In this document: positions 1 to 64,000 of the stretch, in pieces
Layout of the letters: the number at the start of each line of letters is the position of its first letter
Numbering within the stretch: the stretch's first letter is position 1
Assembly: GCA_021800365.1 (NCBI GenBank)
Contig: JAJYZA010000002.1
Location: forward strand, 33,187-97,186
DNA from: Nanobdellota archaeon
GTDB taxonomy: Archaea > Nanobdellota > Nanobdellia > Parvarchaeales > Parvarchaeaceae
Length of the DNA: 64,000 nt
Direction of reading: 5' to 3'
Translations under genes and position numbers: made by a program
The notes under the pieces: model-generated
Told to the model about the DNA's origin: nothing
Seen by the model: the letters and a program-made list of their open reading frames with translations, nothing else
The model's database searches: none

Positions 1-574
1 GGGGAAGCCCGGAATATACCGTTTCCGAAAGTTTATTGATTTTTTCCGCCATTTCATTATCATTTGCATTCAGTTCGCTGATATTCGCTTTTATCATGTC
101 CGATAATTTTACAAAAGAATCTTCCAGGCGATTTACTGTTAAAGAATCCTTTTCACTTTTTTCAATAACTTGTCTAGAAACCGCATTGAAGTCATTTACT
201 GTTTTATTTAACTCTGCAGACAGCTTGCTTATGGCAAGTGAAATAGAGTCGACTGTAGAGTTGATTTTTGAAATCCTATCAAACGAATCCTTATAATTGC
301 TACTCATTTTATCTACGCTGGTATTAAAACTGGATACAACCGAATTTAAATCTGAAGAAAGTTTACCGATTCTACTTTCAAGTTTACTTACATATGCGGG
401 ATCTACGTTATTTTGTCTTGCCTTGTCAAGTTCGCTTATACTCTGGGTTATCAAATCTATTTTTCTCTGTATATCTAAAAAGGCAGAATTTAGTGCCAAA
501 TTGAAATTCTCTACATTTTTAAAATAAGTACTAGAATCCTGAGAAACTTCTATTTTTGGCACATCTTCGCGCAT
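1..574 (-). CDS. Partial CDS running off the left window edge. It is a hypothetical alpha-helical coiled-coil-like protein, and the C-terminal part is outside the window. The start codon is at 574.
   Basis: A hand translation of the minus strand gives an uninterrupted frame from an ATG at 572-574 down to position 1 (...MREDVPKIEVSQDSS...NDNEMAEKINKLSETVYSGLP). That is unusually long for an AT-rich genome. It is absent from the ORF track because it has no in-window stop. The plus-strand ORFs 36-527 are Ser/Leu/Phe-rich, which is typical of the antisense strand of a K/E-rich gene. Confidence 0.35.
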   Translation of the reverse strand, partial: MREDVPKIEVSQDSSTYFKNVENFNLALNSAFLDIQRKIDLITQSISELDKARQNNVDPAYVSKLESRIGKLSSDLNSVVSSFNTSVDKMSSNYKDSFDRISKINSTVDSISLAISKLSAELNKTVNDFNAVSRQVIEKSEKDSLTVNRLEDSFVKLSDMIKANISELNANDNEMAEKINKLSETVYSGLP

Positions 575-617
575 ACATTTATATCTTATATTCTTTTTGA
601 TATTTAAATGTTTATTA

Positions 618-1538
618 TTAAACAGATTTTAGACTCTCGATTTGCTGCTTTAATACACATGCTTCACATAATTCACTTGCAGCAGGTGCGCCGCATCTAG
701 TGCAAGACAATATTTTTTTATGTTTGGTTTGTAAATTTGTTTGATACAGTTTTTTTAAAGCCAACATTCTCTCGACAATATTACGCTTTGATCTGGATGA
801 AATAGATTCAAGTTCTTTTATCTTTGCAGCAACAGTGCCTCTAAATCCAAAACCCGCGTAAGGACAGGGGGTATGTAGAGCATTTATAGAGTTAATGATT
901 GAAAAAAGCATCGTTTCCTTCTCACTTATAAATAGGAAAGGTTTTATACGCGGTACAAAGCCAGTAATAGCCGCAATCCCAGACTCCGGTCCAAGCCTTA
1001 TCATCTTATCGAAGTCATTTTGAAAAAGATCCATAAGTATGTTTTCGGCTTCGTCATCCATGTTATGTGCAGTAGCCAATTTATCAGCATGGTTTTCCAG
1101 GGCGGCTGAATTAAGCATATATCGCCTAAGCACGCCGCACGCCGCACACGGGATTCCCTTTCTTATTTTAGTTAGTATATCCATAGTCACTCCCGTAAAA
1201 TCTTTATAAGAATAAGTTTTGTATTCGACACCCCATTTATTACAGTATTCTTTCATTGTATCTATTGTCTTGTCTCTATATCCTGCTATGCCTTCATCAA
1301 TCGTTATAGAAATTATTCGATTCTTTTTTAAAAAATATCTAGATAATACGTAAAGTAATGAAAGAGAGTCTTTTCCGCCGGAATTTGCTACGGCTATCGT
1401 CTCTCCTCTGCGGATTAAATTATAGTGTTTTATGGTATTTAGAGTCCTGCTTTCAAAAGTTTTTATAAAATGTTTTTTACAAAATCGTCCATTACTTGTA
1501 GAGATTATCGCATAGTCATTACAGCTTTGGCATAGCAT
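618..1538 (-). CDS. ttuA: PP-loop ATPase of the TtuA/Ncs6 family. It is a tRNA 2-thiolation enzyme with N- and C-terminal zinc fingers.
   Basis: It has an SGGKDS PP-loop motif and an N-terminal CxxC...CxxH motif. The C terminus carries CTRCGAPAASELCEAC. It sits immediately upstream of a ThiS/MoaD-like Gly-Gly protein. Confidence 0.6.
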   Translation of the reverse strand: MLCQSCNDYAIISTSNGRFCKKHFIKTFESRTLNTIKHYNLIRRGETIAVANSGGKDSLSLLYVLSRYFLKKNRIISITIDEGIAGYRDKTIDTMKEYCNKWGVEYKTYSYKDFTGVTMDILTKIRKGIPCAACGVLRRYMLNSAALENHADKLATAHNMDDEAENILMDLFQNDFDKMIRLGPESGIAAITGFVPRIKPFLFISEKETMLFSIINSINALHTPCPYAGFGFRGTVAAKIKELESISSRSKRNIVERMLALKKLYQTNLQTKHKKILSCTRCGAPAASELCEACVLKQQIESLKSV

Positions 1539-1539
1539 A

Positions 1540-1746
1540 TTAGCCGCCCGAAAAAACGTCTATGACGTTCACACGTGAGCCGTCTTTTAGCTTCCTGTCT
1601 GCTGTGAATATCTCTCCGCCTTCACCAACAATAATCACGGCATCATCGTTTGCGCCGAGGGCTTTTATTAGATCCGCTGCCGTGTCATTCTCAATCTCGA
1701 TGACACGCTCCCCAAAATTTATATTATTTACAGTTATTTTTACCAT
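1540..1746 (-). CDS. Ubiquitin-like small sulfur-carrier protein of the ThiS/MoaD/SAMP/TtuB family.
   Basis: It is 68 aa with a beta-grasp-like sequence ending in ...VFSGG. The C-terminal Gly-Gly is the signature. It is adjacent to the TtuA-like gene. Confidence 0.5.
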   Translation of the reverse strand: MVKITVNNINFGERVIEIENDTAADLIKALGANDDAVIIVGEGGEIFTADRKLKDGSRVNVIDVFSGG

Positions 1747-4059
1747 TTATTGTTTTAACCTATGGGCTCTTATAAGTACTTCGCTGTAAATAGACAGCTC
1801 TTTTGGTATCTCGATTCCAGAAATTTCGCCATTGAGTGCGAGTCCACGGCTTTTTTTTGTGCTCCAAATCATGCTATCGAATTCACATATCTTGACGATG
1901 TCTTTAGAAAAGTCTCCAGTTACCTCCTTTTTCTCAAATAACCTTTTTTTGATATCATCAGAATACAAGGTATTATAAAGATATTCAGTAAGGAATGGCG
2001 CAATCGGATTTAATAGCTCTAGAGAATTTTTTAATATGTAATTGAGTGTGTATATAACAGATTTGTTCCCTTCATAAGCAGCAGGTTTTTGTAATTCTAT
2101 ATAATGGTCTGCAAATACGCCAATTAAAAAAGTCTTTATCTCCTTTAGCGCATCAAAATATGCATAATTATCATATTGAGACACAACACGATTATAAAGC
2201 GCATCAAACGCATTCAAAAATATTTTGTCAAATATAGACAGTTCTTTGGGCATTTCGGTGTTATCTTTACCAAATATGGCCACGAATTTTGCAATATTAG
2301 AGATTTTTGTAAGTATCCGTTCGGCTTCATTAATTTTTTCTTTTGAGTATCGTATGTCTCCGTCTATTAAATTTCCTCCCAGGTATGCCCATAATCGAAT
2401 GACATCTGCTCCGTTTTCATTTAAAGCCTTCTCTATAGGTATACCGTTGCCTTTGCTTTTAGAGAATTTTTCCCCATTTTCATCTACCGCATGGTTTGTA
2501 ATCATTACTTCAACGAAAGGTTCCTTTTGTGTCAGCAAAATCGATTTAACTAACGTATAATACAACCAGGTTCTCACAATCTCTTTTCCTTGCGGTCTTA
2601 AAGAAACTGGAAAATTATGATTAAAATAGCTTTGTTTCCTTCCGTACCCAACAATAAATAAATTTGAATTACTAGAATCCATCCAGGTATCAAATATACG
2701 TCGGTCTCCCTCCAGCTCAGATCCACCGCATTTTGTACACGTTAGTCCCTTCGGTGTCTCTCGCCACGGCTCATAATATTTTCCCGTTTCTGGCACGACA
2801 TACTCTCCGCATTTCTTGCATTTCCACAATGGAATCTCGTTACCGTAATAACGTGTTCTTGATATCGGCCAGTCTCTATCCACAGAATTTATCCAGTCTA
2901 TAAGTAACTGCCTAGATGGCTCGTCATGGAATTCCATTTCCCTCGCCATTTTCAATGCCTCTTGTTTAAGTTCAACTTGTTTCAGGTAGAGTTCTTTTTC
3001 TCTTATTATTTCGACTGCGTTTTTTGATCTCCAACAGACAGGTTTTTGTGTTTTTATGCTTTTTTCTTCAGATACTACGCCAATAGTTCTTAAATCTTCA
3101 ATTATAGCCGCTCTAGCCTGTGCTATTGTCAAGCCAGAATATTTTTCGGCATCTTTAATTTTTCCATGTTCATCTATTATAAGTCGCTCTGTAAGGTGGT
3201 GTTTTCTGAATAATTCGACATCTGCTTTATCTCCGTAAGAACATACCATCATTAAACCAGTTCCAAAGTTAGGATCTATGGCTTCGTCAAAAATCAGTGG
3301 GACCTTTTTATTTGTTATTGGCATTATTGCGGTTTTTAGGTGTGAGTATCTTGTATCTGCAGGATTTGCAGCAATGGCCGCACATGCAGGTAAGAGTTCT
3401 GGGCGCGTAGTTGCAATATAGAACTCTTTATCGTCAATTTTTATGCTAAGTTTATAAAGTTTTATGTCTTTTTCTTCGTATTCGACTTCTGCGTCTGAAA
3501 GAGTGGTATGACAAACCGTGCAATAATTCACTAATTGTGTGTCTTCGTAAATCTTACCTTCTTTCCACAACTTTATGAATATCGCTTGGCCGAGTGCGCG
3601 ATATTCTGGACTATCAGTCTCATACGCACCGCCTATTTCATTGCTAGTGTTATAATCATTGAATGAGAAACCAAGTCTACGAAACACATCACGATTCTTG
3701 TCTTTATATTTATCCAAAAGCTTTTTGCAAGCATTTACATAGGTTTCTCTGTCAGTTTTTCGTATATCTATGCCGAATTCTTTTTCGGCTTGAACCTCAA
3801 TTGGTAGGCCGTTTTTATCTAGACCAAATGGGAATATAACTTCAAATCCTAGTGCGCGTTTAACCCGTGCCGTCGTATCTATGTATGTATATGCCGCGGC
3901 GTGTCCTATATGGAGATCGGCGTTTATATATGGCGGGGGCGTATCAATAGAAAATACTTTTTTCTTTACCATATCGTTTAATTTAAATGGCCATAGTTTC
4001 TCCCAGCTGCTTAAGATAGCTCCTTCTATTTCTATTCTTTCTCTAGATTTCATGCTCAC
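1747..4059 (-). CDS. valS: Class I aminoacyl-tRNA synthetase, most likely valyl-tRNA synthetase.
   Basis: It carries TPPPY..LHIGHA (a HIGH motif with a TPPP lead-in typical of ValRS). It has a KFSKSKGN (KMSKS) motif and zinc-knuckle CxxC pairs. It is 770 aa long. Confidence 0.65.
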   Translation of the reverse strand: MSMKSRERIEIEGAILSSWEKLWPFKLNDMVKKKVFSIDTPPPYINADLHIGHAAAYTYIDTTARVKRALGFEVIFPFGLDKNGLPIEVQAEKEFGIDIRKTDRETYVNACKKLLDKYKDKNRDVFRRLGFSFNDYNTSNEIGGAYETDSPEYRALGQAIFIKLWKEGKIYEDTQLVNYCTVCHTTLSDAEVEYEEKDIKLYKLSIKIDDKEFYIATTRPELLPACAAIAANPADTRYSHLKTAIMPITNKKVPLIFDEAIDPNFGTGLMMVCSYGDKADVELFRKHHLTERLIIDEHGKIKDAEKYSGLTIAQARAAIIEDLRTIGVVSEEKSIKTQKPVCWRSKNAVEIIREKELYLKQVELKQEALKMAREMEFHDEPSRQLLIDWINSVDRDWPISRTRYYGNEIPLWKCKKCGEYVVPETGKYYEPWRETPKGLTCTKCGGSELEGDRRIFDTWMDSSNSNLFIVGYGRKQSYFNHNFPVSLRPQGKEIVRTWLYYTLVKSILLTQKEPFVEVMITNHAVDENGEKFSKSKGNGIPIEKALNENGADVIRLWAYLGGNLIDGDIRYSKEKINEAERILTKISNIAKFVAIFGKDNTEMPKELSIFDKIFLNAFDALYNRVVSQYDNYAYFDALKEIKTFLIGVFADHYIELQKPAAYEGNKSVIYTLNYILKNSLELLNPIAPFLTEYLYNTLYSDDIKKRLFEKKEVTGDFSKDIVKICEFDSMIWSTKKSRGLALNGEISGIEIPKELSIYSEVLIRAHRLKQ

Positions 4060-5387
4060 TCAAGATCTATTTCTTGTCCATCTAAAAGTATATGCGAACT
4101 ACGATTAAGTTCATAACCCAACTCTTTTCCTACTTCTATCGCCGCACTTATTTTATCCATACCGCCATGAGAAGGTATAAAGTGTTTTGGTTTTAATAGA
4201 TTTAGAAGTAATTTATAGTCATTCTTTGCTGCGTGTCCGGAGACGTGCACGTTATCGGCGACATTTACATTAAGTTCTTCCATTGCACTTTGTAGCATAC
4301 TTCGATTCGCAGTATTAAGCGGCGTAGGTATTACTCTCGATGAGAAAATAATAGCATCTTCGCTACTCAATTTATAGTCATATTGACCCGTGACAAGCTT
4401 ATCCAGAAATGATCCTTTCTCACCTTGGTGCCCGGTGCATATTATTACGTATTTACCAGGTCTGTCTTTTACATACTTTAATATGTTGTTTATCTGCTCT
4501 CTTCTAGTTGCTACCTCTGGAAATTTAGATTTTTCAATTATTTTGGTGTCTATGGCTGCTTTTATATACATCGCCATACTACGACCGAATATCAATGTCT
4601 GTCTATTAAGTTTTCTGCTTATTTCTATTATATTTTTTATGCGAGCGATGTGTGATGAAAAGGTTGTTATGAATATAGTTTTGTTGTCTAATGTCTTTTT
4701 TATTACGTCTTCTAACATGGTTCTTACGACACTCTCTGAGAACGTATAACCTTCTTGATCTACATTAGTAGAGTCTAATATTAGCGTATGCACGCCAGAT
4801 TTTGCTAAATTTTCCATTCTTTCATAATTTGGTTTGTTTCCGATAGTGGGGGTTTCATCTAACTTCCAGTCGTTTGCGTATAATATCGCACCGTATTTCG
4901 TATGTAAGGCCGCCATTGCGCAATTAGGTATAGAATGTGTTATGTGTATAAGCTCCAGCGTTACGTTGTTTGATAGCTTATATTTCGTACCTGTGTTTAG
5001 TGTTATTAACCTAAGGTCATGTTTTCTAACGTCCTTCGTAAGCTTTTCTACCACTTTTATTGTGAACGGCGTGGCAATTATCGGGCATTTATATTTTGAT
5101 GCCAAAAATGGGATGGCCCATACATGATCAAGATGTCCATGTGTAAGAACTATTGCCTTTACTCTTTTTCCGTTCTCTTCAAAAAATGCTCTATCGTTTG
5201 GGATAACTGAATTGTCTATCAATGCATCGGTGTCAGTTAAGGAGATATAATTCTTCTCATCTTCAAAGTCCACAAGTTTTTCTATGTCTGCGCCCATGTC
5301 CATTAGTACGATATCACCGTCTACGTCAATAGCGGTCATGCTTTTTCCGATTTTACTATATCCTCCAAATGCTCTTATCTTTATCAT
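4056..5387 (-). CDS. Metallo-beta-lactamase/beta-CASP ribonuclease (archaeal RNase J-like).
   Basis: It has an HGHLDHV metallo-beta-lactamase motif and a later HVSGHA motif. Its roughly 440-aa length fits aRNase J. Confidence 0.55.
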   Translation of the reverse strand: MIKIRAFGGYSKIGKSMTAIDVDGDIVLMDMGADIEKLVDFEDEKNYISLTDTDALIDNSVIPNDRAFFEENGKRVKAIVLTHGHLDHVWAIPFLASKYKCPIIATPFTIKVVEKLTKDVRKHDLRLITLNTGTKYKLSNNVTLELIHITHSIPNCAMAALHTKYGAILYANDWKLDETPTIGNKPNYERMENLAKSGVHTLILDSTNVDQEGYTFSESVVRTMLEDVIKKTLDNKTIFITTFSSHIARIKNIIEISRKLNRQTLIFGRSMAMYIKAAIDTKIIEKSKFPEVATRREQINNILKYVKDRPGKYVIICTGHQGEKGSFLDKLVTGQYDYKLSSEDAIIFSSRVIPTPLNTANRSMLQSAMEELNVNVADNVHVSGHAAKNDYKLLLNLLKPKHFIPSHGGMDKISAAIEVGKELGYELNRSSHILLDGQEIDLE

Positions 5388-6313
5388 ATATCTTTAATGT
5401 ATTCTCCAATGTTTTTATTCTTATGTTTTTTAGCTAATCGGCTTAAGATTTTCACAACACCGCTTCCATATTGCATGGCCTTCTTTTTTCTTTCTAATAA
5501 GATCGGATTCATCCCGAGCTCTTTTCCGGCTCGTCTAAGCAGGCTTTTGTTGTAATCATCAGTAATTAGTTCGTTAATATCCCTCGTTAGCGCATAATTT
5601 AAAACGCACTCATCAAGATATGGAAATAACACTTCAATGCGGAGAAATTTTGCTATGCTCTTTGCGCGTAAGACACCCAAGCGATAAAGCTGACTTAATC
5701 TCTCCGTTCGTAGTGCTGCCAGATCTTCTATTGAAATGCGTTTATGCTTTTCAAAACCAAAGAAAAGTTCATCGCTACCAAGGCCACTGAAAACAGCCTT
5801 ACACCCGACATTCTTTGCACGTTCCAAAGTGGCATATTCTGTTATACCTATTATTATACTATAGGTCTCTAAGTTTAGTCGTTTTAATATAGAGACTATA
5901 TCTTCTACTTTGTCATCAGTTAACTCTGTTTTGATGAGCTTAGATTTTAAATCCGAACTAAGGATATCTGCATATTTAAGGTCTTCGCTGTCTCTGAAGC
6001 CAGCAGACAAAAGTTTACAATCTGGTTTTATTTCTGTTGCAATGTATGCCAATAAGGAAGAGTCTATACCGCCCGATACCATAACGCCGTCAAATTCCGA
6101 TTGCTTTAGAATAGATCTACGTAAACAAGTAAGAAGGTCTCCATTAATTGGCTGTTTTAACCTATCAACGTTCTTTATATTAATCGTCTTACCGAGACTT
6201 ACCTCTGAACTTCCCGGGAAGATTAAGGTAAATTCACCGATTTTTGCGGATAGACACTTTAAGTTAAATGGATCTATATACTTAGGCGTCTCTTTTTCTC
6301 TTTGTTGGTCCAT
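5384..6313 (-). CDS. Stand-alone asparagine-synthetase-like PP-loop ATP pyrophosphatase domain protein.
   Basis: It has a VMVSGGIDSSLLAYIA PP-loop (SGGxDSS) that resembles the AsnB C-terminal domain. It has no glutaminase domain. Confidence 0.45.
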   Translation of the reverse strand: MDQQREKETPKYIDPFNLKCLSAKIGEFTLIFPGSSEVSLGKTINIKNVDRLKQPINGDLLTCLRRSILKQSEFDGVMVSGGIDSSLLAYIATEIKPDCKLLSAGFRDSEDLKYADILSSDLKSKLIKTELTDDKVEDIVSILKRLNLETYSIIIGITEYATLERAKNVGCKAVFSGLGSDELFFGFEKHKRISIEDLAALRTERLSQLYRLGVLRAKSIAKFLRIEVLFPYLDECVLNYALTRDINELITDDYNKSLLRRAGKELGMNPILLERKKKAMQYGSGVVKILSRLAKKHKNKNIGEYIKDI

Positions 6314-6644
6314 GTATCTTTATTTTTAATTTTTCGCCAATTTTTATTTTAATCTTATTTGTAACCGGTAACTCCAATACATTGTATGCTGTTTTTGGTC
6401 CGTTGTATACTCTCCATTTTTTAGCTATCTTATCCTCAACAACTTCGAAGTTCTTATCTAACCATATTATTCTAAGTTCAAATCTGACAAAATTCATGTG
6501 GATATCCTTAGTAACCGGCAAGAATGCACCTGCGCCAGGAGAATGAACAAACATTAAACCAAGTATCCTTAAACCAAGCGTACCACAATATTTTACATCT
6601 TTAGCGACTAATCTTCTACCAGAATATATATCACATAACGTCAT
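6282..6644 (-). CDS. DUF192 (COG1430) family protein.
   Basis: GLRILGLMF...WLDKNF.VV...YNVLELP matches the DUF192 pattern (GLM, LDI.F.D, VLE). Its 5' end overlaps the upstream gene, so either start may need adjusting. Confidence 0.4.
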   Translation of the reverse strand: MTLCDIYSGRRLVAKDVKYCGTLGLRILGLMFVHSPGAGAFLPVTKDIHMNFVRFELRIIWLDKNFEVVEDKIAKKWRVYNGPKTAYNVLELPVTNKIKIKIGEKLKIKIHGPTKRKRDA

Positions 6645-6647
6645 ATC

Positions 6648-7247
6648 TTATAGCTCAAGTTCTTTTGATAGGAATTCATCAAGTTTTATTTTATCCAATT
6701 TTTCTTTTTCCGTCTTTGTAGCCATTTCATTTGCTAAAAGGTATAATATGAGACCAACGCTATTCCCGCTTTTATTATTGCCCGGTATTATCATATCAAT
6801 GAAACCTACTACATTATCTGCATCACAGATACCTACCACTGGGATATTTATTCGCCGTGCATCGTTTATTGCACGTCTGTTGCTGTTGGGATCCGTTACT
6901 ACAAGTACCTTCGGTTCAAAGAAATTTGTATAATTTACATTAGTTAATGAACCTGCTAGGTATCTGCCGAAATTTACACTGACATTCATTATCTTTGCAA
7001 AATTGTATACTGCGTAATACGCACTGTCAAGCGTACATACGAGTAATACGTCTTTTCTCTTGTAATTATTAAGCATTTTAGCGGCGAGTTTTATTCTTTC
7101 ATCTATCAATTTTATATTTAAAATCGTGAATTTATTTGCTATACGCTTAAATACAAAGCGCTCAAGGGCCTTATTGACAGTATTCGTGCCAATCCTAGTG
7201 CCGTACTTCTTGTAAGCTTCAAGTTTTTCAATTTTTTTAAATACCAT
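6648..7247 (-). CDS. rps2: 30S ribosomal protein S2 (uS2).
   Basis: Its roughly 200-aa length and the conserved PVVGICDADNV...IPGNNKSGNSVGLILYLLA region point to uS2. It is adjacent to enolase, which is the conserved archaeal order. Confidence 0.75.
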   Translation of the reverse strand: MVFKKIEKLEAYKKYGTRIGTNTVNKALERFVFKRIANKFTILNIKLIDERIKLAAKMLNNYKRKDVLLVCTLDSAYYAVYNFAKIMNVSVNFGRYLAGSLTNVNYTNFFEPKVLVVTDPNSNRRAINDARRINIPVVGICDADNVVGFIDMIIPGNNKSGNSVGLILYLLANEMATKTEKEKLDKIKLDEFLSKELEL

Positions 7248-8406
7248 AAACTTCGAGTAACCTATTTATCTTCTCTACCCTTTCCCCTCTATTGATTCCT
7301 ACTTTTAAATACTTTGCGCCTAACCCTATCGCAATGTCAGTTATAATGGGTATGCACGTTTCTTCCGAACGATGCGATACGATTTTTACCATGCCAATTT
7401 TATCTGCAGCATCAGAAAACGCCTTTACTGCATTTAATGAACCAACCTGATTTGGTTTTATTAATACGGAGTTTATATTTCCACGGCTTTTTTCAAGTCT
7501 ATCAGTTCTAGTTGCAGTTACATCGTCGCCAACTACCAAAACATTCATATCTTTAAGAATCTCCCCATAATCCTCTATGCGCGTTTCATCCACAGGGTCT
7601 TCTATATAATATAAATCAAATTCTTGAATAAGGTTCTTTACTAAGTCTATTTGCTCCCCGCACGAAACCTCTTTTTTTCCATAGAATGGTTTTTTATACA
7701 CATATCGACCATCTTTATAAAACGTCGATGCAGCCATATCGATTCCAATCCTTATATCTAAGCCGGTCTTACGTATCGTTTTTTCTACGGCTTTTTTTAC
7801 TAGTTTCAGCGATTCGTAATTGTCCAAACCAGTAACAAAACCACCTTCCGGATCGACTCCGCCCAAGAAACTGTATGTGCTGTTTTTTAGGATATCCTTT
7901 AGTTCTTTATATACTGAGATAGTGCCGTCTATGCTTTTGCTCACATCGTTATCTATCGTTGTTACTAAAATCTCTTGAATGTCCATACCTAGATTAGATG
8001 CATGCATTCCCCCGCCAAGCATTTTTGATATTGGTAAAGTGATTGATTTGCCCCCAAAAAATGAGTAAGGCTCTTTTTTTGCATCATTACTTAATGCGTA
8101 TAATATGGCATAAGACAACGAGAGAGATGGGCCGCCAATAAATTCCTCTGGTAGCGTTTTCTCGAAATCGTATAACTCTTCAATTTTTGAAAACGTTTTT
8201 CCACGCAGCCTTTGGATAAATTGGTCGAACTTTTTTATCTCTTTATCGATATCATCATTAAACTGTCTTACCTCATATTGACTTGTGCTTTCACCAGCAG
8301 GAGAAGACCCATGAAAAATACCAGAAGTGGTTTCAATCCTTACTTGCACAGTGTAATTTGAATTCGAATTCAAGATTTTTGATGCATTTATGCTGTTTAT
8401 CTTCAT
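7237..8406 (-). CDS. eno: Enolase (phosphopyruvate hydratase).
   Basis: The C-terminal LIKPNQVGSLNAVKA...VSHRSEETCIPIITDIAIGLGAKYLKVG region matches the enolase signature. The N-terminal domain carries the SGAS-like motif. Confidence 0.8.
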   Translation of the reverse strand: MKINSINASKILNSNSNYTVQVRIETTSGIFHGSSPAGESTSQYEVRQFNDDIDKEIKKFDQFIQRLRGKTFSKIEELYDFEKTLPEEFIGGPSLSLSYAILYALSNDAKKEPYSFFGGKSITLPISKMLGGGMHASNLGMDIQEILVTTIDNDVSKSIDGTISVYKELKDILKNSTYSFLGGVDPEGGFVTGLDNYESLKLVKKAVEKTIRKTGLDIRIGIDMAASTFYKDGRYVYKKPFYGKKEVSCGEQIDLVKNLIQEFDLYYIEDPVDETRIEDYGEILKDMNVLVVGDDVTATRTDRLEKSRGNINSVLIKPNQVGSLNAVKAFSDAADKIGMVKIVSHRSEETCIPIITDIAIGLGAKYLKVGINRGERVEKINRLLEVYGI

Positions 8407-8453
8407 AACTTATTTAATACGCCACTTTATTTATATCTAAGTATAACTTCCCC

Positions 8454-9200
8454 CTAAATCATTACTTTCCTCGAGAATAACATGAATGCGGTGTGAGTTA
8501 AGCCATCACTCTGTGGTCTAAGGATATCTCTATTAAGCTCTACTTTCCAATCATTTTCAATAACCGTCATAAGACGTTCTACTTTTAATGTATCTGGTAA
8601 CTCCTTGATAGTTTTTTCAATTTGTATTATGGATGGAGAATATGTGCAGATTCGTGCACCAATTTTCATGACCTTAGCAACAAGTCCAACTACTTTCCAT
8701 GGATCGGGCATATCCAGAAGAACAAAATCAAATGCCTTCTCTTTGATGCCGTCTTTTATATCTGCGTTTATTATTTTTACATTGTCAAGACCAAAAAGCT
8801 CAATGTTCTTTTTTGCCACCTTTGCAAAGTCTTTTCTTATTTCATATGAGATTACCCGCCCATTTCTAGCCACCGACGCCAGTACGCAGGTCGAAAAGCC
8901 AGAACCCGTGCCAGCTTCAAGTATTTTACTGTAGGATTTTATACCAGAATAAGCAATTATACTTCCTAAGTCTTTCAGCGTTATTATTTGTGGTAATCTT
9001 ATTATTTTTTTAATCAAATCCGATGCGGTTGGCTCTATTACAAAAAATTTTATCCCCTTATGAGTTTTTACTTGTGACCCTATCTTTGCCTTTTTAAGAT
9101 CTGAGGAGTGCAAAATTCCGAATTCTGTATTAAAATCTTTTGATGGGTCGACAAAGAACGCAGCACTTTGATTTATAAGAAATAATCTTTTTTCCATCAT
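8454..9200 (-). CDS. trmI: tRNA (adenine-N1)-methyltransferase TrmI/Gcd14-like SAM-dependent methyltransferase.
   Basis: It has the EAGTGSGFST SAM-binding motif I, a DMPDPW motif, and a length of about 250 aa. Confidence 0.55.
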   Translation of the reverse strand: MMEKRLFLINQSAAFFVDPSKDFNTEFGILHSSDLKKAKIGSQVKTHKGIKFFVIEPTASDLIKKIIRLPQIITLKDLGSIIAYSGIKSYSKILEAGTGSGFSTCVLASVARNGRVISYEIRKDFAKVAKKNIELFGLDNVKIINADIKDGIKEKAFDFVLLDMPDPWKVVGLVAKVMKIGARICTYSPSIIQIEKTIKELPDTLKVERLMTVIENDWKVELNRDILRPQSDGLTHTAFMLFSRKVMI

Positions 9201-10012
9201 GTCATCTTTATAAAATTTATTGAGTTTCCATATCCGGAATAGTCAATTATCTTTCTTGCAGTCGTTAAAACAAAGATTACGGTTTTGTATGCCGTTGCAT
9301 ATCCAGCAAATTTTATTAGGTCTTTTTTTGTTATGCTTATTTTCTTGGATACTATAACGACAACGCGTAATTTATTTTGCCCATAATCGCAGTAATAAAT
9401 ATCCGGTTCTATCCGCATCGCGCCACTAAAACCATAATTTAATAGCATGTTTTTTATCTCAGGAGTTAGCGGTTCCGCTACTTTTAATCTTGTTTCTTCA
9501 TTCAGTTTTTTGCTTTCTCGCGCAATAGCAGTTTTTTGATTTATTTTTTCAGGTTTTTTGCTCTGGTTAAGGAACGCGCTTACATCTTCTAAGGAAAGAG
9601 TATAATAGTAAAGTAAATCGATTTTCTGTTTTGTTTCCGAATCTTGTGCGCTTATCGTTTTTATGAAGTCCGTCAAGGATTTTGAGATATACCTCTCTGC
9701 AGGCGTTAGTGTCGCAGAATTAATTACTTTCGTAGCCTTTATCTTTGAGACAAGTGCCTTTTCTTCTGTACTTAAAATATTATATAGCATTTCCATTGCA
9801 GCATCCCGATTTTTTTCTAAATAATAAATTGCAGAAGTTCCATAACGCCTATCGGATCGCTGCAATTCCTTTTTAGCAACAAAATAATCTAGAATTGCAG
9901 AAGTTTGGTCACTGTCACGACCAATATGTTCCGCTATATCTACAGTAAGTGCAGGTTTTCTTGCGATAAAATCCATTATTTTTGAATGGATATCATCTAT
10001 TTCTGAAGCCAT
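9197..10012 (-). CDS. Hypothetical protein with an N-terminal winged-helix-like region.
   Basis: It is a 271-aa ORF whose start is translationally coupled to trmI. No specific family was recognised. Confidence 0.3.
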   Translation of the reverse strand: MASEIDDIHSKIMDFIARKPALTVDIAEHIGRDSDQTSAILDYFVAKKELQRSDRRYGTSAIYYLEKNRDAAMEMLYNILSTEEKALVSKIKATKVINSATLTPAERYISKSLTDFIKTISAQDSETKQKIDLLYYYTLSLEDVSAFLNQSKKPEKINQKTAIARESKKLNEETRLKVAEPLTPEIKNMLLNYGFSGAMRIEPDIYYCDYGQNKLRVVVIVSKKISITKKDLIKFAGYATAYKTVIFVLTTARKIIDYSGYGNSINFIKMT

Positions 10013-10194
10013 ACATTAATGATTTTTAACCACATCTACTCTTTAAGATATAATTTTTGGAATTCACCACACAAATAAATTTATTAACATACATCACGTT
10101 GTGCATTTTCAATATTTTAAGTTATTAGCTATTTTTAAGTCTGTGCTATGTGCTGCAGTAGCTAAAAAATCTATAGAGTTAACTTCTTTAAATC

Positions 10195-10222
10195 TTATCT
10201 ATAATATTAATTATAAAGGACA
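10195..10222 (+). promoter_or_regulatory. Putative archaeal TATA-box and promoter for the pilin genes.
   Basis: A ctataatattaattataaa element lies about 25-30 nt upstream of the 10232 start codon. This fits a near-leaderless archaeal transcript. Confidence 0.25.
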
Positions 10223-10231
10223 TTCAATGTT

Positions 10232-10762
10232 ATGGACAAAAAAGGACAGGTTTTTACAATAGATTTACTGATCGCAATATTTATTTTTACGCTTATATTT
10301 ACTTCCGTAGTGGTTTTTCTTTTCTCAATAGGCGCGATATCCAGTCAGTACTCCTCTTATTACGCACAGACAATATCCGTCTCGCTAAATAGCATTGCTT
10401 CTTCCGCGATCAATACGCTTGTTGGTTCTCAGGGTACTCCAATAAATTGGTCATCGGCACCGTGCAGCTCCATAAAAACGGTAGGGATTATGTATAATTA
10501 TTACGAAGCGAGTCCACAGAAACTGTACAATCTAACGACTCTCCCCGTTGCATGCTTGTCGCAGCTTCTGCGAGCAGGAGATTCATTTAATATAACTACA
10601 AGTTATCTAAATGGAACCCCATTAAAGGTAAATGGGGCAGTGATAACCGCCGGTTTTTTTATACCGCAAAACCCGGCTTACATTACCTCAGTACAAAGAT
10701 TTGTCGTATTATACCCCGGTAAAGATATAATACGCATGAGCTTTTCAGAGTGGTTACAATGA
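10232..10762 (+). CDS. Archaeal type IV pilin-like protein with a class III signal peptide.
   Basis: The N terminus MDKKGQVFTIDLLIAIFIFTLIF has a KG/Q prepilin peptidase site followed by a hydrophobic helix. The mature part has many NxS/T sequons. Confidence 0.55.
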   Translation: MDKKGQVFTIDLLIAIFIFTLIFTSVVVFLFSIGAISSQYSSYYAQTISVSLNSIASSAINTLVGSQGTPINWSSAPCSSIKTVGIMYNYYEASPQKLYNLTTLPVACLSQLLRAGDSFNITTSYLNGTPLKVNGAVITAGFFIPQNPAYITSVQRFVVLYPGKDIIRMSFSEWLQ

Positions 10763-11514
10763 AAGGACAGGTATTTACTATAGATCTAGTGTTAGGCGCG
10801 GTAATAATATTGTCAATTATTGGAAGCGCGTACTCTTTATCGGCTTATTACTCCTCCTTGAGCCAGATAACTATAAGTAATGGAAATCTAGTTAGTGAAG
10901 TTTCTTCAGCCATAACGGCTTTTGTAACGGCTAATTCAACTAGGGATAGCATAGAATATTTTCAAAGCTCGAGCGGCGCGACAGCGTTCTTTACTAGTTT
11001 TACAAACAATATCACACAGAGCCTTGGGCAGGAACTTAACTTCCCTTATTCAATTTCAATATATACGATTGGGAACTATACAAATGGAGAATTAGTGCCA
11101 AACTTACTGCTTTTTAGTTACGAAACACCTGCTTTTGTTAGCGGGGCGCCCTCTATTTCTTTTTATGAGCCGATTGTCGTAACGCAGCAGACTTCTGCAT
11201 GCCGCAATACCTGCAATTTCTCATTACAAGCAGGTAGCATTTTTATCGGCGAGAACGCGACGCTAAACGCAGCAAAATGTAATATATACTCACTTACAGG
11301 GGCCAAGCTAGTAGTCGGTAGCTGGCACGTTTTTAATAACACGCCGACTGGTTATTGTACGCTCGAGGCGCCAAAATATCCTAGCGTTGGAGGTACACCA
11401 AAGAGCTATCTTGTCAAAGCCTATAATCTCGGAGGAACATTTATAGGCAACACGACTTTACACACTATGGGATTAGATTTAATACAGATAGAGGTACAAG
11501 CCTATGGCTCGTAA
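10750..11514 (+). CDS. Archaeal type IV pilin-like protein with a class III signal peptide. It is a paralog of the preceding gene.
   Basis: The N terminus MVTMKGQVFTIDLVLGAVIIL repeats the same KGQVFTIDL motif, and the DNA is also conserved. It overlaps the upstream gene by 13 nt. Confidence 0.55.
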   Translation: MVTMKGQVFTIDLVLGAVIILSIIGSAYSLSAYYSSLSQITISNGNLVSEVSSAITAFVTANSTRDSIEYFQSSSGATAFFTSFTNNITQSLGQELNFPYSISIYTIGNYTNGELVPNLLLFSYETPAFVSGAPSISFYEPIVVTQQTSACRNTCNFSLQAGSIFIGENATLNAAKCNIYSLTGAKLVVGSWHVFNNTPTGYCTLEAPKYPSVGGTPKSYLVKAYNLGGTFIGNTTLHTMGLDLIQIEVQAYGS

Positions 11515-11538
11515 CTATCTACGTTAGCTCTTTATAAC

Positions 11539-11775
11539 TTATATGAATAAGACTGCGCGATTTCGCTCCTCAGATTCAAGCTTATGCTCGAAATCCGACA
11601 GATAGGTTTGCGGGTCTCCTTTATATAAGCCATTCTTTATGGCTAAATTATTTATCCTAACGATGAGCTTGCTTATTTCATACGCCCTATCGAAGGATAC
11701 ATTATTTTTGTACTGGTTATAGAGTGTTATCTGCTCCAGTACCTTTTCATATAATTTCTTCGCCTCCTCTTCCAT
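11539..11775 (-). CDS. Hypothetical small protein.
   Basis: It is a 78-aa ORF with no recognised motif. Confidence 0.25.
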   Translation of the reverse strand: MEEEAKKLYEKVLEQITLYNQYKNNVSFDRAYEISKLIVRINNLAIKNGLYKGDPQTYLSDFEHKLESEERNRAVLFI

Positions 11776-11908
11776 TTTCTCCCCCCCTCATAGGACAATT
11801 AGGATAAACGATATAAAATAAACGACTTTTATATTACTTGTATATTACTTGTTAATTTCCGATGGAACTCTACAGCGCCAGTTTTAAGTGAGATGGTTAT
11901 TTTAAGAT

Positions 11909-13636
11909 TTAATCCGCAAAGAATTTATTTTGCATTTTTTGCTCTACATCAAGTCTGCTTCCAGCTAGATTTATCCTAGGTCTTCCGCTTTCGCTGTCTC
12001 TCCTCATAGTTACATCAACTCTTTTAAGAAAGTCATTAATTGCCGAAGACGTGCTAATTATCCTGTCTGTAATCCCGGTTATACCGCTTTTTCCTCCAAA
12101 TAGTATGCTATTTGTGCAGACAGAATCTAAAAACATAAGATCGTGATCGATTATTATAGCACACTTTTTCTTCGAATTTATAATAGCTGTAATTATCGAC
12201 ATAATTTCTAGGCGGTCCTCAATGTCTAAATTCGCCGAAGGTTCGTCAAATAAGTATACTTCTGCGTCTTTCATTAAAGTCGCTATAATCGCAATTTTCT
12301 GAAGTTCTCCTCCAGACAAGTTTTTTATATTTTTATTTAATATCTTATTAACGTCCAACTTGCTTATTATTGACATTATATCAGTATCTGTAGAATAATC
12401 GGCTTTTACGGCAGCAAAAGCATCAGATACGATACAATCAGATCTTTGAACCATTTGCGGCTTATAAGCGATTTTTATCCCAAGGTCAAGCAGTCCGAGA
12501 TTAGTAGTTAGAGTGCCTGCCAGGGCCTGCATGAATGTAGTTTTTCCTATTCCATTTTCACCTATAATCCCAATTATTTCCCCTTCGCGCAGCACTCCCG
12601 CTTCAGTTTTAAGATGGAATTCTCCAATGTCAACTTCAAATGCAGGCCACCGTACTAGTGGCTTCTTTCCTTCAGCAGTTCCGCTCTTTTTGACTTTTAT
12701 CGCCCAATTCCTAAACCTTACATTCTCTGTCGGGAGATAGCCACTTATATAATTATTTATTCCATTTCTGGATGGCATCATATGAGATACTATTCCATAA
12801 TTTGCATCAGAGCCGTATAATATCTGTATAAAATCCGTTAAATAATCCAGCATTATGAGGTCATGTTCAACTACAACGACGGTTTTTTCTCCAAGGCTTT
12901 TGCGAATTTCTTTAGCTATGAGTAGTCTGTGCACTATGTCTAGATAATTCATCGGTTCATCAAAAATATAAACGTCGGCTACTTCATCCATCGAAACCGC
13001 TATCCTTATAAGTTGTGATTCGCCGCCAGATAAGGTTTTTGCATCACGCTCCATAAGTTGTGATGGAACAAGCCCAAATCTATTCTTTTTTACAAGGTCT
13101 CTGACCTTTCCAGTTAACTCAAAATCTTGTGGTTTCTTTACCACTTTTAGACTTCCGCTATACAAGTCAGTAAGGTATGGCTGGATGTCCTTACCACGAA
13201 ATTCTTTAATTATCTCACGTGGCTGTAATATAGCTGAATAATTGCCAAAATTAGGTTTGATTTCGCCAGAAATTAAGTTTATATTGGTTGTTTTTCCTAT
13301 TCCATTTCTTCCAATTAAACCGACAATCTTTCCTCTCATCGGCGTTGCAATGTTGAATATTCGGAATGAATTTAGCCCATACTGAAAAGTCAGCTCTTTT
13401 GTCATTTCATCCGGCAGATTTATAACTCGTATGGCGTCAAATGGACATCGCTTTACACAAATTCCACACGCAATGCATAACCCTTCGGTTATGGCCGCCT
13501 TTCCATTTTCTCTAGGATACACCGTTTCTTTTATTCCCCGGCGTACTACTGGACAGACCTCTGCACAAATATAATTACAATTGTCGGGCGCCTCGCATTC
13601 ATTTTCTTTTATTACTGCGATTCTCATTTTAAACAA
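11909..13636 (-). CDS. abcE1: ABCE1/RLI ribosome-recycling ATPase.
   Basis: An N-terminal double 4Fe-4S ferredoxin (CxxCxxC...CP twice) is followed by two ABC ATPase domains. Both have Walker A (GxNGxGKT) and LSGGE signatures. It is 575 aa long. Confidence 0.85.
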   Translation of the reverse strand: MFKMRIAVIKENECEAPDNCNYICAEVCPVVRRGIKETVYPRENGKAAITEGLCIACGICVKRCPFDAIRVINLPDEMTKELTFQYGLNSFRIFNIATPMRGKIVGLIGRNGIGKTTNINLISGEIKPNFGNYSAILQPREIIKEFRGKDIQPYLTDLYSGSLKVVKKPQDFELTGKVRDLVKKNRFGLVPSQLMERDAKTLSGGESQLIRIAVSMDEVADVYIFDEPMNYLDIVHRLLIAKEIRKSLGEKTVVVVEHDLIMLDYLTDFIQILYGSDANYGIVSHMMPSRNGINNYISGYLPTENVRFRNWAIKVKKSGTAEGKKPLVRWPAFEVDIGEFHLKTEAGVLREGEIIGIIGENGIGKTTFMQALAGTLTTNLGLLDLGIKIAYKPQMVQRSDCIVSDAFAAVKADYSTDTDIMSIISKLDVNKILNKNIKNLSGGELQKIAIIATLMKDAEVYLFDEPSANLDIEDRLEIMSIITAIINSKKKCAIIIDHDLMFLDSVCTNSILFGGKSGITGITDRIISTSSAINDFLKRVDVTMRRDSESGRPRINLAGSRLDVEQKMQNKFFAD

Positions 13637-13850
13637 ACTAATACTTCACGGTTTTTCATAACAATAAACTATTAAGTTATCTTTCGTTATTTAACTATAA
13701 GAATGCGCATTTATAGGTTAATTTTAACTATGAAACTACGCTATAATAGTTAAATATTTATATAGATAAATTAATCTATTATAATCGACAGTGCTTACCG
13801 AGAGAATCTAGCAGGAAACTGATTAATATAATACGACACCATTAATACTT

Positions 13851-15536
13851 ATGACGGAATATCAGTTGGGAAGAAAATTTAACGATGCTTTTAAGCAGAC
13901 AGCTTTAGGTGTCTCAATTGGAGAACAGAATCAACTAGCCGAATTTGCAAAAGTGCTTAGAAGCGGTGCCCAGATGGCTGAGATAGATCTAGCTAGTCTT
14001 TATGGTTTTACAGGAAACGGGACTCCAGCCACAAGAATGGGTAAAACAGAAAGGGAAGCCTTCGGGAACCTTGCAAAGACAAATCAGGCAGATTTAAGCA
14101 TACACGCACCGTGGTCTATAAATCCCTCTGGGATAAATCCGCAGTCCGGTGAACGGGACATGGAATATATGGCGCTTATGAAGAACGAGATGAAGGCGGC
14201 TATAAATTTTGCAGATGACGTTAGCAAGAGCATGGGAAAGCACAACATGCCAATAATATTTCATGCGGCTTCGGATCATTTCGGAAACCCGGATCCAAAA
14301 TTAAGATTAATTGCATATGACAATGAAGCGGATAAGATATTTCCAATAAAAGAACAGAAATTAGACAATATGACCGCAGAAAAATTCAGGCAATTATATG
14401 GAGATGATACTTATAATCGTGTAAAGATTGGGTTAAAACCGTCGGAAGACGGCAAAGGCATAATTCTAACGCCGGAAGCTGCGTTCCAGTTTCAAAAAGA
14501 TCAGCTTAGGATAAATATGAACCAAGAGAGAGTAAACCTGGAAATAAATCAAAGAGAGCTCGAAATGCAGAAATTTAGGTTAGTCAATGAACTTGCCGAA
14601 GCATCTGCGGGAGGGGACTTGGCACGTATAGATAAATTAAATAAGACCAAAGACGCATATGACCAGATGTTAAAGGACTTAAATGTTAGGAAAGACAGGA
14701 TTGATAACGGGATAGAACACATAAATGAGCGACTTGTAAGATATGATGAAAAGGCACCATTGTTAGCGGCAGAAGGAATAAAAGATGCTGCACTAATGTC
14801 CGCAAGATCTACGACAAAGCCGATGATATTGGTAGAGAATACGATGACGCCAGAAATGTCGCTTAGTAAGCCAGTGGATGTAGCGAAGGCAGTAGAACAA
14901 GCAAGGCGTCTTTTTGTTGATGCCGCGACGAAAGACGAGAAATTGAACTTATCCAAATCCGATGCTGAAGACTTGGCGAATCAACTTATAGGGGTAAATC
15001 TCGACGTTGGACATCTTAATATATTCAAGTCTTATGGGTTGGACAATAGAAAGATAGTTTCAATGCTAACGGAGCAAGGAAAGCTAGATGATAAGACGCG
15101 TGTAAGGCTTGCGGATTACATAAAAAGATATCATCTTAATGACAATATGGGAGATATAGACGCGCACTTGCCACTAGGTGAGGGCACCACTCCAATAAAA
15201 GAAATTTACGAGACACTAAGAAATGCCGGAGTTGAGGCTCCCGCAATAATGGAAGTCTTTGGTGGGCAAGGCGGCATAGAGGCGGGTATGACTCAGTCAC
15301 TAGAATACCTCGGAGCGCCGATATACGGCGATGTGCCATTTACGAGCCTTCCGACTTACGCCGCAAATCCATATTCGTCTATAATAGGCGATTACTCTCA
15401 TTATTCAAATCTCGGATTAAGACAGGACCTGTTTAGCTATGGTGGCTTCACAGGCTTGTCTCCGATATTGGGGGGTGGTTACATGGAGAACACGCGCGGA
15501 GGCGGAGGGGGCTTTTCTGGCGCACCCATGGCTTAA
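13851..15536 (+). CDS. Endonuclease IV (Nfo)-like xylose-isomerase-fold TIM-barrel protein. It has a large internal coiled-coil insertion and a Gly-rich C-terminal tail.
   Basis: Nfo-like metal-site motifs appear in order: SIHAPWSINPSG, IIFHAASDH, LVENTM, NLDVGHLN, and YHLNDNMGDIDAHLPLGEG. A roughly 250-aa charged, heptad-like insert sits between the second and fourth motifs. The protein ends GGGYMENTRGGGGGFSGAPMA. Confidence 0.45.
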   Translation: MTEYQLGRKFNDAFKQTALGVSIGEQNQLAEFAKVLRSGAQMAEIDLASLYGFTGNGTPATRMGKTEREAFGNLAKTNQADLSIHAPWSINPSGINPQSGERDMEYMALMKNEMKAAINFADDVSKSMGKHNMPIIFHAASDHFGNPDPKLRLIAYDNEADKIFPIKEQKLDNMTAEKFRQLYGDDTYNRVKIGLKPSEDGKGIILTPEAAFQFQKDQLRINMNQERVNLEINQRELEMQKFRLVNELAEASAGGDLARIDKLNKTKDAYDQMLKDLNVRKDRIDNGIEHINERLVRYDEKAPLLAAEGIKDAALMSARSTTKPMILVENTMTPEMSLSKPVDVAKAVEQARRLFVDAATKDEKLNLSKSDAEDLANQLIGVNLDVGHLNIFKSYGLDNRKIVSMLTEQGKLDDKTRVRLADYIKRYHLNDNMGDIDAHLPLGEGTTPIKEIYETLRNAGVEAPAIMEVFGGQGGIEAGMTQSLEYLGAPIYGDVPFTSLPTYAANPYSSIIGDYSHYSNLGLRQDLFSYGGFTGLSPILGGGYMENTRGGGGGFSGAPMA

Positions 15537-15538
15537 AT

Positions 15539-16324
15539 ATGGATGAAAATAAAGAAGAAGGAAAACTTATTTTGAGGGGCTACGATGCGGCATTTAAGTT
15601 TGCTAAAGGAATATTTTCTGCGTATCCAAAAATAATAAAGACCATAGCACTTTTTGGTTCTTTTAGCAAAGGAAAAGAGACAGAGAACAGTGACGTTGAT
15701 ATTATGATAATAATGGATGATGTGCTGAACAATCTCGACAATACTATTTTAGGGCCATTTTATGGCACAGTGGACTCTCTTTTAAAAGAAGAGAAATCAA
15801 TAAAGCTGCATATAAACTTCGTTACTCTTACGGCTTTCTGGAGGGGGGTGTTATCAGCAGATCCTCTATCTATCAATGTTCTAAAGTATGGCGTACCTCT
15901 TATAGATACTGGTTACTTTGAACCGCTACGCGTGCTTCTTCTAAAAGGAGAGATAAAACCTACGGAGGAATCAATTTATGCCGCAATGTCAAGAAGCCAG
16001 TTATACTCAGATTCAGCCAGATTACGGATGGCGGGTGCAATTACTGACTTGTATTGGTCCGTAATAAATTCGGCGCAGGCGGCAATAATGAGACATGGAG
16101 AAGTGCCTCCCTCCCCAGAAACGGTAGGAGGGATGTTAGAGGATCTACAACGTATGCATCTTATAAATAACGAGGAGTTGCTTACGTTTAATGATATATT
16201 TGTACTCGGTAAAAAACTTCTTCATGGCGAAAAGATAGAAGTGAGTGGAACGGATTTCGATAAATTTCTAGTAAGAGCTATGCATTTCAATGAGAAGATG
16301 GCAAAATTACTGGAAAATAAATAA
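15539..16324 (+). CDS. Pol-beta-superfamily nucleotidyltransferase (MNT/KNTase-like) with a C-terminal helical domain.
   Basis: LFGSFSKGKETENSDVDIMII matches the GS...DxD NTase motif. A roughly 150-aa helical C-terminal domain follows. Its start lies 3 nt after the upstream stop. Confidence 0.55.
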   Translation: MDENKEEGKLILRGYDAAFKFAKGIFSAYPKIIKTIALFGSFSKGKETENSDVDIMIIMDDVLNNLDNTILGPFYGTVDSLLKEEKSIKLHINFVTLTAFWRGVLSADPLSINVLKYGVPLIDTGYFEPLRVLLLKGEIKPTEESIYAAMSRSQLYSDSARLRMAGAITDLYWSVINSAQAAIMRHGEVPPSPETVGGMLEDLQRMHLINNEELLTFNDIFVLGKKLLHGEKIEVSGTDFDKFLVRAMHFNEKMAKLLENK

Positions 16325-16879
16325 TTACACTAATAGAAAACTAAGAGCAAATCCAATAAACGCACTTAGAGCGGCTATCGATAATCCTATTCCGATGGTT
16401 TTTAAACCACTTTTTATCTTATTTTTCAGTTTAGCTTCATGATATGAGCCAATGAATCCTAATATCGCTAGGCTTACAACCAGCGAGACTAGACTCGCCG
16501 TGATTATTGCACTTCCGCCGGTCAGATAAAAAACAGCGTATGGAGTAAGGACTATCAGGCTCCCGATAAGGGTAAATACGAATGCGCTTGTCGCATATCT
16601 TATATTTTTTGCCTCTTTTACCTTAGCGAGCTTTTTCGGTCTATACTCTTCGAGAAATAGCGCCTCCTTATATTCTGCTAGTTGTTGCCCGGTAGTGAAG
16701 GTTTCGGCGTTATATGTAGCGAACATGTTCGATAACGCCCCGCTTACGCCAACAAGCAGTACAGACGCAAATGTAAGACTGTATGCATGGAAAAAAGAAA
16801 TGCCAAGCGCCAGTCCCAATCCGAGAAAAAGACCGTCGCTTATGCCCAATATTGTATATCTTGACCTAGCTCTTTCCAC
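16325..16879 (-). CDS. Integral membrane protein, possibly of the VIT1/CCC1 (DUF125) family.
   Basis: It has four to five hydrophobic helices, an ILGISDGL motif near the N terminus, and a central charged loop. Confidence 0.35.
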   Translation of the reverse strand: MERARSRYTILGISDGLFLGLGLALGISFFHAYSLTFASVLLVGVSGALSNMFATYNAETFTTGQQLAEYKEALFLEEYRPKKLAKVKEAKNIRYATSAFVFTLIGSLIVLTPYAVFYLTGGSAIITASLVSLVVSLAILGFIGSYHEAKLKNKIKSGLKTIGIGLSIAALSAFIGFALSFLLV

Positions 16880-17132
16880 CAGACATCACTGTGGCTTCAT
16901 CTAAGCTGTTTATAGCCGCACCACGGTCTTTCATGGCCTTTTGTATACCATGGAAGTCGATTTTTTTGCCTTCTATGGTTATTTTTAAACCTTCTGTCCT
17001 AATGTCAACTTCCTCAACTTTTATAGAAACGGCGCCGCCTTTGACATGTTTCGATATATCAGAAGCCAAGTCTATTATACTGTACTCACCGACTGGCTTT
17101 ACAGCGTCGATGACGAGTCTATTTAACTGCAT
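16866..17132 (-). CDS. DUF211 (COG1888) family small protein.
   Basis: LVIDAVKP...SIIDLA...VSIKVEEVDIRTEGLKITIEG..IDF..I.KAM...GA.I.S.DE resembles the DUF211 consensus. Confidence 0.4.
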   Translation of the reverse strand: MQLNRLVIDAVKPVGEYSIIDLASDISKHVKGGAVSIKVEEVDIRTEGLKITIEGKKIDFHGIQKAMKDRGAAINSLDEATVMSGGKS

Positions 17133-17297
17133 ATCTTATAATAATTTCTTACACTTTAAATAGATTATATCGATATCTTAAGAAAATGGATTCACAACCT
17201 TTAGGTCTTTACTGTAAAAGAAGCATTAGCATAAAATGCAGGCTTAAAATCGATGGCAAATCGAAACTTTTAAATACTGAAAGTTTGTTATACTTGT

Positions 17298-17654
17298 ATG
17301 GATTTAAACAGAAAGGCACAAGGCCTTCCTATTAATACTATAATTCTTATAGCCATTGGACTTTTGATCTTAGTACTTTTCATAACCTTCGTTTTAGGCG
17401 GTTTTAAGGGCATTGGTGGCGGTACAAATCCGACAACTCAGGCAATGTCTTCTTTCGGCGCCCAATGTACAACTTACTGCTCAGAAGCGACTCCCGGTCA
17501 AATTCCTTACCAGTTCTGCGGTGCAACGACTAGTATAAATGGCGTCCTTTATACCTGTTTAAATCAAACTGCAGCGCAACAGACGTGCACTGTTCCATCA
17601 GCTTCTGGCGGCAGTTCAATAACTTATAACACCACGCTTTGTTCTAAAGCTTAA
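17298..17654 (+). CDS. Small secreted Cys-rich protein with a pilin-like class III-type signal peptide.
   Basis: The N terminus is MDLNRKAQGLPINTIILIAIGLLILVLFITF. The C-terminal half has 7 Cys and NxT sequons. Confidence 0.35.
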   Translation: MDLNRKAQGLPINTIILIAIGLLILVLFITFVLGGFKGIGGGTNPTTQAMSSFGAQCTTYCSEATPGQIPYQFCGATTSINGVLYTCLNQTAAQQTCTVPSASGGSSITYNTTLCSKA

Positions 17655-17726
17655 AATTCAATGCTGTTAGTACTAAAATTCTAACTTGAGACTTACCTTT
17701 TTATACTAAAAATTCTAAAAATAATC

Positions 17727-18350
17727 ATGGCTAAGACAAACACTTTCATGCTGGTTTTTAGCGTAATACTCTTAGTTCTGATAGCCATAGGCGTTTTCTA
17801 TGTTTTTGGAACGCACCTCGTTGCAATAAATACATGCGGCGGGAACAAAACGCTAGTGGTATTCAATAACAAAGAGTCTTGCTTTCCAAGTCTTTCCAAT
17901 ACAATAATTGCCAATGGCACGCCATATACGCTAAATTCATCACTGGCGGTGTCAAATGGCAGGATAATACCTCTAGATATAAGATTTATCGGAAACAATC
18001 CACTACTATATATATGGAACCAAAACAAGTCCTATAATGCAAGTTCTTACGTGTTCCTCACTATCCCGGATACGTTTAAAGTACACATGCAATACGCTTC
18101 TAATGTAACTACCGAATATATAATAATGACAAATGAACAATACATAAATTGGTATAATTCAAATGAGCGCAGCACTTCAAACGTGTATTCGCAAAGTGGT
18201 ACGGCAATCTCTGCGTGGTTTAATGAGAGTGCCGGTTGCGCAGGTTATGTAGCAGTAATAAAATCGGTTTCCGGGAGAGCATTCTTTATTAGGCCGAATG
18301 AGACTGCACTGTATGCTCCCGCTAATACCTCAACTGGTATATGTACTTAA
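17727..18350 (+). CDS. Secreted or membrane-anchored glycoprotein-like hypothetical protein.
   Basis: It has an N-terminal TM/signal anchor and many NxS/T sequons in the extracellular part. Confidence 0.35.
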   Translation: MAKTNTFMLVFSVILLVLIAIGVFYVFGTHLVAINTCGGNKTLVVFNNKESCFPSLSNTIIANGTPYTLNSSLAVSNGRIIPLDIRFIGNNPLLYIWNQNKSYNASSYVFLTIPDTFKVHMQYASNVTTEYIIMTNEQYINWYNSNERSTSNVYSQSGTAISAWFNESAGCAGYVAVIKSVSGRAFFIRPNETALYAPANTSTGICT

Positions 18351-18399
18351 CTCAATTCTAAAGCGTCAGTTTTAAATCCTTTAATCGCTATTAATTGAT

Positions 18400-19017
18400 A
18401 TGGAAATGGACGTTTTTGATGCAATAAATGAATTAAAGAAATTCTATGACGGCAACGGTACACTGGCTGGCCTTAAGGGCATGATTTCTGCAAAAAAATT
18501 GAATATTGATTTAGAATATCTCGATGGTGCCGTTAGACTAAGAGTATTACATCCACTTCGGCTTTACGTTGATGAGATATACAAAATTCTCCTTAGACTC
18601 TGGATAATAAATTCTATAGAAATTACCGTAGAATTTATGACAAACGGGAAGAAGAAAAGTGTCACTAAGAAGTTTGGCGCGGAAGAAAATGTAAAAGAAA
18701 CTATAGATGATCTACTCGAACTTCCGCACGAACAATTATTGGATATTATATTAGAGACAGAATATTTTAAACTTGTAGAAGTAAGAGACCTAAGTGATAC
18801 GGTCTCTATAATAATAAAAAAAGGTGATCAAAAATTACTTTTTAGGAGCCTCTATAACTATCTGTTCCCGTTTGTTAATGTACCAATCGACAAATCTGCA
18901 AAGGAAGAAATTATTTTCAACCAGGCTGGTGATGAATTAGCCGTAGACGTTTCCATATATGCAGATGGCTCGTCTGCTGGCGTTAAATCTAAAAAAGTAA
19001 AGATACTTAAAGTATGA
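18400..19017 (+). CDS. Hypothetical protein. It is the first gene of the KaiC-like/GTPase/Roadblock operon.
   Basis: It is 205 aa. Its stop overlaps the next start (ATGA), which indicates translational coupling. Confidence 0.4.
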   Translation: MEMDVFDAINELKKFYDGNGTLAGLKGMISAKKLNIDLEYLDGAVRLRVLHPLRLYVDEIYKILLRLWIINSIEITVEFMTNGKKKSVTKKFGAEENVKETIDDLLELPHEQLLDIILETEYFKLVEVRDLSDTVSIIIKKGDQKLLFRSLYNYLFPFVNVPIDKSAKEEIIFNQAGDELAVDVSIYADGSSAGVKSKKVKILKV

Positions 19018-19682
19018 GCGGAATAATGACAGGTTTTCCTTCTTTTGATAATTTAGTGTCCGGATTGGAGCCGAGAAAAACTTATCTTTTGAGCGGAAAT
19101 AAAGACAGTGGCAAGGAAGATTTCGTTTACAAGCTAACTGCATCCGCATTGAACAGAGAGATTGTCGTCGTGTACGTGACAACAAATAGGTCAAATACCG
19201 ATTTGATCATGGACTTTTCTTCTAAAGGATTAAAGTTATCACAGTATTTGGGCACTAGCATGTTAATACTTGATGATTTTATAAGAAGCGTATCCCCACA
19301 GGCAACAGATAACACGTATACAAAGGTGTTAAATGGCCCTTTAGACCTTACCGGTTTATCCGTCGCATTATCAAATGTCAACAATGGTTTTCTTAAGGAT
19401 GGAAAGACAGTACTTAATGTATTTGATTCGATATCTGCGCTCCTTCTCTATAACAATACAGTGACAATGTTTCGCTTTCTACAATTTGTATGTGGCAGAG
19501 CAAAGATATCGGGAGTAACGACGCTATTGATGCTAGATGATGAGATGCATACGCCGCAGGTCAACGAAACCATAAAATCTCTTGCGGATTCAGTAATTAC
19601 TTTAAAACTAGATGAAGGTAAAAGGTATTTTATGGTATCTGGCGGTGCAAAAGAAGTACTAAGCTGGACATCATTGCAGTGA
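19014..19682 (+). CDS. KaiC/RecA-superfamily (FlaH-like) domain protein with a degenerate Walker A.
   Basis: TGFPSFDNLVSGLEPRKTYLLSGNKDSGKEDFVYKL aligns to the KaiC TG.PGLD..LGGGLP.G...LI.G.PG.GKT region. The motif here is GNKDSGKE, so the Ser/Thr is replaced. Confidence 0.45.
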   Translation: MSGIMTGFPSFDNLVSGLEPRKTYLLSGNKDSGKEDFVYKLTASALNREIVVVYVTTNRSNTDLIMDFSSKGLKLSQYLGTSMLILDDFIRSVSPQATDNTYTKVLNGPLDLTGLSVALSNVNNGFLKDGKTVLNVFDSISALLLYNNTVTMFRFLQFVCGRAKISGVTTLLMLDDEMHTPQVNETIKSLADSVITLKLDEGKRYFMVSGGAKEVLSWTSLQ

Positions 19683-19694
19683 GCTTAAGGCGAT

Positions 19695-20912
19695 ATGGAA
19701 AAAAATAGTATAAAAAATGATCCGGTATTTGGCATAGGCAAATTAGATGAGGATTTAGAAGGCTTCCCTTATAATAAATTAGTGCTTCTGTCAGCTTCAC
19801 CCGCGGTAGGTAATGAGGTTTTTGGCTACCAAATAATCTTTAATAACCTGGCACATAAAAATAAGGTCCTTCTTTTTCTAAACAGAACTTCTCCTCAATC
19901 TTATATTACGGAGATGAAAGAGTATGATTTTAAGCCAGCTACAGATCTTGTTATAATAGACTCTTATAGCAGTGTTACGGGAATAAATGCGACTGAGACA
20001 CCGCTAAATAAGATGATAGCAAATCCCTACGATGGAACTGAAATAAAGAAAAAATTATTGGATGAACTAGACAAAAATTATGATGTTGTTGTACTAGATT
20101 CACTTTCTTTGCTTATAGATTCATTCGATTTTGATTATGTTCTATCATTGATAGGCGCGATAAAAGCGAAAATCTCAACGAAAAAATCCTCCGTCGTGAT
20201 GCTTTTCACGGATTGGGAATACGAGCAGGAGAACGTCAAGAAACTATTTACAGCAGTGAATGCACAGATAGATATAAAGGGTGTCGAAAAGAGAGTCATA
20301 TTTGGTCAATACTTCGCGGTCATAAAATGCGATTGGGTCAATAAAACTAGTTTTTCCTCAGCGTTGTTTAAGGCTATAAAACCTGGTGGGATAAAGATCT
20401 ATTTTCCAAAGATACTGATTACCGGGCCTACGGATGCAGGTAAAACTTCCTTTATACACAGTGCGTCGAAAGATGCCGTTAGCGTCGATAGGCTCGGGGG
20501 CACCATCGCACTCGATCATGGAAACCTCGATTTGGAAGGTTATAAGGCAGATTTATTCGGAACGCCCGGTCAAGAAAGATTTGACCCTCTATTGAAATTG
20601 CTTGGAGGAGAAGCCATCGGGGTAATACTAATTGTAGATTCTTCGCGGCCAGACCAATTTCCGAGGGCCATAGAGATGCTTAGAAAGACGGAAACCTACG
20701 GATTACCAATAGTAGTCGTTGCAAACAAAGCCGATCTTCCGAACGCATTACCTCTGGAAGAATTGAGAGAAAAGCTACATCTCGGCAAAGACGCACCACT
20801 AGTTGCCACTGTAGCGGAAGACCTATCCAAAATCGATCCAAATGAACCGACTAAGTTAAAAGAGAAGGGGGTGCGTGAGGCATTGATGGCTTTGTTTAAG
20901 CAATTGACATAA
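19695..20912 (+). CDS. Fusion of a degenerate KaiC/RecA-like domain (N-terminal) and an MglA/Ras-like small GTPase (C-terminal).
   Basis: The N-terminal half resembles KaiC (LVLLSASPAVGNEVFGYQI) but lacks a P-loop. The C-terminal half has G1 ILITGPTDAGKTS, a switch-I Thr in GGTIALD, a G3 of FGTPGQ, and a G4 of VANKADL. The G3 is of the TxPGQ type, as in MglA. Confidence 0.5.
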   Translation: MEKNSIKNDPVFGIGKLDEDLEGFPYNKLVLLSASPAVGNEVFGYQIIFNNLAHKNKVLLFLNRTSPQSYITEMKEYDFKPATDLVIIDSYSSVTGINATETPLNKMIANPYDGTEIKKKLLDELDKNYDVVVLDSLSLLIDSFDFDYVLSLIGAIKAKISTKKSSVVMLFTDWEYEQENVKKLFTAVNAQIDIKGVEKRVIFGQYFAVIKCDWVNKTSFSSALFKAIKPGGIKIYFPKILITGPTDAGKTSFIHSASKDAVSVDRLGGTIALDHGNLDLEGYKADLFGTPGQERFDPLLKLLGGEAIGVILIVDSSRPDQFPRAIEMLRKTETYGLPIVVVANKADLPNALPLEELREKLHLGKDAPLVATVAEDLSKIDPNEPTKLKEKGVREALMALFKQLT

Positions 20913-20944
20913 TGCTTAAATTAGGCAGGGGTTATAAATAGCTT

Positions 20945-21322
20945 ATGGCTACAAAATCAGATGCTTTGAGACTGGTGTTAGAAGGTTTGGGTAATGTAGG
21001 TGGCATACGCGCCTCCGCGATAATATCAGTGGACGGTCTTCCGATGGTATCCCTAATGCCACAGGATGTAGATCCCAACAACTTTGCTGCAATGCTAGCG
21101 TCAATGGTAGGTGCGGCTGAAACTGCGCTGAAATCTCTTGGCTCCAAAAATATCTTAGATCGAGTTGTAGCCGAATCAAAAGATGTGAGAGTAATTGCCG
21201 TAAAGGCCGGTGAAGATACTATACTTACCATTATGATAGACCCAAATACTAATTATGGCTTGGTGCTTCTCGAAGCGAAAAAAGCTTCTGATGAAATTGC
21301 AAAGATAATGAAAGGGCAATAA
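20945..21322 (+). CDS. Roadblock/LC7 (MglB-like) domain protein.
   Basis: It is 125 aa. It has the GIRASAIISVDGLPMVS and TIMIDPNTNYGLVLLEAK pattern typical of Roadblock/LC7 proteins. It lies directly downstream of the small GTPase gene. Confidence 0.5.
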   Translation: MATKSDALRLVLEGLGNVGGIRASAIISVDGLPMVSLMPQDVDPNNFAAMLASMVGAAETALKSLGSKNILDRVVAESKDVRVIAVKAGEDTILTIMIDPNTNYGLVLLEAKKASDEIAKIMKGQ

Positions 21323-21390
21323 AATAACTATCAAATTTAAGTACAACTATACTTATGTAAAAGAATAGGCAAATTTTATTTGTACTTTTC

Positions 21391-21651
21391 TTATTGATTA
21401 TTGACTGACTGGAGTAATGAATTCATCTGATCAACGTTGTCAGCTTTAACTGCGTCTATAAGCGCTAGTTTTTCTTTCTTTCTTAGTTTTAGTTTTGTAT
21501 CGCCTTTCATTACCTTAACGGACTCTTTATTTACTTCGGTAGGCGGTACGCCATCCTTTTGCTCTTTCTGTTCTTTTTTTGCGTATTTTACATGATAATC
21601 ACCAAAGCTGACTTCTTTGTTGACTTTCATGAATCTATATTTATATTCCAT
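21391..21651 (-). CDS. Hypothetical small Lys-rich protein.
   Basis: It is an 86-aa ORF convergent with the Roadblock gene. Confidence 0.25.
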   Translation of the reverse strand: MEYKYRFMKVNKEVSFGDYHVKYAKKEQKEQKDGVPPTEVNKESVKVMKGDTKLKLRKKEKLALIDAVKADNVDQMNSLLQSVNNQ

Positions 21652-21759
21652 AAAGATATCTGTCTGGCGTTATTTTTAAACGTTTCTATTATAATTATCG
21701 CTTTACGCAGCTAGCGATAAGTGTAAAAAGTATAAAAATCGTATACTATCTAGGTTAAG

Positions 21760-23043
21760 ATGGAAGGCAAGGATAAGTATTATAATAAAATGGCTCTATT
21801 TATTTCTTCTAAACTGGGTGGAAAACTTACCATAGCACCAACCACGAAAATAAAATCTGAAAAGGATATCTCGATTTTATACACACCGGGTTCAGCAGCA
21901 GTCGCGAAAGAAATAGTCAAAGATCCGCTCTCCTCATATAAATTAACTTGGAGATGGAATACGATATTTATCGTAACTAACGGTACGCGTGTATTGGGCC
22001 TTGGGGACATAGGTCCTTTGGCATCTTTACCTGTGATGGAGGGAAAAGCGTTGCTTTACAAAACATATGGAGGGATAAATGCGATACCGATTCCAATAAA
22101 AAGCACGGACGTAGAAGAGTTCGTTAAAATCATAGATGCGCTCTCAGTCACAGCCGGCGGCATACACCTAGAAGATATTTCTTCTCCGTTTTGCTTTGAA
22201 GTACTAGAAAAATTACAAGAAAAATTAAGCATACCGGTTTGGCATGATGATCAGCAAGGAACGGCCGGGGCCACGCTCGCCGGTTTGATAAATGCATTTA
22301 AGCTTGTCGGGAAAGACCTTAAAAAAGCAAGAATGGTTTTAGTCGGTGCAGGTGCAGCGAATATAGCCCTTTTTAATTTACTTGAAGCTTATGGAGTAGA
22401 TTTGGGTAATGTGATTGTCGGCGATAGTAAAGGACCGCTTAATAAAAATAGAGCGGATATAGAAGAAATGAAAGTGTCAAATCGCTGGAAATACCAGATA
22501 TCAGAAAAGTCAAATAGATCAGAGATATCGGGTATAAATGAATCTTTTGATGACGCAGATGCAATAATTGGTTTTAGCGCAGCAGGGACAATAAAACCGG
22601 GATGGATAAAGCGAATGTCAGATAAACCTATAGTTTTTGCAAATGCAAATCCAACGCCGGAGATTTCACCGAAACTAGCGAAAAAAGCCGGTGCATACAT
22701 AATATCAACAGCAAGGCCGGACTATCCAAATCAAATTAATAATAGTTTAATCTTTCCAGGATTATTCAGAGGGGTCCTGGATTCCCGCACACGATTTATA
22801 GACAATAAGCTGATAATAGCGGCGGCAGAAACTCTCGCGGCGCTCGCAGAAAAACAGGGTATAAGTAAAGATAATATATTACCAAAAACAAATCAAAAAG
22901 AAGTACATATACGCGTAGCCGCAGCAGTGGCGGAATATTCGTCACGCACCGGAAATTCAATGCTTAAGGGCGACTTTAGATTTTTCTATAACTTAGCTAA
23001 AGAAAATATTGTAAAGGGGAAACACTTTGCAGATTCTGGATAA
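21760..23043 (+). CDS. NAD(P)-dependent malic enzyme (short form).
   Basis: It has the LSILYTPGSAAVA and DDQQGTAGATLAGLINA motifs. It has a VLVGAGAANIA Rossmann motif and is 427 aa long. Confidence 0.75.
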   Translation: MEGKDKYYNKMALFISSKLGGKLTIAPTTKIKSEKDISILYTPGSAAVAKEIVKDPLSSYKLTWRWNTIFIVTNGTRVLGLGDIGPLASLPVMEGKALLYKTYGGINAIPIPIKSTDVEEFVKIIDALSVTAGGIHLEDISSPFCFEVLEKLQEKLSIPVWHDDQQGTAGATLAGLINAFKLVGKDLKKARMVLVGAGAANIALFNLLEAYGVDLGNVIVGDSKGPLNKNRADIEEMKVSNRWKYQISEKSNRSEISGINESFDDADAIIGFSAAGTIKPGWIKRMSDKPIVFANANPTPEISPKLAKKAGAYIISTARPDYPNQINNSLIFPGLFRGVLDSRTRFIDNKLIIAAAETLAALAEKQGISKDNILPKTNQKEVHIRVAAAVAEYSSRTGNSMLKGDFRFFYNLAKENIVKGKHFADSG

Positions 23044-23154
23044 TATGGCATCAAGAATACGGTTGTCTCGGTATTAGCGGATATGCGCTATGTAAAGTAG
23101 ATATAAAGCTGATTAAAAACTGCTTTATTAATGACAATCTAATAATCTCGCTAA

Positions 23155-23502
23155 CTATACCCAGGGTTTCTCAGTGGCGAACTCTAGTTTAATCTTATAA
23201 AGCGCATTGTCGGCCACTTTTTTCGCAATTCCGAATGCAGCCGCGGCGGGCAGTGCAAAGAACGCAGCATTCATTACGCCGGATCCACCGGCATATGGAT
23301 ACGCAAGTGCGTCTATCGCTAATCCAGCGAACCAGGAACCAAAGAGATAACTGCCAATCATTCCTGCCTTTCCTAAAGAACCACTACCTCTAAAACCAAG
23401 ATATATGTTTTCAAAATAAGCTTTGGCATTCTTAAGAGGGCTTAACACTTTTGAACCCAAACTAGGTTTTAATAATACAGTTTCCAATTTTTCTTTTTCC
23501 AT
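23155..23502 (-). CDS. Hypothetical small membrane protein.
   Basis: It is 115 aa with a Gly/Ala-rich hydrophobic core. Confidence 0.25.
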   Translation of the reverse strand: MEKEKLETVLLKPSLGSKVLSPLKNAKAYFENIYLGFRGSGSLGKAGMIGSYLFGSWFAGLAIDALAYPYAGGSGVMNAAFFALPAAAAFGIAKKVADNALYKIKLEFATEKPWV

Positions 23503-23678
23503 ATACTACTTTAGAATAGATTTTATATTTAAACATTTAAACTTGCGAAATTTACAAGTTTTGAATCTGGCTAAAATAGTGATTGCGCCTATTTTTTAAA
23601 CTAATAGATTCTTACACTCCATCTTCTCAAATTTAACTTTATTTAAAGGCGACAATAGAACTGAACCAAATCGAGATC

Positions 23679-23761
23679 GCCTGGAGCCGGATTTGAACCG
23701 GCATAGGGTTTCCCCAACAGGCGCTCCAGGCCTGCGCGATGCCAGATTACGCGATCCAGGC
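23679..23761 (-). tRNA. tRNA-Ser (anticodon GGA), class II with a long variable arm. CCA is not encoded.
   Basis: The sense sequence is GCCTGGA-TC-GCG-TAATCTGGCAT-CGC-G-CAGGC-CTGGAGC-GCCTG-(variable arm TTGGGGAAACCCTAT)-GCCGG-TTCAAAT-CCGGC-TCCAGGC-G. It has a 7-bp acceptor stem, a 3-bp D stem typical of Ser tRNAs, and a GGTTCAAATCC T-arm. Confidence 0.8.
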
Positions 23762-23841
23762 AGATAACCTCATAAAGTAGTATCAGAATAAAAACTTATA
23801 AGTAGATTTATCTTATCAAACTAATTTTAGTTGACGGTAAT

Positions 23842-25746
23842 TTAAATCGCCCTGCTCTTAATTTTTTCTGAGAGGTTTTTTATAAAGTCGTCTAAGTTAA
23901 CACCATACTTTGTCTTTCCGTCTCGAGTTCTCACGGATACCGTTTTAGCCTTTTCTTCCTTTTCACCGATGACAAGAACGTATGGTATCTTTTTTAATTG
24001 TCCTTCTCGTATCTTGTAGTCAAGTGTAGAACTGCTACTATCTATATCAGCCCTTATTCCCACAAAAAGCATTTTTTTAACAACCTCGTTTGCATAACTG
24101 TTATTTTTTTCAGTTATTGGCAGTACTCTAACTTGGATCGGAGTCAGCCATGCCGGTAATTCACCGGCACTGTTTTCTAATACTATTCCCATAAATCGTC
24201 CAATGGAACCAAGGATTGAGCGATGTATTACTACAGGAACATGCTCTTTATTATCTGCTCCAACATATTTAGCATCAAATCTTACGGCAAGGTTGAAATC
24301 TATTTGGATTGTCGATGCTGCATATGCAGATTCTGGTTTTCCTGTAAAATCCAGTACATAAATGTCTATTTTAGGTCCATAAAACGCGCCATCACCTTCT
24401 TTTATATTATATTTATATCCACTTTTTTCTAGCGCATTTTTAAGTGCAGTCTCCGCCAAATCCCATGACTCTTCAGAACCTATGCGCTCCTTTGGTCTTG
24501 TTGCTAGAGTCATTATAGGAGTAAGTTTGAATAGGAGATAAACTTCCTTTACCATCTCAAAGATATCAAGTATCTCTTTCTCTAGTTGCTCTTCCATAAC
24601 ATAGATATGTGCGTCATTTTGTTCAAGTAACCTTGTCCTGAGGAGTCCGTCTAGCGCTCCTTCAAGTTCATATCTATGTAGGAAACCGTAATCCGCAAGC
24701 CTTAGTGGTAGTTCCCTATAACTCCTCGTTCTAGATTTAAAAATCACCGTAGAAAAAGGACAGTTCATCGGTTTTATTGCATACTCCTCTTCTAAGGCAA
24801 AAGGAGAGACCTTATACATATTTTCGCGATATTTTTCGTAATGTCCACTAATTTTCCACACTTCTGATTTGGCGATTATTGGGGTTATTATCTCCTTATA
24901 ATTGTGTTGTATATCCAGTTCTTTAGCAAGTTTTAAAAGTTCATTATATATTATGGCGCCATTAGGTAGGAAAAATGGAGAGCCTGGCGACCATGGAGAA
25001 GTCTCAAATAGTTCTAGTTCCTTTCCAATCTTCTTGTGGTCATGTTTTGAACGCTCGGCCTCTACTTTTAGATATTCATCTAAATCTTGTTTTGACGGGA
25101 AACTTATCCCGTATATTCTTGTGAGCACCTCACGCTTACTGTCTCCTCGCCAATATGCTCCGGCTACTTTAAGAAGTTTTACAGTCTTTATGTATCTTGT
25201 AGATGGAATATGCGGGCCACGGCAAAGATCGTTGAACCCCTCCATTTCATATAGAGTTATCGGTTGTGCAGCGGCTTCGTTCTCGAGTATTTCTATCTTA
25301 AATTTGTTTCCGTTGAATAATTCTTTTGCATCTTCCCTTGAAACCTCCTTTCTGATGAATTTAGCATCATTTTTTATTATATTCTCCATCTCTTTTTCTA
25401 TCTTCTGCAAATCATTGTCTCCAACATTTAAATTATAGAAATCGTAATAAAATCCGTTCTGTATAGGGGGACCCAACGTTACAAGCGTATCAGGATAAAG
25501 TTTTTTTACCGCGGCTGCAAGTACGTGAGCACTCGAATGCCAAAGAACCGACTTTCCTTCAGCATCCGCAAAGGAGACAAAAGATATTTTTGTATCTTTT
25601 TCTAGCTTTCTGTTAAGGTCTATTAAACCCGAATCAATTTTTGCTGCTAGCATGTCTTTTAAAGGAATGTCAAGTTTTTTCGCTATATCTATCGGGGTTG
25701 CTCCCTTCTCAAATTCATGCACTTTATCTCCAAAAATAATTTTCAT
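23842..25746 (-). CDS. thrS: Threonyl-tRNA synthetase.
   Basis: It has an N-terminal TGS-like domain and class II motifs including FRSE...HRS. It is 634 aa long with an anticodon-binding C-terminal domain. Confidence 0.8.
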   Translation of the reverse strand: MKIIFGDKVHEFEKGATPIDIAKKLDIPLKDMLAAKIDSGLIDLNRKLEKDTKISFVSFADAEGKSVLWHSSAHVLAAAVKKLYPDTLVTLGPPIQNGFYYDFYNLNVGDNDLQKIEKEMENIIKNDAKFIRKEVSREDAKELFNGNKFKIEILENEAAAQPITLYEMEGFNDLCRGPHIPSTRYIKTVKLLKVAGAYWRGDSKREVLTRIYGISFPSKQDLDEYLKVEAERSKHDHKKIGKELELFETSPWSPGSPFFLPNGAIIYNELLKLAKELDIQHNYKEIITPIIAKSEVWKISGHYEKYRENMYKVSPFALEEEYAIKPMNCPFSTVIFKSRTRSYRELPLRLADYGFLHRYELEGALDGLLRTRLLEQNDAHIYVMEEQLEKEILDIFEMVKEVYLLFKLTPIMTLATRPKERIGSEESWDLAETALKNALEKSGYKYNIKEGDGAFYGPKIDIYVLDFTGKPESAYAASTIQIDFNLAVRFDAKYVGADNKEHVPVVIHRSILGSIGRFMGIVLENSAGELPAWLTPIQVRVLPITEKNNSYANEVVKKMLFVGIRADIDSSSSTLDYKIREGQLKKIPYVLVIGEKEEKAKTVSVRTRDGKTKYGVNLDDFIKNLSEKIKSRAI

Positions 25747-25885
25747 ACTTATTTCTATTATACGGTCTAGGAGATAAAAGCTTTTTGTATCAAAAAACCA
25801 GTAGCTAAATTCTTTCGTGTCAAAAAATAATAATTAGAAAAAAGCTAATTATTATAAATCATAAGAACCTCTATAAACTGTACTT

Positions 25886-26569
25886 ATGGGAATCAATGAA
25901 CATGTATTTAAAAGACTTTCTTGTGGCAGAGACTTTAATTTAGAAGAGCTTCTATACGCTTCCGAGCAGCTGTATTCGAGTCAAACTAAACCACAAGCTG
26001 GAGATATAATCCCCGTATATAATGGTGCGTACCATATCGAGATTACTTCGAAGCACCTTAATTGGCTTTATAACAACCTTACAAATTATTCTGGTGAAAG
26101 TTCTGGAGAGGAACGCCTGCGCTCATTTATGAAATTTATGGATAAAAAACTTATAACTGATTATTCTACTGTATTTAGCTTTGAAACGTACAAAGGTCGC
26201 ATACTGAATCTAGACCTGTTATTAGAAAAAATGGCAGTAAACTCTATGGAGGCTTCGGTACTTTTGACACTCGCAATAAACGCCGATGCAAAATTTAGGG
26301 AAGAGGGGTTTTCAGCATATTGCCTATCCGGTATAGTCCTTAAAGGCGGAAATGTCGGTCCGCAAGTACTAGCAGTAAATGTAATTTCATCGCATTCATC
26401 TTATCTTTTAATTCCAAGTTATAACTTAGTACGAGAGGTCTTTACTTATAACGTATCAACAAAAGATTCTCCCCATTATGAAATCGCGAAGTTATACGAA
26501 ACACCGAATAAAAAAATCATAATGTTAGAAGCAACTAGTAAGTTATTTAGAAAAAAGAAGAAAGTTTAG
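25886..26569 (+). CDS. Hypothetical protein.
   Basis: It is a 227-aa ORF with no recognised motif. Confidence 0.3.
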   Translation: MGINEHVFKRLSCGRDFNLEELLYASEQLYSSQTKPQAGDIIPVYNGAYHIEITSKHLNWLYNNLTNYSGESSGEERLRSFMKFMDKKLITDYSTVFSFETYKGRILNLDLLLEKMAVNSMEASVLLTLAINADAKFREEGFSAYCLSGIVLKGGNVGPQVLAVNVISSHSSYLLIPSYNLVREVFTYNVSTKDSPHYEIAKLYETPNKKIIMLEATSKLFRKKKKV

Positions 26570-26573
26570 CTTC

Positions 26574-27488
26574 CTACACGAGCTTTTTTAATAGGTCCTT
26601 ATACTCATTATACATATTATCTGCCGCAGAATTAAGTAGTTTTTGATCGTCTAACGACAAAGAAGCCTCAAGAGTAGGTCCTATAACGTTTCCTACTACT
26701 GTTGGTCGGCTCATATGTATAACTTCATCTTTATATTTTAGAGGTGCAGCTATGCTCATTACCCTATTTTCATTTGTAGCAAATGCAACTATAATATCGC
26801 GTATTGATGTTGCTGGACCCCACGAAGTACCCCCGAGTGTGGCTATTACCTGCGCGGCCACTCCCTTTACATACAAAGTGACCTCTTCACGTGTAAGTTT
26901 TCCAGAAGCAGCTCTATCAAATGGCGCACCATTTACCGTTACAGTGTCCCAAAATACAGACAGTCGTTCTCCATGTTCTCCGCCGACAAAGCCATTTATC
27001 CTGTCTACGGGTACCCCCAATCTATCCGCTATAAAGGATCTGAGGCGCATATTCTCAACTTGTGCTCCCGAGCTTATTGTAAATTTGTTTGAATACTTCA
27101 TGAATACCGAAGCCATTTGGTCCACCGGATTAGTCACTACAAGAAACAACGCATTAGGATTGTTTTTTGGCAGAACCTTTGCGAATTCTATCATTATTTT
27201 TGCGTTGTCTGAAAATACCGCCGTTCGATCTTGGTTTGGCTGTCGCGGTTTCCCTGCGCTTATTACAATAATGTCATTATCTTTTACTTCGTCTAATGAA
27301 TTAGTTGCAGATAATTTTATATTTATATGCGAAGCGGCAAGAGCGTGAAGTAGCTCATCTTTGAATCTCTGCGGCAGGTTGGGGACTATATCAAATATAG
27401 TTGCTTCTTCCGAGATGCCGGATAGCAACGTGGAATATGTGAGTGTCTGACCTATCCTTCCGGCACCAACAAAACCTATCTTAACCAT
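26574..27488 (-). CDS. mdh: L-malate/L-lactate dehydrogenase family enzyme, most likely malate dehydrogenase.
   Basis: It has a KIGFVGAGRIGQT Rossmann motif and a VVTNPVD motif. The catalytic region is GGEHGE. Confidence 0.75.
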   Translation of the reverse strand: MVKIGFVGAGRIGQTLTYSTLLSGISEEATIFDIVPNLPQRFKDELLHALAASHINIKLSATNSLDEVKDNDIIVISAGKPRQPNQDRTAVFSDNAKIMIEFAKVLPKNNPNALFLVVTNPVDQMASVFMKYSNKFTISSGAQVENMRLRSFIADRLGVPVDRINGFVGGEHGERLSVFWDTVTVNGAPFDRAASGKLTREEVTLYVKGVAAQVIATLGGTSWGPATSIRDIIVAFATNENRVMSIAAPLKYKDEVIHMSRPTVVGNVIGPTLEASLSLDDQKLLNSAADNMYNEYKDLLKKLV

Positions 27489-27702
27489 GTGGCGTAGGCT
27501 CCAGGATTTCTATTCTCTTTATTTTTAGGTTTGGATTATGGTATTTTTTTGTAGAAGCGGTTAAGTTAAAATAAATCTGTTCTACAGATATATTTGGATC
27601 TTTCCAAGGAGTTATAGTTTCAGTTACTACAAATTCTACTCCCTCTAAAGCGACATCGGTCAGTGTGTAAGTTACTTTTATTTTTCCAACATTTTCTTGC
27701 AT
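27481..27702 (-). CDS. Hypothetical small protein.
   Basis: It is a 73-aa ORF overlapping the mdh start. Confidence 0.2.
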   Translation of the reverse strand: MQENVGKIKVTYTLTDVALEGVEFVVTETITPWKDPNISVEQIYFNLTASTKKYHNPNLKIKRIEILEPTPHG

Positions 27703-27733
27703 AGTTAGATTTGTATGTAGTAATATTTATAAC

Positions 27734-28753
27734 TTGCGAGAACATGGTATGCCTATTATGGAAGATTATGAATTAGTTATAATCGGCGGCGGTCCTACTG
27801 GTCTTTTCGCGACCTTTTGCGCCGGTTTAAGAGAAATAAAGAGTGTAACCCTAGAAAGTCTAGAAACTACGGGAGGGCAGATACTCAAGTTCTACCCTAT
27901 AAAGGAGGTACTTGACGTGGAGGGGATACCCGCAATAACCGGAAAGGATCTCGCTGCAGCATTATTTAAACAGGCTACAAGGTTTGGTAATAAAATAGTG
28001 GTTAATTCAAAAGTTACGGATATAAAAAAGGATAGTCTGGGGGGGTTTATCGTCGAGGTTAATTCTCAAGATGCTTATCATTGCAAGGCGATATTGATTG
28101 CCGCAGGGATAGGGTCTTTAGTACCAAAGAAATTGAATGTTCCAGGAGAGGAGGATTACTCTGAAAAAGGCGTATATTACACTGTAACGAATCTAGACAT
28201 ATTTAAAGGAAAGACGGTGGCTATCATAGGCGGCGGTGATGCGGGTTTCGATTGGGCAAATCAAATATCTTCTGTTGTAAATAAAATATACATAATAGAA
28301 TATATGCCGGCTATAAAAGCGATGGAAAGTTCAGTAAGTAATCTCATAAAAACCGGTAAAGCGGAATTAATAGTGAATACAGCAGTTAAGTCCCTTGAAG
28401 GAGACGTAAACAAATTAACTGACTTAAATTTAATTGACAGAAAAACGAACTCAATTAAAAAATTAAATGTTGATGCAGTGGTTGTAGCCATAGGGCACAA
28501 GACTGAGGGCAACAGCTTTAAATCTGTTACATTTGATGTGTTTATGAATAGAATAAAAGTCAACGATGATCGCGAAACAAACGTGCCGGGGATATACGCC
28601 GCTGGCGACGTCGCTACTTCTGAGAACAAACCGACCGTAGGTTTGATTGCCGTAGACGGGGCAGAAGCTTACACCGCGATAAACAACATCAAAAAATATC
28701 TTAATCCCTCAGCATCGGTATTTGGCGAGCATAGCACTGAATTAAATCGCTAA
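27734..28753 (+). CDS. Thioredoxin-reductase-like flavoprotein without the CxxC redox centre. It is a ferredoxin-NADP reductase type 2 (YumC-like) candidate.
   Basis: It has VIIGGGPTGLFA (FAD binding), VAIIGGGDAGFDWA (NAD(P) binding), and GIYAAGDV. No CxxC motif was seen. Confidence 0.6.
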   Translation: MREHGMPIMEDYELVIIGGGPTGLFATFCAGLREIKSVTLESLETTGGQILKFYPIKEVLDVEGIPAITGKDLAAALFKQATRFGNKIVVNSKVTDIKKDSLGGFIVEVNSQDAYHCKAILIAAGIGSLVPKKLNVPGEEDYSEKGVYYTVTNLDIFKGKTVAIIGGGDAGFDWANQISSVVNKIYIIEYMPAIKAMESSVSNLIKTGKAELIVNTAVKSLEGDVNKLTDLNLIDRKTNSIKKLNVDAVVVAIGHKTEGNSFKSVTFDVFMNRIKVNDDRETNVPGIYAAGDVATSENKPTVGLIAVDGAEAYTAINNIKKYLNPSASVFGEHSTELNR

Positions 28754-28825
28754 TTTAAGTGGCAACTTTCTAATAAAAATTAACTACCTAAAAGTATTTA
28801 TATTAGTTAATCTCATATATCGCTT

Positions 28826-29230
28826 ATGGCAATCGGGAATATAGAAAGAAAATATAAGATAAAAGGTGAAGTTGCATACTTAAATAAACTAGATGGTACA
28901 GTCCGTATAAACGCGCTGGATAATGGGAATATTAGCGAAGTTACCCTAGAAAAAATTTTGAATGACCCTCTAGATGCAACTAACTATCCGGATGTCGCGT
29001 ATTTTCCGGCTTTATCAGCAGTAGGGGAAAAGTTACACTTGAGTTATAGCCAGTTTCTTTTTTGTTTAACCGAATCTGATGACGCAGCAAGGCAGAGAGG
29101 GGCAACAAAAGAAGTCGGTTTAAATAAGGCGTCTTCGGCTATAGGTTTTATTAGGAGATATGCGGACCTTTCTCAAAAAGATATGGAATTACTCAATACC
29201 GCACTTAAAGTGTATAGAATTAAAAAATAA
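28826..29230 (+). CDS. Hypothetical protein.
   Basis: It is a 134-aa ORF. Confidence 0.3.
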   Translation: MAIGNIERKYKIKGEVAYLNKLDGTVRINALDNGNISEVTLEKILNDPLDATNYPDVAYFPALSAVGEKLHLSYSQFLFCLTESDDAARQRGATKEVGLNKASSAIGFIRRYADLSQKDMELLNTALKVYRIKK

Positions 29231-29277
29231 AAACACCTCTGCGTGCAATTTATAAATCTAATTTGTCTTATTCTACT

Positions 29278-29355
29278 ATGGATAAAAAAGAAAAGACCAA
29301 AAAACAAACTGAATCTAAAGATGATTCGTGTAATTGTGGTTGCGGCTGTTGCTGA
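29278..29355 (+). CDS. Micro-ORF encoding a 25-aa Lys-rich peptide with a C-terminal Cys cluster (MDKKEKTKKQTESKDDSCNCGCGCC).
   Basis: The frame runs from ATG at 29278 to TGA at 29353-29355. It is below the ORF-track size cut-off. Five Cys fall in the last eight residues. Confidence 0.3.
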   Translation: MDKKEKTKKQTESKDDSCNCGCGCC

Positions 29356-29599
29356 AAGAAAAAAAGAAGTGTAAGTGTAATTAACTTCTAAGCAATTATA
29401 GCTTAGTCTAGCTTGGCATTGTCTTTGAATGCATAAACCTTACTAAATTTTAGTTTTTAATAACCTCTTCTCAGCGCATTATTAAAGCAAGACTAGCTGC
29501 AAATTATACAAAAAGTTACTAGTGTGCATCGCAAAATGTTATCTTAACAATGAATGGCGTGTGTGCTTAATCTAACTTTTAATGGCCTTTGGTCTTATT

Positions 29600-30286
29600 T
29601 TATGGCGGATTTATTAAGTGTTGTGTCAAAGCGCCACCCCCAACCACCAACGCTAAAATTGTAGACGCCGCAGCGAATAATAAAAACAGAACAAAACTAG
29701 TAAAAATTAATTTCCATTGAAAGCCGACCAGTTTGTTTGTTTTTGAGGGGCCTTTGTTGCTCGAGTGCAAATTTATAATCATGTTATCTATGAATACTGT
29801 TATTGGAAAAGTTAAGATTGCAGTAAAACCAAATGCAACATATAACAATAAAGTGACAAGCGGCTCAGTGGTTAATCCAAAACTATACGCATTAACACCA
29901 TAGTAAACACTCAATGCACCCGTGATCACAGCAAGTAATCCGATATAACGCGTGTTTAGATTTAGCATTACAGAAGCAGAAAAACCTACTAACACAATTC
30001 CTAGCATTAGGTAAGGATCATAAAATAAAATATTATATGCTCCGAGAACATTCGTACCATTAACAATCGTCGTTAACGGCCAATTTAATTCCCCCCAGAG
30101 GCCTATACCTAAAATAACAATACCAATTACCCCGAGCACAAGCACTTGCGACTTTAGATATTGATAAACCGTACGAGCGCCTTTTTTAAAATAAGTCAAA
30201 TAATCACTTATTCCCGAATAAAATAGCAGAGCCGAGACAAATGCAAGAGTAAAAAGTTGGAATGCCAGTGGGTCTATAAATGTCAT
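29600..30286 (-). CDS. Polytopic integral membrane protein.
   Basis: It is 228 aa with six to seven hydrophobic helices. Confidence 0.4.
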   Translation of the reverse strand: MTFIDPLAFQLFTLAFVSALLFYSGISDYLTYFKKGARTVYQYLKSQVLVLGVIGIVILGIGLWGELNWPLTTIVNGTNVLGAYNILFYDPYLMLGIVLVGFSASVMLNLNTRYIGLLAVITGALSVYYGVNAYSFGLTTEPLVTLLLYVAFGFTAILTFPITVFIDNMIINLHSSNKGPSKTNKLVGFQWKLIFTSFVLFLLFAAASTILALVVGGGALTQHLINPP

Positions 30287-30370
30287 ATTATGCTTATGGC
30301 GTTTGGTTTATTCTTATAATTTAAGTCTTTTGGTATATTTAACACTTTATCCAATCGTATTGCTATAACG

Positions 30371-30445
30371 TGGGGCAGCTGGGATTTGAACCCAGGACAG
30401 CGTGAGCCCTAGTCACGCATCATAACCAAGCTAGATCACCGCCCC
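30371..30445 (-). tRNA. tRNA-Pro. The anticodon loop CTAGGGC reads AGG at positions 34-36. CCA is not encoded.
   Basis: The sense sequence is GGGGCGG-TG-ATCT-AGCTTGGTTA-TGAT-G-CGTGA-CTAGGGC-TCACG-CTGTC-CTGGG-TTCAAAT-CCCAG-CTGCCCC-A. It is 75 nt with a canonical cloverleaf. Confidence 0.75.
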
Positions 30446-30452
30446 TTTAATT

Positions 30453-30638
30453 CTATGCAGAACCAGGAATCGAAACATTGTGGTTTGTCAAATTTGTTAG
30501 TTGATTTACATTTCCGATTATGCCGCTTCGTATCAAGAATAGGATTACAATTAGCAATGCAAGCGCAATCACTATGAGAATAATAACCTCAAGTCCAAGA
30601 GAAATAGCGCCTTTCTTATTCCTTTTTAAACTTAGCAT
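30453..30638 (-). CDS. Small archaeal pilin-like protein (class III signal peptide).
   Basis: The start is taken at the internal Met, giving MLSLKRNKKGAISLGLEVIILIVIALALLIVILFLI. This has a KKG/A cleavage-type motif plus a hydrophobic helix. The track ORF begins 16 codons upstream. Confidence 0.4.
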   Translation of the reverse strand: MLSLKRNKKGAISLGLEVIILIVIALALLIVILFLIRSGIIGNVNQLTNLTNHNVSIPGSA

Positions 30639-30726
30639 ATTAAGTTCTGCTCTTTGCATAATTAATACTTTCTCTAAGGGTAACATCTATCTAAACGTTT
30701 AAATATTTCTGTGATGTAAAACCTAT

Positions 30727-31128
30727 ATGGTCCAAAAAACTAAAATATATTTGCACAAAAAACACATCTCATCTAAAAAACTATCATTAGAAAGGCACAT
30801 AAACGTGCTTAGAAAAGCTTCTCACGAGAGGGACCTCCATCACATGATTCGGCTTATGGGTGTACTTTTCCCGCTGAAGCGCGATAAAGATACAAAAAAA
30901 TCATTGGAAGCCCTGTCGGCCCTGGCAAAGAAGAAGGGATTTGAAGGACTGTACGGTATACTACAGGCGCTTCTTGCAGAGAGTTTAAGTTCCAATAGAT
31001 TACAGAAAGTATCTGAAACTGCGATATCCATGTTTAAAGCAGAATCTGGTGTAGACATAATCGGTAAATCTATCAAAAAGCATTCTAGTCCGAAGAACGG
31101 CGTTGGTAGTCTACTGCGTAAGTTGTAG
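30727..31128 (+). CDS. Hypothetical protein.
   Basis: It is a 133-aa basic protein. Confidence 0.3.
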   Translation: MVQKTKIYLHKKHISSKKLSLERHINVLRKASHERDLHHMIRLMGVLFPLKRDKDTKKSLEALSALAKKKGFEGLYGILQALLAESLSSNRLQKVSETAISMFKAESGVDIIGKSIKKHSSPKNGVGSLLRKL

Positions 31129-31152
31129 TAAACAATATTTTTACGATTACTA

Positions 31153-31638
31153 TTAACAACTTGGACTCGCACTATTGAAGTAATATATCGCTCTTGTAGA
31201 TCCTGCGGGATTATAACCCGATCCGGAACGGGTGAGGTTTGAGCAATAATAAACGCTACTTTCGTTTATAACATACGCAGTGAAAGAGTAGTTTCCACTT
31301 GCGGTAGTAAAACTTATGGAAGTATTAATCCATGCAGATAGGTTTTGGCCGTTGTAATCAATGTACCAATAGTAAGGCGCAGATTGAAAAGTCGAACAAC
31401 TTGTCGAACTTACACAGTTATACGCCGTGAAGGTAGTTTTTACCGTTCCAAAATTCCCACTGCCACTGCCCCCAGATGAAATACCGAGTATCCGAGAGAA
31501 ATAATTTAGCCCGCCAACTAGGTAACTATCAATTGCGCCAGCAAAAACTACGAATATGACAAACGCGATAACTAACACCATAATCACTAGCAATCCAAGA
31601 CTTACTGCGCCGCGCTTCGATAATCTAAGTACAACCAT
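31153..31638 (-). CDS. Archaeal pilin-like protein (class III signal peptide).
   Basis: The N terminus MVVLRLSKRGAVSLGLLVIMVLVIAFVIFVVFAG shares the [KR]GA[VI]SLGL motif with the 30453 gene. The mature region is Ser/Thr/Asn-rich. Confidence 0.45.
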   Translation of the reverse strand: MVVLRLSKRGAVSLGLLVIMVLVIAFVIFVVFAGAIDSYLVGGLNYFSRILGISSGGSGSGNFGTVKTTFTAYNCVSSTSCSTFQSAPYYWYIDYNGQNLSAWINTSISFTTASGNYSFTAYVINESSVYYCSNLTRSGSGYNPAGSTRAIYYFNSASPSC

Positions 31639-31674
31639 ATTATACTTTATTGATATATCGTATTAAATATAACT

Positions 31675-32259
31675 CTAAGCTTTGTAAACTATACAGATAG
31701 GTACGTTCACGCTATCTTTTTTATGGAATATTGCACTTTTAGGCAGTGCAATATTTTCAAAATCTTTTATTGTAAGACCTTCTGCTTGTACGATTTTTTG
31801 TATCTTTTTATTTGCTTTATAGATGAAGAAGAAAGAATCTGCAGTCTTTTTTAATTTTGATATAAACGCCTCTATATTAAATGTACTTTGAAAACCGAAC
31901 GGAGGATTGGATATCGCAATGTCATAATGAACGTCTACATCGAAAAAATCCTTTTCATAGGCATTGCAATCTGTGATATTTAATTCAGAGACATTTTTCT
32001 TTGCTAACTCAACCATTTTTTGATCCAGATCATACATGTCGACTGCTGCAGCACCAAGTAGTGCCGCTCCTATACCTAGAATTCCATTTCCGCAACCGAA
32101 ATCTGTGACGCGTTTTCCTTTTATTCTCTTATAAGTATCTACGAAGAATAGAAAATTAACCGCGGTCTTTATATTTGTTGAATATTGCTCTAAGTAAATT
32201 TTTTTACTTATTGGCTCCTCAAGTCCGCTTAGCGACTTTGATAATAATATTTTATCCAT
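31675..32259 (-). CDS. Predicted RNA methyltransferase (COG2263-like, NPPF-motif SAM-dependent MTase).
   Basis: It has DFGCGNGILGIGAALLGA (motif I) and ISNPPFG (motif IV). Confidence 0.55.
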   Translation of the reverse strand: MDKILLSKSLSGLEEPISKKIYLEQYSTNIKTAVNFLFFVDTYKRIKGKRVTDFGCGNGILGIGAALLGAAAVDMYDLDQKMVELAKKNVSELNITDCNAYEKDFFDVDVHYDIAISNPPFGFQSTFNIEAFISKLKKTADSFFFIYKANKKIQKIVQAEGLTIKDFENIALPKSAIFHKKDSVNVPICIVYKA

Positions 32260-34075
32260 TTTTTAGCAACTCTGAAGCAATCTTATACGCTTCGCTTGCA
32301 TCGAAAGAAAAGCCTAATTTGTCCCTAAGATTTGTTATTAGCGTATCATAACGTGATAACTTAGAGGAAGCGATAAGTTTATTTATTTCTCGTGCGAGGG
32401 TTTTTTTATCCAGTTTTTTTAGTCGGAAATTATTTATCATATCGCTGACGCTAGCTGCCTTTCCAAGAGCTAAGCCCTCAAATATAAACCGTGAGGCGTC
32501 TTTTGAAATAATTCCCTTAGAAATTTTCTGCAGAACCTCTTCTAAATCCTTTTCTTTCAATTCAATACTGAATTTTCTTCTTATATAACGGTAATCATCT
32601 ACAAGCACAGTAATTATAATGTTTACGGGCAATCCAAATTTCTTGCGTGCTGCTATTGCCCGATCCAGTTTATTTACGCCTATTAGGAGATCTAAAACAT
32701 CATCGTTAAAACCATACTCTTTTTTTAGCGTCTCTGCATTAAACCCAGCATATCCCTCAGCCCTATCTAATATATGCGAATCTACTTTTATTACTGGTAA
32801 ATCAGTTTCAACATACATGCGGTCCTTTCCACCTAGAGGTCTAAGAAAACTTGAAGTATTATCGTCTTTGACCATGCGCACTTCTGCAGGCACTGCTGTA
32901 AGCAGTTCTCTTATTCGTGTGATGACATCATTCTTTATTGAGTCAGCATTTTTTTCGTCACAAATTGAAAATAAAAATCCATCATTTTTGTCGCATCCAA
33001 GCGCAGAAAAAATGGATATTTTCTCCTTTTCACTTATTCCATATGCAGGTAATTCATCAGAGTGTATTATGCTACTTCCATCCTTGATTTTTAGATAATC
33101 GCTTATTTCGGTACCGAATCTCTTCCCAGGTATAAGTTCTTTTCCAAGAAGACCAACAAATCCACGCAGTCTTATTCCTAGAACATATTTTCCTGTGGAT
33201 AATGCATTTTTAATAATATTCGAATCCGAATTCTTAAAAACATCGGCTACATTTTTGCTCTCAATATCTGTAAGATTCTGTAAAAGATATCCATATTCCT
33301 TTATTATACTTATTAATGCCATCTGTCTGTTTGCTTCATTGGTTATAGCTTTGTCCATTTCGCGTATATTTTGGAATCCCTTTAATTCGACTCTGCTGCC
33401 GCCATCTATCGAGAGATTTACATCTTGTCTTATCGTTCCTATCCCTCTGCGCACCTTGAAAAGGCGTGTAAACCTGCCGAAATCAAGAGCTATCTGTTTT
33501 GCTCCCGCCTCATCAGTCTCTATTATATCCGTCGATATTTCTACTAACGGGATACCAAGCCTATCAAGCTTGTACACTGACATTTCATGACTTTCAGCGT
33601 CTTTTCTTGCAGAATCCTCCTCTAGACATATTGCTGAAATATTTATTTTAATTTCGTTCGTTTTGAATGCGCCACCTAGTCCAACTACTGCAGTTCTCTG
33701 AAAACCAGCCGTGTTGGAACCATCTACTATTACTTTTCTCATGAAGATTAAATCTTTAAAGATTGTAGAACCAAGTGCGTTTGCCATTTTAAATGCAACC
33801 TCCAGAGCAGATTTATCCGGTGAATGTGGCGGTTCCTCATCCATGTCGACCAAGCAATCCGAATCGTAGAACGTTTTATAAACGATCTTTTTGGAATTTT
33901 TCCCTTCAAATTCAGCGCTCACGTCTATTTTTCCGCTTTCCCCAAAAGATGGTCTAAGCAAACGGGTTACTTCTATATCTTGGTCTGATTCCTCATGCAT
34001 TACCGGCGTGCAACGACAAAATAATTTTCCACTGTCTATCTGTACGTGCCATTCAAATCCACATTTTAACTTCAT
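32252..34075 (-). CDS. gatE: Glutamyl-tRNA(Gln) amidotransferase subunit E.
   Basis: It has an MKLKCGFEWHVQI N terminus typical of GatB/E and a GatB/YqeY-like C-terminal domain. It is 607 aa long and adjacent to gatD. Confidence 0.8.
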   Translation of the reverse strand: MKLKCGFEWHVQIDSGKLFCRCTPVMHEESDQDIEVTRLLRPSFGESGKIDVSAEFEGKNSKKIVYKTFYDSDCLVDMDEEPPHSPDKSALEVAFKMANALGSTIFKDLIFMRKVIVDGSNTAGFQRTAVVGLGGAFKTNEIKINISAICLEEDSARKDAESHEMSVYKLDRLGIPLVEISTDIIETDEAGAKQIALDFGRFTRLFKVRRGIGTIRQDVNLSIDGGSRVELKGFQNIREMDKAITNEANRQMALISIIKEYGYLLQNLTDIESKNVADVFKNSDSNIIKNALSTGKYVLGIRLRGFVGLLGKELIPGKRFGTEISDYLKIKDGSSIIHSDELPAYGISEKEKISIFSALGCDKNDGFLFSICDEKNADSIKNDVITRIRELLTAVPAEVRMVKDDNTSSFLRPLGGKDRMYVETDLPVIKVDSHILDRAEGYAGFNAETLKKEYGFNDDVLDLLIGVNKLDRAIAARKKFGLPVNIIITVLVDDYRYIRRKFSIELKEKDLEEVLQKISKGIISKDASRFIFEGLALGKAASVSDMINNFRLKKLDKKTLAREINKLIASSKLSRYDTLITNLRDKLGFSFDASEAYKIASELLKNG

Positions 34076-35391
34076 ATCAAAAACTCATTTAGATTGTCTT
34101 TATCACTTATCTCACCGGCGAGAGTGGTATTCATTATGGTCTTTACCTCTTCTATTTTCTTTGTTTGCCCAAGAACGAACATAAGCTTTGCGAAGGCCGT
34201 TTCGGTTAGCATGTTACCTACATATATTATATTGTCAAAGTTTGATAGCTCTCTTAAGCGACTGTATACAAATTCGTTTGTGGCCCCGTATATGGTTTGC
34301 GAAGTCAACACCACGGGGATATCTTCTTTTTTTGCACGCTTAAGTGCATTGTACACGCTTTTTTCCTTAAGGGGTAAATTACCGAAGCCAGTGCCAGCTA
34401 TCACTATACCGTGCGTTCCTTTCTCAATCGCAGCGTTTATCAGGTTCCCGTCCATTCCGGGATAGCTAACTAACAAAGCCACTTTTTCATCGAGTTTTGT
34501 ATTGATTGAAGTTTCCTCGCTTCTTTTTATGTTTTCCGATAGTTTTTCGATTTTTCCATCCAAATACACTTTTCCAAGTGGAAGCGTATTTATCGGCCTG
34601 AATGCATCTCGCCTTTCAGAATGCATCTTTCTTGCCCTATTTCCTCGCAGTATGAAATTATAATTGTCATTTAAATTGGCATGCATGCAGATAACCGATT
34701 CACCGCCGCCCCATTTCAATGCAGTAATAGCGGAAAGAAGCAGATTTGTAGACGCGTCCGTCGACCCACGGTCTGTACTTCTTTGAGCTCCGGTAAATAC
34801 GACTGGTACAGACAATGGATTAAGTATAAACGACATCGCGGCAGAAGCAAAATGCATAGTATCTGTACCCATAGTCACCATTATTCCTTTTGAGCCTTTT
34901 TTTATCGCTGATAACGCGGCAATCGCGATTTTTATCCAATCTCGAGGGGCCATGTCCTCAGACCATATACTCATTAGTTTATTTATCGCAACGTTACCGT
35001 ATTTCTTTAAATCTGGCGCAATTTGGAAGTAATATTCGGGAGGCACAAATGGGGATGTACCTCCCCGTTTATAGTCTATTTTTGAGGAGATAGTTCCTCC
35101 AGTAGTTATTATTGTCAAATCAGGATTATCAAAGGAATAACTTTCACTTTTTGTTAGAGTATTCACTTTCTCTTTAGCAACCCGCTGGATTATAGACAGT
35201 CCACGTATTTCTTTTCGAGGTATTGCAATATCATAACCGGATTTTAATTTCATTATAAGAACATCAGCTTCTTCATCAATCCTTATAAAATCGCCGTTAA
35301 ACTCTTTATCTTTAAAGTTTATCTTTATAAAATCGCCGAAATTTAAGGAATCCATATTTTTACTTTGGGCTGACATATCTAAGACTAACAA
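34072..35391 (-). CDS. gatD: Glutamyl-tRNA(Gln) amidotransferase subunit D (asparaginase-like).
   Basis: It has the ITTGGTISS asparaginase threonine motif and is 439 aa long. Its start overlaps the gatE stop. Confidence 0.8.
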   Translation of the reverse strand: MLVLDMSAQSKNMDSLNFGDFIKINFKDKEFNGDFIRIDEEADVLIMKLKSGYDIAIPRKEIRGLSIIQRVAKEKVNTLTKSESYSFDNPDLTIITTGGTISSKIDYKRGGTSPFVPPEYYFQIAPDLKKYGNVAINKLMSIWSEDMAPRDWIKIAIAALSAIKKGSKGIMVTMGTDTMHFASAAMSFILNPLSVPVVFTGAQRSTDRGSTDASTNLLLSAITALKWGGGESVICMHANLNDNYNFILRGNRARKMHSERRDAFRPINTLPLGKVYLDGKIEKLSENIKRSEETSINTKLDEKVALLVSYPGMDGNLINAAIEKGTHGIVIAGTGFGNLPLKEKSVYNALKRAKKEDIPVVLTSQTIYGATNEFVYSRLRELSNFDNIIYVGNMLTETAFAKLMFVLGQTKKIEEVKTIMNTTLAGEISDKDNLNEFLI

Positions 35392-35697
35392 TATACGGAT
35401 ATTTTAACTTTTTTTATCATAGATCGCCGTCGTCAAAAAGAGAAATTGGATGTAAATGTTGAACTTTCGTGAAAATAGTACAGAAATAATATATGATTTT
35501 TAGTTCAATAAGGTTTTTAAATGGGGAAATGATTAAGTTATTATAAAAAGAAATTAAAATTTGAACGTCGGGAAACGTCCAAATTTTTAATCATGATTTC
35601 GTAAGTATTTGGGAACACTTACTTTTCTTTATAAAAATATAAGACAAGATGAGAATATAAAGCTTTCGGTTTTGTGTTCTCACCTGAGGAGGGAAAA

Positions 35698-36780
35698 ATG
35701 GTAATGGATCTGTTGGTGGAGAGCGCCTTGAAAGCTAGCAAGGAAAACTCTGAGGAGCCTCTCTTCAACCAAGCCCTTATAAAAGTTGTAGGGGTAGGCG
35801 GAGGAGGCAATAACATGGCCGGATGGCTTTATCGAAAAGGCGTAAAGGGCGCTGAAGTAGTGATAGCTAATACAGACCAAGTACAGTTGAATGCGAGACA
35901 AGGTGATAAGAAAATTCTTATCGGAAAAGAACTTACGCGCGGGCTCGGTGCAGGCGGTTTTCCTGCAAAAGGAAAGGCTGCCGCAGAAGAATCTGCAAGG
36001 GAGCTTAAGGATTCCCTAAGGGGCGCGGACCTAGTATTTGTATGTGCTGGTCTTGGTGGAGGTACTGGAACTGGCGCAGCACCTGTAGTAGCTAAGTTGG
36101 CTAAAGAAGCAGGCGCAATCGTAATAAGTACGGTAACAATGCCTTTCAAGACAGAAAGAAAGCGCGTTGAAAACGCAGAAACCGGACTTGCTGAACTTAG
36201 GTCAAATTCAGATACAGTTATTGTTATCGACAATAATAGATTGACTGCTATGGCTGGAAATCTCCCGCTAGATCAGGCCTTTAACGTAGCTAACGAAGTC
36301 GTCGCGACAATGATAAAAGGCATCGTTGAGACAATCTCTGACGCAGCTGCGCTTGTACATCTCGACTTCGCTGATATAAAAGCGATAATGAACCAAGGTG
36401 GCGTATCTGTTATCGGGATTGGCGAGACTGACGCCTCTGATTCAAGGGTTAATGAGGTCGTAAGGAGGGCTTTGAATAACCCATTGCTCGATGTCAGCTA
36501 CAAGGGAGCAAAAGGCGCACTGATCCATATAACTGGCGGACCAGATCTGACATTATCTGAAGTTAATCAGATAGGTGAGTTGGCTACGCAGTCCCTAGAT
36601 CCGGATGCAGTTGTAATCTGGGGTGCCAGAGTCGATGAAAATATGTCTGGTAAACTGAGGGTGATGACAATAATCACCGGAGTCAGTTCGCCGTATCTGC
36701 TGGGACAGGATGAGCTAACGACTCTTTCAAAGACAACCGGCGCAATAAGCCAAGAACTCGGTATAGAGGTACTGAGATAA
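35698..36780 (+). CDS. ftsZ: Cell division GTPase FtsZ (paralog 1).
   Basis: It has a GGGTGTGAAPVVA tubulin signature and a VVGVGGGGNN motif. A GGAGGG Shine-Dalgarno sits 6 nt upstream of ATG 35698. The track ORF starts at 35674. Confidence 0.85.
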   Translation: MVMDLLVESALKASKENSEEPLFNQALIKVVGVGGGGNNMAGWLYRKGVKGAEVVIANTDQVQLNARQGDKKILIGKELTRGLGAGGFPAKGKAAAEESARELKDSLRGADLVFVCAGLGGGTGTGAAPVVAKLAKEAGAIVISTVTMPFKTERKRVENAETGLAELRSNSDTVIVIDNNRLTAMAGNLPLDQAFNVANEVVATMIKGIVETISDAAALVHLDFADIKAIMNQGGVSVIGIGETDASDSRVNEVVRRALNNPLLDVSYKGAKGALIHITGGPDLTLSEVNQIGELATQSLDPDAVVIWGARVDENMSGKLRVMTIITGVSSPYLLGQDELTTLSKTTGAISQELGIEVLR

Positions 36781-36789
36781 ACTTTTGAT

Positions 36790-36812
36790 TTGCTGGGCCA
36801 TTTTAGGCCCAG
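36790..36812 (+). terminator. Hairpin immediately downstream of ftsZ1 (ctgggcc-atttta-ggcccag), followed by further hairpins and T-runs.
   Basis: A perfect 7-bp inverted repeat lies about 10 nt after the stop. A second GC-rich palindrome (aatgggggccccc...gcccccatt) follows at about 36868-36895, and then a T-rich tract. Confidence 0.3.
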
Positions 36813-37202
36813 CCATAGTTTATTTCATTTATTACATTCAACAAAAATTTCCTCCCCATACCTTAATAATGGGGGCCCCCTAGTTGCCCCCATTATTTTT
36901 ATTTTTTAAGTCTTTGATTATCGTATCTTAAAGGCGTTCTCGGCAAGGGTCTTGCAATAGTACATTTAGTCGAAAGCCTTTCGAATAAAAATCTTCTTTG
37001 TCCTTAAACAGAAATATAAACAACTTTAAAGTGTCTGGAATTACCAATTTTTATGAAGTAATTATTAACCGGATCCACAAATTTCGCCGGTTCGTTTTGG
37101 ATGCTATTTATATTGTCCTCTTTAAAAATTGACAGATTATAATATTTTATTACTATATATAATAATTGCTTTCTAATAAAAGTAAGTACAGGAGAACAGG
37201 AT

Positions 37203-37607
37203 ATGGGCAAAAAACCTGATCTTGAAATAAAATTGTTCTATAAAGAGGACACTCTAATGTCGGGAGAAAGTCAGGGGCCGTATACTTACGGCGCTACAGA
37301 CCCAGATTTTAAGCATTCAGAAGTCTATGCGGATAATATACTAATAAACGAATGTGGGGATGTGATGAACCATCTGGAGATTAAAGATGCGTCGCGTCTA
37401 CCATTTCGATATAAACAAAAACTAATAAAAATAGTGGTACGGGAAATAAACAATTTTGCTCTGCATGAATTATCTCATAAGTATAGTAAGTGTGGGCATT
37501 ATAAACAACTGGCACAAAATACGTATAAAAATAGTTATATACACAGTTATACGGAAAGAAACTTTGATGATGCGATAAAAAAGATATTAGATTGGTGCAT
37601 GCACTGA
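37203..37607 (+). CDS. Hypothetical protein.
   Basis: It is a 134-aa ORF containing an HELSHKYSKCGH motif. Confidence 0.3.
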   Translation: MGKKPDLEIKLFYKEDTLMSGESQGPYTYGATDPDFKHSEVYADNILINECGDVMNHLEIKDASRLPFRYKQKLIKIVVREINNFALHELSHKYSKCGHYKQLAQNTYKNSYIHSYTERNFDDAIKKILDWCMH

Positions 37608-37647
37608 ATGAAAAATAATCTAAAGTTTAACTCCATATCTAAAAGAA

Positions 37648-37719
37648 TGAGCCCAGAGAGAGTTGAACTCCCGTCTCATCCGTGTAAGGGATGCGTCATA
37701 GCCGTTAGACTATGGGCTC
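37648..37719 (-). tRNA. tRNA-Val (anticodon TAC). CCA is not encoded.
   Basis: The sense sequence is GAGCCCA-TA-GTCT-AACGGCTA-TGAC-G-CATCC-CTTACAC-GGATG-AGAC-GGGAG-TTCAACT-CTCTC-TGGGCTC-A. It is 72 nt. Confidence 0.75.
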
Positions 37720-37914
37720 ATTAAAGAATAAGTAAATGTCTACTATAATAAGTTTATGTGCAACAAATATTAAAATTTAACGCATTAAATTCAAGTTAAA
37801 GCCATTAAACTCCCCCAGGCAGTATTTCGAATGTAGCTTTTGTTAAATCTGCTTCGGAGGTACTGATATAGAATAAAATAATGCTTATATAGCTTTTGTT
37901 ATCAATAATTAAGA

Positions 37915-40104
37915 ATGGGCCGGGATTTAGAACAGAAACTAACTCTAGATGAGCTGCTTGCTAAGCGCGATGGGAAACTCCTTCTTTGGGATATAACTGA
38001 TAACGATTTATTTTGGCAGCTTTTCACCGATACAAGCCAGATACCGACAGGTAATGTACTAAAACCTAGAAATAAAGCAGAAGAGAAAGCTTCCAAATTT
38101 TATTACAGCCCATACTACAGAATAGTAGGTCATGAGGATGAGATGGAAAAATCACGCGCAGTCATTGATAGTTTTATAGCCGACTGCAGGCGCGTAATTA
38201 ATCTTGAAAATGACCTGTTGGAGAGGGGAGTAAAAAAACGGGATAGAATAAGAATATTGCAGAGAGAATCCCCTAGGATTCCTATACTAAATAGAGACGG
38301 TCCGCATGCCGGGGGCAAAACTTCGCAGCAAATAGCCGATGAAGAATATTTTGAGATAAAGGCTAGGCCAGATCCTGACAAATTAGATATTGGTTTGCCA
38401 AGTTATGATTTTGTCGTCAGGAGACATAATAATTATATAACGCTAGACAAATTGGTCGCTCCAAAAGGAGTAGAGGAATGTACTAGGTTTGAAGCGGGAG
38501 AACGCGCAAAAAGCAGATTACTTAGCGGATTAAAGTGGGTAATTGGGGGTGGCACTAGTGCTATTATTGGATATGCATTTTATGATTGGATAGTTAAATA
38601 TGGAGCGATAGCTGAGCAAGCCGGATATGATTGGATTACTTGGGTCATGGCAAACGTAATTGGTGCGCTACAACCACTGGCGGAGATTGTTTTTATGATA
38701 ACTGCCCCCACTCTTGTATACGAGCTTACAGCGCATTTTAAAAAGAATAAGAAGAACCATCCGAAAATTCTTATTGATGGGTCAGGAGAACCGCCACATT
38801 TAATAGGAACAGAAGTATCTCCCGCAATGCTTGTAGGCGCCTACGATGAATATGCGGATAAGTCTCCCCAAGACAGATTTACACAGGAACCGGTTCTGCT
38901 TAAATCACTGTATAAACCACTTACAATCGAAAATCTGCATGAACTTAATAATCCTTCACAAAGCATACTAGCGCAGGTGCTTGAAGAGAAAAAGGTTGAG
39001 GTGGCAGGTCGTGCTGACCTATCTGAATTTTGGTTTGGTCTAATCTCAGTCTGTACAAATACTCAGTGGTTGAATAAGTTACTAGAATCTCTTAAGAACA
39101 GGTTGAATTACGCAACTACGATTTATGTAAAAAATGAGGTTGAAAGAACGCCGCGGCACGAAAGGCATCTTGGAGTAATACTTGCAGATATTATAGACGG
39201 AATAAAAGGTAGGCCAGCAAAAAGAGATGCTTATCTAGAGTTCCTTGATTATACTTCAAGACTAGCTGATAGCTCTAATGAGCTACATATAAGCAGAAGG
39301 GTTATTAGACTGCCAAAAAGAGCTGAGGAGCTAGCTGCAGCGGAAGGATCAAGTTATATAGAAGCAAGGCACATCATGCGTGCAGAAGCCGAATCAAGAT
39401 CGCAGATACAACTCGCAATGTTAGAAAAATTGTCTTCGGCTCTTTCAGAAGTTGGAACACCTGTAAATGATTCCGAGAAGATTGGCTTGGTTAAAGTCTT
39501 ATGTAGTTATAATGATGAGAGTTTGCAGAATCTAGAAGTTGGCGGTCCGGTAGGCGTATATGATTACGTTTATTCGGAAGATTACGTCGGTTATGCAGTG
39601 CCAATACGGGCAAGAATAGTTGGGAGTAAATCTGCTTTTTCTAAACTCTTTTCTCACAATGGAATCCATATACACACGACAAATGCGCGTGTTAATCAAA
39701 AGGTAAATGAGTATTCCGAAGCTTTAAGGGGATTGTTTGCCGACGATGGGATAGATATAGACGATTATAAGGTACTTATTTCCATCCCAACACTCGATGA
39801 TGATAGTACGATTGTCGCAGGTGCATACCTAGCGATTAAATCAGCTATAGAACAAAAGCCTCTTCGGCAGGACTTATTAATGGCAGCGCAGCTATCGGAT
39901 ACAATAGGAGATATCACATCCTTGCCACATATGAATTCTAGGCTATTCTATGCGGATGGTCTTTGTAATGGCGTGGTCGTATCGGATTATGATTATAATA
40001 ATAAGATAATAAAAAGAGACGGCAGTTCATTATACCGCGATATTAATATAATCCCAGTAAAAAATAGAAAAGAGCTATTTGAAGCATTTGTAAAGGCGAA
40101 TTAA
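37915..40104 (+). CDS. Large hypothetical protein (729 aa). It has a P-loop-like GPHAGGKTS motif, two central TM helices, and a C-terminal Lon-protease (S16)-like domain.
   Basis: The C-terminal region NGIHIH...DDDSTIVAGAYLAIKSAI...QDLLMAAQLSDTIGDI resembles Lon/LonB motifs (GIHI, GDSAS catalytic Ser, and QSVAMTGSLSVRGDV). Two hydrophobic helices lie around residues 200-260. Confidence 0.35.
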   Translation: MGRDLEQKLTLDELLAKRDGKLLLWDITDNDLFWQLFTDTSQIPTGNVLKPRNKAEEKASKFYYSPYYRIVGHEDEMEKSRAVIDSFIADCRRVINLENDLLERGVKKRDRIRILQRESPRIPILNRDGPHAGGKTSQQIADEEYFEIKARPDPDKLDIGLPSYDFVVRRHNNYITLDKLVAPKGVEECTRFEAGERAKSRLLSGLKWVIGGGTSAIIGYAFYDWIVKYGAIAEQAGYDWITWVMANVIGALQPLAEIVFMITAPTLVYELTAHFKKNKKNHPKILIDGSGEPPHLIGTEVSPAMLVGAYDEYADKSPQDRFTQEPVLLKSLYKPLTIENLHELNNPSQSILAQVLEEKKVEVAGRADLSEFWFGLISVCTNTQWLNKLLESLKNRLNYATTIYVKNEVERTPRHERHLGVILADIIDGIKGRPAKRDAYLEFLDYTSRLADSSNELHISRRVIRLPKRAEELAAAEGSSYIEARHIMRAEAESRSQIQLAMLEKLSSALSEVGTPVNDSEKIGLVKVLCSYNDESLQNLEVGGPVGVYDYVYSEDYVGYAVPIRARIVGSKSAFSKLFSHNGIHIHTTNARVNQKVNEYSEALRGLFADDGIDIDDYKVLISIPTLDDDSTIVAGAYLAIKSAIEQKPLRQDLLMAAQLSDTIGDITSLPHMNSRLFYADGLCNGVVVSDYDYNNKIIKRDGSSLYRDINIIPVKNRKELFEAFVKAN

Positions 40105-40898
40105 TGGAAGATAAACGAAGCGACGAGGAGGTATTTAAAGAATTTTATGATGAAGCGTTACACTCAGCGTCAACAAAGTATACGCTAAATAAGCTTAAAC
40201 GAGGTCTAAAAACAGTAACTCTTAATTTGTTACCAACTGGCGTTCTTCCGTATTTTCTCCAGAAGAAGATAGTTAAGCATATGAATTTCGAAAAGAGTGA
40301 AGCAGGTGGCCTAAAAGAAGTAAAATTCTTTAAGCCCAAACTGGCCAGTATTCTTTCATCTGCTTACTTAGGCGCATTAGGATACTGGCTTTATAACGCC
40401 GGAACTCAGACATGGGAGGTAATGAGCACATACAGTAAATGGACATCGGGTGGTTGGGAGAATTTAACTATTCCATTTATTTATGTATCAATACCCGGCG
40501 CAGTACTTGCTGGAATAGGCGCTTATTTTATGGTAAATGCGATTCGCGCCCCAATTAGCTATTTGAGTCGACCATGTGGGGATATATCTACTGAAGGGGC
40601 CTATTTTGTTGCGAATAGACTAAAGAAGTTATTTTATAAAAATAAAAAAATAAATAGCGCCGCTTTAGAGGAAGCTCAAATAAGGTTTACGCTATTTAAA
40701 ACTCAAAGAGAATCAGTTTCAAATGATAACGATTTCAGTGCCATTCGTAAACTTAATAATGAGTTATACGTGCAACTTAATTCACATGATGAAAAAAGCG
40801 CACAAAGTACTCTTTTAGAGTTAAATGAGGTGCGAAAAAGACATGGATTAACCGCTCTTAAATTAAGTGAGTCTAAACTGGAGGAAGCTTTGCGATAA
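40104..40898 (+). CDS. Hypothetical protein with two central TM helices.
   Basis: It is 264 aa. Its start overlaps the upstream stop. Confidence 0.35.
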   Translation: MEDKRSDEEVFKEFYDEALHSASTKYTLNKLKRGLKTVTLNLLPTGVLPYFLQKKIVKHMNFEKSEAGGLKEVKFFKPKLASILSSAYLGALGYWLYNAGTQTWEVMSTYSKWTSGGWENLTIPFIYVSIPGAVLAGIGAYFMVNAIRAPISYLSRPCGDISTEGAYFVANRLKKLFYKNKKINSAALEEAQIRFTLFKTQRESVSNDNDFSAIRKLNNELYVQLNSHDEKSAQSTLLELNEVRKRHGLTALKLSESKLEEALR

Positions 40899-41223
40899 TT
40901 TTATGCACGGACCCTCTTTAAGTGAACTTTTAAATCCCATAAAAAAGAACCAGGACACTGGGCAACTTATTTATCAACCTTTACCTGCCGTAGAACGACC
41001 TCATTATAAGTTGGGTATGAATAGATTTTTAGCCACATTGGGGGGCACGGCGGGAGCTTTGGTAGGTTATTTAATTGGTGTAACCTCTTCTGGTATGCAA
41101 GCAGATGGGCTTTGGGTCGGAATGCTTATGGCAATGTATGGGTTTACAGTTCTTTCTAGTATTATAGATAAGTATGCTTCTTGGACTAAAATAGAATATA
41201 TTAAGTGGACTAACTCTAGGTAA
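40867..41223 (+). CDS. Hypothetical small membrane protein.
   Basis: It is 118 aa with two hydrophobic helices. It overlaps the upstream gene by 32 nt. Confidence 0.3.
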   Translation: MSLNWRKLCDNFMHGPSLSELLNPIKKNQDTGQLIYQPLPAVERPHYKLGMNRFLATLGGTAGALVGYLIGVTSSGMQADGLWVGMLMAMYGFTVLSSIIDKYASWTKIEYIKWTNSR

Positions 41224-41278
41224 ATAATTACTTAACTAAAACTGCTTTTATATTTAAATTGTTAATTATTTAATCATC

Positions 41279-41353
41279 GGGTCCGTCGCTTAACCAGGCT
41301 AGAGCAGCTGGCTCTTAACCAGCCTATTGTGGGTTCAAATCCCACCGGACCCA
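41279..41353 (+). tRNA. tRNA-Lys (anticodon CTT). CCA is not encoded.
   Basis: The sequence is GGGTCCG-TC-GCTT-AACCAGGCTA-GAGC-A-GCTGG-CTCTTAA-CCAGC-CTATT-GTGGG-TTCAAAT-CCCAC-CGGACCC-A. It is 75 nt. Confidence 0.8.
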
Positions 41354-41430
41354 TTTTGCTTATGGGATAACGCTTACATTTGAGAAGCAGTATTCTATCG
41401 TATAACATATTAATGTGTACAGTCAATGTA

Positions 41431-41787
41431 ATGTTTATGATATCTATAGAAAGAGTATACGGCTCTAAAAGCAAAGGATTTAGAATACTGGTAGATAGAG
41501 TCTGGCCAAGAGGTTTAACAAAAGAGTCTGTCAATGCAAATTTGTGGCTAAAGGATATCGCTCCAAGTGATGGATTTAGGAAGTGGTTTGGGCATGACGA
41601 AAGTAAATGGGAGGAGTTCCGAGAAAAATACAAAAATGAATTGAAAACCAAACAGCAGGCCGAGAGACTACAAGAAATCAGGAATTTAGAAAGACTAAAC
41701 AAAAATATTATCTTATTATTCGGGGCTAAAGATGAAAAACACAATCAAGCGGTAGTTTTAAAGGAAGTTCTGGATAATTTTAGGTAA
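41431..41787 (+). CDS. DUF488 (YeaO-like) family protein.
   Basis: ISIERVYGSKSKGFRILVDRVWPRGLTKESVNANLWLKDIAPSDGFRKWFGHDESKWEEFREKY matches the DUF488 consensus (RVYD.....G.RVLVDRLWPRG..KE.A..D.WLKD.APS..LR.WF.HDP..W.EF). The start is moved to an internal Met because the track ORF overlaps tRNA-Lys. Confidence 0.5.
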   Translation: MFMISIERVYGSKSKGFRILVDRVWPRGLTKESVNANLWLKDIAPSDGFRKWFGHDESKWEEFREKYKNELKTKQQAERLQEIRNLERLNKNIILLFGAKDEKHNQAVVLKEVLDNFR

Positions 41788-42092
41788 ATCTTTATCATAG
41801 CAAGTTGGAAAACACGCGTACTTAAAGGCATAGAAGCCGCAGACTTCTGGCTGTGCGGCCCAGAAATCAATACATAGACAGTTTGACTAGCCTGAGTGGG
41901 AATAGGTACAAGCGCAGCGCTGCTTTGAGAAAAGTAGTTGAGGTCTACTGACATTGGATTCAAAATTTAAGAGAAAAAGCAAAACCGGAAAAAGGGGGAT
42001 AAGCAACAAATTTCAATAAAAAGGATGTCACTTACAATGTTTTAGCAAGATTTATACAGTCAGAATTGTAATATTATTAAAGAGGAGAACCG

Positions 42093-42899
42093 TTGACTAT
42101 GGATAATATAAAAAAATTATTAGATTTAAATGGAAAAACTGCTATTGTGACTGGCGGTGGAATCGGGATAGGTTATGGAATAACATATCGCCTATCTGAG
42201 GCCGGTGCAAACGTAGTTATTGCAGATAGAAGCAACGACGGTGATGTAGCAGCGAAACAACTATTATCTAAGAAGTTTAAAGTTATGTCCATAAAAACAG
42301 ACGTTTCTCAAGAAACAGATGTACAGAATCTAATAGATCAAACTGTAAAGAAATATGGCACTGTAGATATTCTTGTAAATAATGCTGGGATATACCCCGT
42401 AATTCCCGTAACTAACATGTCATTAGATGATTTCCAGAGGGTATTGTCAATTAACTTGATTGGCGCATTCTTATGTACAAAATATGCTAGTAGACAGATG
42501 ATAACTCAAGGAAAAGGCGGTAGAATCATAAATATTACCTCTATCGATGCACTGCACCCATCTTCTATGGGTTTAGCACATTATGATGCATCAAAGCACG
42601 GGTTATGGGGTTTTACAAAGAATGCAGCGCTTGAGTTGGCGCAGTATAATATTTGGGTAAATGCAATTGCACCCGGCGCTATTCTAACGCCAGGCGTACA
42701 GAAATTACAACAGTCCATGCCGAATTCAGGTAATATTGACATGCAGAAGATGCTTGATGAAATGTTAAGAAAGATACCGATGCACAGGTTGGGTGATCCC
42801 GATGATATAGGAAAAGTCGCTTTATTCTTAGCTTCAGATATGGCGTCTTATATCACAGGAACACAAATAGTAGTTGACGGTGGAGTCTTATTAAGCTAA
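42093..42899 (+). CDS. Short-chain dehydrogenase/reductase (SDR) family oxidoreductase.
   Basis: It has TGGGIGIGYG (TGxxxGxG), NNAG, and a YDASKHG (YxxxK) catalytic motif. Confidence 0.8.
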   Translation: MTMDNIKKLLDLNGKTAIVTGGGIGIGYGITYRLSEAGANVVIADRSNDGDVAAKQLLSKKFKVMSIKTDVSQETDVQNLIDQTVKKYGTVDILVNNAGIYPVIPVTNMSLDDFQRVLSINLIGAFLCTKYASRQMITQGKGGRIINITSIDALHPSSMGLAHYDASKHGLWGFTKNAALELAQYNIWVNAIAPGAILTPGVQKLQQSMPNSGNIDMQKMLDEMLRKIPMHRLGDPDDIGKVALFLASDMASYITGTQIVVDGGVLLS

Positions 42900-42902
42900 A
42901 TT

Positions 42903-43487
42903 TTAAATGACTGGTTTACCACCCGTTGTCTTAAGTTCTATTTTTCCATCAGATATAACTACATACCCTTTATCCTTGTAGACTATGTCTAAGTTACTTA
43001 AAGTTCCACAGCAGATGGTTTTTATAGACTTGAATCTCTTTAGTCCATGTGAATGCCCAAGAAATAAATACTCATCTGTTAAAGCTAATTTTTTTCTAGC
43101 TTTTAATGCAAAAGCAAAGAGGGGTAGTGCATAATTAAATAACTTAAATACTGTCGCTAGGAAGTAAGTCGTCTTTTCTGAATGCATGACATTAAACTGG
43201 TGGCCGTGTATAAATATGAATTTTTTACCGGCATCCTCTAGTTTAAGCATATCATAATCGGCCTTTACTCTATCTTCATCGCCTTGCACGAAATAAGTTT
43301 GTTTTTTGAGCCTTTTTGGAATCAATGAAAAGAACTTCTTTGCATATCCTTTGTCGTTTATTATATCCCCCAGTAAAACTAACTTCTGTGGTTTTTCTCG
43401 TAAGAGTATCCGTTTTATAAGTTTTGAATCGGAAATCGGATAATGTATATCAGACAGTACTAAAATCTTCATTTTTAAAAAACGCAT
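42903..43487 (-). CDS. Calcineurin-like metallophosphoesterase (YfcE/MJ0936-like).
   Basis: It has the VLSDIHYP, LLGDIIND, HGHQF and GHSH motifs. Confidence 0.65.
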   Translation of the reverse strand: MRFLKMKILVLSDIHYPISDSKLIKRILLREKPQKLVLLGDIINDKGYAKKFFSLIPKRLKKQTYFVQGDEDRVKADYDMLKLEDAGKKFIFIHGHQFNVMHSEKTTYFLATVFKLFNYALPLFAFALKARKKLALTDEYLFLGHSHGLKRFKSIKTICCGTLSNLDIVYKDKGYVVISDGKIELKTTGGKPVI

Positions 43488-43504
43488 TCTAACTATTTAT
43501 TTCT

Positions 43505-44047
43505 GTGCTGATACATTATATAATGGAGCTTAAGAGAGGAGAAAAGCTAGTTTTACCGGATTGGCTGCGGGGGGCGTTGATGGATCCATTTGGTGAAATA
43601 ATGCAAGAGGCAGAGGTGATTTCTAGGCTAAAAGCTACAAAGCTAAGCGTTATATCTGTTGGCGACGAGGTGACTAAAACCTTATTAAAATATAATGTCG
43701 AACCCACTCTCGCAATATTCGACTTAAAAAGCCACAGGAAAAAACTAGAAGACTCTGAATTGACAGAACACTATAAATCTATGCAGATTGTAAGGAACCC
43801 GCCAAAAGAAATAACTTATGACCTATGGGAAACGGTACGTAAAACTATAAATAGCGGAGATCATTCTGCTATAAAAGTAGACGGGGAAGAAGATTTGGCA
43901 GCACTACCCGCGATTCACTTTGCAGCACTTGGGTCAGTTTTGTTATTCGGCGTATCGGACAGAGGGATAAGTTTTGTTATTATAACCAACACGATAAAAG
44001 CCAAGGCAGAGGGATTACTAAAGTCAATGGAGTTAAGGCAAGTTTAG
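43505..44047 (+). CDS. Archaeal GTP-dependent dephospho-CoA kinase candidate (DUF359/COG1909).
   Basis: It is 180 aa and has the SVISVGDEVTKTLLKYNVEPTLAIFDLKSHRK pattern characteristic of DUF359. It is divergent from a PPAT gene. Confidence 0.4.
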   Translation: MLIHYIMELKRGEKLVLPDWLRGALMDPFGEIMQEAEVISRLKATKLSVISVGDEVTKTLLKYNVEPTLAIFDLKSHRKKLEDSELTEHYKSMQIVRNPPKEITYDLWETVRKTINSGDHSAIKVDGEEDLAALPAIHFAALGSVLLFGVSDRGISFVIITNTIKAKAEGLLKSMELRQV

Positions 44048-44544
44048 TTGACAGCATTTTTAAAATGTTTTAGAAATTTTGAGTATACCTCCGCAGGTAA
44101 ATATTTTTTAATTACATTTTCCCAACCTTTGCTGCCAACTAAGCTCTTTACTAAGCTAGAGCTAATATCCGATATATTTATTGGCGGAATAAGAAATACT
44201 GTAACGACGTTCGGTGCGATACTACTGTTTATATGCATTATTCCACTCTCATATTCATAATCCTTAGTGCTTCTAATCCCACGTAGAATGTGTTCAGCGC
44301 CTATAGAAGTTGCATAGTTAACTAAAAATTCCCCTTCAAAACTGGTAGTTTTTACATTTTTAAAGCGGAGAGTGCATGATTTTAACATCTCTAATCTTTC
44401 TTTTAATGAAAATGTGCAGGTTTTAGATGGATTAATCCCAATTGCGACTATTAGCTCATCGAATAGGGCCGCACCTTGATTTATCATCCACATATGTCCA
44501 TTTGTGACTGGATCAAAACTTCCAGCGTATATAGCCCTTTTCAT
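44044..44544 (-). CDS. coaD: Phosphopantetheine adenylyltransferase, bacterial CoaD type.
   Basis: KRAIYAGSFDPVTNGHMWMI...ELIVAIGINPSK closely matches the bacterial CoaD N terminus (AIYPGTFDPITNGH). It is 166 aa long. Confidence 0.7.
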   Translation of the reverse strand: MKRAIYAGSFDPVTNGHMWMINQGAALFDELIVAIGINPSKTCTFSLKERLEMLKSCTLRFKNVKTTSFEGEFLVNYATSIGAEHILRGIRSTKDYEYESGIMHINSSIAPNVVTVFLIPPINISDISSSLVKSLVGSKGWENVIKKYLPAEVYSKFLKHFKNAVN

Positions 44545-44604
44545 ATTAGATTATTCATCGAAAAAGGTTATAAGGATTACTATCTTAATTAAGTAAGAGA
44601 AATT

Positions 44605-45519
44605 ATGCTCATAGCTCTGCTTTCGGCTAAACCAATAACCGATGAAACATTAAAATTTTTAATATCCAAGAAGTTGGACCTTATAAACGGAATGCAAATG
44701 GCTGTTGGAAAAACTCAACAGGACGTAATCACTTTTCCAATAGACTATCCTGCTTCAGTCATGTCACTGAGCAGAAGTATGTCTATCTCTGATGCAATCA
44801 TATTCATAGTAAATGAAGAGATATCTTCTTTAGACGCGGAGTTGGCTTTAGCAATAGAGTATTCACACATATCTACTGGTAAAATTATTTTCACAGAATC
44901 TTCTGATATAAGTTCGTTTCATAAATTTTTCAATACCTATAAGCTCGGGGGCTTTGAAACTGTAAAACTCGGAGAGAATATTATATTCGATAGTAAAGAG
45001 TCAACGATGCCATCCTCATATGTTTCTATAGACAAACACTTCATAGTGAAAGGCATAGGTAATGTAATTCTTGGTTTCAATCTAGGTGCTTCTATTAAAA
45101 AAGGTGACAAAATGTTTTTATTACCTTCTTTAAAGGAGACAACGATAAAAAGCATACAGATTATGGATGTAGATTCAACTATGGCAAAATACGGTACACA
45201 TGTGGGCTTGGCACTGAATAATGTAAATGAAGTTGATCTGGAAAACAATTATGCTATCTCTTCAGTAAAAGAGTTATCCGATTCATTCAATTGTGAGATT
45301 TCCACGTCAAGCTTTTATAAATCTGATCCATTCACTTCGAAAGGGGTGTCTACCGCCATATTAGGAAAAAACTTTCTAGTCTCTTTATCGGCCCCCGATA
45401 ATAAAGTACGAGCAAAATTCAACAAACCAATTATAAAATATAGGGATAAAAACTTTCTTTTTGATTCCAGTTTGCCAGCAGGCAAAAATCGTGTTATTGG
45501 GGGTATCCGGTTACTCTAA
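44605..45519 (+). CDS. Hypothetical protein with an EF-Tu domain-2-like beta-barrel region and no recognisable G domain.
   Basis: HFIVKGIGNVILGFNLGASIKKGDKMFLLPS..TTIKSIQIMDVD resembles the translation-factor beta-barrel domain 2. No P-loop was seen in the N-terminal 150 aa. Confidence 0.3.
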   Translation: MLIALLSAKPITDETLKFLISKKLDLINGMQMAVGKTQQDVITFPIDYPASVMSLSRSMSISDAIIFIVNEEISSLDAELALAIEYSHISTGKIIFTESSDISSFHKFFNTYKLGGFETVKLGENIIFDSKESTMPSSYVSIDKHFIVKGIGNVILGFNLGASIKKGDKMFLLPSLKETTIKSIQIMDVDSTMAKYGTHVGLALNNVNEVDLENNYAISSVKELSDSFNCEISTSSFYKSDPFTSKGVSTAILGKNFLVSLSAPDNKVRAKFNKPIIKYRDKNFLFDSSLPAGKNRVIGGIRLL

Positions 45520-45566
45520 ATAAAGTAAATCATCTAATTTATAATTAATAAAGTATAAACTAGTTT

Positions 45567-46373
45567 ATGGATATAAGCATTGTACAAAACAAAAACTATC
45601 AAGAGATAGCAAAATTACGCAAAGTTTTTCATATTGTTAAAAAAGGCGAAATTTGTGTGGCGTTTGGGGGTGATGGAACTTTCATAAGTGCCGCTAGAAA
45701 GTTTGCTTGTCCGATACTCTTTGTTAGGAGCGGAGAAAACGGCAGCACGGGTTATTATTCGGACGTTAGTGTAAAAGATATTGATATAATCATTGAGAAA
45801 TTAAAAAATAAGAATTACACAGTTGAAGATTTAAGCAGAAAGATTCTGATTTCTTATAAGGGAAAAAATCATTACGCAATAAATGAAGCGCTTCTTTCGG
45901 GGATGGGAAAAGAGATATATTTCGATATATACCTTAAGAGTGCGAATGGAGAGAGCAAGGTATATCCTTATACAATAAGCGGCGATGGCGTTTTAATAAC
46001 TGGGAATGTGGGCTCAACAGCTTATAATCGTACGGCGCGTGGTCCAATAATCTTAAGTAAGGACGTTATCTGCTTGAATTTATTATTTGCAGAGGGACCG
46101 ATAACAAATCCAATAATACTCGATGGAGATACTGAGATACGTTTAGCCGTAGTAAAACGTGGCGGAAAAATAATGCAAGATGGGCACCCAATAAGCAGTA
46201 TAAACGCAGGCGAATCTTTTACTGTTAAACTATCTGATATGACTACGAAGGTTGTCAAATTAAATGGCTTTATAGAAACCTTCTCTGATAAATTAGATCG
46301 CATGATAAGAAACAAGATGGTTGGCATAATCCCGAAGCGTTCTATTTTAAGATCCACAAAGAAGTCAATTTAA
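45567..46373 (+). CDS. nadK: NAD kinase.
   Basis: It has the VAFGGDGTFISAA (GGDGT) and GSTAYNRTARGPII motifs. It is 268 aa long. Confidence 0.75.
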   Translation: MDISIVQNKNYQEIAKLRKVFHIVKKGEICVAFGGDGTFISAARKFACPILFVRSGENGSTGYYSDVSVKDIDIIIEKLKNKNYTVEDLSRKILISYKGKNHYAINEALLSGMGKEIYFDIYLKSANGESKVYPYTISGDGVLITGNVGSTAYNRTARGPIILSKDVICLNLLFAEGPITNPIILDGDTEIRLAVVKRGGKIMQDGHPISSINAGESFTVKLSDMTTKVVKLNGFIETFSDKLDRMIRNKMVGIIPKRSILRSTKKSI

Positions 46374-46584
46374 AGTGATTTTCAATTCAATGTTTATGTA
46401 TGCGCTAAATCCTAAAATTTCCATTTACAAATTTCTTACAGTTACTATAGATAATTAATAATTTCTCAATTCTCTGGTTGTAGGCTAAAGATTGTCTCGC
46501 GGTTTCCCGAAAATTGTAAATGAAAAGCTTTATATACTTAATCATATCTATTACTTCAAAGTAATAAGTAAAAAGGAGGTAGAT

Positions 46585-47472
46585 ATGATAGGAAAATCAA
46601 GAGGGAATGGTAAATCCACAGCTGGACCAGTGCAGCAGGGGCCTCAACAGCCGGTTCCATTACAAGCTCCTAAAATTTCATTGGATCAAGTATTGAGTTC
46701 AACGAACTTTACAGCATATCAGATGGTTGCTGGTATAATCAAAAACTACGAACAAATGGGAAATCATCCCTCCTTTAATCCAAATGTAGTTGGAAGAGGG
46801 CTTTATAACGCACTAGGAGAGATGCAGGCAGATACTCCGAACAAAGGAGATAAATTAGAATTAGGGTTATTATTAGATGCTTTACAAAAGAATCTTCAGA
46901 ATGGAACATTGACAAAGCAAAGTTTTGAAGCTACACTCGAACATGCAAAAACATTTCTTGGTCCTTATGCCAATAAACTGAAAGGTAATCTTGAAGAGAG
47001 CCATTATAAAGCCATGGTTATGGGGGTGTTAAGAAATCAGGAAATGTTTGGTGGTCTATACGCAACTCTAATCACGCATCCAACCGCTACGAGAGCAGCG
47101 CGGCTGGGAAATATACTTAAAGAGGTAGAGGACAATATAAAAAAACAGGATATATCTTCTATATCGAAATACTATAGTAAACTCATGTCGCCAAACGCGG
47201 TTGCCGATTACGTAAAAAGCGGCAAAACTCCGGAAGAGGCACAGAAAATCGTGGATAGCGGCAAGAAAGCATACGAAAGCCTTATAGGGTCACTAGATGA
47301 TAGAATGAAAACCGAACATCAGAAGGTTATACAACAATTGGTCGCTAACGCTTTCTATATGGAAACGGGTAAAATAGATCTTGGACACATAAAAACGACG
47401 ATGGCCGGGGCATTGCCTCACGACATATTGGCTTTGATGCCGTATGGTAGAAGAAATGAAAGTAGTGAATAA
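46585..47472 (+). CDS. Hypothetical alpha-helical protein.
   Basis: The start is chosen at ATG 46585, 7 nt downstream of an AAAGGAGGT Shine-Dalgarno. The track ORF begins at 46492. Confidence 0.4.
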   Translation: MIGKSRGNGKSTAGPVQQGPQQPVPLQAPKISLDQVLSSTNFTAYQMVAGIIKNYEQMGNHPSFNPNVVGRGLYNALGEMQADTPNKGDKLELGLLLDALQKNLQNGTLTKQSFEATLEHAKTFLGPYANKLKGNLEESHYKAMVMGVLRNQEMFGGLYATLITHPTATRAARLGNILKEVEDNIKKQDISSISKYYSKLMSPNAVADYVKSGKTPEEAQKIVDSGKKAYESLIGSLDDRMKTEHQKVIQQLVANAFYMETGKIDLGHIKTTMAGALPHDILALMPYGRRNESSE

Positions 47473-47640
47473 ATTGTAACCCCCAATTTAAATAAAAGGA
47501 ACTTTTCCCCCGCCTCAATGTAGGGCTTACTTATTTGCATGCATTGAGGCAATCTAATTATAAGTAATAAGCGTCGATAGTCACTAATCTGATTAGCCAG
47601 ATGGATCAAATAAAGTGATATAAAAAGAGTAAAAACCTAG

Positions 47641-48327
47641 TTACTTTAAAAGATAGGGCTCTAAATCTTCTGCATTTATTATAGGCTTATTAACCTTATC
47701 CATCTCATCTATCCCTATTCGCTGGCAAGCGGTATTTATGAAGACATCTATATTATTAAATTCATTGAGTCTAGCGTAACTTATCTCGTCCCCTATTATA
47801 GAGTATATTCTTTTGCCTTTTTCCTCAAGTGCTTTTTTAAGTAGCCTTACACCATATGTCTGACCGGCTTTGGTGGATTCTACAAACATTACATTATTGG
47901 CGCTCAGCGCAAGTCCAATACCTTGCAGTATTCTTTTTTTGTATTTTTCAGCTACTTTTGATTCTATGATAGTTACTGTTTCACTCTCTGGATCTGCGTT
48001 TATTACAGCCTTTCCAAATTTTATTGGAATACCAAGTACATGGAACATCCCCTGTGTGAATGCAAGCGTAGCATCGCAATCAGGGCAATCAGCCGCATAC
48101 ACATCACAGCCAAGTATCTGTCCGGGGTATCTAGCACGGTAATATGATTGTTTTATTACAAACTCTTTTTCAGATACCTTATCTTTGAAATCGTTCATTT
48201 GGTCTATAAATTGTATGGCAGCAACCAGATTTATTTTTTTATATGGCATTATTGCCTTTTTGATTTCAGTGATAAACTTCGTACTTAATTTTTCCCGGTA
48301 CCTACATTCGACAAATAACATCTCCAT
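47641..48327 (-). CDS. Hypothetical protein, possibly Dph2-like (diphthamide synthesis radical-SAM-like fold).
   Basis: It has an AIQFID motif and a Cys-containing GQILGCDVYAADCPDCD segment. Its roughly 228-aa length is shorter than a typical Dph2. Confidence 0.25.
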   Translation of the reverse strand: MEMLFVECRYREKLSTKFITEIKKAIMPYKKINLVAAIQFIDQMNDFKDKVSEKEFVIKQSYYRARYPGQILGCDVYAADCPDCDATLAFTQGMFHVLGIPIKFGKAVINADPESETVTIIESKVAEKYKKRILQGIGLALSANNVMFVESTKAGQTYGVRLLKKALEEKGKRIYSIIGDEISYARLNEFNNIDVFINTACQRIGIDEMDKVNKPIINAEDLEPYLLK

Positions 48328-48386
48328 ATTAGATTACTATTGTAAAAACAACATATATAAATACTAATTGAAAACTAAATCTATCT

Positions 48387-48770
48387 ATGGAGACTAAAAT
48401 AGTAATAAGTGACCCTAAAACAGGTAAAGCATACAGTAAAACTCTATCAACCGACGAGGCACTATCTATATCTGGTAAAAAATTTGGCGAGGAGATAACT
48501 CTTGCGTTTCTTGGTCTTGAAGGCTATTCTGCTATAATTACTGGTGGCAGTTATATGACCGGCACTCCAATGCGAAAGGAAATAGACGGAATAGGTCTAA
48601 AGAAAGTACTTATAAAAAGTGGAGTAGGCAACAAAGAGGGCGTAAGAAGAAGAAAAAGCGTCGCTGGAAATACGCTAAGTCAATTTACTTCGCAGGTAAA
48701 TTTAAAGGTAACAAAATATGGTGAGAAGCCACTGGACGAGTTAATGCCAGCGAAAAAAGATAATGGCTGA
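48387..48770 (+). CDS. rps6e: 30S ribosomal protein S6e.
   Basis: It is 127 aa. The KIVISDPKTGKAY...ITGGSYMTGTPMRKEIDG pattern is typical of S6e. It lies directly upstream of aIF2gamma, which is the conserved archaeal arrangement. Confidence 0.7.
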   Translation: METKIVISDPKTGKAYSKTLSTDEALSISGKKFGEEITLAFLGLEGYSAIITGGSYMTGTPMRKEIDGIGLKKVLIKSGVGNKEGVRRRKSVAGNTLSQFTSQVNLKVTKYGEKPLDELMPAKKDNG

Positions 48771-49956
48771 AGATATAATAATAGACATCATCGGCAGTTT
48801 TGCTGATGGAAAAACAACGCTAGTTCGAGCATTAACAAGTGAGTCTACGCTTAGGCATAGTGAGGAGCGTAAACGTGGCATAACGATCAGATTGGGCTAC
48901 GCTCATTTCTTTATATATAAATGTACTAAATGCGGGGCGTTTAGTCGTCATGAAAAATGTGAGGTTTGCAGTGCAAATGGCGAGCTTTATCGCCGAGTAT
49001 CTATTATAGATTCACCAGGCCATAAAACCTTAATGACGATAATGTTGAGCGGAGCAGCTTTAACTAGCGGCGCAGTACTTGTTATCGCTGCAAATCAGAA
49101 ATGTCCCCAGCCACAGACAGAGGAACATCTCGAAGCTATAAAAATAATGGGTATAAAGAACATAGTTGTTGCGCAGACGAAAATCGATATAGTCGGTGCA
49201 GAGAGGGCAAAGCAGAATTATGCTGAGATAAAGGCGTTCTTGTCAAAAAACGGATTTGATAACGTAAAAATAATACCTGTATTCTCTATTCAGGATATTA
49301 ATATTACAGATTTGGTGCAGGAAATTGCCGGTTTTAAGCAAGAAGAAAAACTTGAAAATAAAACCATGGAGATGCTAGTGGTAAGGAGCTTCGATGTAAA
49401 TAAACCAGGTACAAACATATCTGGATTAAATGGCGGAGTAGTTGGTGGCGGATTGAAAAGTGGAAATATGGCTATTGGCGATAAAATAACAATATACCCC
49501 GGCGTATTTATTAAAAATACTTGGAAGCCAATAAACACAAAGGTCGTCCAGATACAAAGTGAATTCGGGATGGAAACCAAAGTAGGGCCCGGTTTAACCA
49601 TAGGGGTAAAAACCAATCTAGATCCCGCACTAAGTAGAAGAGATAACCTAGCTGGAAGCTTAGTTACGGCCAGAGATTCGCCGCCGATGTTTAAGAATAG
49701 TATAAACGTAAAATATTCACCAATGCTCGAGAAAGAAAAGGCTATCTTTAAAAGGTCTATCCAGAAGAATGAGACTATCTTAGTAAATGTTTTAGCATCA
49801 AAAATTTTAGGTACGGTGTCTTCGCTTTCAAATGAAAAACTAACAGTAACCTTTGCAAATGCACAACTTGCATATTATCTCGGCGATAAGGCAATAATAT
49901 CTAGAAAAATAGAGAATGTATGGAGTTTAGCTGGATTTGGGATAATTTATGATTAG
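48763..49956 (+). CDS. eif2g: Translation initiation factor 2 gamma subunit (divergent).
   Basis: It has GSFADGKTT (G1), a zinc-ribbon insert CTKCGAFSRHEKCEVC, DSPGH (G3) and AQTKIDI (a G4 with Thr in place of Asn). EF-Tu-like beta-barrel domains 2 and 3 follow. Confidence 0.65.
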   Translation: MAEDIIIDIIGSFADGKTTLVRALTSESTLRHSEERKRGITIRLGYAHFFIYKCTKCGAFSRHEKCEVCSANGELYRRVSIIDSPGHKTLMTIMLSGAALTSGAVLVIAANQKCPQPQTEEHLEAIKIMGIKNIVVAQTKIDIVGAERAKQNYAEIKAFLSKNGFDNVKIIPVFSIQDINITDLVQEIAGFKQEEKLENKTMEMLVVRSFDVNKPGTNISGLNGGVVGGGLKSGNMAIGDKITIYPGVFIKNTWKPINTKVVQIQSEFGMETKVGPGLTIGVKTNLDPALSRRDNLAGSLVTARDSPPMFKNSINVKYSPMLEKEKAIFKRSIQKNETILVNVLASKILGTVSSLSNEKLTVTFANAQLAYYLGDKAIISRKIENVWSLAGFGIIYD

Positions 49957-50308
49957 TGTACTGATAGATACGAATTTTTTAATTTACTCATTCGATAAAA
50001 AAAACGATTTAAGGAGAATATTTGATGAATCTGTAACAGATTCTTACGCGCTTATTACTTTAGACAAATGTATTGGTGAGTTAAACCGTTTAAAACGGAA
50101 GGACGTTATATCTTGGTGTAAACTTGTTGGTATAAAAATTCTATCCTCACCCCCCTATGGAAAAACAGATTTTCTTCTAATTGAAGTCGCTAAGAAATAT
50201 GGTTATTATCTTCTAAGTAGTGATCGTGCGTTATTACAACAGGCAAAATCAAAAAGTATAAAGACACTTAGTGTAGGCGGCAGAGGTATAAAATTTTCCA
50301 CAAACTAG
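49949..50308 (+). CDS. PIN-domain protein (Fcf1/Utp24-like, COG1412).
   Basis: It is 119 aa with a VLIDTNFLIYS N-terminal PIN motif. It sits at the conserved position after aIF2gamma. Confidence 0.5.
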   Translation: MISVLIDTNFLIYSFDKKNDLRRIFDESVTDSYALITLDKCIGELNRLKRKDVISWCKLVGIKILSSPPYGKTDFLLIEVAKKYGYYLLSSDRALLQQAKSKSIKTLSVGGRGIKFSTN

Positions 50309-50376
50309 TTTTCATGTGCCAGTGACATTATTAAACTTCTTAAATAGGCTTATAAAAGATAGTTACTAAACAAAAA

Positions 50377-51117
50377 TTATTCTTTAGGGGAAGTAATTTT
50401 CTTTTTTGCAACTTCGAATATCTTGATTTGTACTAAGTCTTTCCAGATACTAGTTATATTTTCAATGTTTGCGAATAATTGATGTTCGTGTAATTTTTGT
50501 GGGAGAAGTAGGAAAACTACATTTGCAATTTTAAGGGAAATAATGTGCTTAACAAAATTAAAAGAAGTGAAGGTTTTTATGCTGTCGCTTATGAATTTAG
50601 AAGGGCATACCCTAGGGAAGTGCTGGTAAATCAAAACAGAATATCCGGCCGTATAAGCAGTTTCAATTTCAGCGCGGGAAATATACTTTGATGAGCCCTT
50701 ATTGCCGATTTTTACTGATTTTACACTCAATCCATTATCCGGGTCAAAGAAAACTAGATCAGAGCCTTTTGCTAACTTGAAGAATTTTTCAAAATAGGTT
50801 GCTCTAGATTCACTAGAGTCTCTTAATATCTCATTGAAGAAAGAACAGTTTCGAAGGATATTTCCTTTTTGTATAACTTGTACTTTTCTCACTTTTCGCC
50901 CAAGTAAGCTTTTCTTTAGATGCTCAAATATTATTGGATCATAATCTCTCCAAATCTCTGGTTGTTTAAGATACCCTGTCTTCCCTCCCTTAGATCCATC
51001 GTCGTTATTAGTCATCATCCAGCAAATCGTTGTTTTAAGCTTTCCATTTCCCGTTAGTAACTTTATTAGACTATACTTTTTGTAATCGATTATGTCGCCA
51101 AAATACTGATCTTTCAT
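50377..51117 (-). CDS. Hypothetical protein (246 aa), family not recognised.
   Basis: The ORF contains YFGDIIDYKKYSLIKLL and LVFFDPDNGL motifs. It is encoded opposite to the flanking conserved genes. Confidence 0.4.
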   Translation of the reverse strand: MKDQYFGDIIDYKKYSLIKLLTGNGKLKTTICWMMTNNDDGSKGGKTGYLKQPEIWRDYDPIIFEHLKKSLLGRKVRKVQVIQKGNILRNCSFFNEILRDSSESRATYFEKFFKLAKGSDLVFFDPDNGLSVKSVKIGNKGSSKYISRAEIETAYTAGYSVLIYQHFPRVCPSKFISDSIKTFTSFNFVKHIISLKIANVVFLLLPQKLHEHQLFANIENITSIWKDLVQIKIFEVAKKKITSPKE

Positions 51118-51182
51118 AGAATAATTGGTTTAGCATTTATACAATAAAACATTTAAATATTTGGCTATTCAATCAATAACGG

Positions 51183-51452
51183 ATGGAAAACGACGTTGTT
51201 TTCGTTGGCAAGAAACCGATAATGGCATATGTGCTTGCCATACTTACGCATCTAAATTCTGGCCATGACGCAGTATTCATAAAGGCACGAGGCTCAATGA
51301 TTAGTAAGGCCGTTGATATATCTCAAGTAGTCAAAAGGAAGTTTTCAAAGGATTTAAAAATTAGTAACATAGAAATAGGTACCGAAGAGATTAAAACCGA
51401 AGAAAATAAACATAGAGATGTATCTTTTATCTCTGTTGAAATGAAGAGGTAA
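51183..51452 (+). CDS. alba: Alba (Sso10b) DNA/RNA-binding protein.
   Basis: NDVVFVGKKPIMAYVLAILTHLNSGHDAVFIKARGSMISKAVDISQVV matches the Alba consensus (N.V.IGKKPVMNYV.A..T.LN.G..E..IKARGRAISKAVD). It is 89 aa. Confidence 0.75.
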   Translation: MENDVVFVGKKPIMAYVLAILTHLNSGHDAVFIKARGSMISKAVDISQVVKRKFSKDLKISNIEIGTEEIKTEENKHRDVSFISVEMKR

Positions 51453-51454
51453 TA

Positions 51455-52102
51455 ATGATAAATAACGGCGATTTTGTTCTTATAAACTTTGTCGGTAGGA
51501 TAAAATCCTCAGGTAAAATTTTTGACCTCACAAAAAAAGAAGTAGCTGAACAAGAGGGTTTGAGTGGCGAAAATTTTACTTTTAAGCCGGTTTTAGTAAT
51601 CCCGGATTCTAATTACGTGCTTAAGGCAGTAGCTTCTTCTCTTATTGGCAAAAATGTTGATGATAAGTATACTTTAGAGGTAAAGGCAGAGGATGCATTT
51701 GGGAAATTCGATCCAAAACTTGTGAAGACTGTCGGATTAGCATCGTTTAGACAAAATGGAATCAATCCTTCGGTTGGTGATGTTATAATGTTGGATAATA
51801 AGATAGCTACGGTTTTATCTGTAAACGGCGGCCGGGTAATGATTAGTTTTAATAATCCCCTCGCAGGAAAAGATTTAGTCTATGAGATTGAAATAGTAAA
51901 GACAATAGAAGATACAAAGGAACGCTGTTCATACATATTTGAACACTATGTAGGTAAACCGCCAGACGAACTTACATTAGAAGTGAATGTTGTATCAATA
52001 CGTTACAAAATAGATTTGAAGCAATATATAATTGATGCGATAATCGCCGACATAAATAAATACGTAGGTAAGGAATTAAAGACAGAGTTTGTTAAGTCAT
52101 AA
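51455..52102 (+). CDS. FKBP-type peptidyl-prolyl cis-trans isomerase (archaeal long FKBP/SlyD-like).
   Basis: GDFVLINFVGRIKSSGKIFDLT matches the FKBP signature. An insert-in-flap/chaperone domain follows. It is 215 aa long. Confidence 0.65.
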   Translation: MINNGDFVLINFVGRIKSSGKIFDLTKKEVAEQEGLSGENFTFKPVLVIPDSNYVLKAVASSLIGKNVDDKYTLEVKAEDAFGKFDPKLVKTVGLASFRQNGINPSVGDVIMLDNKIATVLSVNGGRVMISFNNPLAGKDLVYEIEIVKTIEDTKERCSYIFEHYVGKPPDELTLEVNVVSIRYKIDLKQYIIDAIIADINKYVGKELKTEFVKS

Positions 52103-52161
52103 CTCGGTATACGAATATTTAAATATCACTGAAAACAAACAATTAATTGGCATAGTATAAT

Positions 52162-53292
52162 ATGAATGCAGACTTTGTGGGTGGAAACGTATCCGGTCAG
52201 GGTGTTAAGAATGCTAATTTTGATTCTAGTAAAACGAAAGAATACGATAAACTTTTAGAAGAGATGCTTACTTCAAAGAGGACCAGTATAAAAGTAGTCG
52301 GTGTGGGTGGTTCAGGTAATAATACTCTTACACGGATGGCCGAGGTGGGCATAAAAGGTGCAGAACTTATAGCTATAAACACCGACGCGGCGGATCTTCT
52401 TTGTACTCCGGCGGATAAAAAAATACTTATTGGAAAAGAGCTTACGAATGGACTCGGCGCCGGTGCGGATCCTTCCGTAGGCGAAGCCGCAGCAAAGGAA
52501 CAAGAACAAGAAATAAAAGAATACTTACAGGGATCAGATATGGTTTTTATCTGCTGTGGTATGGGTGGCGGAACTGGGACTGGTGCAGCGCCAGTAGTTG
52601 CACAAGTCGCAAAGAAACTCAATACATTGACTATTGCGGTTGTAACGGTGCCTTTTAAGGCAGAAGGTAAGCGTAGGATGGCACAAGCGATGGCCGGGAT
52701 AGAAAAACTAAAAGCTTCCGTTGATACGCTAATAACCGTACCAAATGAAAAACTACTTGCAATAGCACCCGGACTTCCATTGCCGATAGCATTAAAGATA
52801 GCAGATGACGTATTAACCAACGCTGTAAAAGGAATAACAGAACTCATCACAAAAGCCGGCTTAATAAACGTAGATTTCGCGGACGTAAAGAGAATAATGT
52901 CTAATGGTGGCGTTGCTCTTATAGGCAGCGGTGAAAGTGATGCCAAAGACAAGAAGCTGGAAACCGTAGTAGATAAAATACTGAATAACCCACTAATAGA
53001 TGTTGACGTTTCTACGGCAAGAGGCATGTTGATTGATATCAGTGGCGGCACATCCCTTACATTGGAGGAGGCTAATAAGGTAGTTGAGATAATTGGTTCA
53101 AAATTGCCTGAAGATATAAATATAATCTGGGGAGCGCATATATTCCCAGATCTTAAGAATACAATAAAGGCATTAGCTATAATAACCGGAGTGACTTCTC
53201 GACAGATAACTGGTAAGTCAATAAAAGAAGAGAAAGAGGCAAAAGAGCGCGAAGAAGTTGAAGAGGAACTCGGTATAACTTTCTTAAGTTAG
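52162..53292 (+). CDS. ftsZ: Cell division GTPase FtsZ (paralog 2).
   Basis: It has GGGTGTGAAPVVA and VVGVGGSGNN motifs. It is 376 aa with an acidic C-terminal tail. Confidence 0.85.
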   Translation: MNADFVGGNVSGQGVKNANFDSSKTKEYDKLLEEMLTSKRTSIKVVGVGGSGNNTLTRMAEVGIKGAELIAINTDAADLLCTPADKKILIGKELTNGLGAGADPSVGEAAAKEQEQEIKEYLQGSDMVFICCGMGGGTGTGAAPVVAQVAKKLNTLTIAVVTVPFKAEGKRRMAQAMAGIEKLKASVDTLITVPNEKLLAIAPGLPLPIALKIADDVLTNAVKGITELITKAGLINVDFADVKRIMSNGGVALIGSGESDAKDKKLETVVDKILNNPLIDVDVSTARGMLIDISGGTSLTLEEANKVVEIIGSKLPEDINIIWGAHIFPDLKNTIKALAIITGVTSRQITGKSIKEEKEAKEREEVEEELGITFLS

Positions 53293-53305
53293 GAGACGCC
53301 CCTAC

Positions 53306-53791
53306 ATGGATGAGAAGAAAAGCCTAGCTGATGCAAATAAAGATTCTGATGTGAATAAAGATAAAAATACAACCGTTAAAGAAGAAGTGCTGCATGATTC
53401 CAAAGTTAAAGCGGATATCGAAAAAGAAGCCGAAGAAACAAAAGAAAAACCAGCAACAGCCTCAGTTGAAACGAAATCACGAGTCGAAATGAAAGTAAAT
53501 GAAATAGCACAAAAAAGTGAGAAGCAAAAAGAACAACCGCATCTAGAACAAGTTAAGCACCGCGGTAACTCACACACACTATCTAAAATCGTAAGGAAGA
53601 TAACCTCGTTTAGACCACATCACGTAAAGGAAAAAATAGCACATTACTGGACGGAATATTCTCGCGTTCTTCGTTTATCTCGAAAACCAACTAGAACGGA
53701 ATACAGAGAACTTGCGATAATGGTCATAGTTGGAACGGCTATAATAGGCGCAATAGGTTTCGTCGTGCAGATCATAATGCAATTTATTTGA
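53306..53791 (+). CDS. secE: Protein translocase subunit SecE (Sec61 gamma) with a long Lys/Glu-rich N-terminal extension. The true start is uncertain.
   Basis: The C-terminal 60 aa (WTEYSRVLRLSRKPTRTEYRELAIMVIVGTAIIGAIGFVVQIIM) match the SecE amphipathic helix plus TM. It is the conserved ftsZ neighbour in archaea. Confidence 0.5.
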   Translation: MDEKKSLADANKDSDVNKDKNTTVKEEVLHDSKVKADIEKEAEETKEKPATASVETKSRVEMKVNEIAQKSEKQKEQPHLEQVKHRGNSHTLSKIVRKITSFRPHHVKEKIAHYWTEYSRVLRLSRKPTRTEYRELAIMVIVGTAIIGAIGFVVQIIMQFI

Positions 53792-53801
53792 ATTGTAATT
53801 T

Positions 53802-54182
53802 ATGAAGCTGGCATACTTATCAATTAAAACTTTATTAGAGCATGAGGAAATAGACAGAGGGCGCGTAGAAGAAATAATTAAAACCCTCCACAAACAAAAA
53901 TTTATTCCTATAGTCGTTACCAAAATACCAAATAAAAATAAATACGTAATTTTGGATGGACACCATAGATTTAATGCAGTTAAATCAGAAGGCACGAAAT
54001 CAATTCCATGCATAATAGTAAAATATAATACAGTAAACTTAGGATACTGGCGCAAAGAATATTCATATCTTAAAAAGGAAGACATTATAAGCAGTGCGCT
54101 CAGCGGCAAAAAATTTCCTAAAAAAACCACGCGCCACAAGTTTTTATTCAATCCGCAGGATTATGGTGTAGATATGCTCTAA
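53802..54182 (+). CDS. ParB/sulfiredoxin-like nuclease domain protein.
   Basis: It has a VILDGHHRFNA (DGHHR) motif characteristic of the ParB N-terminal/Srx fold. It is 126 aa long. Confidence 0.45.
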   Translation: MKLAYLSIKTLLEHEEIDRGRVEEIIKTLHKQKFIPIVVTKIPNKNKYVILDGHHRFNAVKSEGTKSIPCIIVKYNTVNLGYWRKEYSYLKKEDIISSALSGKKFPKKTTRHKFLFNPQDYGVDML

Positions 54183-54509
54183 ACAGAAATGATTATTTAC
54201 CGTTTAAAGAATAATCGTAAACTTTTAAAATTTCGTTATGTCTTCCCTTAAAGAGATTTAGAAAAACCGTCAGAAAAGATCACATCTGCATAATTTTTGA
54301 GGTATTTTTATCCTTTTATATCCTTTTGTTTATGTTAAATTTTTAATGATAGCTTAAAGAACGGGAGTTAATAATAATTATTATGGCTTTTGTAGTATTG
54401 CCTGCTTTTTTTAGAGCGGGGTCAGGCTCTAAGATGTTAGCTAAAAAGTTAAATATTTATAAAGATAACTAAATCTTAAATAACCAGCATTAACAAGGCG
54501 ATAGATTAA

Positions 54510-55001
54510 ATGGTAAATAAAATAAAGATAAGTATAACTCTCAACGATACTTTGATGCGTCTTATAGACCTGATTCGTGGGGACATACCTAGAAGCAAGT
54601 TTATAGAAAATTACTTAAAAGGGAGTATTGGTATCTTTGAGGCAATCTGGATATACGGAGATGAATTAGATAAAATTACAAAAAAAGAATTCTTATATTC
54701 TCACATTTCCCAGCCATTGGTAAAACCACTACATAGGTATGAGGGATTTATAGATATTAACAAGGAATCGCTAGATTTTTATGATGTCACTCTAGAAAAG
54801 CTTTTCTCAGTTCCTAAACAGGATATAAAGTCGTTTAAAGTTTGCTACGACAAACGCTTCAGACGCTTATTGCATTCTAGAGGCGCAAATCCGCCGATGC
54901 ATTTCTCGTTCGATAAACGTACAATTTATCTATTTACTAGACCAATTGGGGGCATCGTTTTCAAGGGCAACAATGATGCTATTTCAAGGGCGCTGATTTA
55001 A
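54510..55001 (+). CDS. Hypothetical protein.
   Basis: It is a 163-aa ORF. Confidence 0.3.
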   Translation: MVNKIKISITLNDTLMRLIDLIRGDIPRSKFIENYLKGSIGIFEAIWIYGDELDKITKKEFLYSHISQPLVKPLHRYEGFIDINKESLDFYDVTLEKLFSVPKQDIKSFKVCYDKRFRRLLHSRGANPPMHFSFDKRTIYLFTRPIGGIVFKGNNDAISRALI

Positions 55002-55026
55002 TCTTACTTATAAATATAAACAAAGA

Positions 55027-55476
55027 ATGTATCTATTAACTATGGAGAAGAAGCAAAATGAGGCGGTTAGCAAACGTTATTTGCGCGATTATCCATATAA
55101 TGAAAGAAAATGGCGTTTTGAAGACGGGCAACCCATAATGGTGTTATTCTCCCTTATTTGGGGCATATTTGTACTCCTCATAATTGTAACTATCATCTCA
55201 GGCATTTTGGCTTATGTAATCGGCATCGCGCCAACGTGGTTATCGAGTGCATGGGCCGGATGGGGATTTTTATGGGTAGTGGTTGTGATACTGTTTATTT
55301 TTTCTAGGCGCCATTTTAGGTCATGGCTTTGTGTGCGCGGAGATCTATGGTCCGGTAAAGGCCACGAACTTGAAAACATGGCGATACGGCGAGCGAAATT
55401 ACGTCTTGCAGAGGGTGAAATCTCTTTAATAGAATACAAGAAAATAATAAAAGAAATAAGACGGGAAATTAAGTAA
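55027..55476 (+). CDS. Membrane protein with a C-terminal SHOCT-like domain.
   Basis: It has two TM helices. The C terminus carries ISLIEYKKIIKEIRREIK, typical of the short C-terminal SHOCT motif. Confidence 0.4.
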   Translation: MYLLTMEKKQNEAVSKRYLRDYPYNERKWRFEDGQPIMVLFSLIWGIFVLLIIVTIISGILAYVIGIAPTWLSSAWAGWGFLWVVVVILFIFSRRHFRSWLCVRGDLWSGKGHELENMAIRRAKLRLAEGEISLIEYKKIIKEIRREIK

Positions 55477-55581
55477 GGTTTAGGGTTAGACAGGATTAGC
55501 GACTTTCTTGTAAAAGCCTTTCAAATACAGGTGATATTTAGTTAAAGCAAAGTTTAAATATTTCATAAGAATATTACCCAC

Positions 55582-56148
55582 ATGAGTAATTTTAAGCTAG
55601 TAGGGATTTGTGGAAGTCTTCGGAAGGAGTCCTTTAACAAGATAATACTCAATACTGTAAATGAACTTTTGTCAAAGGGAATAGATTTCGAAGTATTAAA
55701 TCTTGCAAGTATCCCCTTGTATAATCAAGATTTGGAAATAAACCTCCCAGAAGCAGTCTTAATCTTTAAGAAAAAAATAAAAGAAGCAGACGCAATCCTA
55801 ATAGCAACACCCGAGTACAACAGATCAATTCCCGGCGTATTAAAAAACGCTATAGACTGGGCGTCTAGACCGTATGGAAATAATTCTTTCGACGATAAGC
55901 CTGTTGCAACCATTGGAGCTACTGGAGGGGGAGTAGTAGGCACATCAGCCGCCCAATACCACCTTAGGCAAATCTTTTCATTCTTAAATGCACATCCATT
56001 GGAAAAGCCACAGGTATTTATAACTAACGCCACCAACAAAATAAAGGATAGCGTATTTGTGGATGAAGAAACAAGAAAGCTAATAAAAGATCTTCTAGAG
56101 AAACTTGTTATCTGGGCAGGCAGGCTAAATCCCAAAATAAATAACTAA
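55582..56148 (+). CDS. NAD(P)H-dependent FMN reductase (flavodoxin-like fold).
   Basis: The FKLVGICGSLRKESFNKI N terminus matches the SsuE/ArsH/NADPH-FMN reductase family. It is 188 aa long. Confidence 0.6.
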   Translation: MSNFKLVGICGSLRKESFNKIILNTVNELLSKGIDFEVLNLASIPLYNQDLEINLPEAVLIFKKKIKEADAILIATPEYNRSIPGVLKNAIDWASRPYGNNSFDDKPVATIGATGGGVVGTSAAQYHLRQIFSFLNAHPLEKPQVFITNATNKIKDSVFVDEETRKLIKDLLEKLVIWAGRLNPKINN

Positions 56149-56375
56149 CTTCTTTAAACATTTAGGTGTCTTGTATTAAGAAAGTGCGTCGGTTCTGCAT
56201 TCGCAATTCTCGTACCGGTTACTTTGACGCTGTAGGTCTAAGTAAAATATAAACGAAGGGAAGGCGATAAAATTATATGGTAGATGAAAATAAACATTTA
56301 CACGAGTATCAAGCAGAAAAGAAAGTAGCGAAATTAAAAATTCAATCCATAAAAAGAAGAAAATTATTATAATAT

Positions 56376-58031
56376 ATGACCCACAATAGGTTGAGAGCCG
56401 TATCTCTTACTCTTAGCATCGCAGCAATTGCATTGATCTTGGCAAGCCTATTTTTATCACCAGGTACTTCAAGATTTCTACAAAGCATAAATCTGAACCA
56501 CGCATCATCGGTTTTTTCTTCGTCATCGCTCAGCATTTCTCTACAGTCCATAAAAAACTCTACCGTAGTTATCAATGGATACGTAAGCGGAGCAGTCTAT
56601 CTTGTATGGAACTGGGGAGATGGCCAAACTACTACCGGCGTTTTCCCACAGACGCATACCTATTTGAGAACTGGCTCTTACAACATAACGGTTAGTGCTT
56701 ACAACAATGGAAGTTGTGCACCATACGCAGTTAGTTCGATTATAGTGAATGTATCTGAATTAACTAGTGCTCTACCTGAAAATAAAAGTGGAGCTTCGTA
56801 CCCCTACTCAATAAACTATGTCGCCTATCAAAAAGTCCCAGCAAGTGGAACAAAGACCCTCTTTTTTAGTACTGTAAAGTCTCCTTCGGGTCTAAGTTTT
56901 GGCGTGTATAATGGGACAGCTCAAATCACAGTCTCGCAGGGCAGTAAGGCGTTGTACAATTCTACTCTTAACGGCGGTCCATTCAATTATATAATTACAA
57001 AAGGTGGGCCCAGTTTTGGTTATGTGAACCTAAATTCTACAGGGTGCGTGGATCTTCAGGTAAAAAATATAGGTGAACCAGGTGCACTGTTTGCATATAA
57101 TGTGTACAATTACAGCATAACTAATGCTACGGCATCCCTTATAATGTATCCTCCACAATTCGCAGTAAATATAGGCCCAATCCAGACTCCGCAGAACACC
57201 GGCATGTCATTTTTGCTGAGAGCACCCGTCTACTCGAGACCTACCCCACTAGCAATATGGATAGGGGAAGGGTTTTATGGAGATGGAAAGACCTGGTGGG
57301 CGCAGATAGGATTCAATAACTGGAGAGGAAATTATATGGTCTCGTATGCCGGTTGGGGTATCTTCTCAAATATATTCGGTAACCCGGGAGGTGCGGATTT
57401 TAATTATTCTCTGATTCCGGGTGATGTATACAACTTCACTATGGTTCTTATAGGTAACACGACATGGGCTTTTTTGGTCAATGGCACAAAGATAGTGGAA
57501 AGCAACTTAACTGGGTACTTTAATACAACGACATATATAGCAAACTATGGTGCAGATTTAGGCTTAGAAACCTTAACGGCGGCCACGGATAGTGTCGATA
57601 TAACAAATGAGATTCTAATACCATTAACGATGGAGTTTAAAGTCAATGGAACGTGGACTAAGCCGACATCCTTGAGAGTTACTTCGATAGGCGAAAATTG
57701 GTGGAATGGGGTTGCAACAGCATCCAACGGCATTGCGCTATGGGGCATAAATGGTAACATTCAAAATAGTTCTATACCCTCCGGAGCTCTGTATTTTAAT
57801 GACTCTTTAGGGCAAGTTTCTTCCGTTACCTTCTATAATAATTCAATACAGCAAAATCTCAACTCTTCTATAAATAGAAGTAACTCTAAGAGTACTAATT
57901 CTTCTTATAAAAATTCTGCGCCTGGGAATACAATCTCATCTACTATTATTTATGTCTCCTTCGGAGTCTCGATTATTATTGTCACTCTGCTAATTTATTT
58001 CTATTTAAAGAAACGTTATACGCCTTCTTAA
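56376..58031 (+). CDS. Cell-surface glycoprotein-like protein with a PKD domain and a C-terminal TM anchor.
   Basis: It has an N-terminal signal anchor. The WNWGDGQTTTGVFPQTHTYLRTGSYNITVSAYNN segment matches the PKD signature (WDFGDG...HTY..G.Y.V.L.V). It has many NxS/T sequons and ends with a hydrophobic helix plus KKRYTPS. Confidence 0.5.
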   Translation: MTHNRLRAVSLTLSIAAIALILASLFLSPGTSRFLQSINLNHASSVFSSSSLSISLQSIKNSTVVINGYVSGAVYLVWNWGDGQTTTGVFPQTHTYLRTGSYNITVSAYNNGSCAPYAVSSIIVNVSELTSALPENKSGASYPYSINYVAYQKVPASGTKTLFFSTVKSPSGLSFGVYNGTAQITVSQGSKALYNSTLNGGPFNYIITKGGPSFGYVNLNSTGCVDLQVKNIGEPGALFAYNVYNYSITNATASLIMYPPQFAVNIGPIQTPQNTGMSFLLRAPVYSRPTPLAIWIGEGFYGDGKTWWAQIGFNNWRGNYMVSYAGWGIFSNIFGNPGGADFNYSLIPGDVYNFTMVLIGNTTWAFLVNGTKIVESNLTGYFNTTTYIANYGADLGLETLTAATDSVDITNEILIPLTMEFKVNGTWTKPTSLRVTSIGENWWNGVATASNGIALWGINGNIQNSSIPSGALYFNDSLGQVSSVTFYNNSIQQNLNSSINRSNSKSTNSSYKNSAPGNTISSTIIYVSFGVSIIIVTLLIYFYLKKRYTPS

Positions 58032-58269
58032 ATAGTACACAGAGCATTCGCTCGATTTATCTCTTATTAAAATCTATATGTAATCGAATTATGCATCGCC
58101 CAGATAATTTGGACAGACAGTAAAAGACTAACGAAAATGGGAAGTATAATGATGATATCGTTGCACGGATAAAGATAATTACTAAATTGAAATTTAAGGC
58201 GGGTGTAAAATATCAATATAACCCACGTCAATGCACAATTATTAATATGCATATTATAATTATAGTTGT

Positions 58270-59334
58270 ATGAAAGGGGTAATCTTAAGTATCATAGGCA
58301 TCGTGGTTGTATCAGTCATTCTAATATCTTCTCTTTATGCTTTTAGGATTATAGGTCCACAAAATAGCAATAATGGGCAGGGTAGCAACGTAAATGGTGG
58401 TAATTCTAGGATGTCTGCAGTACTTGCTTACGTTGTAAATTCCGGTTCTAGCAACAGCCTTAATGGCTCTGTTTCCGTAATAAATACAACGACAAATAAT
58501 GTTATAGCAACTATAGGTGTTGGTTACTATCCCGTTGCCATCGCTGTAACTCCTAATGGTAACTATGCATACGTTGTGAACGAAGGAGGCACCATCTCGG
58601 TCATAAATACCGCCACTAATAGCGTTACAGCAACTATAAGAGTTGGTGGTGATCCTACCGGCATAGCCATAACACCAGATGGTAAATACGCTTATGTCGC
58701 AACCCAAGATCTTGGAAAAGTCACGGTAATAAACACTTCTACTAATACACCAATTTATAATATAAGTGTAGACTCGGCTCCCGTCGGTATAGCGATAACG
58801 CCGAATGGTAAATATGCATACGTGACTGATTCCATAACGAACAAATTGACGGTTATAAATATCAGTACAAATAAGGTTGTTACTAACGTTAGTATTAACG
58901 GTATAGCATCAACAATGTATAATCTCGCTATAACACCGAATGGAAAATACGTATATGTACCGAATAATTTTGCTGGCGGGCTCGTATTTGTTATAAATAC
59001 GGCTACAAACACCGAGACAGCAAACATAAGTATAGATATCGCTAATGAAAGTAGTTATCCTGTAGATACCGCGATAACGCCAAACGGACGGTATGTTTAT
59101 GTCACGGATTCTGGGGCGGCTTCCGTATCAGTTATAAATACAACAACCAATTCCATCACCGCGGTGATAAATGTTGGTATAGCTCCTATGGGGATAGCAA
59201 TAACGCCAAATGGAGAATACGCGTACGTTACAAACTCCGAAAGAGATACTGTCTCAGTTATAAACACTGCAACTAACACTGTAGTAACCAATATAACTGT
59301 TGGTGCATTTCCTTTGCGTATTGCGATGACTTGA
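58270..59334 (+). CDS. Secreted 7-bladed beta-propeller protein made of YVTN-family 40-residue repeats.
   Basis: An N-terminal signal anchor is followed by seven repeats of about 42 aa of the type YAYV.N....TVSVINT.TN.V...I.VG..P.GIAITPNGKY. Confidence 0.6.
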   Translation: MKGVILSIIGIVVVSVILISSLYAFRIIGPQNSNNGQGSNVNGGNSRMSAVLAYVVNSGSSNSLNGSVSVINTTTNNVIATIGVGYYPVAIAVTPNGNYAYVVNEGGTISVINTATNSVTATIRVGGDPTGIAITPDGKYAYVATQDLGKVTVINTSTNTPIYNISVDSAPVGIAITPNGKYAYVTDSITNKLTVINISTNKVVTNVSINGIASTMYNLAITPNGKYVYVPNNFAGGLVFVINTATNTETANISIDIANESSYPVDTAITPNGRYVYVTDSGAASVSVINTTTNSITAVINVGIAPMGIAITPNGEYAYVTNSERDTVSVINTATNTVVTNITVGAFPLRIAMT

Positions 59335-59468
59335 GCTAAATCTCAATAACTTCCAGCAAATTTATGTCCTAGAAATGATTAAAAATACAAATATGGTAAA
59401 GAGAAGGATACCATTAAAACTAATAATTTTACAGAAAAGTTTAATATCTCAAATCGTATAATTGTATT

Positions 59469-60641
59469 ATGTTCAAAGAAATCAGCGACCTAAGACACTT
59501 TAGGAATTTTTCAAAGGTAATACTGCCGATTTCAGTAGCTTTTTTTATCTATACTTTTGGATGGGGAGTGGTGTCGCCGATGTTCTCTATCTTTGTAAAT
59601 AACATAACAAAAAGCGTTTTTGTTACTGGGGTCATCTTGTCTATAACGACCCTTTTTGGTGTATTTCTCAACATCCCGTTTATGGTCGTGATAGATCGAT
59701 TCAACATGAAGCGCGTGCTCCAGCTAGTGCTTTTGGCATATGTTGGCTTCGCGCTTTTGTATCCTATAGCAAACAATACTCTCTCATTGGTGCTTGTGAG
59801 CATCGGGCGTGGCATCGCATCCTCTTTTCTTTGGTTGACTTCGTGGTCATATGTGTTTAATTTTGCGAATAAGAAGGTGCGCGGAAAAGAAAGTGGCTTT
59901 TTCTCCAGTATGAACGACTTCGCTTCGGGAGTCGCGCCACTGATAGGCGGCTTTACGACCTTAGTGGCTTTTCTTTTTCCTTTTTATATACTGGCGATGA
60001 CAAGCTTCGTTGCTTTTATCGTCGTCTCACTATTCGTACACAATTCTCCGAGGATAAAGAAAGCCCCTCTCCGTAGCCAGTTCACCGCACTCTTGAGAAA
60101 CATGAAAAAGCTGAATTTCTTGAAGACGATGCTCCTTGTTGTGACATTCTATGCATTGATAAACATCTTTTACTCGTTTATTGCAATATTCTTGAATTTT
60201 GAGGGAATGTCCATTTTTTATATAGGCATCATACTTACGGCAGCCCTTTTACCAGCTGTAGCATTAGAAGTGCCCATCGGGAATCTTGTCGACAAACATG
60301 GCGTTAGAAAGGTTCTGTCGCTAGCCGCGATATTTACAGCAGCCACAGGGATCATGTTCACGCTGTCTAGCAATATATTTTATGTCATCACCTTCATACT
60401 AACGTTCACGATTGCTTATACGACCATATTCATAGCTCTTTATTCGCGCATGTCCGATCTTATAAAAAAGGAAGGCATAACGTTGATGGGGTCCATAGCG
60501 ACCATAAAGGACCTTGGATACACGATAGGGCCTTTAATGGGTGGATGGTTGATAGGTGCCATAAGTATAGGACCCGCATTTATGGTCGTCGGTGCTGCGT
60601 TTATGGTCCTTGCACCAATCGCTCTTACCTTACACGACTAA
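59469..60641 (+). CDS. Major facilitator superfamily transporter.
   Basis: It is 390 aa with about 12 TM helices and a basic loop between TM2 and TM3 (DRFNMKR). Confidence 0.6.
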   Translation: MFKEISDLRHFRNFSKVILPISVAFFIYTFGWGVVSPMFSIFVNNITKSVFVTGVILSITTLFGVFLNIPFMVVIDRFNMKRVLQLVLLAYVGFALLYPIANNTLSLVLVSIGRGIASSFLWLTSWSYVFNFANKKVRGKESGFFSSMNDFASGVAPLIGGFTTLVAFLFPFYILAMTSFVAFIVVSLFVHNSPRIKKAPLRSQFTALLRNMKKLNFLKTMLLVVTFYALINIFYSFIAIFLNFEGMSIFYIGIILTAALLPAVALEVPIGNLVDKHGVRKVLSLAAIFTAATGIMFTLSSNIFYVITFILTFTIAYTTIFIALYSRMSDLIKKEGITLMGSIATIKDLGYTIGPLMGGWLIGAISIGPAFMVVGAAFMVLAPIALTLHD

Positions 60642-60729
60642 AAATTTATAAAAGAAGGGAAGATGATAAAATCACGCCGCAAAGAAAAATAAACGTTTAT
60701 GCAAGTATCCACGGGTTTCCTTCGCAGTA

Positions 60730-61005
60730 TCAAACATTTAAAATCTTTAAAAGGCTTTTTGTATGTTCTATCACTTTTTTACCTTTTTCAGTGGTCTTAT
60801 ATGCTATTACTCGTCTACCTGTTTTAGATCTTATTATTATTTCTTGTATACTTCCTACTGTTACTAACTCGTCCAGTCGTTTGGAAATTGTTGCCGGGCT
60901 AAGTCTTTTTTCCTTGATTACTATTTTTGTAAAATCATTGAATGACTTGGCTTCGCCGTATGCAGCTAGCTCTAGGATCTCTAGCATCCCCCTCGTGATA
61001 ATCAT
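60730..61005 (-). CDS. Winged-helix transcriptional regulator.
   Basis: It is 91 aa with a helix-turn-helix-like TKIVIKEKRLSPATISKRLDELVTVGSI segment. Confidence 0.4.
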   Translation of the reverse strand: MIITRGMLEILELAAYGEAKSFNDFTKIVIKEKRLSPATISKRLDELVTVGSIQEIIIRSKTGRRVIAYKTTEKGKKVIEHTKSLLKILNV

Positions 61006-61515
61006 ATTAGCTAGGGGTATTGATAGTATATAATACTTTACCTTTTTAAAGTTTATTTACTAAACTAAAGCTTTATATACTAAGAAGAACTAGTATACAT
61101 TAGGAGGAGATACATATGAACAAAAAAATAATGGAATTAACACATTTTAAGATTCCAGTAAGGAATCCCGAAAGAGAACTAAAATTCTATAAATAAGTGT
61201 ACGGTTGGAAATTATAAAATCCCGACTGGACACGCAGTAGAAAAAATCAGGAGTAGTAGAAGAGAAATCAAGTAACATAAGAGCGGACTAAAATGAGGCT
61301 TATGCGCCCCGTCCGTTCTTACGTAAAATTTATAATAATTTTATTAAACTTTTAGGTTTTATACTGTCTTTGCAATGGTTTGATCACTAGTGGTCTCTTC
61401 CAATTTATATTATTACATATTATACCATTAAAAGCTTGGTTTTGAGATTAAAGTATAAACGTTTAAACGTGTCTCTTGAGATAGCTACGACTTTTAGTGG
61501 ATGTGGTGCAATAAG

Positions 61516-62715
61516 TTATGTAGCTGAATTTGTGCGCATACGCCTTTGCGGTTCGTTATGCTTAGTTTTAAATTTCGGCTTTACAAAAACTGGGAATGTA
61601 AGTGATAGAATTATTGTGCCAAAGATTATTATTGAGTATATAGGTATGTTTATTAAACCCTCACTTAATGCAACCGTTGCAATCACGACGCCAACGGCGC
61701 CTCGCCCCCCGAGTATGGACATTGCACTCTCGGGTTTAAGTGATTTAAACGATCTTTTACTAAGAGAATTAATAAACAGGCTACTGAAGAGGGCACTAGT
61801 AAGGACCAGCGCTACTAGGATAATTATATAATCAAATCCAGGCAGTTGAATTGCTAATCCAGCTATACTGAAAAATAACGGTATAAAGAAACTTGTATTA
61901 ATTCTTCTAAACGTGCGTACTAAAGTTCTAAACACGGCCTTTCCGACAATAAATTCTTCAATTAGCATACCAGAAAAAAAAGCGCCCAATACGAACGTTA
62001 TTCCTATGACTTGCAGAAAGGAGGATATGATAAGACCGAGGATTATTATTATCGCAAATATAGTGGTTTCTCCGTTCTTTTTCTTGTTTAAGTCCGCAAA
62101 AAAGCGATTTACTCCCCTATAATGACGCCTCAGCAGTCCGGCCGTTAATAAAATAGAGATAATGAAAACGGTTATTATCATCACCAAAAGTAATATAAGA
62201 TATGGATTAAACGAATCGTATACCGCGGCAAGAGTTATGAAAGCGAGCATGTCAGAAATTACCACACTGGATAGCAGTTTATCACCATCTTCCGTGCCTA
62301 AAAGCGAGTAGTGTGTTAGGAGAACCGATACTATCGATATAGAAGGTACGGCTATCCCTATTGAAACTATTATCGCGGGAGCTAAGGGGATTCCAAAAAA
62401 CAAATAAGAGATCACGAACATCGCAATTGCTGGAATTATAAAACTGTTCACGGACAACGCAAGACTTTTGGATGAATGGGACGTAAGAGTCTTAGAAGTC
62501 ACTTCTAGTCCTAGCAGCAAGACTATGAAAAAGAGTGCCATCTCCGAAATAGCCGAAAGAGAATCACTTGGTTGGACTATACCAAATACGGCCGGCCCTA
62601 TTATAACCCCACTTAATATCTGCCCTACCACTTCTGGAAGCCCGAATCTTTCAAAAATCGCACCAACAATTATACTAGATGCCAGAAGTATGAGTATTGA
62701 AATTATTAGTTCCAT
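61516..62715 (-). CDS. Cation:proton antiporter (CPA2/Kef-type Na+/H+ exchanger family).
   Basis: The N-terminal region IFERFGLPEVVGQILSGVIIGPAVFGIV is typical of the CPA2 family. It is 399 aa with about 11-12 TM helices. Confidence 0.65.
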   Translation of the reverse strand: MELIISILILLASSIIVGAIFERFGLPEVVGQILSGVIIGPAVFGIVQPSDSLSAISEMALFFIVLLLGLEVTSKTLTSHSSKSLALSVNSFIIPAIAMFVISYLFFGIPLAPAIIVSIGIAVPSISIVSVLLTHYSLLGTEDGDKLLSSVVISDMLAFITLAAVYDSFNPYLILLLVMIITVFIISILLTAGLLRRHYRGVNRFFADLNKKKNGETTIFAIIIILGLIISSFLQVIGITFVLGAFFSGMLIEEFIVGKAVFRTLVRTFRRINTSFFIPLFFSIAGLAIQLPGFDYIIILVALVLTSALFSSLFINSLSKRSFKSLKPESAMSILGGRGAVGVVIATVALSEGLINIPIYSIIIFGTIILSLTFPVFVKPKFKTKHNEPQRRMRTNSAT

Positions 62716-62973
62716 CTATTTTTAAGGCAGAGATCTCTTATAAATCTCTTCCATAAAAACAAGTTAAAGCAAGTCTTTCTTTCTCTTTTCTTCCACTAAT
62801 CTCTTTCTCCGTAACTAAAAAAGAATAAAATAAGGAAGGGCGATTAGACTAAATTTTAAATGCTTCCATATTTTATTTATAACTAAACCTTATTTTGTAT
62901 TCTTTATCTGTTACGCTGACTTAAAAGATACAAAGCTTAAATTATACAACTTTTATTAGATATTATTCTATGT

Positions 62974-63756
62974 ATGCAAAAATACAAAGTAAAAAGTTTT
63001 AAAGCGGCCACCTCACACAACAATGTAAAACTTGCTATACTGGTCGCTGGCATTCTACTACTATCTGCATTTAACCTCGTTATCACGAGCATGGGCGGAG
63101 GAACTGCAACGCCGGGATTCCTACTCGGCATCGCGGCCATCGGCGGCATCCTTCTCACCGCAATTGGCTTTATCATTTCTTTCAGTCGCGCTAAAGCCGG
63201 CTCCGCAGCCGGGCTCGGAGGGCTGGCGCTCTTACTTATCGGCATCATAGTACTTTCTCCCTCGTCTGGCGGAAGTGGTCCGGGTTATCAGGGGATTATA
63301 CTTATTGGAAGCTTTATGATTGTATCTTTGGGCTGCGGATTGGTCCTTCGGAGAGAGCTCTTCGCCCCCTTTCAAAAGAAACCGGAACCGCATCGTAAGA
63401 CTTCTATCGCGGTCCTGACTTTTGGGATGCTCCTGACATTCATTGTCACCTTTTTTCCCTATGCGAATCTCGTTGGCAATGCTCTTACAGCCATCATCCT
63501 CCTTATCTCCGCCGTGACTATGATCCCCATTATCGGGTTCCTTATCGATTTCCGTTACCATATTGGCGCTACGGTCTTGGGCTTAGTCGCCATAATTGTA
63601 GCTTCGTTTGGCTACATTTTCCTTACGGGACTCCTACCCATCGGCTCATCGAATCCCTCGGCGATCGGTATTCCAGACGCCGTCAATCTCGTGGCGCAGA
63701 TGTGGGCGTTCGTGGCCTACGGGATGGTTCTTGGAATGCGCGTAAACAAAGGATAA
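62974..63756 (+). CDS. GC-rich polytopic membrane protein of unknown function.
   Basis: It is 260 aa and Gly/Ala/Leu-rich. The gene body is about 55-60% GC, against about 36-38% elsewhere. An alternative start lies at the internal MGGGTATPGF. Confidence 0.4.
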   Translation: MQKYKVKSFKAATSHNNVKLAILVAGILLLSAFNLVITSMGGGTATPGFLLGIAAIGGILLTAIGFIISFSRAKAGSAAGLGGLALLLIGIIVLSPSSGGSGPGYQGIILIGSFMIVSLGCGLVLRRELFAPFQKKPEPHRKTSIAVLTFGMLLTFIVTFFPYANLVGNALTAIILLISAVTMIPIIGFLIDFRYHIGATVLGLVAIIVASFGYIFLTGLLPIGSSNPSAIGIPDAVNLVAQMWAFVAYGMVLGMRVNKG

Positions 63757-64000
63757 AATAAATGAAGACGATTTTTTTATTTATAATTGCAAATATCTTG
63801 CTTTATGTGTAGGCAGATTTTCAAACAATAAATCGCTGTAAGAAATATATCCTTGGAGTTTGAGAGCTTATAATATCTACTGGTTATAAAAGATACAATT
63901 ATGCCGCAGAGGTCAATAACTACCCATGCTCGCCTTAGCCGCTATTATCAGAGAGAAATCATCAAGATACCAAGTAGGAGTGTGACTATAAGGAAAGCGA

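Follow-up and report, generated by a model that had tools for sequence, protein, structure and literature searches.

Trinuclear zinc sites, such as those of endonuclease IV (Nfo), P1 nuclease, phospholipase C and the PHP domains, are phosphoesterase sites; sugar epimerases of the TIM-barrel fold use only four of the nine ligand positions of endonuclease IV. In the Escherichia coli enzyme these nine ligands are H69, H109, E145, D179, H182, H216, D229, H231, and E261, and the DNA-intercalating Tyr72 lies in an H-x2-Y-[LIVMF]-[IM]-N motif. A plain barrel of 293 residues from Methanocaldococcus jannaschii, MJ1311 (PDB 3wqo), is an uncharacterised "D-tagatose 3-epimerase-like protein". Among nucleotidyltransferases (NTases), kanamycin nucleotidyltransferase/ANT(4') and AAD(9) are fusions of an MNT domain with a helical domain, and the type VII MntA/HepT system carries its MNT and HEPN folds on separate chains. 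We analysed a locus that has features of all these systems and differs from each of them. Its source is a small symbiotic archaeon (Parvarchaeota, DPANN) with a tightly coupled gene pair. The first gene encodes a barrel protein with 17% identity to MJ1311, which lacks the 156-aa insertion and the Gly-rich tail found here. The protein is twice as long as the endonucleases IV of E. coli (1qtw), T. thermophilus (3aam), and T. maritima (2x7w) (561 versus 285 aa), it matches no Nfo profile, and the position of Tyr72 is not conserved in its family. The second gene encodes an NTase that has only its architecture in common with the kanamycin enzymes. It shares both folds, and a weak profile match, with MntA/HepT, from which it differs in that MNT and HEPN are fused, the Rx4-6H motif is absent, the partner gene encodes a TIM barrel, and the locus is non-mobile. 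A literature search turned up no publication on the pair. We are highly confident of the anatomy of both proteins and of the conserved operon, which are described below. The features in the window (the whole 64-kb stretch of DNA that was analysed) are as follows:

13637–13850, unstranded: divergent, AT-rich intergenic region of 214 bp, presumed promoter (sequence and ORF map)
13851–15536, plus strand: barrel gene, 561 aa, Nfo/MJ1311-like TIM-barrel predicted metallo-phosphoesterase with insertion and tail (ORF map)
13908–14273, plus strand: N-terminal half of the barrel, aa 20–141; H85 (HAPWSIN) and H138 (FHAAS) end the AF2 strands 81–85 and 134–138
14274–14741, plus strand: insertion after barrel strand 4, aa 142–297; a small beta sheet and a helix (aa 152–206), then a helical hairpin (AF2)
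14472–14717, plus strand: helical hairpin arm, helices aa 208–254 and 257–289 (AF2 secondary structure)
14742–15260, plus strand: C-terminal half of the barrel, aa 298–470, with E329-N330, D385-x2-H388, H428-x2-D431-N432, D437-x-H439, G443-x-G445, and E468
15261–15533, plus strand: conserved, predicted-disordered tail rich in Gly, Ser, Tyr, and Pro, aa 471–561, ending in FSGAPMA (pLDDT <50)
15539–16324, plus strand: NTase gene, 261 aa, translationally coupled to the barrel gene (ORF map; spacer; PF01909 and PF18765)
15539–15958, plus strand: MNT-type Pol-beta-fold nucleotidyltransferase domain, aa 1–140; G40-S41, D52-x-D54, and D60-D61 invariant
15959–16321, plus strand: HEPN-like four-helix C-terminal domain, aa 141–261; invariant PPSP loop (190–193), no conserved Rx4-6H RNase motif

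The coordinates and strand of both open reading frames agree with those of an earlier sequence-only reading, which had placed the start of the NTase gene 3 nt after the stop of the barrel gene; the spacer in the source contig is in fact 2 nt (TAA-AT-ATG). The intergenic region upstream separates the barrel gene from the gene of ABCE1, on the minus strand. Rfam and tRNA scans detected no RNA element near the locus. Antisense open reading frames within the barrel gene, e.g., 14549–14956 on the minus strand, were taken to be spurious.

The 561-aa protein is a complete xylose-isomerase-like TIM barrel, interrupted after strand 4. It matches PF01261 (AP_endonuc_2) with 55 bits (cutoff 31.1) in the Pfam search, and once the insertion is removed in silico the match covers positions 9–230 of the 249 in the profile; since this is close to full length, the barrel is complete. 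The predicted structure has a (beta/alpha)8 fold that superposes on solved members of the xylose isomerase-like TIM barrels. The closest solved relative, both by sequence profile and by fold, is MJ1311: a profile search of the PDB with the barrel family gave an E-value of 2e-12 for this protein and only 0.0096 for true Nfo. The Nfo profiles of NCBIfam gave no match at E ≤ 10, either with the full-length protein or after removal of the insertion. By these profile comparisons, the barrel protein is placed outside the canonical Nfo family. Epimerase profiles are also far from matching (best NCBIfam score 18 bits, cutoff 305), and fold similarity by itself does not separate the epimerase branch (DTEase, IolI, UlaE) from the other relatives. 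The family comprises 461 clusters at 50% identity (E ≤ 1e-30). The best 150 of these have lengths of 266–706 aa, most being full-length proteins of about 560–706 aa, and their representatives include no fusion of the barrel with the NTase.

All the metal-site motifs listed in the sequence-only reading are present and in the correct order: HAPWSIN (H85), FHAAS (H138), VENT (E329), DVGHLN (D385, H388), and HLNDNMGDIDAHLPLGEG (H428, D437, H439). Together with E468, they provide nine candidate ligands that fit the pattern of endonuclease IV. Seven of them (H85, H138, E329, D385, H388, H428, and E468) are invariant in 80 out of 80 species-level homologues with identities down to about 25%, so the motifs are not there by chance. 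The remaining pair, D437-x-H439, is found in 58 of the 80 homologues and replaced by H-x-E in the other 22, a swap that preserves one His and one carboxylate and thus fits the expectation for metal ligands. The alignment by hhalign to the real Nfo of E. coli matches D385, H388, H428, D437, and H439 with D179, H182, H216, D229, and H231. E468 aligns with E261 both in the profile search against the PDB and in a forced global hhalign. This forced alignment of the de-inserted family to E. coli Nfo was rejected for the N-terminal ligands because it slips by one beta/alpha unit. H85, H138, and E329, which cannot be aligned to Nfo by sequence, were assigned from their invariance, their position at strand ends, and the alignment with MJ1311, where HAPW of the barrel protein falls on VHAPF. 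In the AF2 model, all nine ligands lie at, or just past, the C-terminal ends of successive predicted strands; the metal loop (431–445) has low pLDDT. The residue matching Tyr72 is Trp in 22 sequences (those of the 22 Parvarchaeales, which have HAPWSIN); most other sequences have L, I, V, or M there. The earlier description of the protein as endonuclease-IV-like thus stands for the TIM barrel and its full set of ligands, and does not hold as membership of the canonical family. Nor does the protein belong to a sugar isomerase/epimerase family devoid of the Nfo ligands, since all nine candidates are present.

The structure and profile comparisons (AF2, Pfam, profile search) show an Nfo-like barrel with a helical insertion over 13851–15536. 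This insertion had been described as a giant coiled coil of about 250 charged, heptad-like residues. It is large, helical, and richer in charged residues than the whole protein (35% versus 25%). However, although H138 and E329 are 190 residues apart, the true insertion spans about 156 (142–297), of which about 80 form the hairpin arm, the rest including the small sheet. The two helices of the arm are antiparallel in the AF2 prediction, and they differ in their heptad periodicity: only 0.3% of shuffled sequences match the score of helix 257–289, whereas about 51% match that of helix 208–254. The periodicity is significant for the former helix only. The insertion has a net charge of about −3, and the arm is not basic. 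In Foldseek searches, the arm matched helical hairpins and coiled coils weakly and unspecifically (CHMP3, and ClpC chains with low probability).

The Gly-rich C-terminal tail noticed earlier is borne out both by the sequence, which ends in GGGYMENTRGGGGGFSGAPMA, and by the predicted disorder, with pLDDT below 50 over residues 470–561. Gly, Ser, Tyr, and Pro make up 47% of it. A tail of 71–96 aa is found in 80 out of 80 homologues, with C-termini like SGAPMx or SGTPNx. Within it, P490, F533, G541, and G557 are invariant even in homologues with 25% identity, and G513, Y515, and Y518 are nearly so.

The NTase carries the expected motifs (GSFSKG...DVDIMII) and matches PF01909 and PF18765 with 36 bits (cutoffs of 21 and 26.9). 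In an alignment of 22 sequences, G40, S41, D52, D54, D60, and D61 are invariant; homologues in Parvarchaeota are 60–79% identical. The C-terminal domain, an up-down bundle of four helices, can be superposed on HEPN structures, and the same 22 sequences show no conserved Rx4-6H motif in it. By its motifs and fold, the protein is an MNT-HEPN fusion with the architecture of kanamycin nucleotidyltransferase and intact catalytic Asp residues, in line with the KNTase-like enzyme with a possibly HEPN-like C-terminal domain that had been anticipated. More specific profiles fall below their cutoffs: MntA gives 27.9 bits (NCBIfam cutoff of 60), and the ANT families (ANT(4'), ANT(9)) 14.7–16 bits (cutoffs of 340–350). 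PADLOC and PHROGs return only generic matches to the MNT core, including the MNT-like candidate defence model PDC-S09, and the structural neighbours are MNT, HalB, and DrrA.

The coupling of the two genes, proposed from this one locus, extends to its relatives. In 68 of the 74 testable species-representative loci, the NTase follows the barrel gene on the same strand, at most 1.5 kb downstream. Among these 74 genomes, the taxa with the pair are all Parvarchaeota, Woesearchaeota, Pacearchaeota, or Nanoarchaeota, and they cover three orders. The spacer ranges from −4 to +5 nt in all 22 Parvarchaeales, in which the order ABCE1, barrel-NTase, VIT1-DUF211 is fixed. The two genes stay paired at 25% identity although the neighbouring genes differ. 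Only one copy of the pair was detected in the 64-kb window, and likewise in every locus that was retrieved. Vertical inheritance and fixed synteny across an archaeal class speak against a toxin or defence pair and in favour of a housekeeping function. We take the two genes to be the central part of a housekeeping operon that is passed on vertically and is confined to Nanoarchaeia-type DPANN (Parvarchaeales, Woesearchaeales, and Pacearchaeales). Most lineage-specific conserved genes in the very small genomes of DPANN archaea have no known function. Across Parvarchaeota, Woesearchaeota, and Pacearchaeota, hundreds of species appear to keep this pair, and since it is kept, linked, and fixed in order, it is probably important to the biology of these archaea.

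The nine-ligand site suggests that the chemistry of the barrel protein is probably that of a phosphoesterase. Its most orthodox version would be an endonuclease IV acting on abasic sites in base-excision repair, with lineage-specific decorations and an unrelated or loosely related NTase. The protein has a ligand set of the Nfo type, several members of the family carry the JGI annotation "endonuclease IV", and motifs 1 (HAPWSIN versus HDSYLIN) and 3 (HLNDN..D.H..LGEG) recall the signatures of Nfo. In addition, a 2009 survey lists MJ1311 among the predicted archaeal homologues of endonuclease IV (PMC2770678). Yet the profile searches above place the family away from Nfo and closer to MJ1311, and the position of Tyr72 is not conserved. 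Such a repair enzyme would also leave unexplained the class-wide translational coupling with the NTase, as well as the arm and tail, which are kept in every full-length member among the matches listed. We consider it unlikely. A role in metabolism fits the source annotations as "sugar phosphate isomerase/epimerase" and the low-scoring hits on fructoselysine 3-epimerase and on CbiR, a phosphodiesterase of cobamide remodelling. The barrel would then be a sugar(-phosphate) isomerase, epimerase, or phosphodiesterase, and its metabolite would also be nucleotidylated by the KNTase-like enzyme, e.g., in salvage or in the remodelling of surface glycans or lipid head groups. The four positions of the epimerase site (E, D, H, E) are indeed present in the protein, but they lie inside the set of nine, and the five extra positions (H85, H138, H388, and D437/H439), which epimerases do not need, are strictly conserved. 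Every match to a specific family is far under its cutoff, and soluble metabolic enzymes would not usually carry a helical arm together with a disordered, conserved tail of about 90 aa. A small-molecule pathway is therefore improbable.

The same low probability applies to a toxin-antitoxin, defence-like, or regulatory pair like those of type VII MNT/HEPN systems. The barrel protein would then be a potentially toxic nuclease, whose activity the NTase would turn on or off by AMPylation, e.g., of a conserved Tyr or Ser in the tail. The core of the NTase does resemble MntA, the PDC-S09 model, and the MNT, HalB, and DrrA structures, Tyr, Ser, and Gly positions in the tail are conserved (among them G513, Y515, and Y518), and tight gene coupling is typical of toxin-antitoxin pairs. 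Against this, the MntA score is under its cutoff, the HEPN domain forms one chain with the NTase and has no Rx4-6H motif, and the barrel protein has no match in PADLOC or PHROGs. Mobile toxin-antitoxin and defence genes are usually not found in fixed, single-copy, order-spanning synteny, whereas this pair sits in non-mobile synteny beside ABCE1 in all Parvarchaeales, spans three orders, and is present once per locus. These observations make the defence or toxin pair suggested in the sequence-only reading unlikely, although AMPylation as a regulatory device with no toxicity is still conceivable.

The best explanation overall, which we advance tentatively, is a housekeeping operon of a phosphoesterase and an NTase acting sequentially on one phosphate-bearing macromolecule. 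The product of the first gene would be a cytoplasmic metal-dependent phosphoesterase with a trinuclear site of the endonuclease IV type built from the nine ligands. Its arm and tail would attach the enzyme to some partner or large substrate and take no part in catalysis, and both enzymes would work in turn on the same molecule. In our preferred version, this is the processing of nucleic-acid ends: the barrel enzyme would hydrolyse a phosphomonoester or phosphodiester, e.g., a 3'-blocking phosphate or an abasic site, and the NTase would then add one or more nucleotides onto the exposed hydroxyl. We hold this hydrolyse-then-nucleotidylate scheme on nucleic acids to be possible but doubtful. The family gives no match to Nfo profiles, and Trp replaces Tyr72 only in Parvarchaeales. 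The arm and barrel are mildly acidic (pI 5.3–6.4), whereas an arm that binds RNA or DNA might be basic. The DNA-binding groove is reportedly absent from the structure of MJ1311, and the substrates of KNTase-type enzymes are often small molecules or proteins. The locus extends the trinuclear-type site of endonuclease IV and MJ1311 to a new architecture of barrel, helical arm, and conserved disordered tail. The NTase is the first consistent genomic partner for the MJ1311-like orphan branch, which provides a testable two-enzyme hypothesis. If the pair does repair or tail nucleic-acid ends, or salvage molecules from the host, this would be relevant to the self-maintenance of these obligate symbionts.

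In the other orders (Woesearchaeales and Pacearchaeales), an orphan gene (P500) whose product has about 500 aa lies upstream of the pair. This protein has no significant match in Pfam (best E-value 0.056, below the cutoff) and none in the PDB, PHROGs, or PADLOC. Neither tblastn nor an HMM of 38 sequences found it in the 64-kb window or in the flanks of the Parvarchaeales loci, so it cannot be counted with the locus described here. The genes of about 200 aa located between P500 and the barrel gene are variable and charged, and they are not one family. It is conceivable, if unlikely, that the barrel protein, the NTase, P500, and a variable charged protein of about 200 aa (in Woesearchaeales and Pacearchaeales) form an unrecognised Nanoarchaeia-specific machine. 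Such a machine, in which a trinuclear phosphoesterase followed by nucleotidyl transfer would have no described counterpart, might serve the healing and tailing of RNA or DNA ends or the salvage and remodelling of host-derived phosphodiester-linked molecules, and the arm and tail would assemble the complex.

The window is archaeal DNA of low GC content (~37%), and its ORF map places the barrel gene and the nucleotidyltransferase (NTase) gene side by side:

13851-15536, plus strand: barrel gene, 561 aa
15539-16324, plus strand: NTase gene, 261 aa

Read from the sequence, the barrel gene stops with TAA at 15534-15536, followed by AT and then by the ATG of the NTase, i.e., a 2-nt spacer. The ORF translations contain all the motifs quoted in the sequence-only reading, in the order claimed. 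Nine public contigs encode a protein identical to the 561-aa ORF, which JGI names 'sugar phosphate isomerase/epimerase', and its near relatives are named Candidatus Parvarchaeota, including ARMAN-4 BJBARM4_0670 and ARMAN-5 CSMARM5_0090, which assigns the window to a Parvarchaeota (DPANN) archaeon. Both folds are already known, and we found no description in the literature of the barrel family or of a barrel-NTase operon. What is new is how barrel, arm and tail are combined, and that the barrel protein has an NTase of the MNT-HEPN type as its conserved partner. Among the conserved 'dark' genes of DPANN archaea, the pair offers a concrete target that can be tested.

The Pfam xylose-isomerase-like TIM barrel (PF01261) covers only residues 373-487 of the protein (55 bits, cutoff 31.1). 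When residues 142-295 are deleted, the match spans profile positions 9-230 of 249, which shows that the barrel is complete and that a genuine insertion follows strand 4. The AlphaFold2 model, built with a 25-sequence alignment as input (pTM 0.75; pLDDT of at least 90 for 280 residues), contains the (beta/alpha)8 barrel together with the following elements:

aa 152-172 and 195-206: small sheet in the insertion
aa 176-194: helix beside the small sheet
aa 208-254 and 257-289: long helical hairpin (the arm)
aa 298-318: helix leading back into the barrel
aa 470-561: predicted disordered tail

Across 80 species-level homologues, the distance from H138 to E329 is 181-318 aa (median 247) and the tail extends 71-96 aa past E468; arm and tail are kept across the whole barrel family. 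Charged residues make up 35% of the insertion, yet it is mildly acidic (net charge about -3). Heptad periodicity is significant in the second hairpin helix only, and the 'giant coiled coil' proposed earlier is better described as a helical-hairpin arm. For a segment predicted to be disordered, the tail (47% Gly, Ser, Tyr and Pro) is conserved: homologues as distant as 25% identity all keep P490, F533, G541 and G557, and SGAPMx or SGTPNx is a common C-terminus. Arm and tail would serve for docking rather than catalysis; the arm keeps its pattern only, its sequence being poorly conserved, and the terminal peptide of the tail is conserved.

The three Zn ions of E. coli endonuclease IV (Nfo) were reportedly described by Hosfield et al. 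in 1999 as bound via H69, H109, E145, D179, H182, H216, D229, H231 and E261; the residue types of the actual E. coli K-12 sequence match at all these positions. In the profile alignment, D385, H388, H428, D437 and H439 of the barrel protein align to D179, H182, H216, D229 and H231, and E468 aligns to E261 and to the equivalent Glu of another PDB 'probable endonuclease 4' chain. For H85, H138 and E329 no sequence alignment to Nfo was obtained, as the register slips when a global alignment is forced; in the AlphaFold2 model each of them stands at the end of one of the three strands before. Invariant in the 80 species are H85, H138, E329, N330, D385, H388, H428, D431, N432, G443, G445 and E468. 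The predicted ligand pair D437-x-H439 (window 15159-15167, DAH here) is present in 58/80, with H-x-E (EHTELP) instead in one subclade (22/80). This paired swap retains a His and a carboxylate, which would be expected of two residues that bind a metal. Sugar epimerases of this fold require just four of the nine ligand positions; the other five are strictly conserved here, which speaks for a multinuclear phosphoesterase site of the Nfo type.

The 'endonuclease-IV-like' label holds for the conserved ligand set but not for identity as a canonical Nfo, which we rejected: NCBIfam Nfo models gave no match to the protein even at E<=10, the family profile matched MJ1311 of Methanocaldococcus jannaschii in the PDB far better (E 2e-12) than Nfo (only 0.0096), and the position of the intercalating Tyr72 of Nfo is occupied by Trp only in Parvarchaeales. 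In MJ1311, VHAPF lines up with the HAPW motif. We know of no function for MJ1311, and its 2014 structure paper reportedly noted the nine Nfo ligands and the absence of a DNA groove. MJ1311 was among the EndoIV homologues predicted in a 2009 paper (PMC2770678).

The NTase is intact and has KNTase architecture. Pfam identifies a minimal nucleotidyltransferase domain (PF01909 and PF18765), and the earlier description as KNTase-like, with a possibly HEPN-like C-terminal domain, was correct. The enzyme should be active, since 22 homologues, down to 33% identity, all have G40-S41, D52-x-D54 and D60-D61. They also share, without exception, a linker motif (FW..G.P...N...G.PL.D.G.F.P) and a PPSP loop, and have no conserved Rx4-6H RNase motif. 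The protein scores far under the cutoffs of both the MntA and ANT profiles. Some Woesearchaeota/Pacearchaeota loci encode, 1-3 kb downstream, a second, longer NTase-family paralogue, with the FW..G.P and PP[ST]P motifs in common and with N- and C-terminal extensions (homologue loci, own coordinates):

L030, 7368-8528
L032, 6816-8777
L056, 6310-7446
L031, 8559-9719, minus strand
L062, 8425-9591, minus strand

Searching one genome per GTDB species, we found at least 530 stretches encoding barrel relatives, of which the best 80 have titles that are all Parvarchaeota, Woesearchaeota, Pacearchaeota, Nanoarchaeota/Nanoarchaeia or unclassified archaeon. All ORFs of these 80 loci were searched with HMMs of both proteins. 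The supposed pairing was borne out: the NTase lies on the same strand, at most 1.5 kb downstream, in 68 of the 74 loci having enough flank, and the two genes are still together at 25% identity, where other neighbours differ. Stop codon and ATG are -4 to +5 nt apart in 22/22 Parvarchaeales and mostly 10-120 nt apart elsewhere. Linkage is class-wide, with translational coupling. Nearly all Parvarchaeales species representatives have the order ABCE1 (minus), barrel, NTase, VIT1 (minus), DUF211 (minus) and KaiC-like genes. In a representative protein library, the barrel family forms 461 clusters at 50% identity (E<=1e-30); the best 150 range from 266 to 706 aa, most of them being full-length (~560-706 aa), and all are too short for a barrel-NTase fusion.

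Class-wide linkage and fixed order point to a vertically inherited housekeeping operon. They do not fit a mobile defence or toxin pair, the least likely explanation, and PADLOC and PHROG models gave no match to the barrel protein. We infer that the latter is a multinuclear metal phosphoesterase sharing one substrate with the NTase. The scheme we favour, tentatively, is that the barrel enzyme would hydrolyse a phosphoester in a macromolecule, most simply at the 3' end of a nucleic acid or at an abasic site, and the NTase would transfer a nucleotidyl group to the hydroxyl thus freed. What counts against this scheme is that the arm is not basic, that the DNA-recognition residue of Nfo is not conserved in the family, and that KNTase-like enzymes often have small molecules or proteins as substrates. 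The pair may instead serve small-molecule metabolism, or the barrel protein may be controlled by AMPylation; it may also be a decorated Nfo doing plain base-excision repair.

Outside Parvarchaeales, an orphan gene of ~500 aa lies upstream in 35 of 47 Woesearchaeota/Pacearchaeota/related loci having enough upstream flank, usually with a gene of ~200 aa, highly charged, apparently disordered and poorly conserved, between it and the barrel gene:

L006, 1112-2626: ~500-aa orphan
L007, 2373-3863: ~500-aa orphan
L003, 3097-4611: ~500-aa orphan
L030, 3301-3945: ~200-aa charged gene
L003, 5329-5970: ~200-aa charged gene

The ~200-aa genes form many unrelated sequence clusters, their position being conserved and their sequence not. 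The orphan has 749 relatives in a protein search; among the matches listed, all source names are 'hypothetical protein' and the organisms are only Nanoarchaeota, Woesearchaeota, Pacearchaeota or unclassified archaeon. Searches of Pfam, the PDB and PHROGs gave no significant match for the orphan, which has many invariant aromatic residues, including Y85, W187, W248 and W280. Since it was not detected in the window or in Parvarchaeales flanks, the core module here consists of two genes.

The barrel-NTase locus is flanked by genes for small proteins (10232-11514 and 17298-18350) with N-terminal hydrophobic segments of the archaeal pilin/class III signal type, e.g., MDKKGQVFTIDLLIAIFIF; they are syntenic in other Parvarchaeales, and one has a sub-threshold DUF7287 match (21 bits, cutoff 27). 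Two further ORFs, 9197-10012 (minus, 271 aa) and 18400-19017 (plus, 205 aa), have no Pfam match. At 19014-21322, a KaiC-like ATPase (222 aa), a fusion of a KaiC-like domain with an Arf/Ras-type small GTPase (405 aa) and a Roadblock/LC7 protein (125 aa) are consecutive, also in ARMAN-4; the trio looks like an MglA/MglB-type GTPase module joined to KaiC-like ATPases. The tRNA-Pro gene at 30370-30445 (minus) reads CTAGGGC in its anticodon loop, so that the anticodon is AGG and position 34 is A; A34 tRNAs are rare in archaea.

Follow-up and report, generated by a model that had tools for sequence, protein, structure and literature searches.

A four-gene operon in this Parvarchaeota genome brings together two degenerate KaiC-like domains, a small GTPase and a Roadblock/LC7 protein. 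It raises the question of whether such an architecture is a local oddity or belongs to something more general, and whether it serves as a switch for type IV pili or the archaellum, as an earlier note on this DNA proposed. The window, the entire 64-kb stretch of DNA analysed here, contains the operon as four tightly packed, co-oriented genes, named g1 to g4 (Table 1). As called here, g1 and g2 overlap at an ATGA; the public gene call uses an alternative g2 start, the ATG at 19026, which leaves an 8-nt gap instead. Gaps of 12 nt (g2–g3) and 32 nt (g3–g4) follow, in keeping with the overlapping or near-abutting boundaries described previously. As conserved homologues exist for all four, g1–g4 are, from the comparison of sequences, real genes and not chance ORFs. 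A putative TATA box, TTTTAAAT, precedes g1 and suggests that g1–g4 are transcribed from a promoter of their own and not together with the pilin-like genes.

Table 1. Positions in the window of the operon, its conserved motifs and the genes directly 5' of it
Feature	Position	Strand	Description
TATA-like box of the 118-aa neighbour	17269–17276		putative
Pilin-like neighbour, 118 aa	17298–17654	+	class-III-signal-like N-terminus, RKA/QGLPINTIILIAIG...; module membership only putative
Membrane-anchored neighbour, 207 aa	17727–18350	+	N-terminal anchor, many N-x-S/T sites; Parvarchaeota-specific
Candidate archaeal TATA box TTTTAAAT	18370–18377	+	23 nt 5' of g1 ATG; read directly from sequence
g1	18400–19017	+	205 aa; soluble alpha/beta protein
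g2 (K)	19014–19682	+	single-domain KaiC/RecA-like, PF06745
g2 Walker A	19095–19118		GNKDSGKE, aa 28–35
g2 site of catalytic Glu pair	19179–19193		TTNRS
g2 Walker B	19419–19436		VFDSIS
g3 (F)	19695–20912	+	405 aa; KaiC-like domain fused to small GTPase
g3 N-terminal domain	19695–20405	+	aa 1–237; inactivated KaiC-like domain
g3 P-loop site	19797–19823		SPAVGNEVF
g3 family-specific motif	20205–20222		FTxWxY
g3 C-terminal domain	20406–20912	+	aa 238–405; Ras-superfamily GTPase, MglA group 2–5 type
g3 G1	20424–20447		GPTDAGKT
g3 G2	20496–20510		GGT (T270)
g3 G3	20559–20573		GTPGQ
g3 G4	20724–20735		NKAD
g4 (R)	20945–21322	+	125 aa; Roadblock/LC7, PF03259
g4 D-G pair	21029–21043 region		D30-G31

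Searches with Pfam, NCBIfam/TIGR, PDB profiles and Foldseek bore out the domain assignments made previously, namely a pair of degenerate KaiC-like domains, one of which carries a fused MglA-type GTPase, together with a Roadblock partner. The g2 protein, here called K, matched the Pfam KaiC family PF06745 (E 8e-14, 52 bits) and DUF7504 (41 bits), and its top PDB match was SSO2452. In the g3 protein, here called F, aa 13–237 matched PF06745 at threshold (26.7 bits, cut-off 26.6). A profile of the F family identified PH0284 in the PDB (2.7e-25), with KaiC and SSO2452 also matched, and Foldseek with the N-terminal domain returned PH0284 (TM 0.82) and FlaH (4yds, TM 0.75), which together establish the relationship of this half of g3 to KaiC. 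The C-terminal part, aa 238–405, matched TIGR00231 (4e-14) and Arf (4e-11), and the closest PDB sequence matches to the GTPase domain in a single-sequence search were Arf and Arl. The g4 protein, R, is a Roadblock/LC7 protein, matching Robl_LC7 (PF03259; E 1e-13, 51.2 bits, cut-off 23 bits) as well as the solved structures of Roadblock 9jue_D (6.7e-13) and Myxococcus xanthus MglB (3e-6).

When archaea were surveyed for the KaiC–GTPase fusion, as the earlier note had proposed, a widespread family was found that is not confined to this genome. Full-length F homologues sharing 25–78% identity are present across archaeal phyla, in Parvarchaeota, Nano/Woesearchaeota, Altiarchaeota and Methanosarcinales/ANME-2/Methanoperedens, and also in Archaeoglobaceae, Methanocellales, Thermoplasmata, Bathyarchaeia and others. 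The full-length fusions represent about 15 named archaeal groups and at least 80 species genomes; clustering at 50% identity gives about 100 clusters that cover both F domains. The architecture is therefore no local oddity. Of 82 loci examined, 60 have K, F and R side by side, and in 75 the distance between R and F is no more than 1.5 kb. The three genes stay together even in Thermoplasmata, where their order is permuted, and among flanking genes that are unrelated, and in one metagenomic protein (P0183) the KaiC, GTPase and Roadblock parts form one chain. K is absent beside F in the Altiarchaeota, Woesearchaeota and Nanoarchaeia loci, and F and R can therefore work without an adjacent K. Judged by these comparisons, the operon is an unexceptional example of a three-gene set, K-F-R, that is uncharacterised and present in many archaeal lineages. 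No description of the KaiC–GTPase fusion, or of its combination with a Roadblock protein, was found in the accessible literature.

Unlike ArlH and KaiC, K and F both lack the canonical catalytic motifs in their KaiC-like domains; neither g2 (GNKDSGKE) nor the g3 N-terminal domain has a canonical Walker A, GxxxxGK[ST]. The loss of these motifs might suggest that the degenerate genes are decaying remnants without function. However, this reading is refuted by intact reading frames conserved across archaeal phyla at the identities given above, by motifs specific to the family and numerous invariant residues that are not catalytic, and by high-confidence AF2 models. The P-loop consensus of the K family is GPPMSGK[E/D]. 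As GxxxxGK[E/D] occurs in nearly all of 62 F-adjacent K homologues, R154 is invariant (62/62) and FTxWxY is common to F proteins, the deviant motifs are conserved family signatures that have been selected. Hence, the KaiC/FlaH-like character and the unusual Walker A previously attributed to g2 stand, but its description as crippled, in the sense of decay, does not.

According to 10.1101/2022.06.23.497301, P-loop NTPases strictly conserve the Ser/Thr that follows the P-loop Lys, a residue that coordinates Mg, and this position is substituted in nearly all K proteins. The Walker B Asp retained in g2 is replaced by Asn in most K homologues. In an alignment to KaiC, by which these positions were assigned, the catalytic Glu pair is absent from g2, and most K proteins retain a single Glu there (TRE). 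K probably binds nucleotide at most, without hydrolysis, although its retained P-loop Gly and Lys and, in most lineages, the TRE Glu mean that it may hydrolyse ATP. Taken further, these residues would allow K, or a K–F hetero-oligomer, to be an active ATPase or autokinase, forming a KaiC-type phosphorylation timer or sensor with the fused GTPase as its output. The Walker B Asp kept in the K of this window fits such a role; the invariant Arg could act in trans, and we infer that the acidic side chain next to the Lys might in principle serve as an Mg2+ ligand. We nonetheless consider an active K quite unlikely, given the substituted Mg-coordinating position, the Walker B Asn of most K proteins, the loss of both catalytic Glu from g2 and an F N-terminal domain without any P-loop.

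In that domain of g3, the sequence at the P-loop site has no Lys, in agreement with the previous description of a KaiC-like half without a P-loop, and a P-loop Lys was found in none of 60 aligned F homologues. Aligned to the same KaiC, the Glu pair is absent (FLNRTS) and the Walker B Asp is present. A GGIPKGKS sequence seen in some F homologues was considered as a P-loop and rejected, as it sits upstream of the P-loop site, like GGLPIGRS in KaiC.

The GTPase domain has complete G1–G4 motifs and the catalytic Gln, and the motifs are invariant or nearly so across 60 diverse F homologues. The GTPGQ G3 and NKAD G4 recognised previously are accordingly part of a full set. Stand-alone GTPase relatives with the same motifs exist. 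In most F homologues G2 is GTT, versus GGT in g3, with no Arg beside the Thr, and the F GTPase has no intrinsic Arg finger. Pairwise, it shares 30% identity with M. xanthus MglA, and the bacterial insertion between G1 and G2 is absent. GTPGQ marks MglA groups 2–5, whereas group 1 has TVPGQ and an Arg beside the G2 Thr (Wuichet & Sogaard-Andersen 2014, PMC4316618). Because F has GTPGQ, no Arg at that position and no insertion, its sequence assigns the GTPase to the MglA group 2–5 or archaeal type, not to group 1. The features that define the MglA family (PMC4316618) are found in g3: a GxxxxGK[ST] G1, a G2 Thr, an xxxGQ G3, a [NT]KxD G4 and a Roadblock gene within four genes. However, the single-domain size of that family, about 160–200 aa, is not matched by the 405 aa of g3.

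A close parallel to F and R is MglA–MglB of M. xanthus and Thermus thermophilus, where a Ras-superfamily GTPase gene likewise lies beside a Roadblock/LC7 gene. The D-G pair of R is found in the MglB partners of MglA groups 2–5, which share GTPGQ with F, and the archaeal MglA group also lacks the G1–G2 insertion. In contrast to MglA–MglB, the F GTPase shares its polypeptide with a dead KaiC-like domain, the module includes a further KaiC-like gene, and F has neither the intrinsic Arg finger nor the TVPGQ of group 1. R is far below the cut-off of the MglB equivalog NF052242 in NCBIfam (22.9 versus 200 bits), and no counterpart of the polarity and motility role of MglA–MglB is assigned to K-F-R. 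R is predicted to be a GAP/GEF-type partner of the F GTPase. The idea of a GTPase/Roadblock switch is strengthened by the MglA group 2–5 signature (PMC4316618), by the proximity of R to F in most loci and by the triple fusion.

The AF2 model of F (pLDDT 90, pTM 0.85) contains one continuous strand, aa 232–243, that spans the domain junction; as modelled, the KaiC-like and GTPase domains are joined without a linker. The pTM indirectly points to a fixed arrangement of the two. We favour, with modest confidence, the view that K-F-R is a conserved archaeal signalling module, a GTP switch under Roadblock control that is directly coupled to a KaiC-like scaffold of pseudo-ATPase type. R, as an MglB-like Roadblock dimer, would set the GTP/GDP state of F by acting as a GAP, an exchange platform or both, as homology, near-universal adjacency and the F-R fusion suggest. 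The nucleotide state of F would be transmitted through the rigid junction, the shared beta-strand of the model, to the dead KaiC-like domain. On the evidence of adjacency and motif conservation, this domain and K may form a RecA-like hetero-oligomeric platform. The platform could then bind or release effectors, as KaiC and ArlH/FlaH do, with an output that would vary across archaea.

Other known systems share parts of this arrangement. Actinobacterial conservons, CvnA–D, are operons that encode a small GTPase of GTPGQ type along with a Roadblock protein and a partner of ATPase fold, and are thought to be a G-protein-like signalling system with the GTPase as output (PMC4316618, PMC13343842). 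Their partner is the membrane histidine-kinase-like CvnA, whereas K-F-R has a pseudo-ATPase of KaiC/RecA type, present in one of its two copies as a GTPase fusion. No CvnA-type kinase or DUF742/CvnC domain was found in g1–g4 or their neighbours, and the G4 of F is a canonical NKxD where conservons have NxFD. With the archaeal KaiC-like ATPases (PMC4858521), K and F share a single-domain KaiC/RecA fold, the top structural matches being PH0284, SSO2452 and FlaH. Fusions of inactivated KaiC (iKaiC) domains to signalling domains are an established pattern in archaea (iKaiC as cited in PMC5847659), but the partner in F is a Ras-type GTPase with an accompanying Roadblock protein. A Roadblock-fold protein is also paired with an Arf/Rag-like GTPase in the eukaryotic Rag–Ragulator and TRAPP complexes (PMC3747258, PMC10933270). 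Unlike these, the operon has no membrane-trafficking context or longin domain, the window has no V4R gene, and the K-F KaiC-like scaffold has no counterpart in those complexes.

The genes around K-F-R vary between lineages. In some it is flanked by sensor genes (HAMP, FIST, PAS/GAF, additional Roadblock and KaiC genes), and a V4R (TRAPPC3/Bet3-related) gene, a further likeness to TRAPP, is in the operon in Archaeoglobaceae, Halobacteriota, Thermoplasmata and Hecatellales. K-F-R of Methanoperedens, ANME-2 and related loci immediately precedes, in the same orientation, genes for CRS1_YhbY, ribosomal protein S19e and a dsDNA_bind protein (28, 16 and 16 loci, respectively), which could point to a housekeeping function such as ribosome biogenesis or translation in place of signalling. 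Only related lineages of Methanosarcinales type show this synteny, and it may reflect inherited gene order; elsewhere the neighbours differ (sensors, V4R, pilus genes, metabolic genes), and the GTPase is of Ras/MglA type, not of a translation-factor or ribosome-assembly class. A housekeeping function is thus very improbable.

The proposed switch for type IV pili or the archaellum drew on adjacency to pilin-like genes, and this proved weak. The 118-aa neighbour is called pilin-like solely from its conserved N-terminus, NRKAQGLPINTIILIAIGLLILVL, and has no family match. In it, RKA/QG is followed by a 20-residue hydrophobic stretch, resembling the KAQ/KGQ pilin N-termini of other loci, and this N-terminus is conserved in Parvarchaeota only. 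No T2SSE/ArlI ATPase, TadC/ArlJ platform or archaellum gene was found in the 64-kb window. Pilus genes flank the module in three DPANN lineages only, and in most lineages the trio is among housekeeping genes. A dedicated pilus or archaellum regulator, comparable to MglA–MglB in polarity control or to ArlH/FlaH acting on the ArlI ATPase, would fit the arrangement directly 5' of the operon, where the pilin-like gene and the membrane-anchored protein are conserved in Parvarchaeota. It would also fit two other DPANN lineages, in which the fusion gene terminates a pilin-like cluster with a T2SSE ATPase (L001/L021 and L004/L005, the only such cases), one of them (L004/L005) also with the only TadC. 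KaiC ATPases and Roadblock arCOG02603 have been reported in archaeal T4P loci (Makarova et al. 2016, PMC4858521), and the F N-terminal domain resembles FlaH. However, in addition to the missing pilus and archaellum genes and the housekeeping surroundings elsewhere, g1 and the pilin-like gene have separate TATA-like boxes, and a Rehaiarchaeum-like relative (L009) has kept g1-K-F-R in the absence of pilin genes. With roughly one pilin-like ORF per 11 kb of the window, chance adjacency is plausible. We therefore regard a dedicated pilus role as unlikely, although a pilus-related target is possible in this Parvarchaeota genome.

GTPase/Roadblock pairs and KaiC-like ATPases have each been proposed as a major, almost unstudied archaeal signalling device. 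K-F-R physically unites the two and is conserved in DPANN and euryarchaeal lineages. It offers a testable system for the role of Ras-like switches in archaea and the purpose of pseudo-KaiC domains, and for the way in which Roadblock regulators act on GTPGQ GTPases without an Arg finger. Variants that include V4R are also relevant to the prokaryotic origins of eukaryotic Roadblock/Longin/Bet3 GTPase platforms. Speculatively, K-F-R could be a distinct and ancient archaeal signalling core, in which a Ras GTPase is hard-wired to a pseudo-KaiC ring and its GTP state gates ring assembly or partner binding. The V4R variants would then be GTPase, Roadblock and Bet3-like assemblies that prefigure TRAPP/Ragulator-type platforms.

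For this window the result is more modest: an ordinary family member with an extra gene specific to Parvarchaeota. The g1 protein matched no known family or fold, and its homologues are confined to Parvarchaeota-like lineages. It is a lineage-specific accessory, a fourth gene that Parvarchaeota have added to K-F-R.

The domain content that the earlier note had read from the sequence, two degenerate KaiC-like domains, one of them fused to an MglA-like small GTPase, and a Roadblock/LC7 protein, was borne out in ORF layout, in Pfam and NCBIfam domains and in motifs. The second protein of the operon, here called K, matches Pfam KaiC (PF06745, E = 8e-14) and DUF7504, and among solved structures its closest relative is SSO2452, a KaiC/RadA-like protein of Sulfolobus. 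As a single sequence, the N-terminal half of the third protein, the fusion F, barely reached the KaiC threshold (26.7 vs 26.6 bits). When a profile of 60 homologues was compared with the PDB, PH0284, PH0186, KaiC and SSO2452 were returned with E-values down to 2.7e-25. K and the N-terminal half of F are both related to KaiC/RecA. The AF2 single-chain model of F (pLDDT 90, pTM 0.85) superposes on PH0284, SSO2452 and FlaH with TM scores of 0.82, 0.79 and 0.75, respectively, and in it a continuous strand (aa 232–243) runs from the KaiC-like sheet into strand 1 of the GTPase, with no linker. The C-terminal half is a small GTPase (TIGR00231, 4e-14; Arf, 4e-11) with Arf and Arl as its top PDB sequence matches. 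The fourth protein, R, is a Roadblock/LC7 protein (PF03259, E = 1e-13) that also matches solved Roadblock proteins and Myxococcus xanthus MglB. Its top PDB Roadblock match was 9JUE, and the PDB matches listed for the GTPase include no chain of that entry. Pfam and NCBIfam searches with the first protein and 20 of its homologues, which are confined to Parvarchaeota-like genomes, returned only noise; the protein does not resemble V4R, Roadblock or KaiB. A defence system was rejected, as PADLOC gave no credible match for any of the four proteins.

The stop codon of the first gene and the ATG of the K gene overlap as ATGA, and gaps of 12 and 32 nt separate K from F and F from R. A second candidate start for K, four codons later at 19026, is the one used in the public gene call of an identical metagenomic contig (218 aa); with it the 4 nt overlap is replaced by an 8 nt gap, and the two genes abut whichever start is used. 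Boxes lie 5′ of both the first gene (TTTTAAAT, 23 nt before its ATG) and the 118-aa gene that precedes it (TTTAAATA), which suggests that the four genes form a separate transcription unit. A promoter and terminator scan gave counts at the level of shuffled background; the tool is a bacterial one and uninformative for an archaeon. Upstream, the 561-aa protein gene and the nucleotidyltransferase gene (see Table), together with the VIT1 and DUF211 genes annotated in the Parvarchaeota locus L008, keep their position relative to the operon in L008, L011 and L013–L015. R is followed by an 86-aa ORF, which lies on the opposite strand, and by a malic enzyme gene. In ARMAN-4-like relatives (L011, L013, L014 and L015), the Roadblock gene has a low-molecular-weight phosphotyrosine phosphatase gene directly 3′ of it; this gene is absent from the equivalent position in the window.

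Table. Coordinates of the operon, its neighbours and features of related loci (labels beginning with L)
Feature	Location	Strand	Description
First gene	18400-19017	+	ORF, 205 aa
K	19014-19682	+	ORF, 222 aa; KaiC-like
F	19695-20912	+	ORF, 405 aa; KaiC-like–GTPase fusion
G4 motif of F	20724-20735		NKAD
R	20945-21322	+	ORF, 125 aa; Roadblock/LC7
561-aa protein gene	13851-15536	+	5′ of operon; C-terminal part resembles xylose isomerase-like TIM barrel (AP_endonuc_2)
Nucleotidyltransferase gene	15539-16324	+	5′ of operon; NTP_transf_2
Pilin-like ORF	10232-10762	+	class-III-signal-like N-terminus
Pilin-like ORF	10750-11514	+	class-III-signal-like N-terminus
Pilin-like ORF	31153-31638	-	class-III-signal-like N-terminus
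Pilin-like ORF	30453-30686	-	class-III-signal-like N-terminus
V4R gene	L022:9498-10094		beside K, F and R
V4R gene	L024:9618-10184		beside K, F and R
V4R gene	L071:7454-7972		beside K, F and R
V4R gene	L074:3861-4379		beside K, F and R
Phosphatase gene	L011:9614-10024		3′ of Roadblock gene
Roadblock-containing array	L004/L005:8911-12745		3′ of fusion gene; Nanoarchaeota
Roadblock-containing array	L006:8036-13218		3′ of fusion gene; metagenomic

The earlier note had also taken the fusion to be undescribed. When F was used as the query in a word-indexed search, 641 relatives were returned; apart from a few partial entries, the best 120 are approximately 380–430 aa long and cover at least 90% of F, and their sources annotate them simply as ‘GTP-binding protein’ or ‘ATPase domain-containing protein’. 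A survey of GTDB, with one genome per species, detected at least 569 relatives. The best 80 of these, nearly all of which span both domains, belong to Parvarchaeota, Nano/Woesearchaeota, Altiarchaeota, ANME-2, Methanoperedens, other Methanosarcinales, Archaeoglobaceae, Methanocellales, Halobacteriota, Hydrothermarchaeales, Hecatellales, Thermoplasmata, Bathyarchaeia, Nitrososphaerota, Thermoproteota and Methanobacterium. When 1.84 billion cluster representatives were searched exhaustively with HMMER, 98 clusters were obtained at E ≤1e-30, and approximately 100 representatives aligned over both domains at identities down to 25–30%. F itself is 64–78% identical to homologues from metagenome-assembled genomes (MAGs) named Parvarchaeota, by which the window is judged to come from a Parvarchaeota (ARMAN-related) archaeon. 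The fusion is widespread and no local curiosity. In the full-text literature accessible to search, we found neither a KaiC-GTPase fusion nor this combination of partners described, and no experimental work on it; there is a real chance that the fusion is already part of a computational catalogue, such as an arCOG.

To define its neighbours, ORFs were called in 88 related loci and the window and labelled with HMMs from the four operon genes and pilus genes. Full-length F was present in 82 of these loci. On its own strand, F has both K (approximately 220–250 aa) and R (approximately 122 aa) within 1.5 kb in 60/82 loci, R only in 15 and K only in two; the remaining five, three of which are cut by a contig end, have neither. 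As the trio is kept amid unrelated flanking genes, and in Thermoplasmata in a permuted order with a V4R gene (R-V4R-F-K), functional linkage is more likely than inherited synteny. A natural triple fusion, the 527-aa metagenomic protein P0183, has a KaiC-like domain, a small GTPase domain and a Roadblock/LC7 domain on the same chain, and this Rosetta-stone evidence argues that R acts on F. Only Parvarchaeota-like lineages have the first gene beside the trio, in 10 loci; one of these, L009, holds a 46% identical relative with different other flanking genes. The K-F-R module is widespread in archaea and uncharacterised, and we conclude that the operon in the window is an ordinary representative of it. 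In Methanoperedens, ANME-2 and related lineages, genes for CRS1_YhbY, ribosomal protein S19e and dsDNA_bind (PDCD5-like) come after the trio in the same orientation, an arrangement seen in 28 loci (including L007, L020, L026, L027, L036 and L038) that may reflect inherited synteny or hint at a translation-related link.

Judged from the alignments, the degenerate KaiC-like motifs are conserved family signatures. At the P-loop position of the N-terminal domain, all 60 aligned F proteins have P-[GA]-V-[EG]-x-x-x-F-x-x-Q, without a Lys. A hidden P-loop was rejected, as the sequences that fit GxxxxGK[ST] in 38/82 homologues (e.g. GGIPKGKS) are the KaiC N-terminal GGxPxGxS motif, which, like GGLPIGRS of KaiC, lies upstream of the P-loop position. 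In the 62 K members, the Walker A consensus is GPPMSGK[E/D], and the window has GNKDSGKE; Gly and Lys are kept, and in nearly all members an acidic residue takes the place of the Ser/Thr after Lys. That Ser/Thr is described as a Mg ligand that is strictly conserved in P-loop NTPases (10.1101/2022.06.23.497301). The Walker B Asp is Asn in most members (Asp in the window), the position of the catalytic Glu pair reads TRE in most (TNR in the window), and R154 is invariant (62/62). Because of these altered motifs, including the replaced Mg ligand, K is unlikely to be a conventional ATPase, and it could still bind nucleotide. The GTPase domain of F is fully canonical and nearly invariant across the family (GPxxAGK[ST], LG[TG]T, GTPGQERFDP and ANKx[DN]). 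Its G4 motif is NKQD in 53 homologues, NKAD in 16 including the window, NKAN in six and NKSN in one (loci L001–L088); the Asn that replaces the guanine-specifying Asp in a few, such as P0008 and P0011 (named Parvarchaeota), might alter base specificity. The closest non-fused relatives of this domain are stand-alone GTPases of approximately 170 aa with the same motifs.

GTPGQ without an Arg beside the G2 Thr is a signature common to MglA groups 2–5, and archaeal MglA members lack the bacterial G1–G2 insertion (Wuichet and Søgaard-Andersen, PMC4316618). F fits on all three counts, and it is 30% identical to M. xanthus MglA, with gaps exactly at the G1–G2 insertion. The module resembles an MglA-MglB pair or a conservon in that a GTPGQ-type GTPase is combined with a Roadblock protein and a partner of ATPase fold. 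However, F is not a single-domain GTPase as MglA is, R falls far below the MglB equivalog cut-off, and neither CvnA nor CvnC of the conservons accompanies the trio. The module is therefore a strict member of neither system. Fusions of inactivated KaiC domains to signalling domains are a recognised theme, and the module fits it (PMC5847659).

As F has the catalytic Gln and no Arg finger, it should need a partner, and R, as a Roadblock dimer, would set its nucleotide state. The GTP/GDP state of F would then be transmitted across the rigid junction to the inactive KaiC-like domain, which with K could form a RecA-like hetero-oligomeric platform whose output is partner binding; the first protein may be a lineage-specific adaptor. 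We rate this composite mechanism as slightly more likely than not, with the assembly of K with F and the identity of the effector as its weak points.

While the degenerate KaiC-like/GTPase/Roadblock module proposed in the earlier note stands, its uniqueness and the specific proposal of a switch for pili or the archaellum hold up poorly. A dedicated pilus role for the operon would fit the conserved class-III-signal-like N-terminus of the 118-aa protein encoded 5′ of it, the reported presence of KaiC ATPases and Roadblock proteins in archaeal type IV pilus loci (PMC4858521), and two other DPANN lineages in which the fusion gene is last in a pilin-like cluster with a T2SSE ATPase, accompanied in one by TadC. 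However, neither T2SSE nor TadC was detected in the 64 kb window with HMMs for the two or by Pfam scanning of large ORFs, L009 carries the cassette without pilin genes, and in most lineages the trio adjoins housekeeping genes, such as AIR synthase in Altiarchaeota or the YhbY-S19e-dsDNA_bind set in Methanoperedens and ANME. At least four more pilin-like ORFs lie in the window (see Table; e.g. MDKKGQVFTIDLLIAIFIF and MVTMKGQVFTIDLVLGAVII), so adjacency is cheap, and we regard a dedicated pilus role here as unlikely. Pilin-like genes are frequent and scattered in this genome; an assembly ATPase is absent from the window.

The K-F-R module, of which the operon is one example, merits attention above all in its V4R-containing variants. 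Genes for V4R-domain proteins (PF02830, approximately 170–200 aa) directly adjoin the trio in Archaeoglobaceae, Halobacteriota MAGs, Hecatellales and, in the permuted order, Thermoplasmata (the four loci in the Table and L023, L032, L034, L041, L048, L066, L078 and L079), and small GTPase, Roadblock and V4R are thus brought together in one operon. V4R is structurally related to TRAPPC3/Bet3, and operons that combine GTPase, Roadblock and V4R are reported not to be a general feature of the Asgard archaeon MK-D1 (PMC10933270). In L004/L005 and L006, the stretches 3′ of the fusion gene hold repeated sets of a HAMP-domain protein, a small ORF and a Roadblock protein, and also FIST, PAS/GAF and a further KaiC-like gene of the DUF7504 type; they are conservon-like sensor arrays with Roadblock proteins at their core.

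Follow-up and report, generated by a model that had tools for sequence, protein, structure and literature searches.

A 25-codon open reading frame (ORF) whose product ends in a cluster of cysteines was found between two convergent genes in a 64,000-nt stretch of DNA (the window) from an uncultured Nanobdellota archaeon. Judged from its sequence, this micro-ORF may be a genuine, unannotated, monocistronic leaderless gene encoding a metallothionein-like thiolate peptide, and this is the reading that we tentatively prefer. Almost as likely is that the ORF arose by chance over a conserved non-coding element. As the basis of the micro-gene consists of one truncated orthologue and the promoter geometry, the evidence for it is suggestive only. 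The complete interpretation, i.e., a translated, leaderless, 25-residue minimal metallothionein-like peptide in an uncultured archaeon of a probably metal-rich acidic habitat, is doubtful. The features of the locus are as follows, with positions counted from the first letter of the window.

29249..29256, plus strand: TATA box TTTATAAA, a palindrome that starts 29 nt before the ATG
29278..29355, plus strand: micro-ORF of 25 codons and TGA with the product MDKKEKTKKQTESKDDSCNCGCGCC, the proposed leaderless small gene
29329..29352, plus strand: Cys tail CNCGCGCC, the only 5-of-8 Cys stretch in six frames
29334..29380, no strand assigned: block conserved in the related contig L077 (5615..5570, minus strand), which runs from the last ~7 codons through the stop into ~25 nt of 3' flank
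29356..29370, minus strand: A-rich run reading CTTCTTTTTTTCTTT on the minus strand, resembling an oligo-T terminator for the convergent gene
29448..29458, plus strand: oligo-T tract TTTTAGTTTTT, the first after the ORF and the putative 3' end of a ~180-nt transcript

The micro-ORF opens with the ATG at 29278 and closes with the TGA at 29353-29355, and the coordinates and the 25-residue translation (MDKKEKTKKQTESKDDSCNCGCGCC) of the preliminary description were exact. The gap between the convergent genes, given there as 370 nt, measured 369 nt. It is flanked by the gene of a hypothetical protein of 134 aa (hyp134; 28826..29230, plus strand) and by the convergent gene of a DUF981 membrane protein (29600..30286, minus strand). 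The stop of hyp134 lies 48 nt upstream of the micro-ORF on the same strand and in another frame, and the stop-to-stop frame around the micro-ORF comprises 43 codons. The gap is among the longest spacers of the window and, unlike several other spacers, has no tRNA inside. Such a length is unusual for convergent genes of a compact genome and was counted in favor of a micro-gene. The same gap carries several ORFs of 30-43 codons; therefore, the length of the micro-ORF alone is not significant.

The product was described as a Lys-rich peptide with a strongly basic N-terminal half. Lys-rich was appropriate, while strongly basic was not, since six K stand against three D and two E and the whole peptide has a computed pI of 7.6; the basic part is confined to residues 1-11 (computed pI 9.8). 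The count of five Cys among the final eight residues was right. Descriptive criteria for metallothioneins were set out by Binz and Kagi and are summarised in PMC4755600. The peptide has the low mass expected of a metallothionein (25 residues, 2.77 kDa). Cys accounts for five of the 25 residues (20%), in three CxC and one CC, and F, Y, W and H are absent. All Cys lie within the last eight residues, which is atypical for a metallothionein, and no sequence relationship to an established metallothionein family was found in NCBIfam, the PDB and two protein collections.

The upstream regions of the first genes in the window showed no Shine-Dalgarno sequence and carried TTTAAATA or a TTTATA-type box instead, and these first genes are mostly leaderless. 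The 15 nt before the ATG of the micro-ORF likewise contained no Shine-Dalgarno-like sequence, as had been described. Since leaderless genes with a TATA box prevail among the first genes of the window, this absence is normal for the micro-ORF and not a weakness. The start context ATGGAT is also common to the micro-ORF and other leaderless genes of the window. A position weight matrix (PWM) of the TATA box was trained on 31 gene upstreams of the window and gave a modal box start of -29, the same position as before the micro-ORF. With this PWM the box of the micro-ORF scored 8.15 bits, a value reached or exceeded at six of 2016 non-gene ATGs (0.3%), at four of 164 intergenic ATGs and at 10% of the true gene starts.

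If the ORF arose by chance, the TATA-like palindrome would be incidental in a genome with 62% A+T (the G+C content of the window is 37.6%). In agreement with this, about 0.6 intergenic ATGs per window are expected, by a rough estimate, to combine a good TATA score with at least 25 open codons. The box is perfectly palindromic and the BRE/flank scores fit neither orientation, which also counts for a chance ORF. On the other hand, the densest Cys cluster in the 64 kb and one of the six best-placed TATA boxes occur at the same locus, which argues for a gene. The intergenic ATGs at 17186 (plus), 608 (plus) and 578 (minus) also have a TATA box at -29 to -31, with scores of 8.0-9.1 bits. They open ORFs of 49, 30 and 15 codons, respectively, the product of the first beginning with MDSQPLGLYCKRSISIKCRLK, and may be additional small leaderless genes that escaped annotation, or else alternative starts.

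Transcription of the micro-ORF would start from the A of the ATG or a neighboring nucleotide, driven by the TATA box at -29. Archaea use oligo-T terminators, and by analogy the transcript may end at 29448-29458, where an oligo-T tract occurs ~100 nt past the stop and ahead of the convergent gene. The product would be a leaderless mRNA of ~180 nt ending near 29455. The T7 run on the minus strand, located 234 nt after the DUF981 stop, is by its sequence a plausible terminator of the convergent gene. A scan for bacterial-type promoters and terminators detected no hairpin terminator and nothing else relevant at the locus, as expected for an archaeon. With Rfam 15, the best scores at the locus were 12-17 bits against gathering thresholds of 34-62 bits (E >= 1.4), so that no match rose above noise, and the predicted fold of the putative 188-nt transcript was no better than that of shuffled sequences (z = -0.41). 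Based on these two results, a structured RNA is not an obvious alternative.

Nevertheless, the TATA box could drive a small non-coding RNA in one direction or the other, and the ORF would be irrelevant. A promoter-like element and a conserved block within an otherwise unalignable spacer would agree with such an RNA, and a palindromic TATA box could fire both ways. The negative Rfam and folding results contradict it, the conserved part is only ~47 nt long, and, as is known from leaderless translation in Archaea, an AUG at the 5' end of an archaeal RNA by itself signals the start of translation. Altogether, a non-coding RNA appears quite improbable.

The conservation of the micro-ORF was analyzed in a single moderately diverged relative, the 5.6-kb contig ENA ERZ27233573 k141_874417 (L077). 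Amino acid identities between L077 and the window were 86% for GatE, 81% for the hypothetical protein hyp161, 74% for a methyltransferase and 73-74% for the DUF981 protein (73.5% by tblastn and 74.4% by global alignment), and the gene order GatE, methyltransferase, hyp161, small ORF, tRNA-Pro and DUF981 is kept. After DUF981, L077 carries a 2-hydroxyacid dehydrogenase gene that is absent from the window, and the locus is thus a synteny breakpoint. Nothing convincing as a remnant of this gene was detected in the gap of the window. The end of the ORF in L077 is located ~50 nt past the dehydrogenase stop on the opposite strand, and the window and L077 agree in its orientation relative to DUF981.

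Blastn analysis revealed the conserved block as an alignment of 47 nt with 85% identity (E = 3e-8). The third codon positions of four genes shared by the window and L077 are only 57% identical, and most of the intergenic DNA is unalignable; the block is therefore under constraint. The L077 tail reads AAT TGT GGT TGT GGC TGC GGC CGT TGC TGA (NCGCGCGRC and stop), with the frame open and the TGA in the same place. The only 1-nt indel of the block falls after the stop, which together with the open frame and the shared TGA would suit a coding role. The overlapping +1 frame, which in the window reads IVVAAVAERKKEV followed by a stop, has lost this stop in L077, and the window has no minus-strand ORF across the Cys codons. 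The terminal Cys-Cys is Arg-Cys in L077 and four of the five Cys are kept; depending on the alignment, the two tails differ by a 6-nt repeat-unit indel or by an Asn-to-Gly change. Conservation, which the preliminary description had proposed to check, was seen for the end, the frame and the stop of the micro-ORF and not for Cys-Cys, in a comparison limited to the last nine codons, as the start and the N-terminal half would lie beyond the end of the L077 contig.

The 3' flank (~78% identity) and the coding tail (85-92%, both values depending on the alignment) are about equally conserved, so the constraint may not be on the peptide. It may instead be that the frame occurs by chance over a TGYGGY repeat, that the 47-nt block belongs to the convergent gene as its 3' end or terminator, or is another DNA or RNA signal, and that no peptide is made. 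We regard this as a serious possibility, slightly behind the preferred one. In support of it, the 3' flank that is conserved like the coding tail contains the minus-strand T7, and in L077 it is found just after the dehydrogenase stop, the counterpart of the A-rich/T-run stretch being placed ~25-50 nt after this convergent stop. That the Cys-Cys end is not conserved points in the same direction. On the contrary, the conservation runs ~22 nt beyond the T-run into the Cys codons, which would be superfluous for a terminator, and the frame and stop are kept with the sole frame-breaking indel outside the ORF.

Because the L077 contig stops inside the ORF, after nine codons, the ORF could also be the end of a longer gene. 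The micro-ORF would then be what is left of a gene for a normal-sized protein with a Cys-rich C-terminal tail, or the real 3' end of such a gene, perhaps once joined to hyp134, and the window would keep only the decayed or frameshifted end. The proximity of hyp134, an orphan gene of the same strand whose stop lies 48 nt before the micro-ORF, and the synteny breakpoint with its dehydrogenase in L077 are compatible with this origin. But hyp134 is in another frame and a well-placed TATA box separates it from the ATG, the stop-to-stop frame has only 43 codons, and the ORF is intact in all eight near-identical strains described below. The chance that a longer gene accounts for the micro-ORF is therefore slim.

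In the 64 kb, read in six frames, the tail of the micro-ORF was the only stretch of eight codons with at least five Cys, and only 5% of the 64-kb sequences simulated with a second-order Markov model contained such a stretch, a rarity that was counted in favor of a micro-gene. The DNA of the Cys tail is TGT AAT (TGT GGT)(TGC GGC) TGT TGC, a short TGYGGY hexanucleotide repeat whose units differ from each other solely at third codon positions (synonymous changes), as would suit a coding role. In viral contigs, the DNA pattern of CxCGCGCC plus stop had 58 matches, nearly all of them meaningless frames of TGYGGY-type repeats, indicating that Cys-tail "peptides" arise easily from low-complexity DNA; the pattern CNCGCGC, with more than 120 matches, was too unspecific. 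A chance ORF is favored by this ready appearance of frames ending in CGCGCC in low-complexity DNA.

The codon log-likelihood per codon of the micro-ORF (+0.06) was intermediate between those of genes (+0.29) and spurious ORFs (-0.07), and 25% of the spurious ORFs scored as high, which again is in accordance with a chance ORF. The first 17 codons were strongly gene-like in their usage, in conflict with a chance ORF, and the mean is pulled down because Cys codons are rare in the genome (~0.8% of codons). The proposal of a real micro-gene below the usual size cut-offs gained support from the TATA box at the modal -29 and from the conserved 3' end, frame and stop in L077; the codon statistics were neutral.

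The strain of the window is present in the ENA, JGI, Logan and NCBI assemblies. In eight contigs of the same organism (L001-L008) the ORF was intact, and the gene calls omit it. Strain SNPs in the gap were located outside the ORF, at 29407, 29423 and 29543. Since these contigs are at least 99.8% identical, the strain comparison is uninformative. The JGI metagenome contig 3300039716 Ga0438459_0000027 carries the locus of the window. Ten DUF981 loci from GTDB genomes (34-61% identity, four at 54-61% and six at 34-36%) displayed neither synteny nor a Cys-tailed micro-ORF, and the same was true for L078, L079 and L200-L204.

No record of the micro-ORF as a called gene was found. The 43-aa stop-to-stop query had no word-sharing candidate in 5.8 billion protein clusters, and a 30-aa version with a TTG start had no match by HMMER in 1.84 billion representative proteins. 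This lack of homologues in the protein collections searched is also expected for a chance ORF. The peptide had no match in the PDB, and no NCBIfam family, RiPP precursor families included, was obtained at E <= 1. A search of a metagenome contig collection for the exact L077 tail gave no match, and the collection apparently also lacks the contig of the window itself. Likewise, the pattern M-[D/E]-K...CNCGCGC had no match there, and the locus's own JGI contig was missed too, which renders such nulls from this collection uninformative.

Metallothionein-like metal binding would fit the peptide in its composition only. One of the closest likenesses was to the metallothionein (MT) of Neurospora crassa, a fungal family-8 copper metallothionein of 26 aa, MGDCGCSGASSCNCGSGCSCSNCGSK (PMC4755600). 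Both are of similar length (25 and 26 residues), contain no aromatic residues and no His, and have Cys-x-Cys motifs with Gly, Ser and Asn as spacers. The stretch SCNCGCGC of the peptide matches SCNCGSGC of the N. crassa Cu-thionein in seven of eight residues (PMC4755600). Unlike the N. crassa MT, which has seven Cys, the peptide has five, all in the last eight residues and with a Cys-Cys end, and it contains a Cys-free, highly charged N-terminal part of 17 residues and comes from an archaeal host. No sequence search in NCBIfam, the PDB and the two protein collections linked the peptide to this MT, and the 7/8 match of a low-complexity stretch most likely reflects convergence.

Two other groups of proteins offer partial parallels. 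Metallochaperones bind soft metal ions and pass them on with Cys motifs at their termini, such as the CxxCGC N-terminus of Escherichia coli HypB and the vicinal Cys pairs in the tails of ArsD and MerA. The peptide resembles them in its short, unstructured and tightly spaced Cys motif at the chain end. However, those motifs sit on full-size enzymes or chaperones, while the peptide consists of nearly the motif alone and no partner gene is evident. The C(P)XCG zinc-finger micro-proteins of Haloferax volcanii, e.g., HVO_0758 (PMC10716476), are also archaeal, shorter than 70 aa and often leaderless and under-annotated, and function through Cys-bound metal, as proposed here for the peptide. They form two CPxCG knuckles around one Zn, whereas the tail of the peptide lacks such spacing and is unable to form a zinc ribbon.

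Translation of the micro-ORF would yield a 2.8-kDa peptide whose N-terminal two thirds are predicted to be disordered, highly charged and soluble, with Lys, Asp and Glu. The last eight residues would offer five thiols with Cys-x-Cys and Cys-Cys spacing, which probably leaves too little room for a zinc finger or a cubane Fe-S site. Thiolate clusters might form with soft ions, e.g., Cu(I), Zn/Cd(II), As(III) or Hg(II), as in metallothioneins and metallochaperone tails. The small peptide would most likely serve in the cytosol to buffer or carry metals or thiols and may be oligomeric.

Translation itself, rather than the product, could also be what matters if the micro-ORF is a Cys-sensing leaderless small ORF (sORF), at whose Cys codons the ribosome pauses when charged tRNA-Cys is scarce; for example, it might control plus-strand read-through into the convergent gene as antisense RNA. 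The polycysteine leaderless sORFs of mycobacteria (Ms5788A and others) are cysteine-responsive attenuators (bioRxiv 10.1101/834739). Like these, the micro-ORF is unannotated, predicted to be leaderless, rich in Cys codons at its 3' end and missed by pipelines, and both this architecture and the rarity of Cys in the genome favor a sensor. The change in Cys-Gly repeat number between the relatives would be tolerable for a sensor. The mycobacterial sORFs are followed by operons of cysteine metabolism read in the same direction, and they pair with the ribosome-binding site that lies downstream (bioRxiv 10.1101/834739). In contrast, the gene following the micro-ORF is convergent both in the window (DUF981) and in L077 (dehydrogenase), no cysteine-metabolism gene was detected within ~13 kb, and no RNA duplex or stable RNA structure was predicted for the transcript. 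The key feature of a mycobacterial-type attenuator is therefore lacking, as there is no co-directional downstream gene. The Cys codons of the micro-ORF alternate with those of Gly or Asn, while those of the mycobacterial sORFs are consecutive, and the only consecutive Cys codons are not kept in L077 (Arg-Cys). A further objection is the oligo-T tract, which a transcript would reach ~100 nt past the stop, ahead of the convergent gene. We consider a Cys sensor improbable.

The preliminary description had also suggested a small Cys-rich antimicrobial or RiPP-like precursor and a redox sensor peptide. A RiPP precursor would comprise a charged N-terminal leader and the core SCNCGCGCC, a layout similar to that of methanobactin and ranthipeptide precursors, in which a leader is followed by a Cys-rich core. 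Pfam analysis of 30 neighboring proteins (16.3-45.5 kb, ~13 kb on either side) identified no radical-SAM, YcaO, lanthipeptide-synthetase, DUF692 or peptidase/exporter genes, so the nearby modification enzymes that the description had proposed to look for were not present in this region. Without a maturase gene in the scanned neighborhood a RiPP is a weak reading. Neither was a precursor family matched in NCBIfam, and the adjacent hyp134 is an orphan with a pLDDT of 51. A RiPP or antimicrobial precursor is thus disfavored, and its likelihood is very small. The redox sensor gained no support either; the neighboring TrxR-like flavoprotein has no CxxC.

The window encodes GatD/GatE, FtsZ, ThrRS, malate dehydrogenase, malic enzyme and an FNR-type flavoprotein, which is the TrxR-like protein mentioned above. 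This gene content identifies the host as an archaeon. Neither a metal-resistance operon nor cysteine-biosynthesis or -metabolism genes were detected by Pfam within ~13 kb of the micro-ORF, and the sole metal-related neighbor was a VIT1-family gene located 12 kb away. Thus, no gene of metal homeostasis adjoins the micro-ORF, a point against the preferred reading. The upstream gene hyp134 has its own TATA box at -29. Its product found no homologue but itself in the 5.8 billion protein clusters, and its single-sequence AlphaFold model was unusable for a fold search. Among species-representative genomes, the nearest DUF981 proteins (54-61% identity) came from MAGs labelled Micrarchaeota, Marsarchaeota, Thermoplasmata and Nitrososphaerales. 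The isolate names of these DUF981-bearing MAGs are presumably those of acid-mine-drainage sediment bins, which suggests a metal-rich habitat.

We know of no archaeal protein of the metallothionein type that has been characterised, nor of a standard gene caller that does not remove peptides shorter than 30 residues. If real, the micro-ORF would encode a small Cys-rich metal-binding peptide in a lineage and size class with none described. Few genetically encoded peptides of prokaryotes that bind metal would be smaller, and it would found an archaeal family invisible to gene callers. If the peptide is made and binds metal, its soluble charged handle and five-thiol tail would represent a minimal design by which an archaeon with a small genome buffers metals or thiols. 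The peptide would also be a concrete target for metaproteomics in samples containing the organism and would argue for searches based on promoter geometry for leaderless micro-genes in archaeal MAGs. If the peptide is not made, the locus is a caution that TGYGGY repeats mimic Cys-rich peptides.

Some other observations were made in the window. A 133-aa ORF (30727..31128, plus strand) between hyp161 and the hypothetical gene hyp77 had no DNA or protein match in the syntenic region of L077 (2913..3250) and is either lineage-specific or not a gene. The tRNA-Pro beside DUF981 (30370..30445, minus strand) has the anticodon AGG (A34, loop CUAGGGC). The same AGG anticodon is present in its L077 orthologue (3445..3519), and another relative, L078, carries a tRNA-Leu(AAG) at 1393..1475. 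As far as we know, such A34 tRNAs typically occur in eukaryotes, where they serve I34 decoding, and are not expected in Archaea. The region 19014..21322 (plus strand) encodes, one after the other, a KaiC-like ATPase, a fusion of a KaiC-like domain with a small Ras/Arf-like GTPase domain and a Roadblock/LC7 protein; in this archaeon these make up an MglA/MglB-like GTPase module.

Follow-up and report, generated by a model that had tools for sequence, protein, structure and literature searches.

What kind of gene set lies between two tRNA genes of a Nanobdellota archaeon, and does its position mark it as an integrated island? In the window, that is, the whole stretch of 64,000 nt that was analysed, a tRNA-Val gene and a tRNA-Lys gene bracket three co-oriented ORFs, as noticed in an initial annotation and confirmed by ARAGORN, Rfam and the ORF calls. 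The locus is composed as follows:

37647..37720, minus strand: tRNA-Val(TAC) (ARAGORN; Rfam RF00005, 63.4 bits), the left boundary of the frame, with transcription leading away from the operon.
37721..37914, no strand assigned: AT-rich intergenic region of 194 nt, which on inspection of the sequence is the putative site of the operon promoter.
37915..40104, plus strand: gene 1, encoding a 729-aa protein, a putative LonB-derived membrane AAA+ pseudoprotease (profiles, AF2, Foldseek, dN/dS).
40104..40898, plus strand: gene 2, encoding a 264-aa membrane partner (position directly 3' of the gene 1 homologue in other loci, dN/dS).
40903..41223, plus strand: gene 3, encoding a small protein of 106 aa (orthologue in L017, dN/dS, hydropathy).
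41279..41353, plus strand: tRNA-Lys(CTT) (ARAGORN; Rfam, 63 bits), the right boundary of the frame.

All three genes had been described as overlapping. This is correct for genes 1 and 2, which share 1 nt (TAATG), but not for gene 3, whose start is most likely the ATG at 40903 (106 aa), 4 nt past the stop codon of gene 2. An overlapping GTG start at 40867, which would yield a 118-aa product, was dropped because both the gene callers and the orthologue in the close relative L017 take the ATG at 40903. The comparison with L017 (dS 0.7–0.9) gave dN/dS values of 0.077 for gene 1, 0.124 for gene 2 and 0.181 for gene 3. All three ORFs are real genes under purifying selection.

The tRNA pair had led to the suggestion of an integration hot spot and an old fixed insertion, a suggestion that the following observations do not support. 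The initial annotation itself saw no integrase, and indeed neither an integrase nor any other mobile, defence or phage gene was found in the window, either between the two tRNAs or in the flanks; a scan of 20 flanking genes in L009–L014 and L016 likewise gave no integrase or recombinase. When the whole window was searched for direct repeats of either tRNA end (repeat search, blastn-short), only T-loop matches to other tRNA genes were retrieved; the att-type repeats of tRNA 3' ends that would mark an insertion are absent from the window, as is any partial tRNA copy. The composition of the cassette (GC 0.37–0.40, GC3 0.30–0.33) is within the range of the neighbouring genes, and the flanks consist of core housekeeping genes. 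PADLOC returned two non-significant matches (E 0.02–0.03), the only one within the cassette being that of the 264-aa partner to Cas4b (E=0.032), PHROGs returned no match for the three cassette proteins, and a scan of viral contigs yielded no relatives. Moreover, in the related genome L011 a homologous gene pair is located between the same tRNA-Val and tRNA-Lys genes, adjoining FtsZ and GatD. A recent tRNA-targeted integration was rejected on the basis of the missing att repeats, the missing integrase and this shared frame. The tRNA pair most likely represents a long-standing, conserved frame in the genome rather than the scars of an integration.

The comparison of relatives revealed further features of the locus. 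According to the initial annotation, sister genomes carrying the same genes away from tRNAs, with orthologues of known function, would speak against its view; the gene pair was indeed found among metabolic genes, with no tRNA nearby, in several lineages, but none of the orthologues has a known function. Conservation across lineages is limited to the gene pair, and the surroundings differ. In L011, the cassette is inverted relative to the window and only about 35–38% identical, far more diverged than the flanking genes (FtsZ is 95% identical); for this comparison dN was used because dS is saturated. In L017, the three-gene form adjoins tRNA-Lys, and the similarity to the window stops exactly at the 3' end of this tRNA gene. 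As a further observation, in 4 of about nine separable lineages a tRNA gene is found at most 100 nt from the operon's 3' end, a different one each time (Lys, Val, Phe, Arg), as compared to about 3–5% of the other window genes with a tRNA that close.

These features could be taken to indicate an accessory module, mobile or of the defence type, that has tRNA genes as its target and would persist here as an island integrated long ago. The excess of adjacent tRNAs, the end of the window/L017 similarity at tRNA-Lys, the inverted and strongly diverged L011 cassette and the conservation of the gene pair alone would all fit such a module, whereas the lack of an integrase, transposase, att-like repeat or partial tRNA copy, the outcome of the PADLOC, PHROGs and viral contig searches, the normal GC and GC3 values, the strong purifying selection and the occupation of the same locus in a relative with saturated dS (L011) would not. 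We consider this explanation to be very improbable.

The next question is what the large protein is. Word-indexed homologue searches, with the single protein or with the family profile, returned the query itself alone, and a scan of genome contigs with the single 729-aa protein gave no match, nor did a scan of metagenome contigs yield relatives. The family was recovered only by exhaustive HMMER search. Among 1.84 billion proteins it has about 27 representatives, all of them in MAGs that carry DPANN phylum labels, and its members are labelled 'hypothetical' and lack a Pfam domain call; none of the 16 members scanned matched Pfam Lon_C or AAA at E≤0.01. An alignment of 16 sequences was too divergent for pattern derivation; one of 7 sequences was usable. 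The 729-aa protein matched TIGR00764 (LonB) with E=2.8e-10 and 39.5 bits, a score that does not reach the curated equivalog cut-off of 516.6 bits. The family profile matched the Thermococcus onnurineus LonB structure 3k1j with E=1.5e-30, followed by 4zpx (2.2e-19), 1xhk (3.9e-07) and 1z0w (1.1e-04). For the AF2 model (pLDDT 84), the best Foldseek match was again 3k1j (E=4.6e-28; TM 0.73, normalised to the target) and the second was MtaLonC; the identity to LonB in the structural alignment is about 15%. The Lon-type C-terminal domain proposed earlier is thus found concordantly by TIGR00764, by the profile alignments to 1xhk, 1z0w and 3k1j, and by Foldseek, and in the structure search that had been suggested as a check it models as a B-type Lon protease fold. 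The 729-aa protein is a full-length, very divergent LonB homologue, in which the LonB architecture is kept: an N-terminal helix, Walker A, a membrane hairpin, the remaining AAA+ module, the LID and the B-type protease fold. Its functional elements, all encoded on the plus strand, are located as follows:

38299..38322, plus strand: Walker A/P-loop GPHAGGKT, residues 129–136 (aligned to GEPGTGKS of TonLonB).
38518..38724, plus strand: membrane-anchoring helical hairpin, residues about 202–270, between Walker A and Walker B (hydropathy, model, alignment to 4zpx).
38917..38934, plus strand: degenerate Walker B PLTIEN, residues 335–340 (aligned to VLFIDEI of TonLonB).
39457..40101, plus strand: Lon B-type protease-fold domain without the catalytic dyad, residues about 515–729 (aligned to 1xhk, 1z0w and 3k1j; Foldseek).
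39805..39810, plus strand: S631-T632; the catalytic-Ser column is occupied by T632, and that of the Asp before it by S631.
39940..39942, plus strand: R676, in the catalytic-Lys column (aligned to the K of GGVNEKIEAA in 1xhk and GGVTQKIEAA in 1z0w).

The P-loop GPHAGGKTS (residues 129–137) was correctly recognised in the initial annotation, but the protein was also said to lack the Walker A of LonB. GPHAGGKTS aligns with GEPGTGKS of TonLonB, N-terminal of the TM insertion, and is therefore that very motif. In the AF2 model it lies between strand 124–129 and helix 133–150; K135 is present in 23/23 members that cover the motif, and the preceding Gly is often Ser, Thr or Ala. The two central TM helices were also borne out, by hydrophobic segments at about 202–227 and 244–262, the position of which is kept across the family, and by long helices (184–235 and 240–279) in the model, forming a hairpin that aligns with the TM region of 4zpx. 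LonB is known to have a TM insertion that separates Walker A from Walker B and anchors the protein in the membrane (PMC9569914, PMC3391209). Sensor-1 (N382, 27/27), the Arg finger (R396, 25/27, Lys in the other two) and sensor-2 (R461, 29/29) are retained, pore loop-1 has the form [Y/L/I]-hydrophobic-G with the Gly in 23 of 24 members, and the AF2 secondary structure places the motifs at the expected strand ends. The B-type fold, the TM insertion, a Walker A of the type GxxxxGK[ST], the sensor-1 Asn, the Arg finger and the sensor-2 Arg are thus all shared with LonB.

The two catalytic centres are different. At the end of strand 335–339, the Asp of Walker B is replaced by Glu (E339) in 25/25 members, and the position of the catalytic Glu, 340, is occupied by Asn in 19, Gln in five and Lys in one (N340 here); instead of the canonical hhhhDE, the window protein has TIEN and all 25 members have E-N, E-Q or E-K. 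The catalytic-Lys column of the protease domain contains Arg in all 28 members covered, and the Arg suspected at this position in the window protein is R676, as identified by the alignment to 1xhk and 1z0w. In the catalytic-Ser column, Ala (11), Ser (7), Thr (7) and Asn (1) are found, Thr632 being the residue of the window protein. One column earlier, 25/28 members have D or E but the window protein has Ser (S631), and two columns earlier D is found in 27/28; an Asp directly preceding the catalytic Ser is a signature of B/C-type Lon (PMC9569914). The earlier match of DDST to GDSA is off by one residue in register, judging from the spacing to the conserved ...SA helix. In addition, the protease beta-hairpin carries a family-specific insertion of about 22 residues (about 536–557), with low pLDDT at 538–554. 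The IDE, DGPSAG and GG..K motifs are intact in P0024 and P0026, the canonical Lon outgroups within the family alignment. The Ser-Lys dyad of LonB (MEROPS S16, subfamily B) is absent. The previous description as a Lon-protease-like membrane protein can thus be sharpened to a full-length LonB type in which the dyad and the Walker B Glu are lost family-wide. These motif states suggest that both proteolytic and ATPase activity have been lost.

Might the protein nevertheless be the working Lon of the organism, a fast-evolving LonB orthologue with a Thr/Ser nucleophile, an Arg base and an E-N Walker B? Strong divergence is common among DPANN proteins, no second Lon was found within the 64-kb window, and the complete LonB architecture with its conserved Walker A, sensors, Arg finger and pore loop would suit an active enzyme. 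The window protein also has hydroxyl residues, S631 and T632, at or beside the nucleophile position, which counts against a dead protease. However, of 26 members, 11 have Ala and one has Asn in the nucleophile column, yet purifying selection acts on the rest of the domain; therefore, the function of the family cannot depend on the nucleophile. The replacement of the catalytic Lys by Arg in every member, the Asn, Gln or single Lys in place of the Walker B Glu throughout, and a LonB score of 39.5 bits against a cut-off of 516.6 also disagree with a working Lon, and we know of no Ser/Thr-Arg dyad in clan SJ. We regard this possibility as quite improbable.

The LonB-like protein is constantly paired with a second membrane protein. 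The gene for the 264-aa partner is located directly downstream of the LonB-like gene in 11/11 other loci (L009–L019), either overlapping or at a distance of at most 5 nt. The partner probably has two TM helices, and its helical C-terminal region ends in a conserved motif, N-x-[VL]-R-K-x-x-G-L. A model predicted from four sequences was unusable (pLDDT 47), and searches against Pfam, NCBIfam, PADLOC and PHROGs gave nothing significant or above a curated cut-off, the Pfam and NCBIfam matches all being sub-threshold. For the product of gene 3 and a 134-aa ORF, Pfam and NCBIfam gave no match. The gene 3 product has two hydrophobic, glycine-rich segments (hydropathy); it is 73% identical in L017, absent from L011, and found only in the window lineage (window and L017).

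The constant coupling to a membrane partner would also be compatible with an AAA+ motor that is active without proteolysis and that pulls or translocates polypeptides at the membrane, the partner being its channel or adaptor; the plastid FtsHi/Ycf2 complexes offer a comparison. The conserved Arg finger, pore loop-1, both sensors and the Walker A Lys are what would be expected of a working motor and count against a dead ATPase, and with the invariant acidic E339 closing the Walker B strand, slow hydrolysis could in principle take place. On the other hand, the water-activating residue is Asn or Gln in all members except one with Lys. In AAA+ enzymology, the exchange of the Walker B Glu for Gln stops hydrolysis while binding is kept, and Glu to Gln/Asn is the laboratory 'ATP-trap' mutation. 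An active motor is thus unlikely in our view; the pseudoprotease probably binds ATP but does not hydrolyse it.

Taken together, the results make it likely that gene 1 encodes a LonB-derived membrane pseudoprotease that works with a coupled membrane partner and that the tRNA genes are its old frame. A deeply divergent LonB derivative would have turned into a pseudoenzyme while retaining the nucleotide-binding and inter-subunit residues. It may form a membrane-anchored, LonB-like hexameric ring in which ATP would serve as a structural or allosteric ligand rather than as fuel, and polypeptide clients might be bound in the pore or chamber without being cleaved. The ring, the translationally coupled 264-aa partner and, in the window lineage, the 106-aa protein as a third subunit would then constitute a stoichiometric membrane complex acting at the membrane as a scaffold, holdase or regulator. 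We think it improbable that the dead LonB ring and its partner are a membrane machine put to a new use in Micrarchaeota/Parvarchaeota-type DPANN specifically, where it might serve, for example, in anchoring or in the handling of polypeptides at the cell surface or the interface with the host. Its genes would then form a replaceable cassette, of which deeply divergent versions are exchanged or relocated beside tRNAs. Such a cassette would account for the inverted, divergent L011 copy and the excess of adjacent tRNAs.

In archaea, LonB is the principal ATP-dependent protease bound to the membrane, and AAA+ protease pseudoenzymes, for example plastid FtsHi, have unexpected non-proteolytic jobs. 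Judged by its motifs, the family described here is a small and unannotated LonB derivative that has lost both catalytic centres and yet is under purifying selection. It would represent a natural experiment that reveals what can be done by a Lon ring once proteolysis and ATP turnover are gone. For DPANN archaea, whose cell biology is poorly understood, it provides a candidate membrane complex. For annotation, it follows that the family genes should not be named Lon proteases, and that the bracketing of a gene set by tRNAs is insufficient evidence for an island. In the literature on inactivated LonB-like proteins or on Lon in DPANN we found no earlier description, and no statement on the presence of canonical LonB in these genomes.

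Among known systems, the closest is archaeal LonB (3k1j/4zpx; Archaeoglobus fulgidus 1z0w; Methanocaldococcus jannaschii 1xhk), which gave the best match in both sequence and structure and has a collinear order of Walker A, two-helix insertion, Walker B, sensor-1, Arg finger, LID/sensor-2 and B-type protease fold. In contrast to LonB, the family has Arg instead of the catalytic Lys, a variable Ser column, E-N or E-Q (one E-K) in Walker B, the insertion of about 22 residues, and a dedicated membrane partner that always accompanies it. Plastid FtsHi, iRhom/Derlin, RadA/Sms, ComM and BrxL have likewise lost catalytic residues and kept a protease scaffold for binding, scaffolding or translocation; however, they belong to other families and hosts, and none is known to be a full-length LonB with a membrane hairpin or to have such a partner. 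LonC resembles the family in its degenerate AAA-like module, in a helical insertion at the same place and in being the second-best Foldseek match. [quoted passage not shown] Neither the lack of a TM region nor the active dyad with a LonB-like consensus that characterise LonC is found in the 729-aa protein. Compared with the published description of LonC, the arrangement is reversed: the family protein is membrane-anchored and has kept the sensors and the Arg finger, whereas the protease dyad is lost.

The initial annotation had placed three co-oriented genes between a minus-strand tRNA-Val and a plus-strand tRNA-Lys, and this layout held up. ARAGORN and Rfam agree on both tRNAs:

Features of the locus and the two FtsZ paralogues of the window
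37647-37720, minus strand: tRNA-Val(TAC), ARAGORN and Rfam
37915-40104, plus strand: gene 1, open reading frame, Lon-like protein of 729 aa
40104-40898, plus strand: gene 2, open reading frame, partner of 264 aa
stop at 41223, plus strand: gene 3, small open reading frame
41279-41353, plus strand: tRNA-Lys(CTT), ARAGORN and Rfam
35674-36780: FtsZ paralogue
52162-53292: FtsZ paralogue

Genes 1 and 2 have a single base in common (TAATG). For gene 3, the most likely start is ATG 40903 (106 aa), 4 nt past the stop of gene 2, because this ATG is used by the gene callers of several assemblies and by the orthologue in L017, a short ENA contig carrying a close relative of the cassette. The GC and GC3 values of the three genes are in line with those of neighbouring genes. 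The remaining genes of the window are archaeal housekeeping genes, among them class I and II aminoacyl-tRNA synthetases, RNase J, ABCE1, GatD/GatE, the two FtsZ paralogues, DUF359 and diphthamide synthase. Just outside tRNA-Val lies an orphan 134-aa open reading frame (37203-37607, plus strand) whose HELSH (HExxH) motif resembles that of zinc proteases. Pfam, NCBIfam and PHROGs gave no match for this frame, and PADLOC only a non-significant one (E=0.021); it is called in every assembly of this genome and is missing from L011, a Parvarchaeota MAG locus with a related cassette. ARAGORN also called a tRNA-Pro with the anticodon AGG (30370-30445, minus strand), an anticodon that is unusual in archaea.

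All three cassette genes are real and constrained, and purifying selection acts on the Lon-like protein. The DNA of L017 is 82% identical to the window across 39555-41356, with protein identities of 90% for the Lon-like protein (C-terminal part), 79% for the partner and 73% for the small protein. The corresponding dN/dS values (Nei-Gojobori) are 0.077, 0.124 and 0.181, at a dS of 0.7-0.9.

The 729-aa protein is a LonB homologue in both fold and architecture. Searched alone, it matched the NCBIfam LonB model TIGR00764 at E=2.8e-10 (39.5 bits, cut-off 516.6), and in Pfam only the LonB LID, below threshold. A word-indexed search of 5.8 billion proteins returned only the protein itself; exhaustive phmmer across 1.84 billion cluster representatives yielded 27 proteins, of which about a dozen are full-length and 29-39% identical. 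A family profile built from 16 members matched Thermococcus onnurineus LonB (3k1j, E=1.5e-30), the ATPase-plus-TM construct of the same protein (4zpx, 2.2e-19) and the Lon protease domains of M. jannaschii (1xhk, 3.9e-07) and A. fulgidus (1z0w, 1.1e-04). The AlphaFold2 model computed from the 16-member alignment (pLDDT 84, pTM 0.76) had 3k1j as its best Foldseek match (E=4.6e-28, target-normalised TM 0.73), followed by LonC. Collinearity with LonB begins at the N-terminal helix (IVGHE opposite VIGQE) and continues through Walker A, the membrane insertion, Walker B, sensor-1, the Arg finger and the LID with sensor-2 to the protease domain. Because the alignment is collinear from the N to the C terminus, GPHAGGKTS is the LonB Walker A, contrary to the initial view that the canonical N-terminal motif is lacking. 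Two hydrophobic segments between Walker A and Walker B, at the same position family-wide, agree with the membrane-anchoring insertion that is a defining trait of true archaeal LonB (PMC9569914, PMC3391209).

Several ATPase positions are retained across the family: the Walker A Lys (K135, 23/23 members), the sensor-1 Asn (N382, 27/27), the Arg finger (R396, 25/27, the remaining two being Lys), the sensor-2 Arg (R461, 29/29) and the pore-loop-1 motif [Y/L/I]-hydrophobic-Gly (Gly in 23/24). In the model, the motifs are at their expected positions: the P-loop lies between strand 124-129 and helix 133-150, E339 ends strand 335-339, and N382 ends strand 376-382. Other positions have changed. The Walker B Asp is Glu (E339) in 25/25, and the Walker B catalytic Glu is altered in every member, to Asn in 19, Gln in 5 and Lys in 1. 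The suspected Arg at the position of the Lon catalytic Lys is real: it is R676 in the window protein and Arg in 28/28 members. The catalytic-Ser column is variable (Ala 11, Ser 7, Thr 7, Asn 1). In the window protein, the proposed match of DDST to GDSA is one residue out of register: judging from the distance to the conserved ...SA in the next helix, T632 rather than S631 occupies the Ser column, and S631 aligns with the Asp before it. Two canonical Lon proteins, P0024 and P0026, the weakest phmmer matches, serve as an internal control of the motif alignment, in which their IDE, DGPSAG and GG..K motifs are intact. P0024 (1101 aa) also has about 400 aa inserted in its pore-loop region; this segment, intein-like by eye, begins with Cys and ends with ...SHN, followed by Ser. 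In the protease beta-hairpin, the family has an insertion of its own (about 22 residues; window residues ~536-557, with low model confidence) that includes a conserved EDYxGY motif.

The Lon-like protein is constantly paired with a membrane partner. The Lon-like gene is followed in 11/11 other loci (L009-L019) by a partner homologue, which overlaps it or starts at most 5 nt away. The partner matched no database family and, judging from its sequence, probably has two TM helices. Conserved are an N-terminal motif (N..PTGFLPY..QK.I), membrane motifs (FxPKxASI and RAPxSY) and a C-terminal motif (INxLRKKMGLEE), the last also present in the 636-aa partner of L016. Outside the window lineage, the 106-aa small protein was found in L017 alone.

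The tRNA frame had suggested an inserted island. However, L011 has GatD, FtsZ, tRNA-Val, the gene pair and tRNA-Lys in the order of the window. Shared by both genomes, the locus with its gene pair is thus an old one, and this speaks against recent insertion. Direct repeats of either tRNA end, such as would mark att sites, were found neither in the interval nor anywhere in the window, and no integrase, transposase or defence gene occurs among 20 flanking genes scanned in other loci. The L011 cassette is flipped relative to its two outward-facing tRNAs and lacks the third gene. Between the two cassettes (window 37915-40898, L011 2421-5332), identity is 35-38% for the Lon-like protein and 29-31% for the partner, versus 95% for FtsZ and 70% for GatD. 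Synonymous sites are saturated, and dN is 0.64, 0.77, 0.04 and 0.24, respectively. The 95% identity of FtsZ (35674-36780) despite saturated dS indicates very strong constraint for a DPANN lineage. Between L010 and L011, dN is 0.19 for the Lon-like protein, 0.37 for the partner and 0.24 for an adjoining gene that encodes 420-438 aa and by eye resembles glutamate dehydrogenase. Neighbour-joining places the window protein outside the clade formed by L009-L012 (bootstrap 100%). An inverted, low-identity cassette in a shared frame suggests that the cassette was replaced or that it diverged in a burst long ago. The window cassette is a deeply divergent replacement or results from rapid change at an earlier time; between the window and L017 the recent rate is slow, which speaks against ongoing fast evolution.

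A tRNA lies at most 100 nt from the operon 3' end in 4 of about 9 separable lineages, a different one each time (Lys-CTT, Val-TAC, Phe-GAA, Arg-GCG) and in either orientation:

Intervals from operon 3' end to tRNA
Window: 41223-41279
L011: 5332-5425
L016: 3337-3374
L019: 1452-1480
L017: 1666-1723

About 3-5% of the other gene 3' ends in the window adjoin a tRNA (rough binomial P ~3e-4). Neither att repeats nor integrases were detected, and the excess is unexplained. The similarity between the window (41354 onward) and L017 (1798 onward) ends exactly at the tRNA-Lys 3' end; beyond this point, L017 encodes a signal-anchored protein of >276 aa, rich in Asn, Ser and Thr, to which nothing in the window corresponds, and the window has DUF488 and an SDR.

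Among GTDB representative genomes, all those that yielded family members are MAGs labelled Parvarchaeota, Woesearchaeota, Nanoarchaeota or Micrarchaeota. MAGs with the gene include GCA_027370375.1, GCA_027370435.1 and GCA_027370385.1. A scan of viral contigs found no relative, PHROGs gave zero matches, and PADLOC nothing significant (the partner at E=0.032 and the flanking 134-aa open reading frame at E=0.021). Neighbours elsewhere include cytochrome b, acyl-CoA and aldehyde dehydrogenases, a malate:quinone-oxidoreductase-like gene, CysRS and M16/M24 peptidases. Peptidase genes (M48/HtpX-like, M16 and M24 prolidase-like) lie 1-2 genes from the cassette in three lineages, which may be coincidence:

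Peptidase genes near the cassette
L019: 1596-2489, minus strand
L010: 523-1887, minus strand
L012: 2869-4136, minus strand

At the level of aligned residues, the family alignment shows the proteolytic dyad and the Walker B glutamate to be replaced family-wide. Engineered Walker B Glu-to-Gln mutants bind ATP and do not hydrolyse it. By established AAA+ and Lon enzymology, we infer that the Lon-like protein would be unable to cleave peptides by the Lon mechanism and that it probably binds ATP without hydrolysis. It is predicted to form a membrane-bound ring, which, together with the partner, would presumably hold clients or partners without degrading them. The literature searched gave no account of an inactivated LonB-like family of this kind. 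The protein should not be classed as LonB, because three defining LonB features, when tested, were not found in it. Nor should it be classed as LonC, from which it is set apart by the presence of a TM hairpin and the absence of the dyad. The closest functional analogy would be with the pseudoprotease relatives of membrane proteases.
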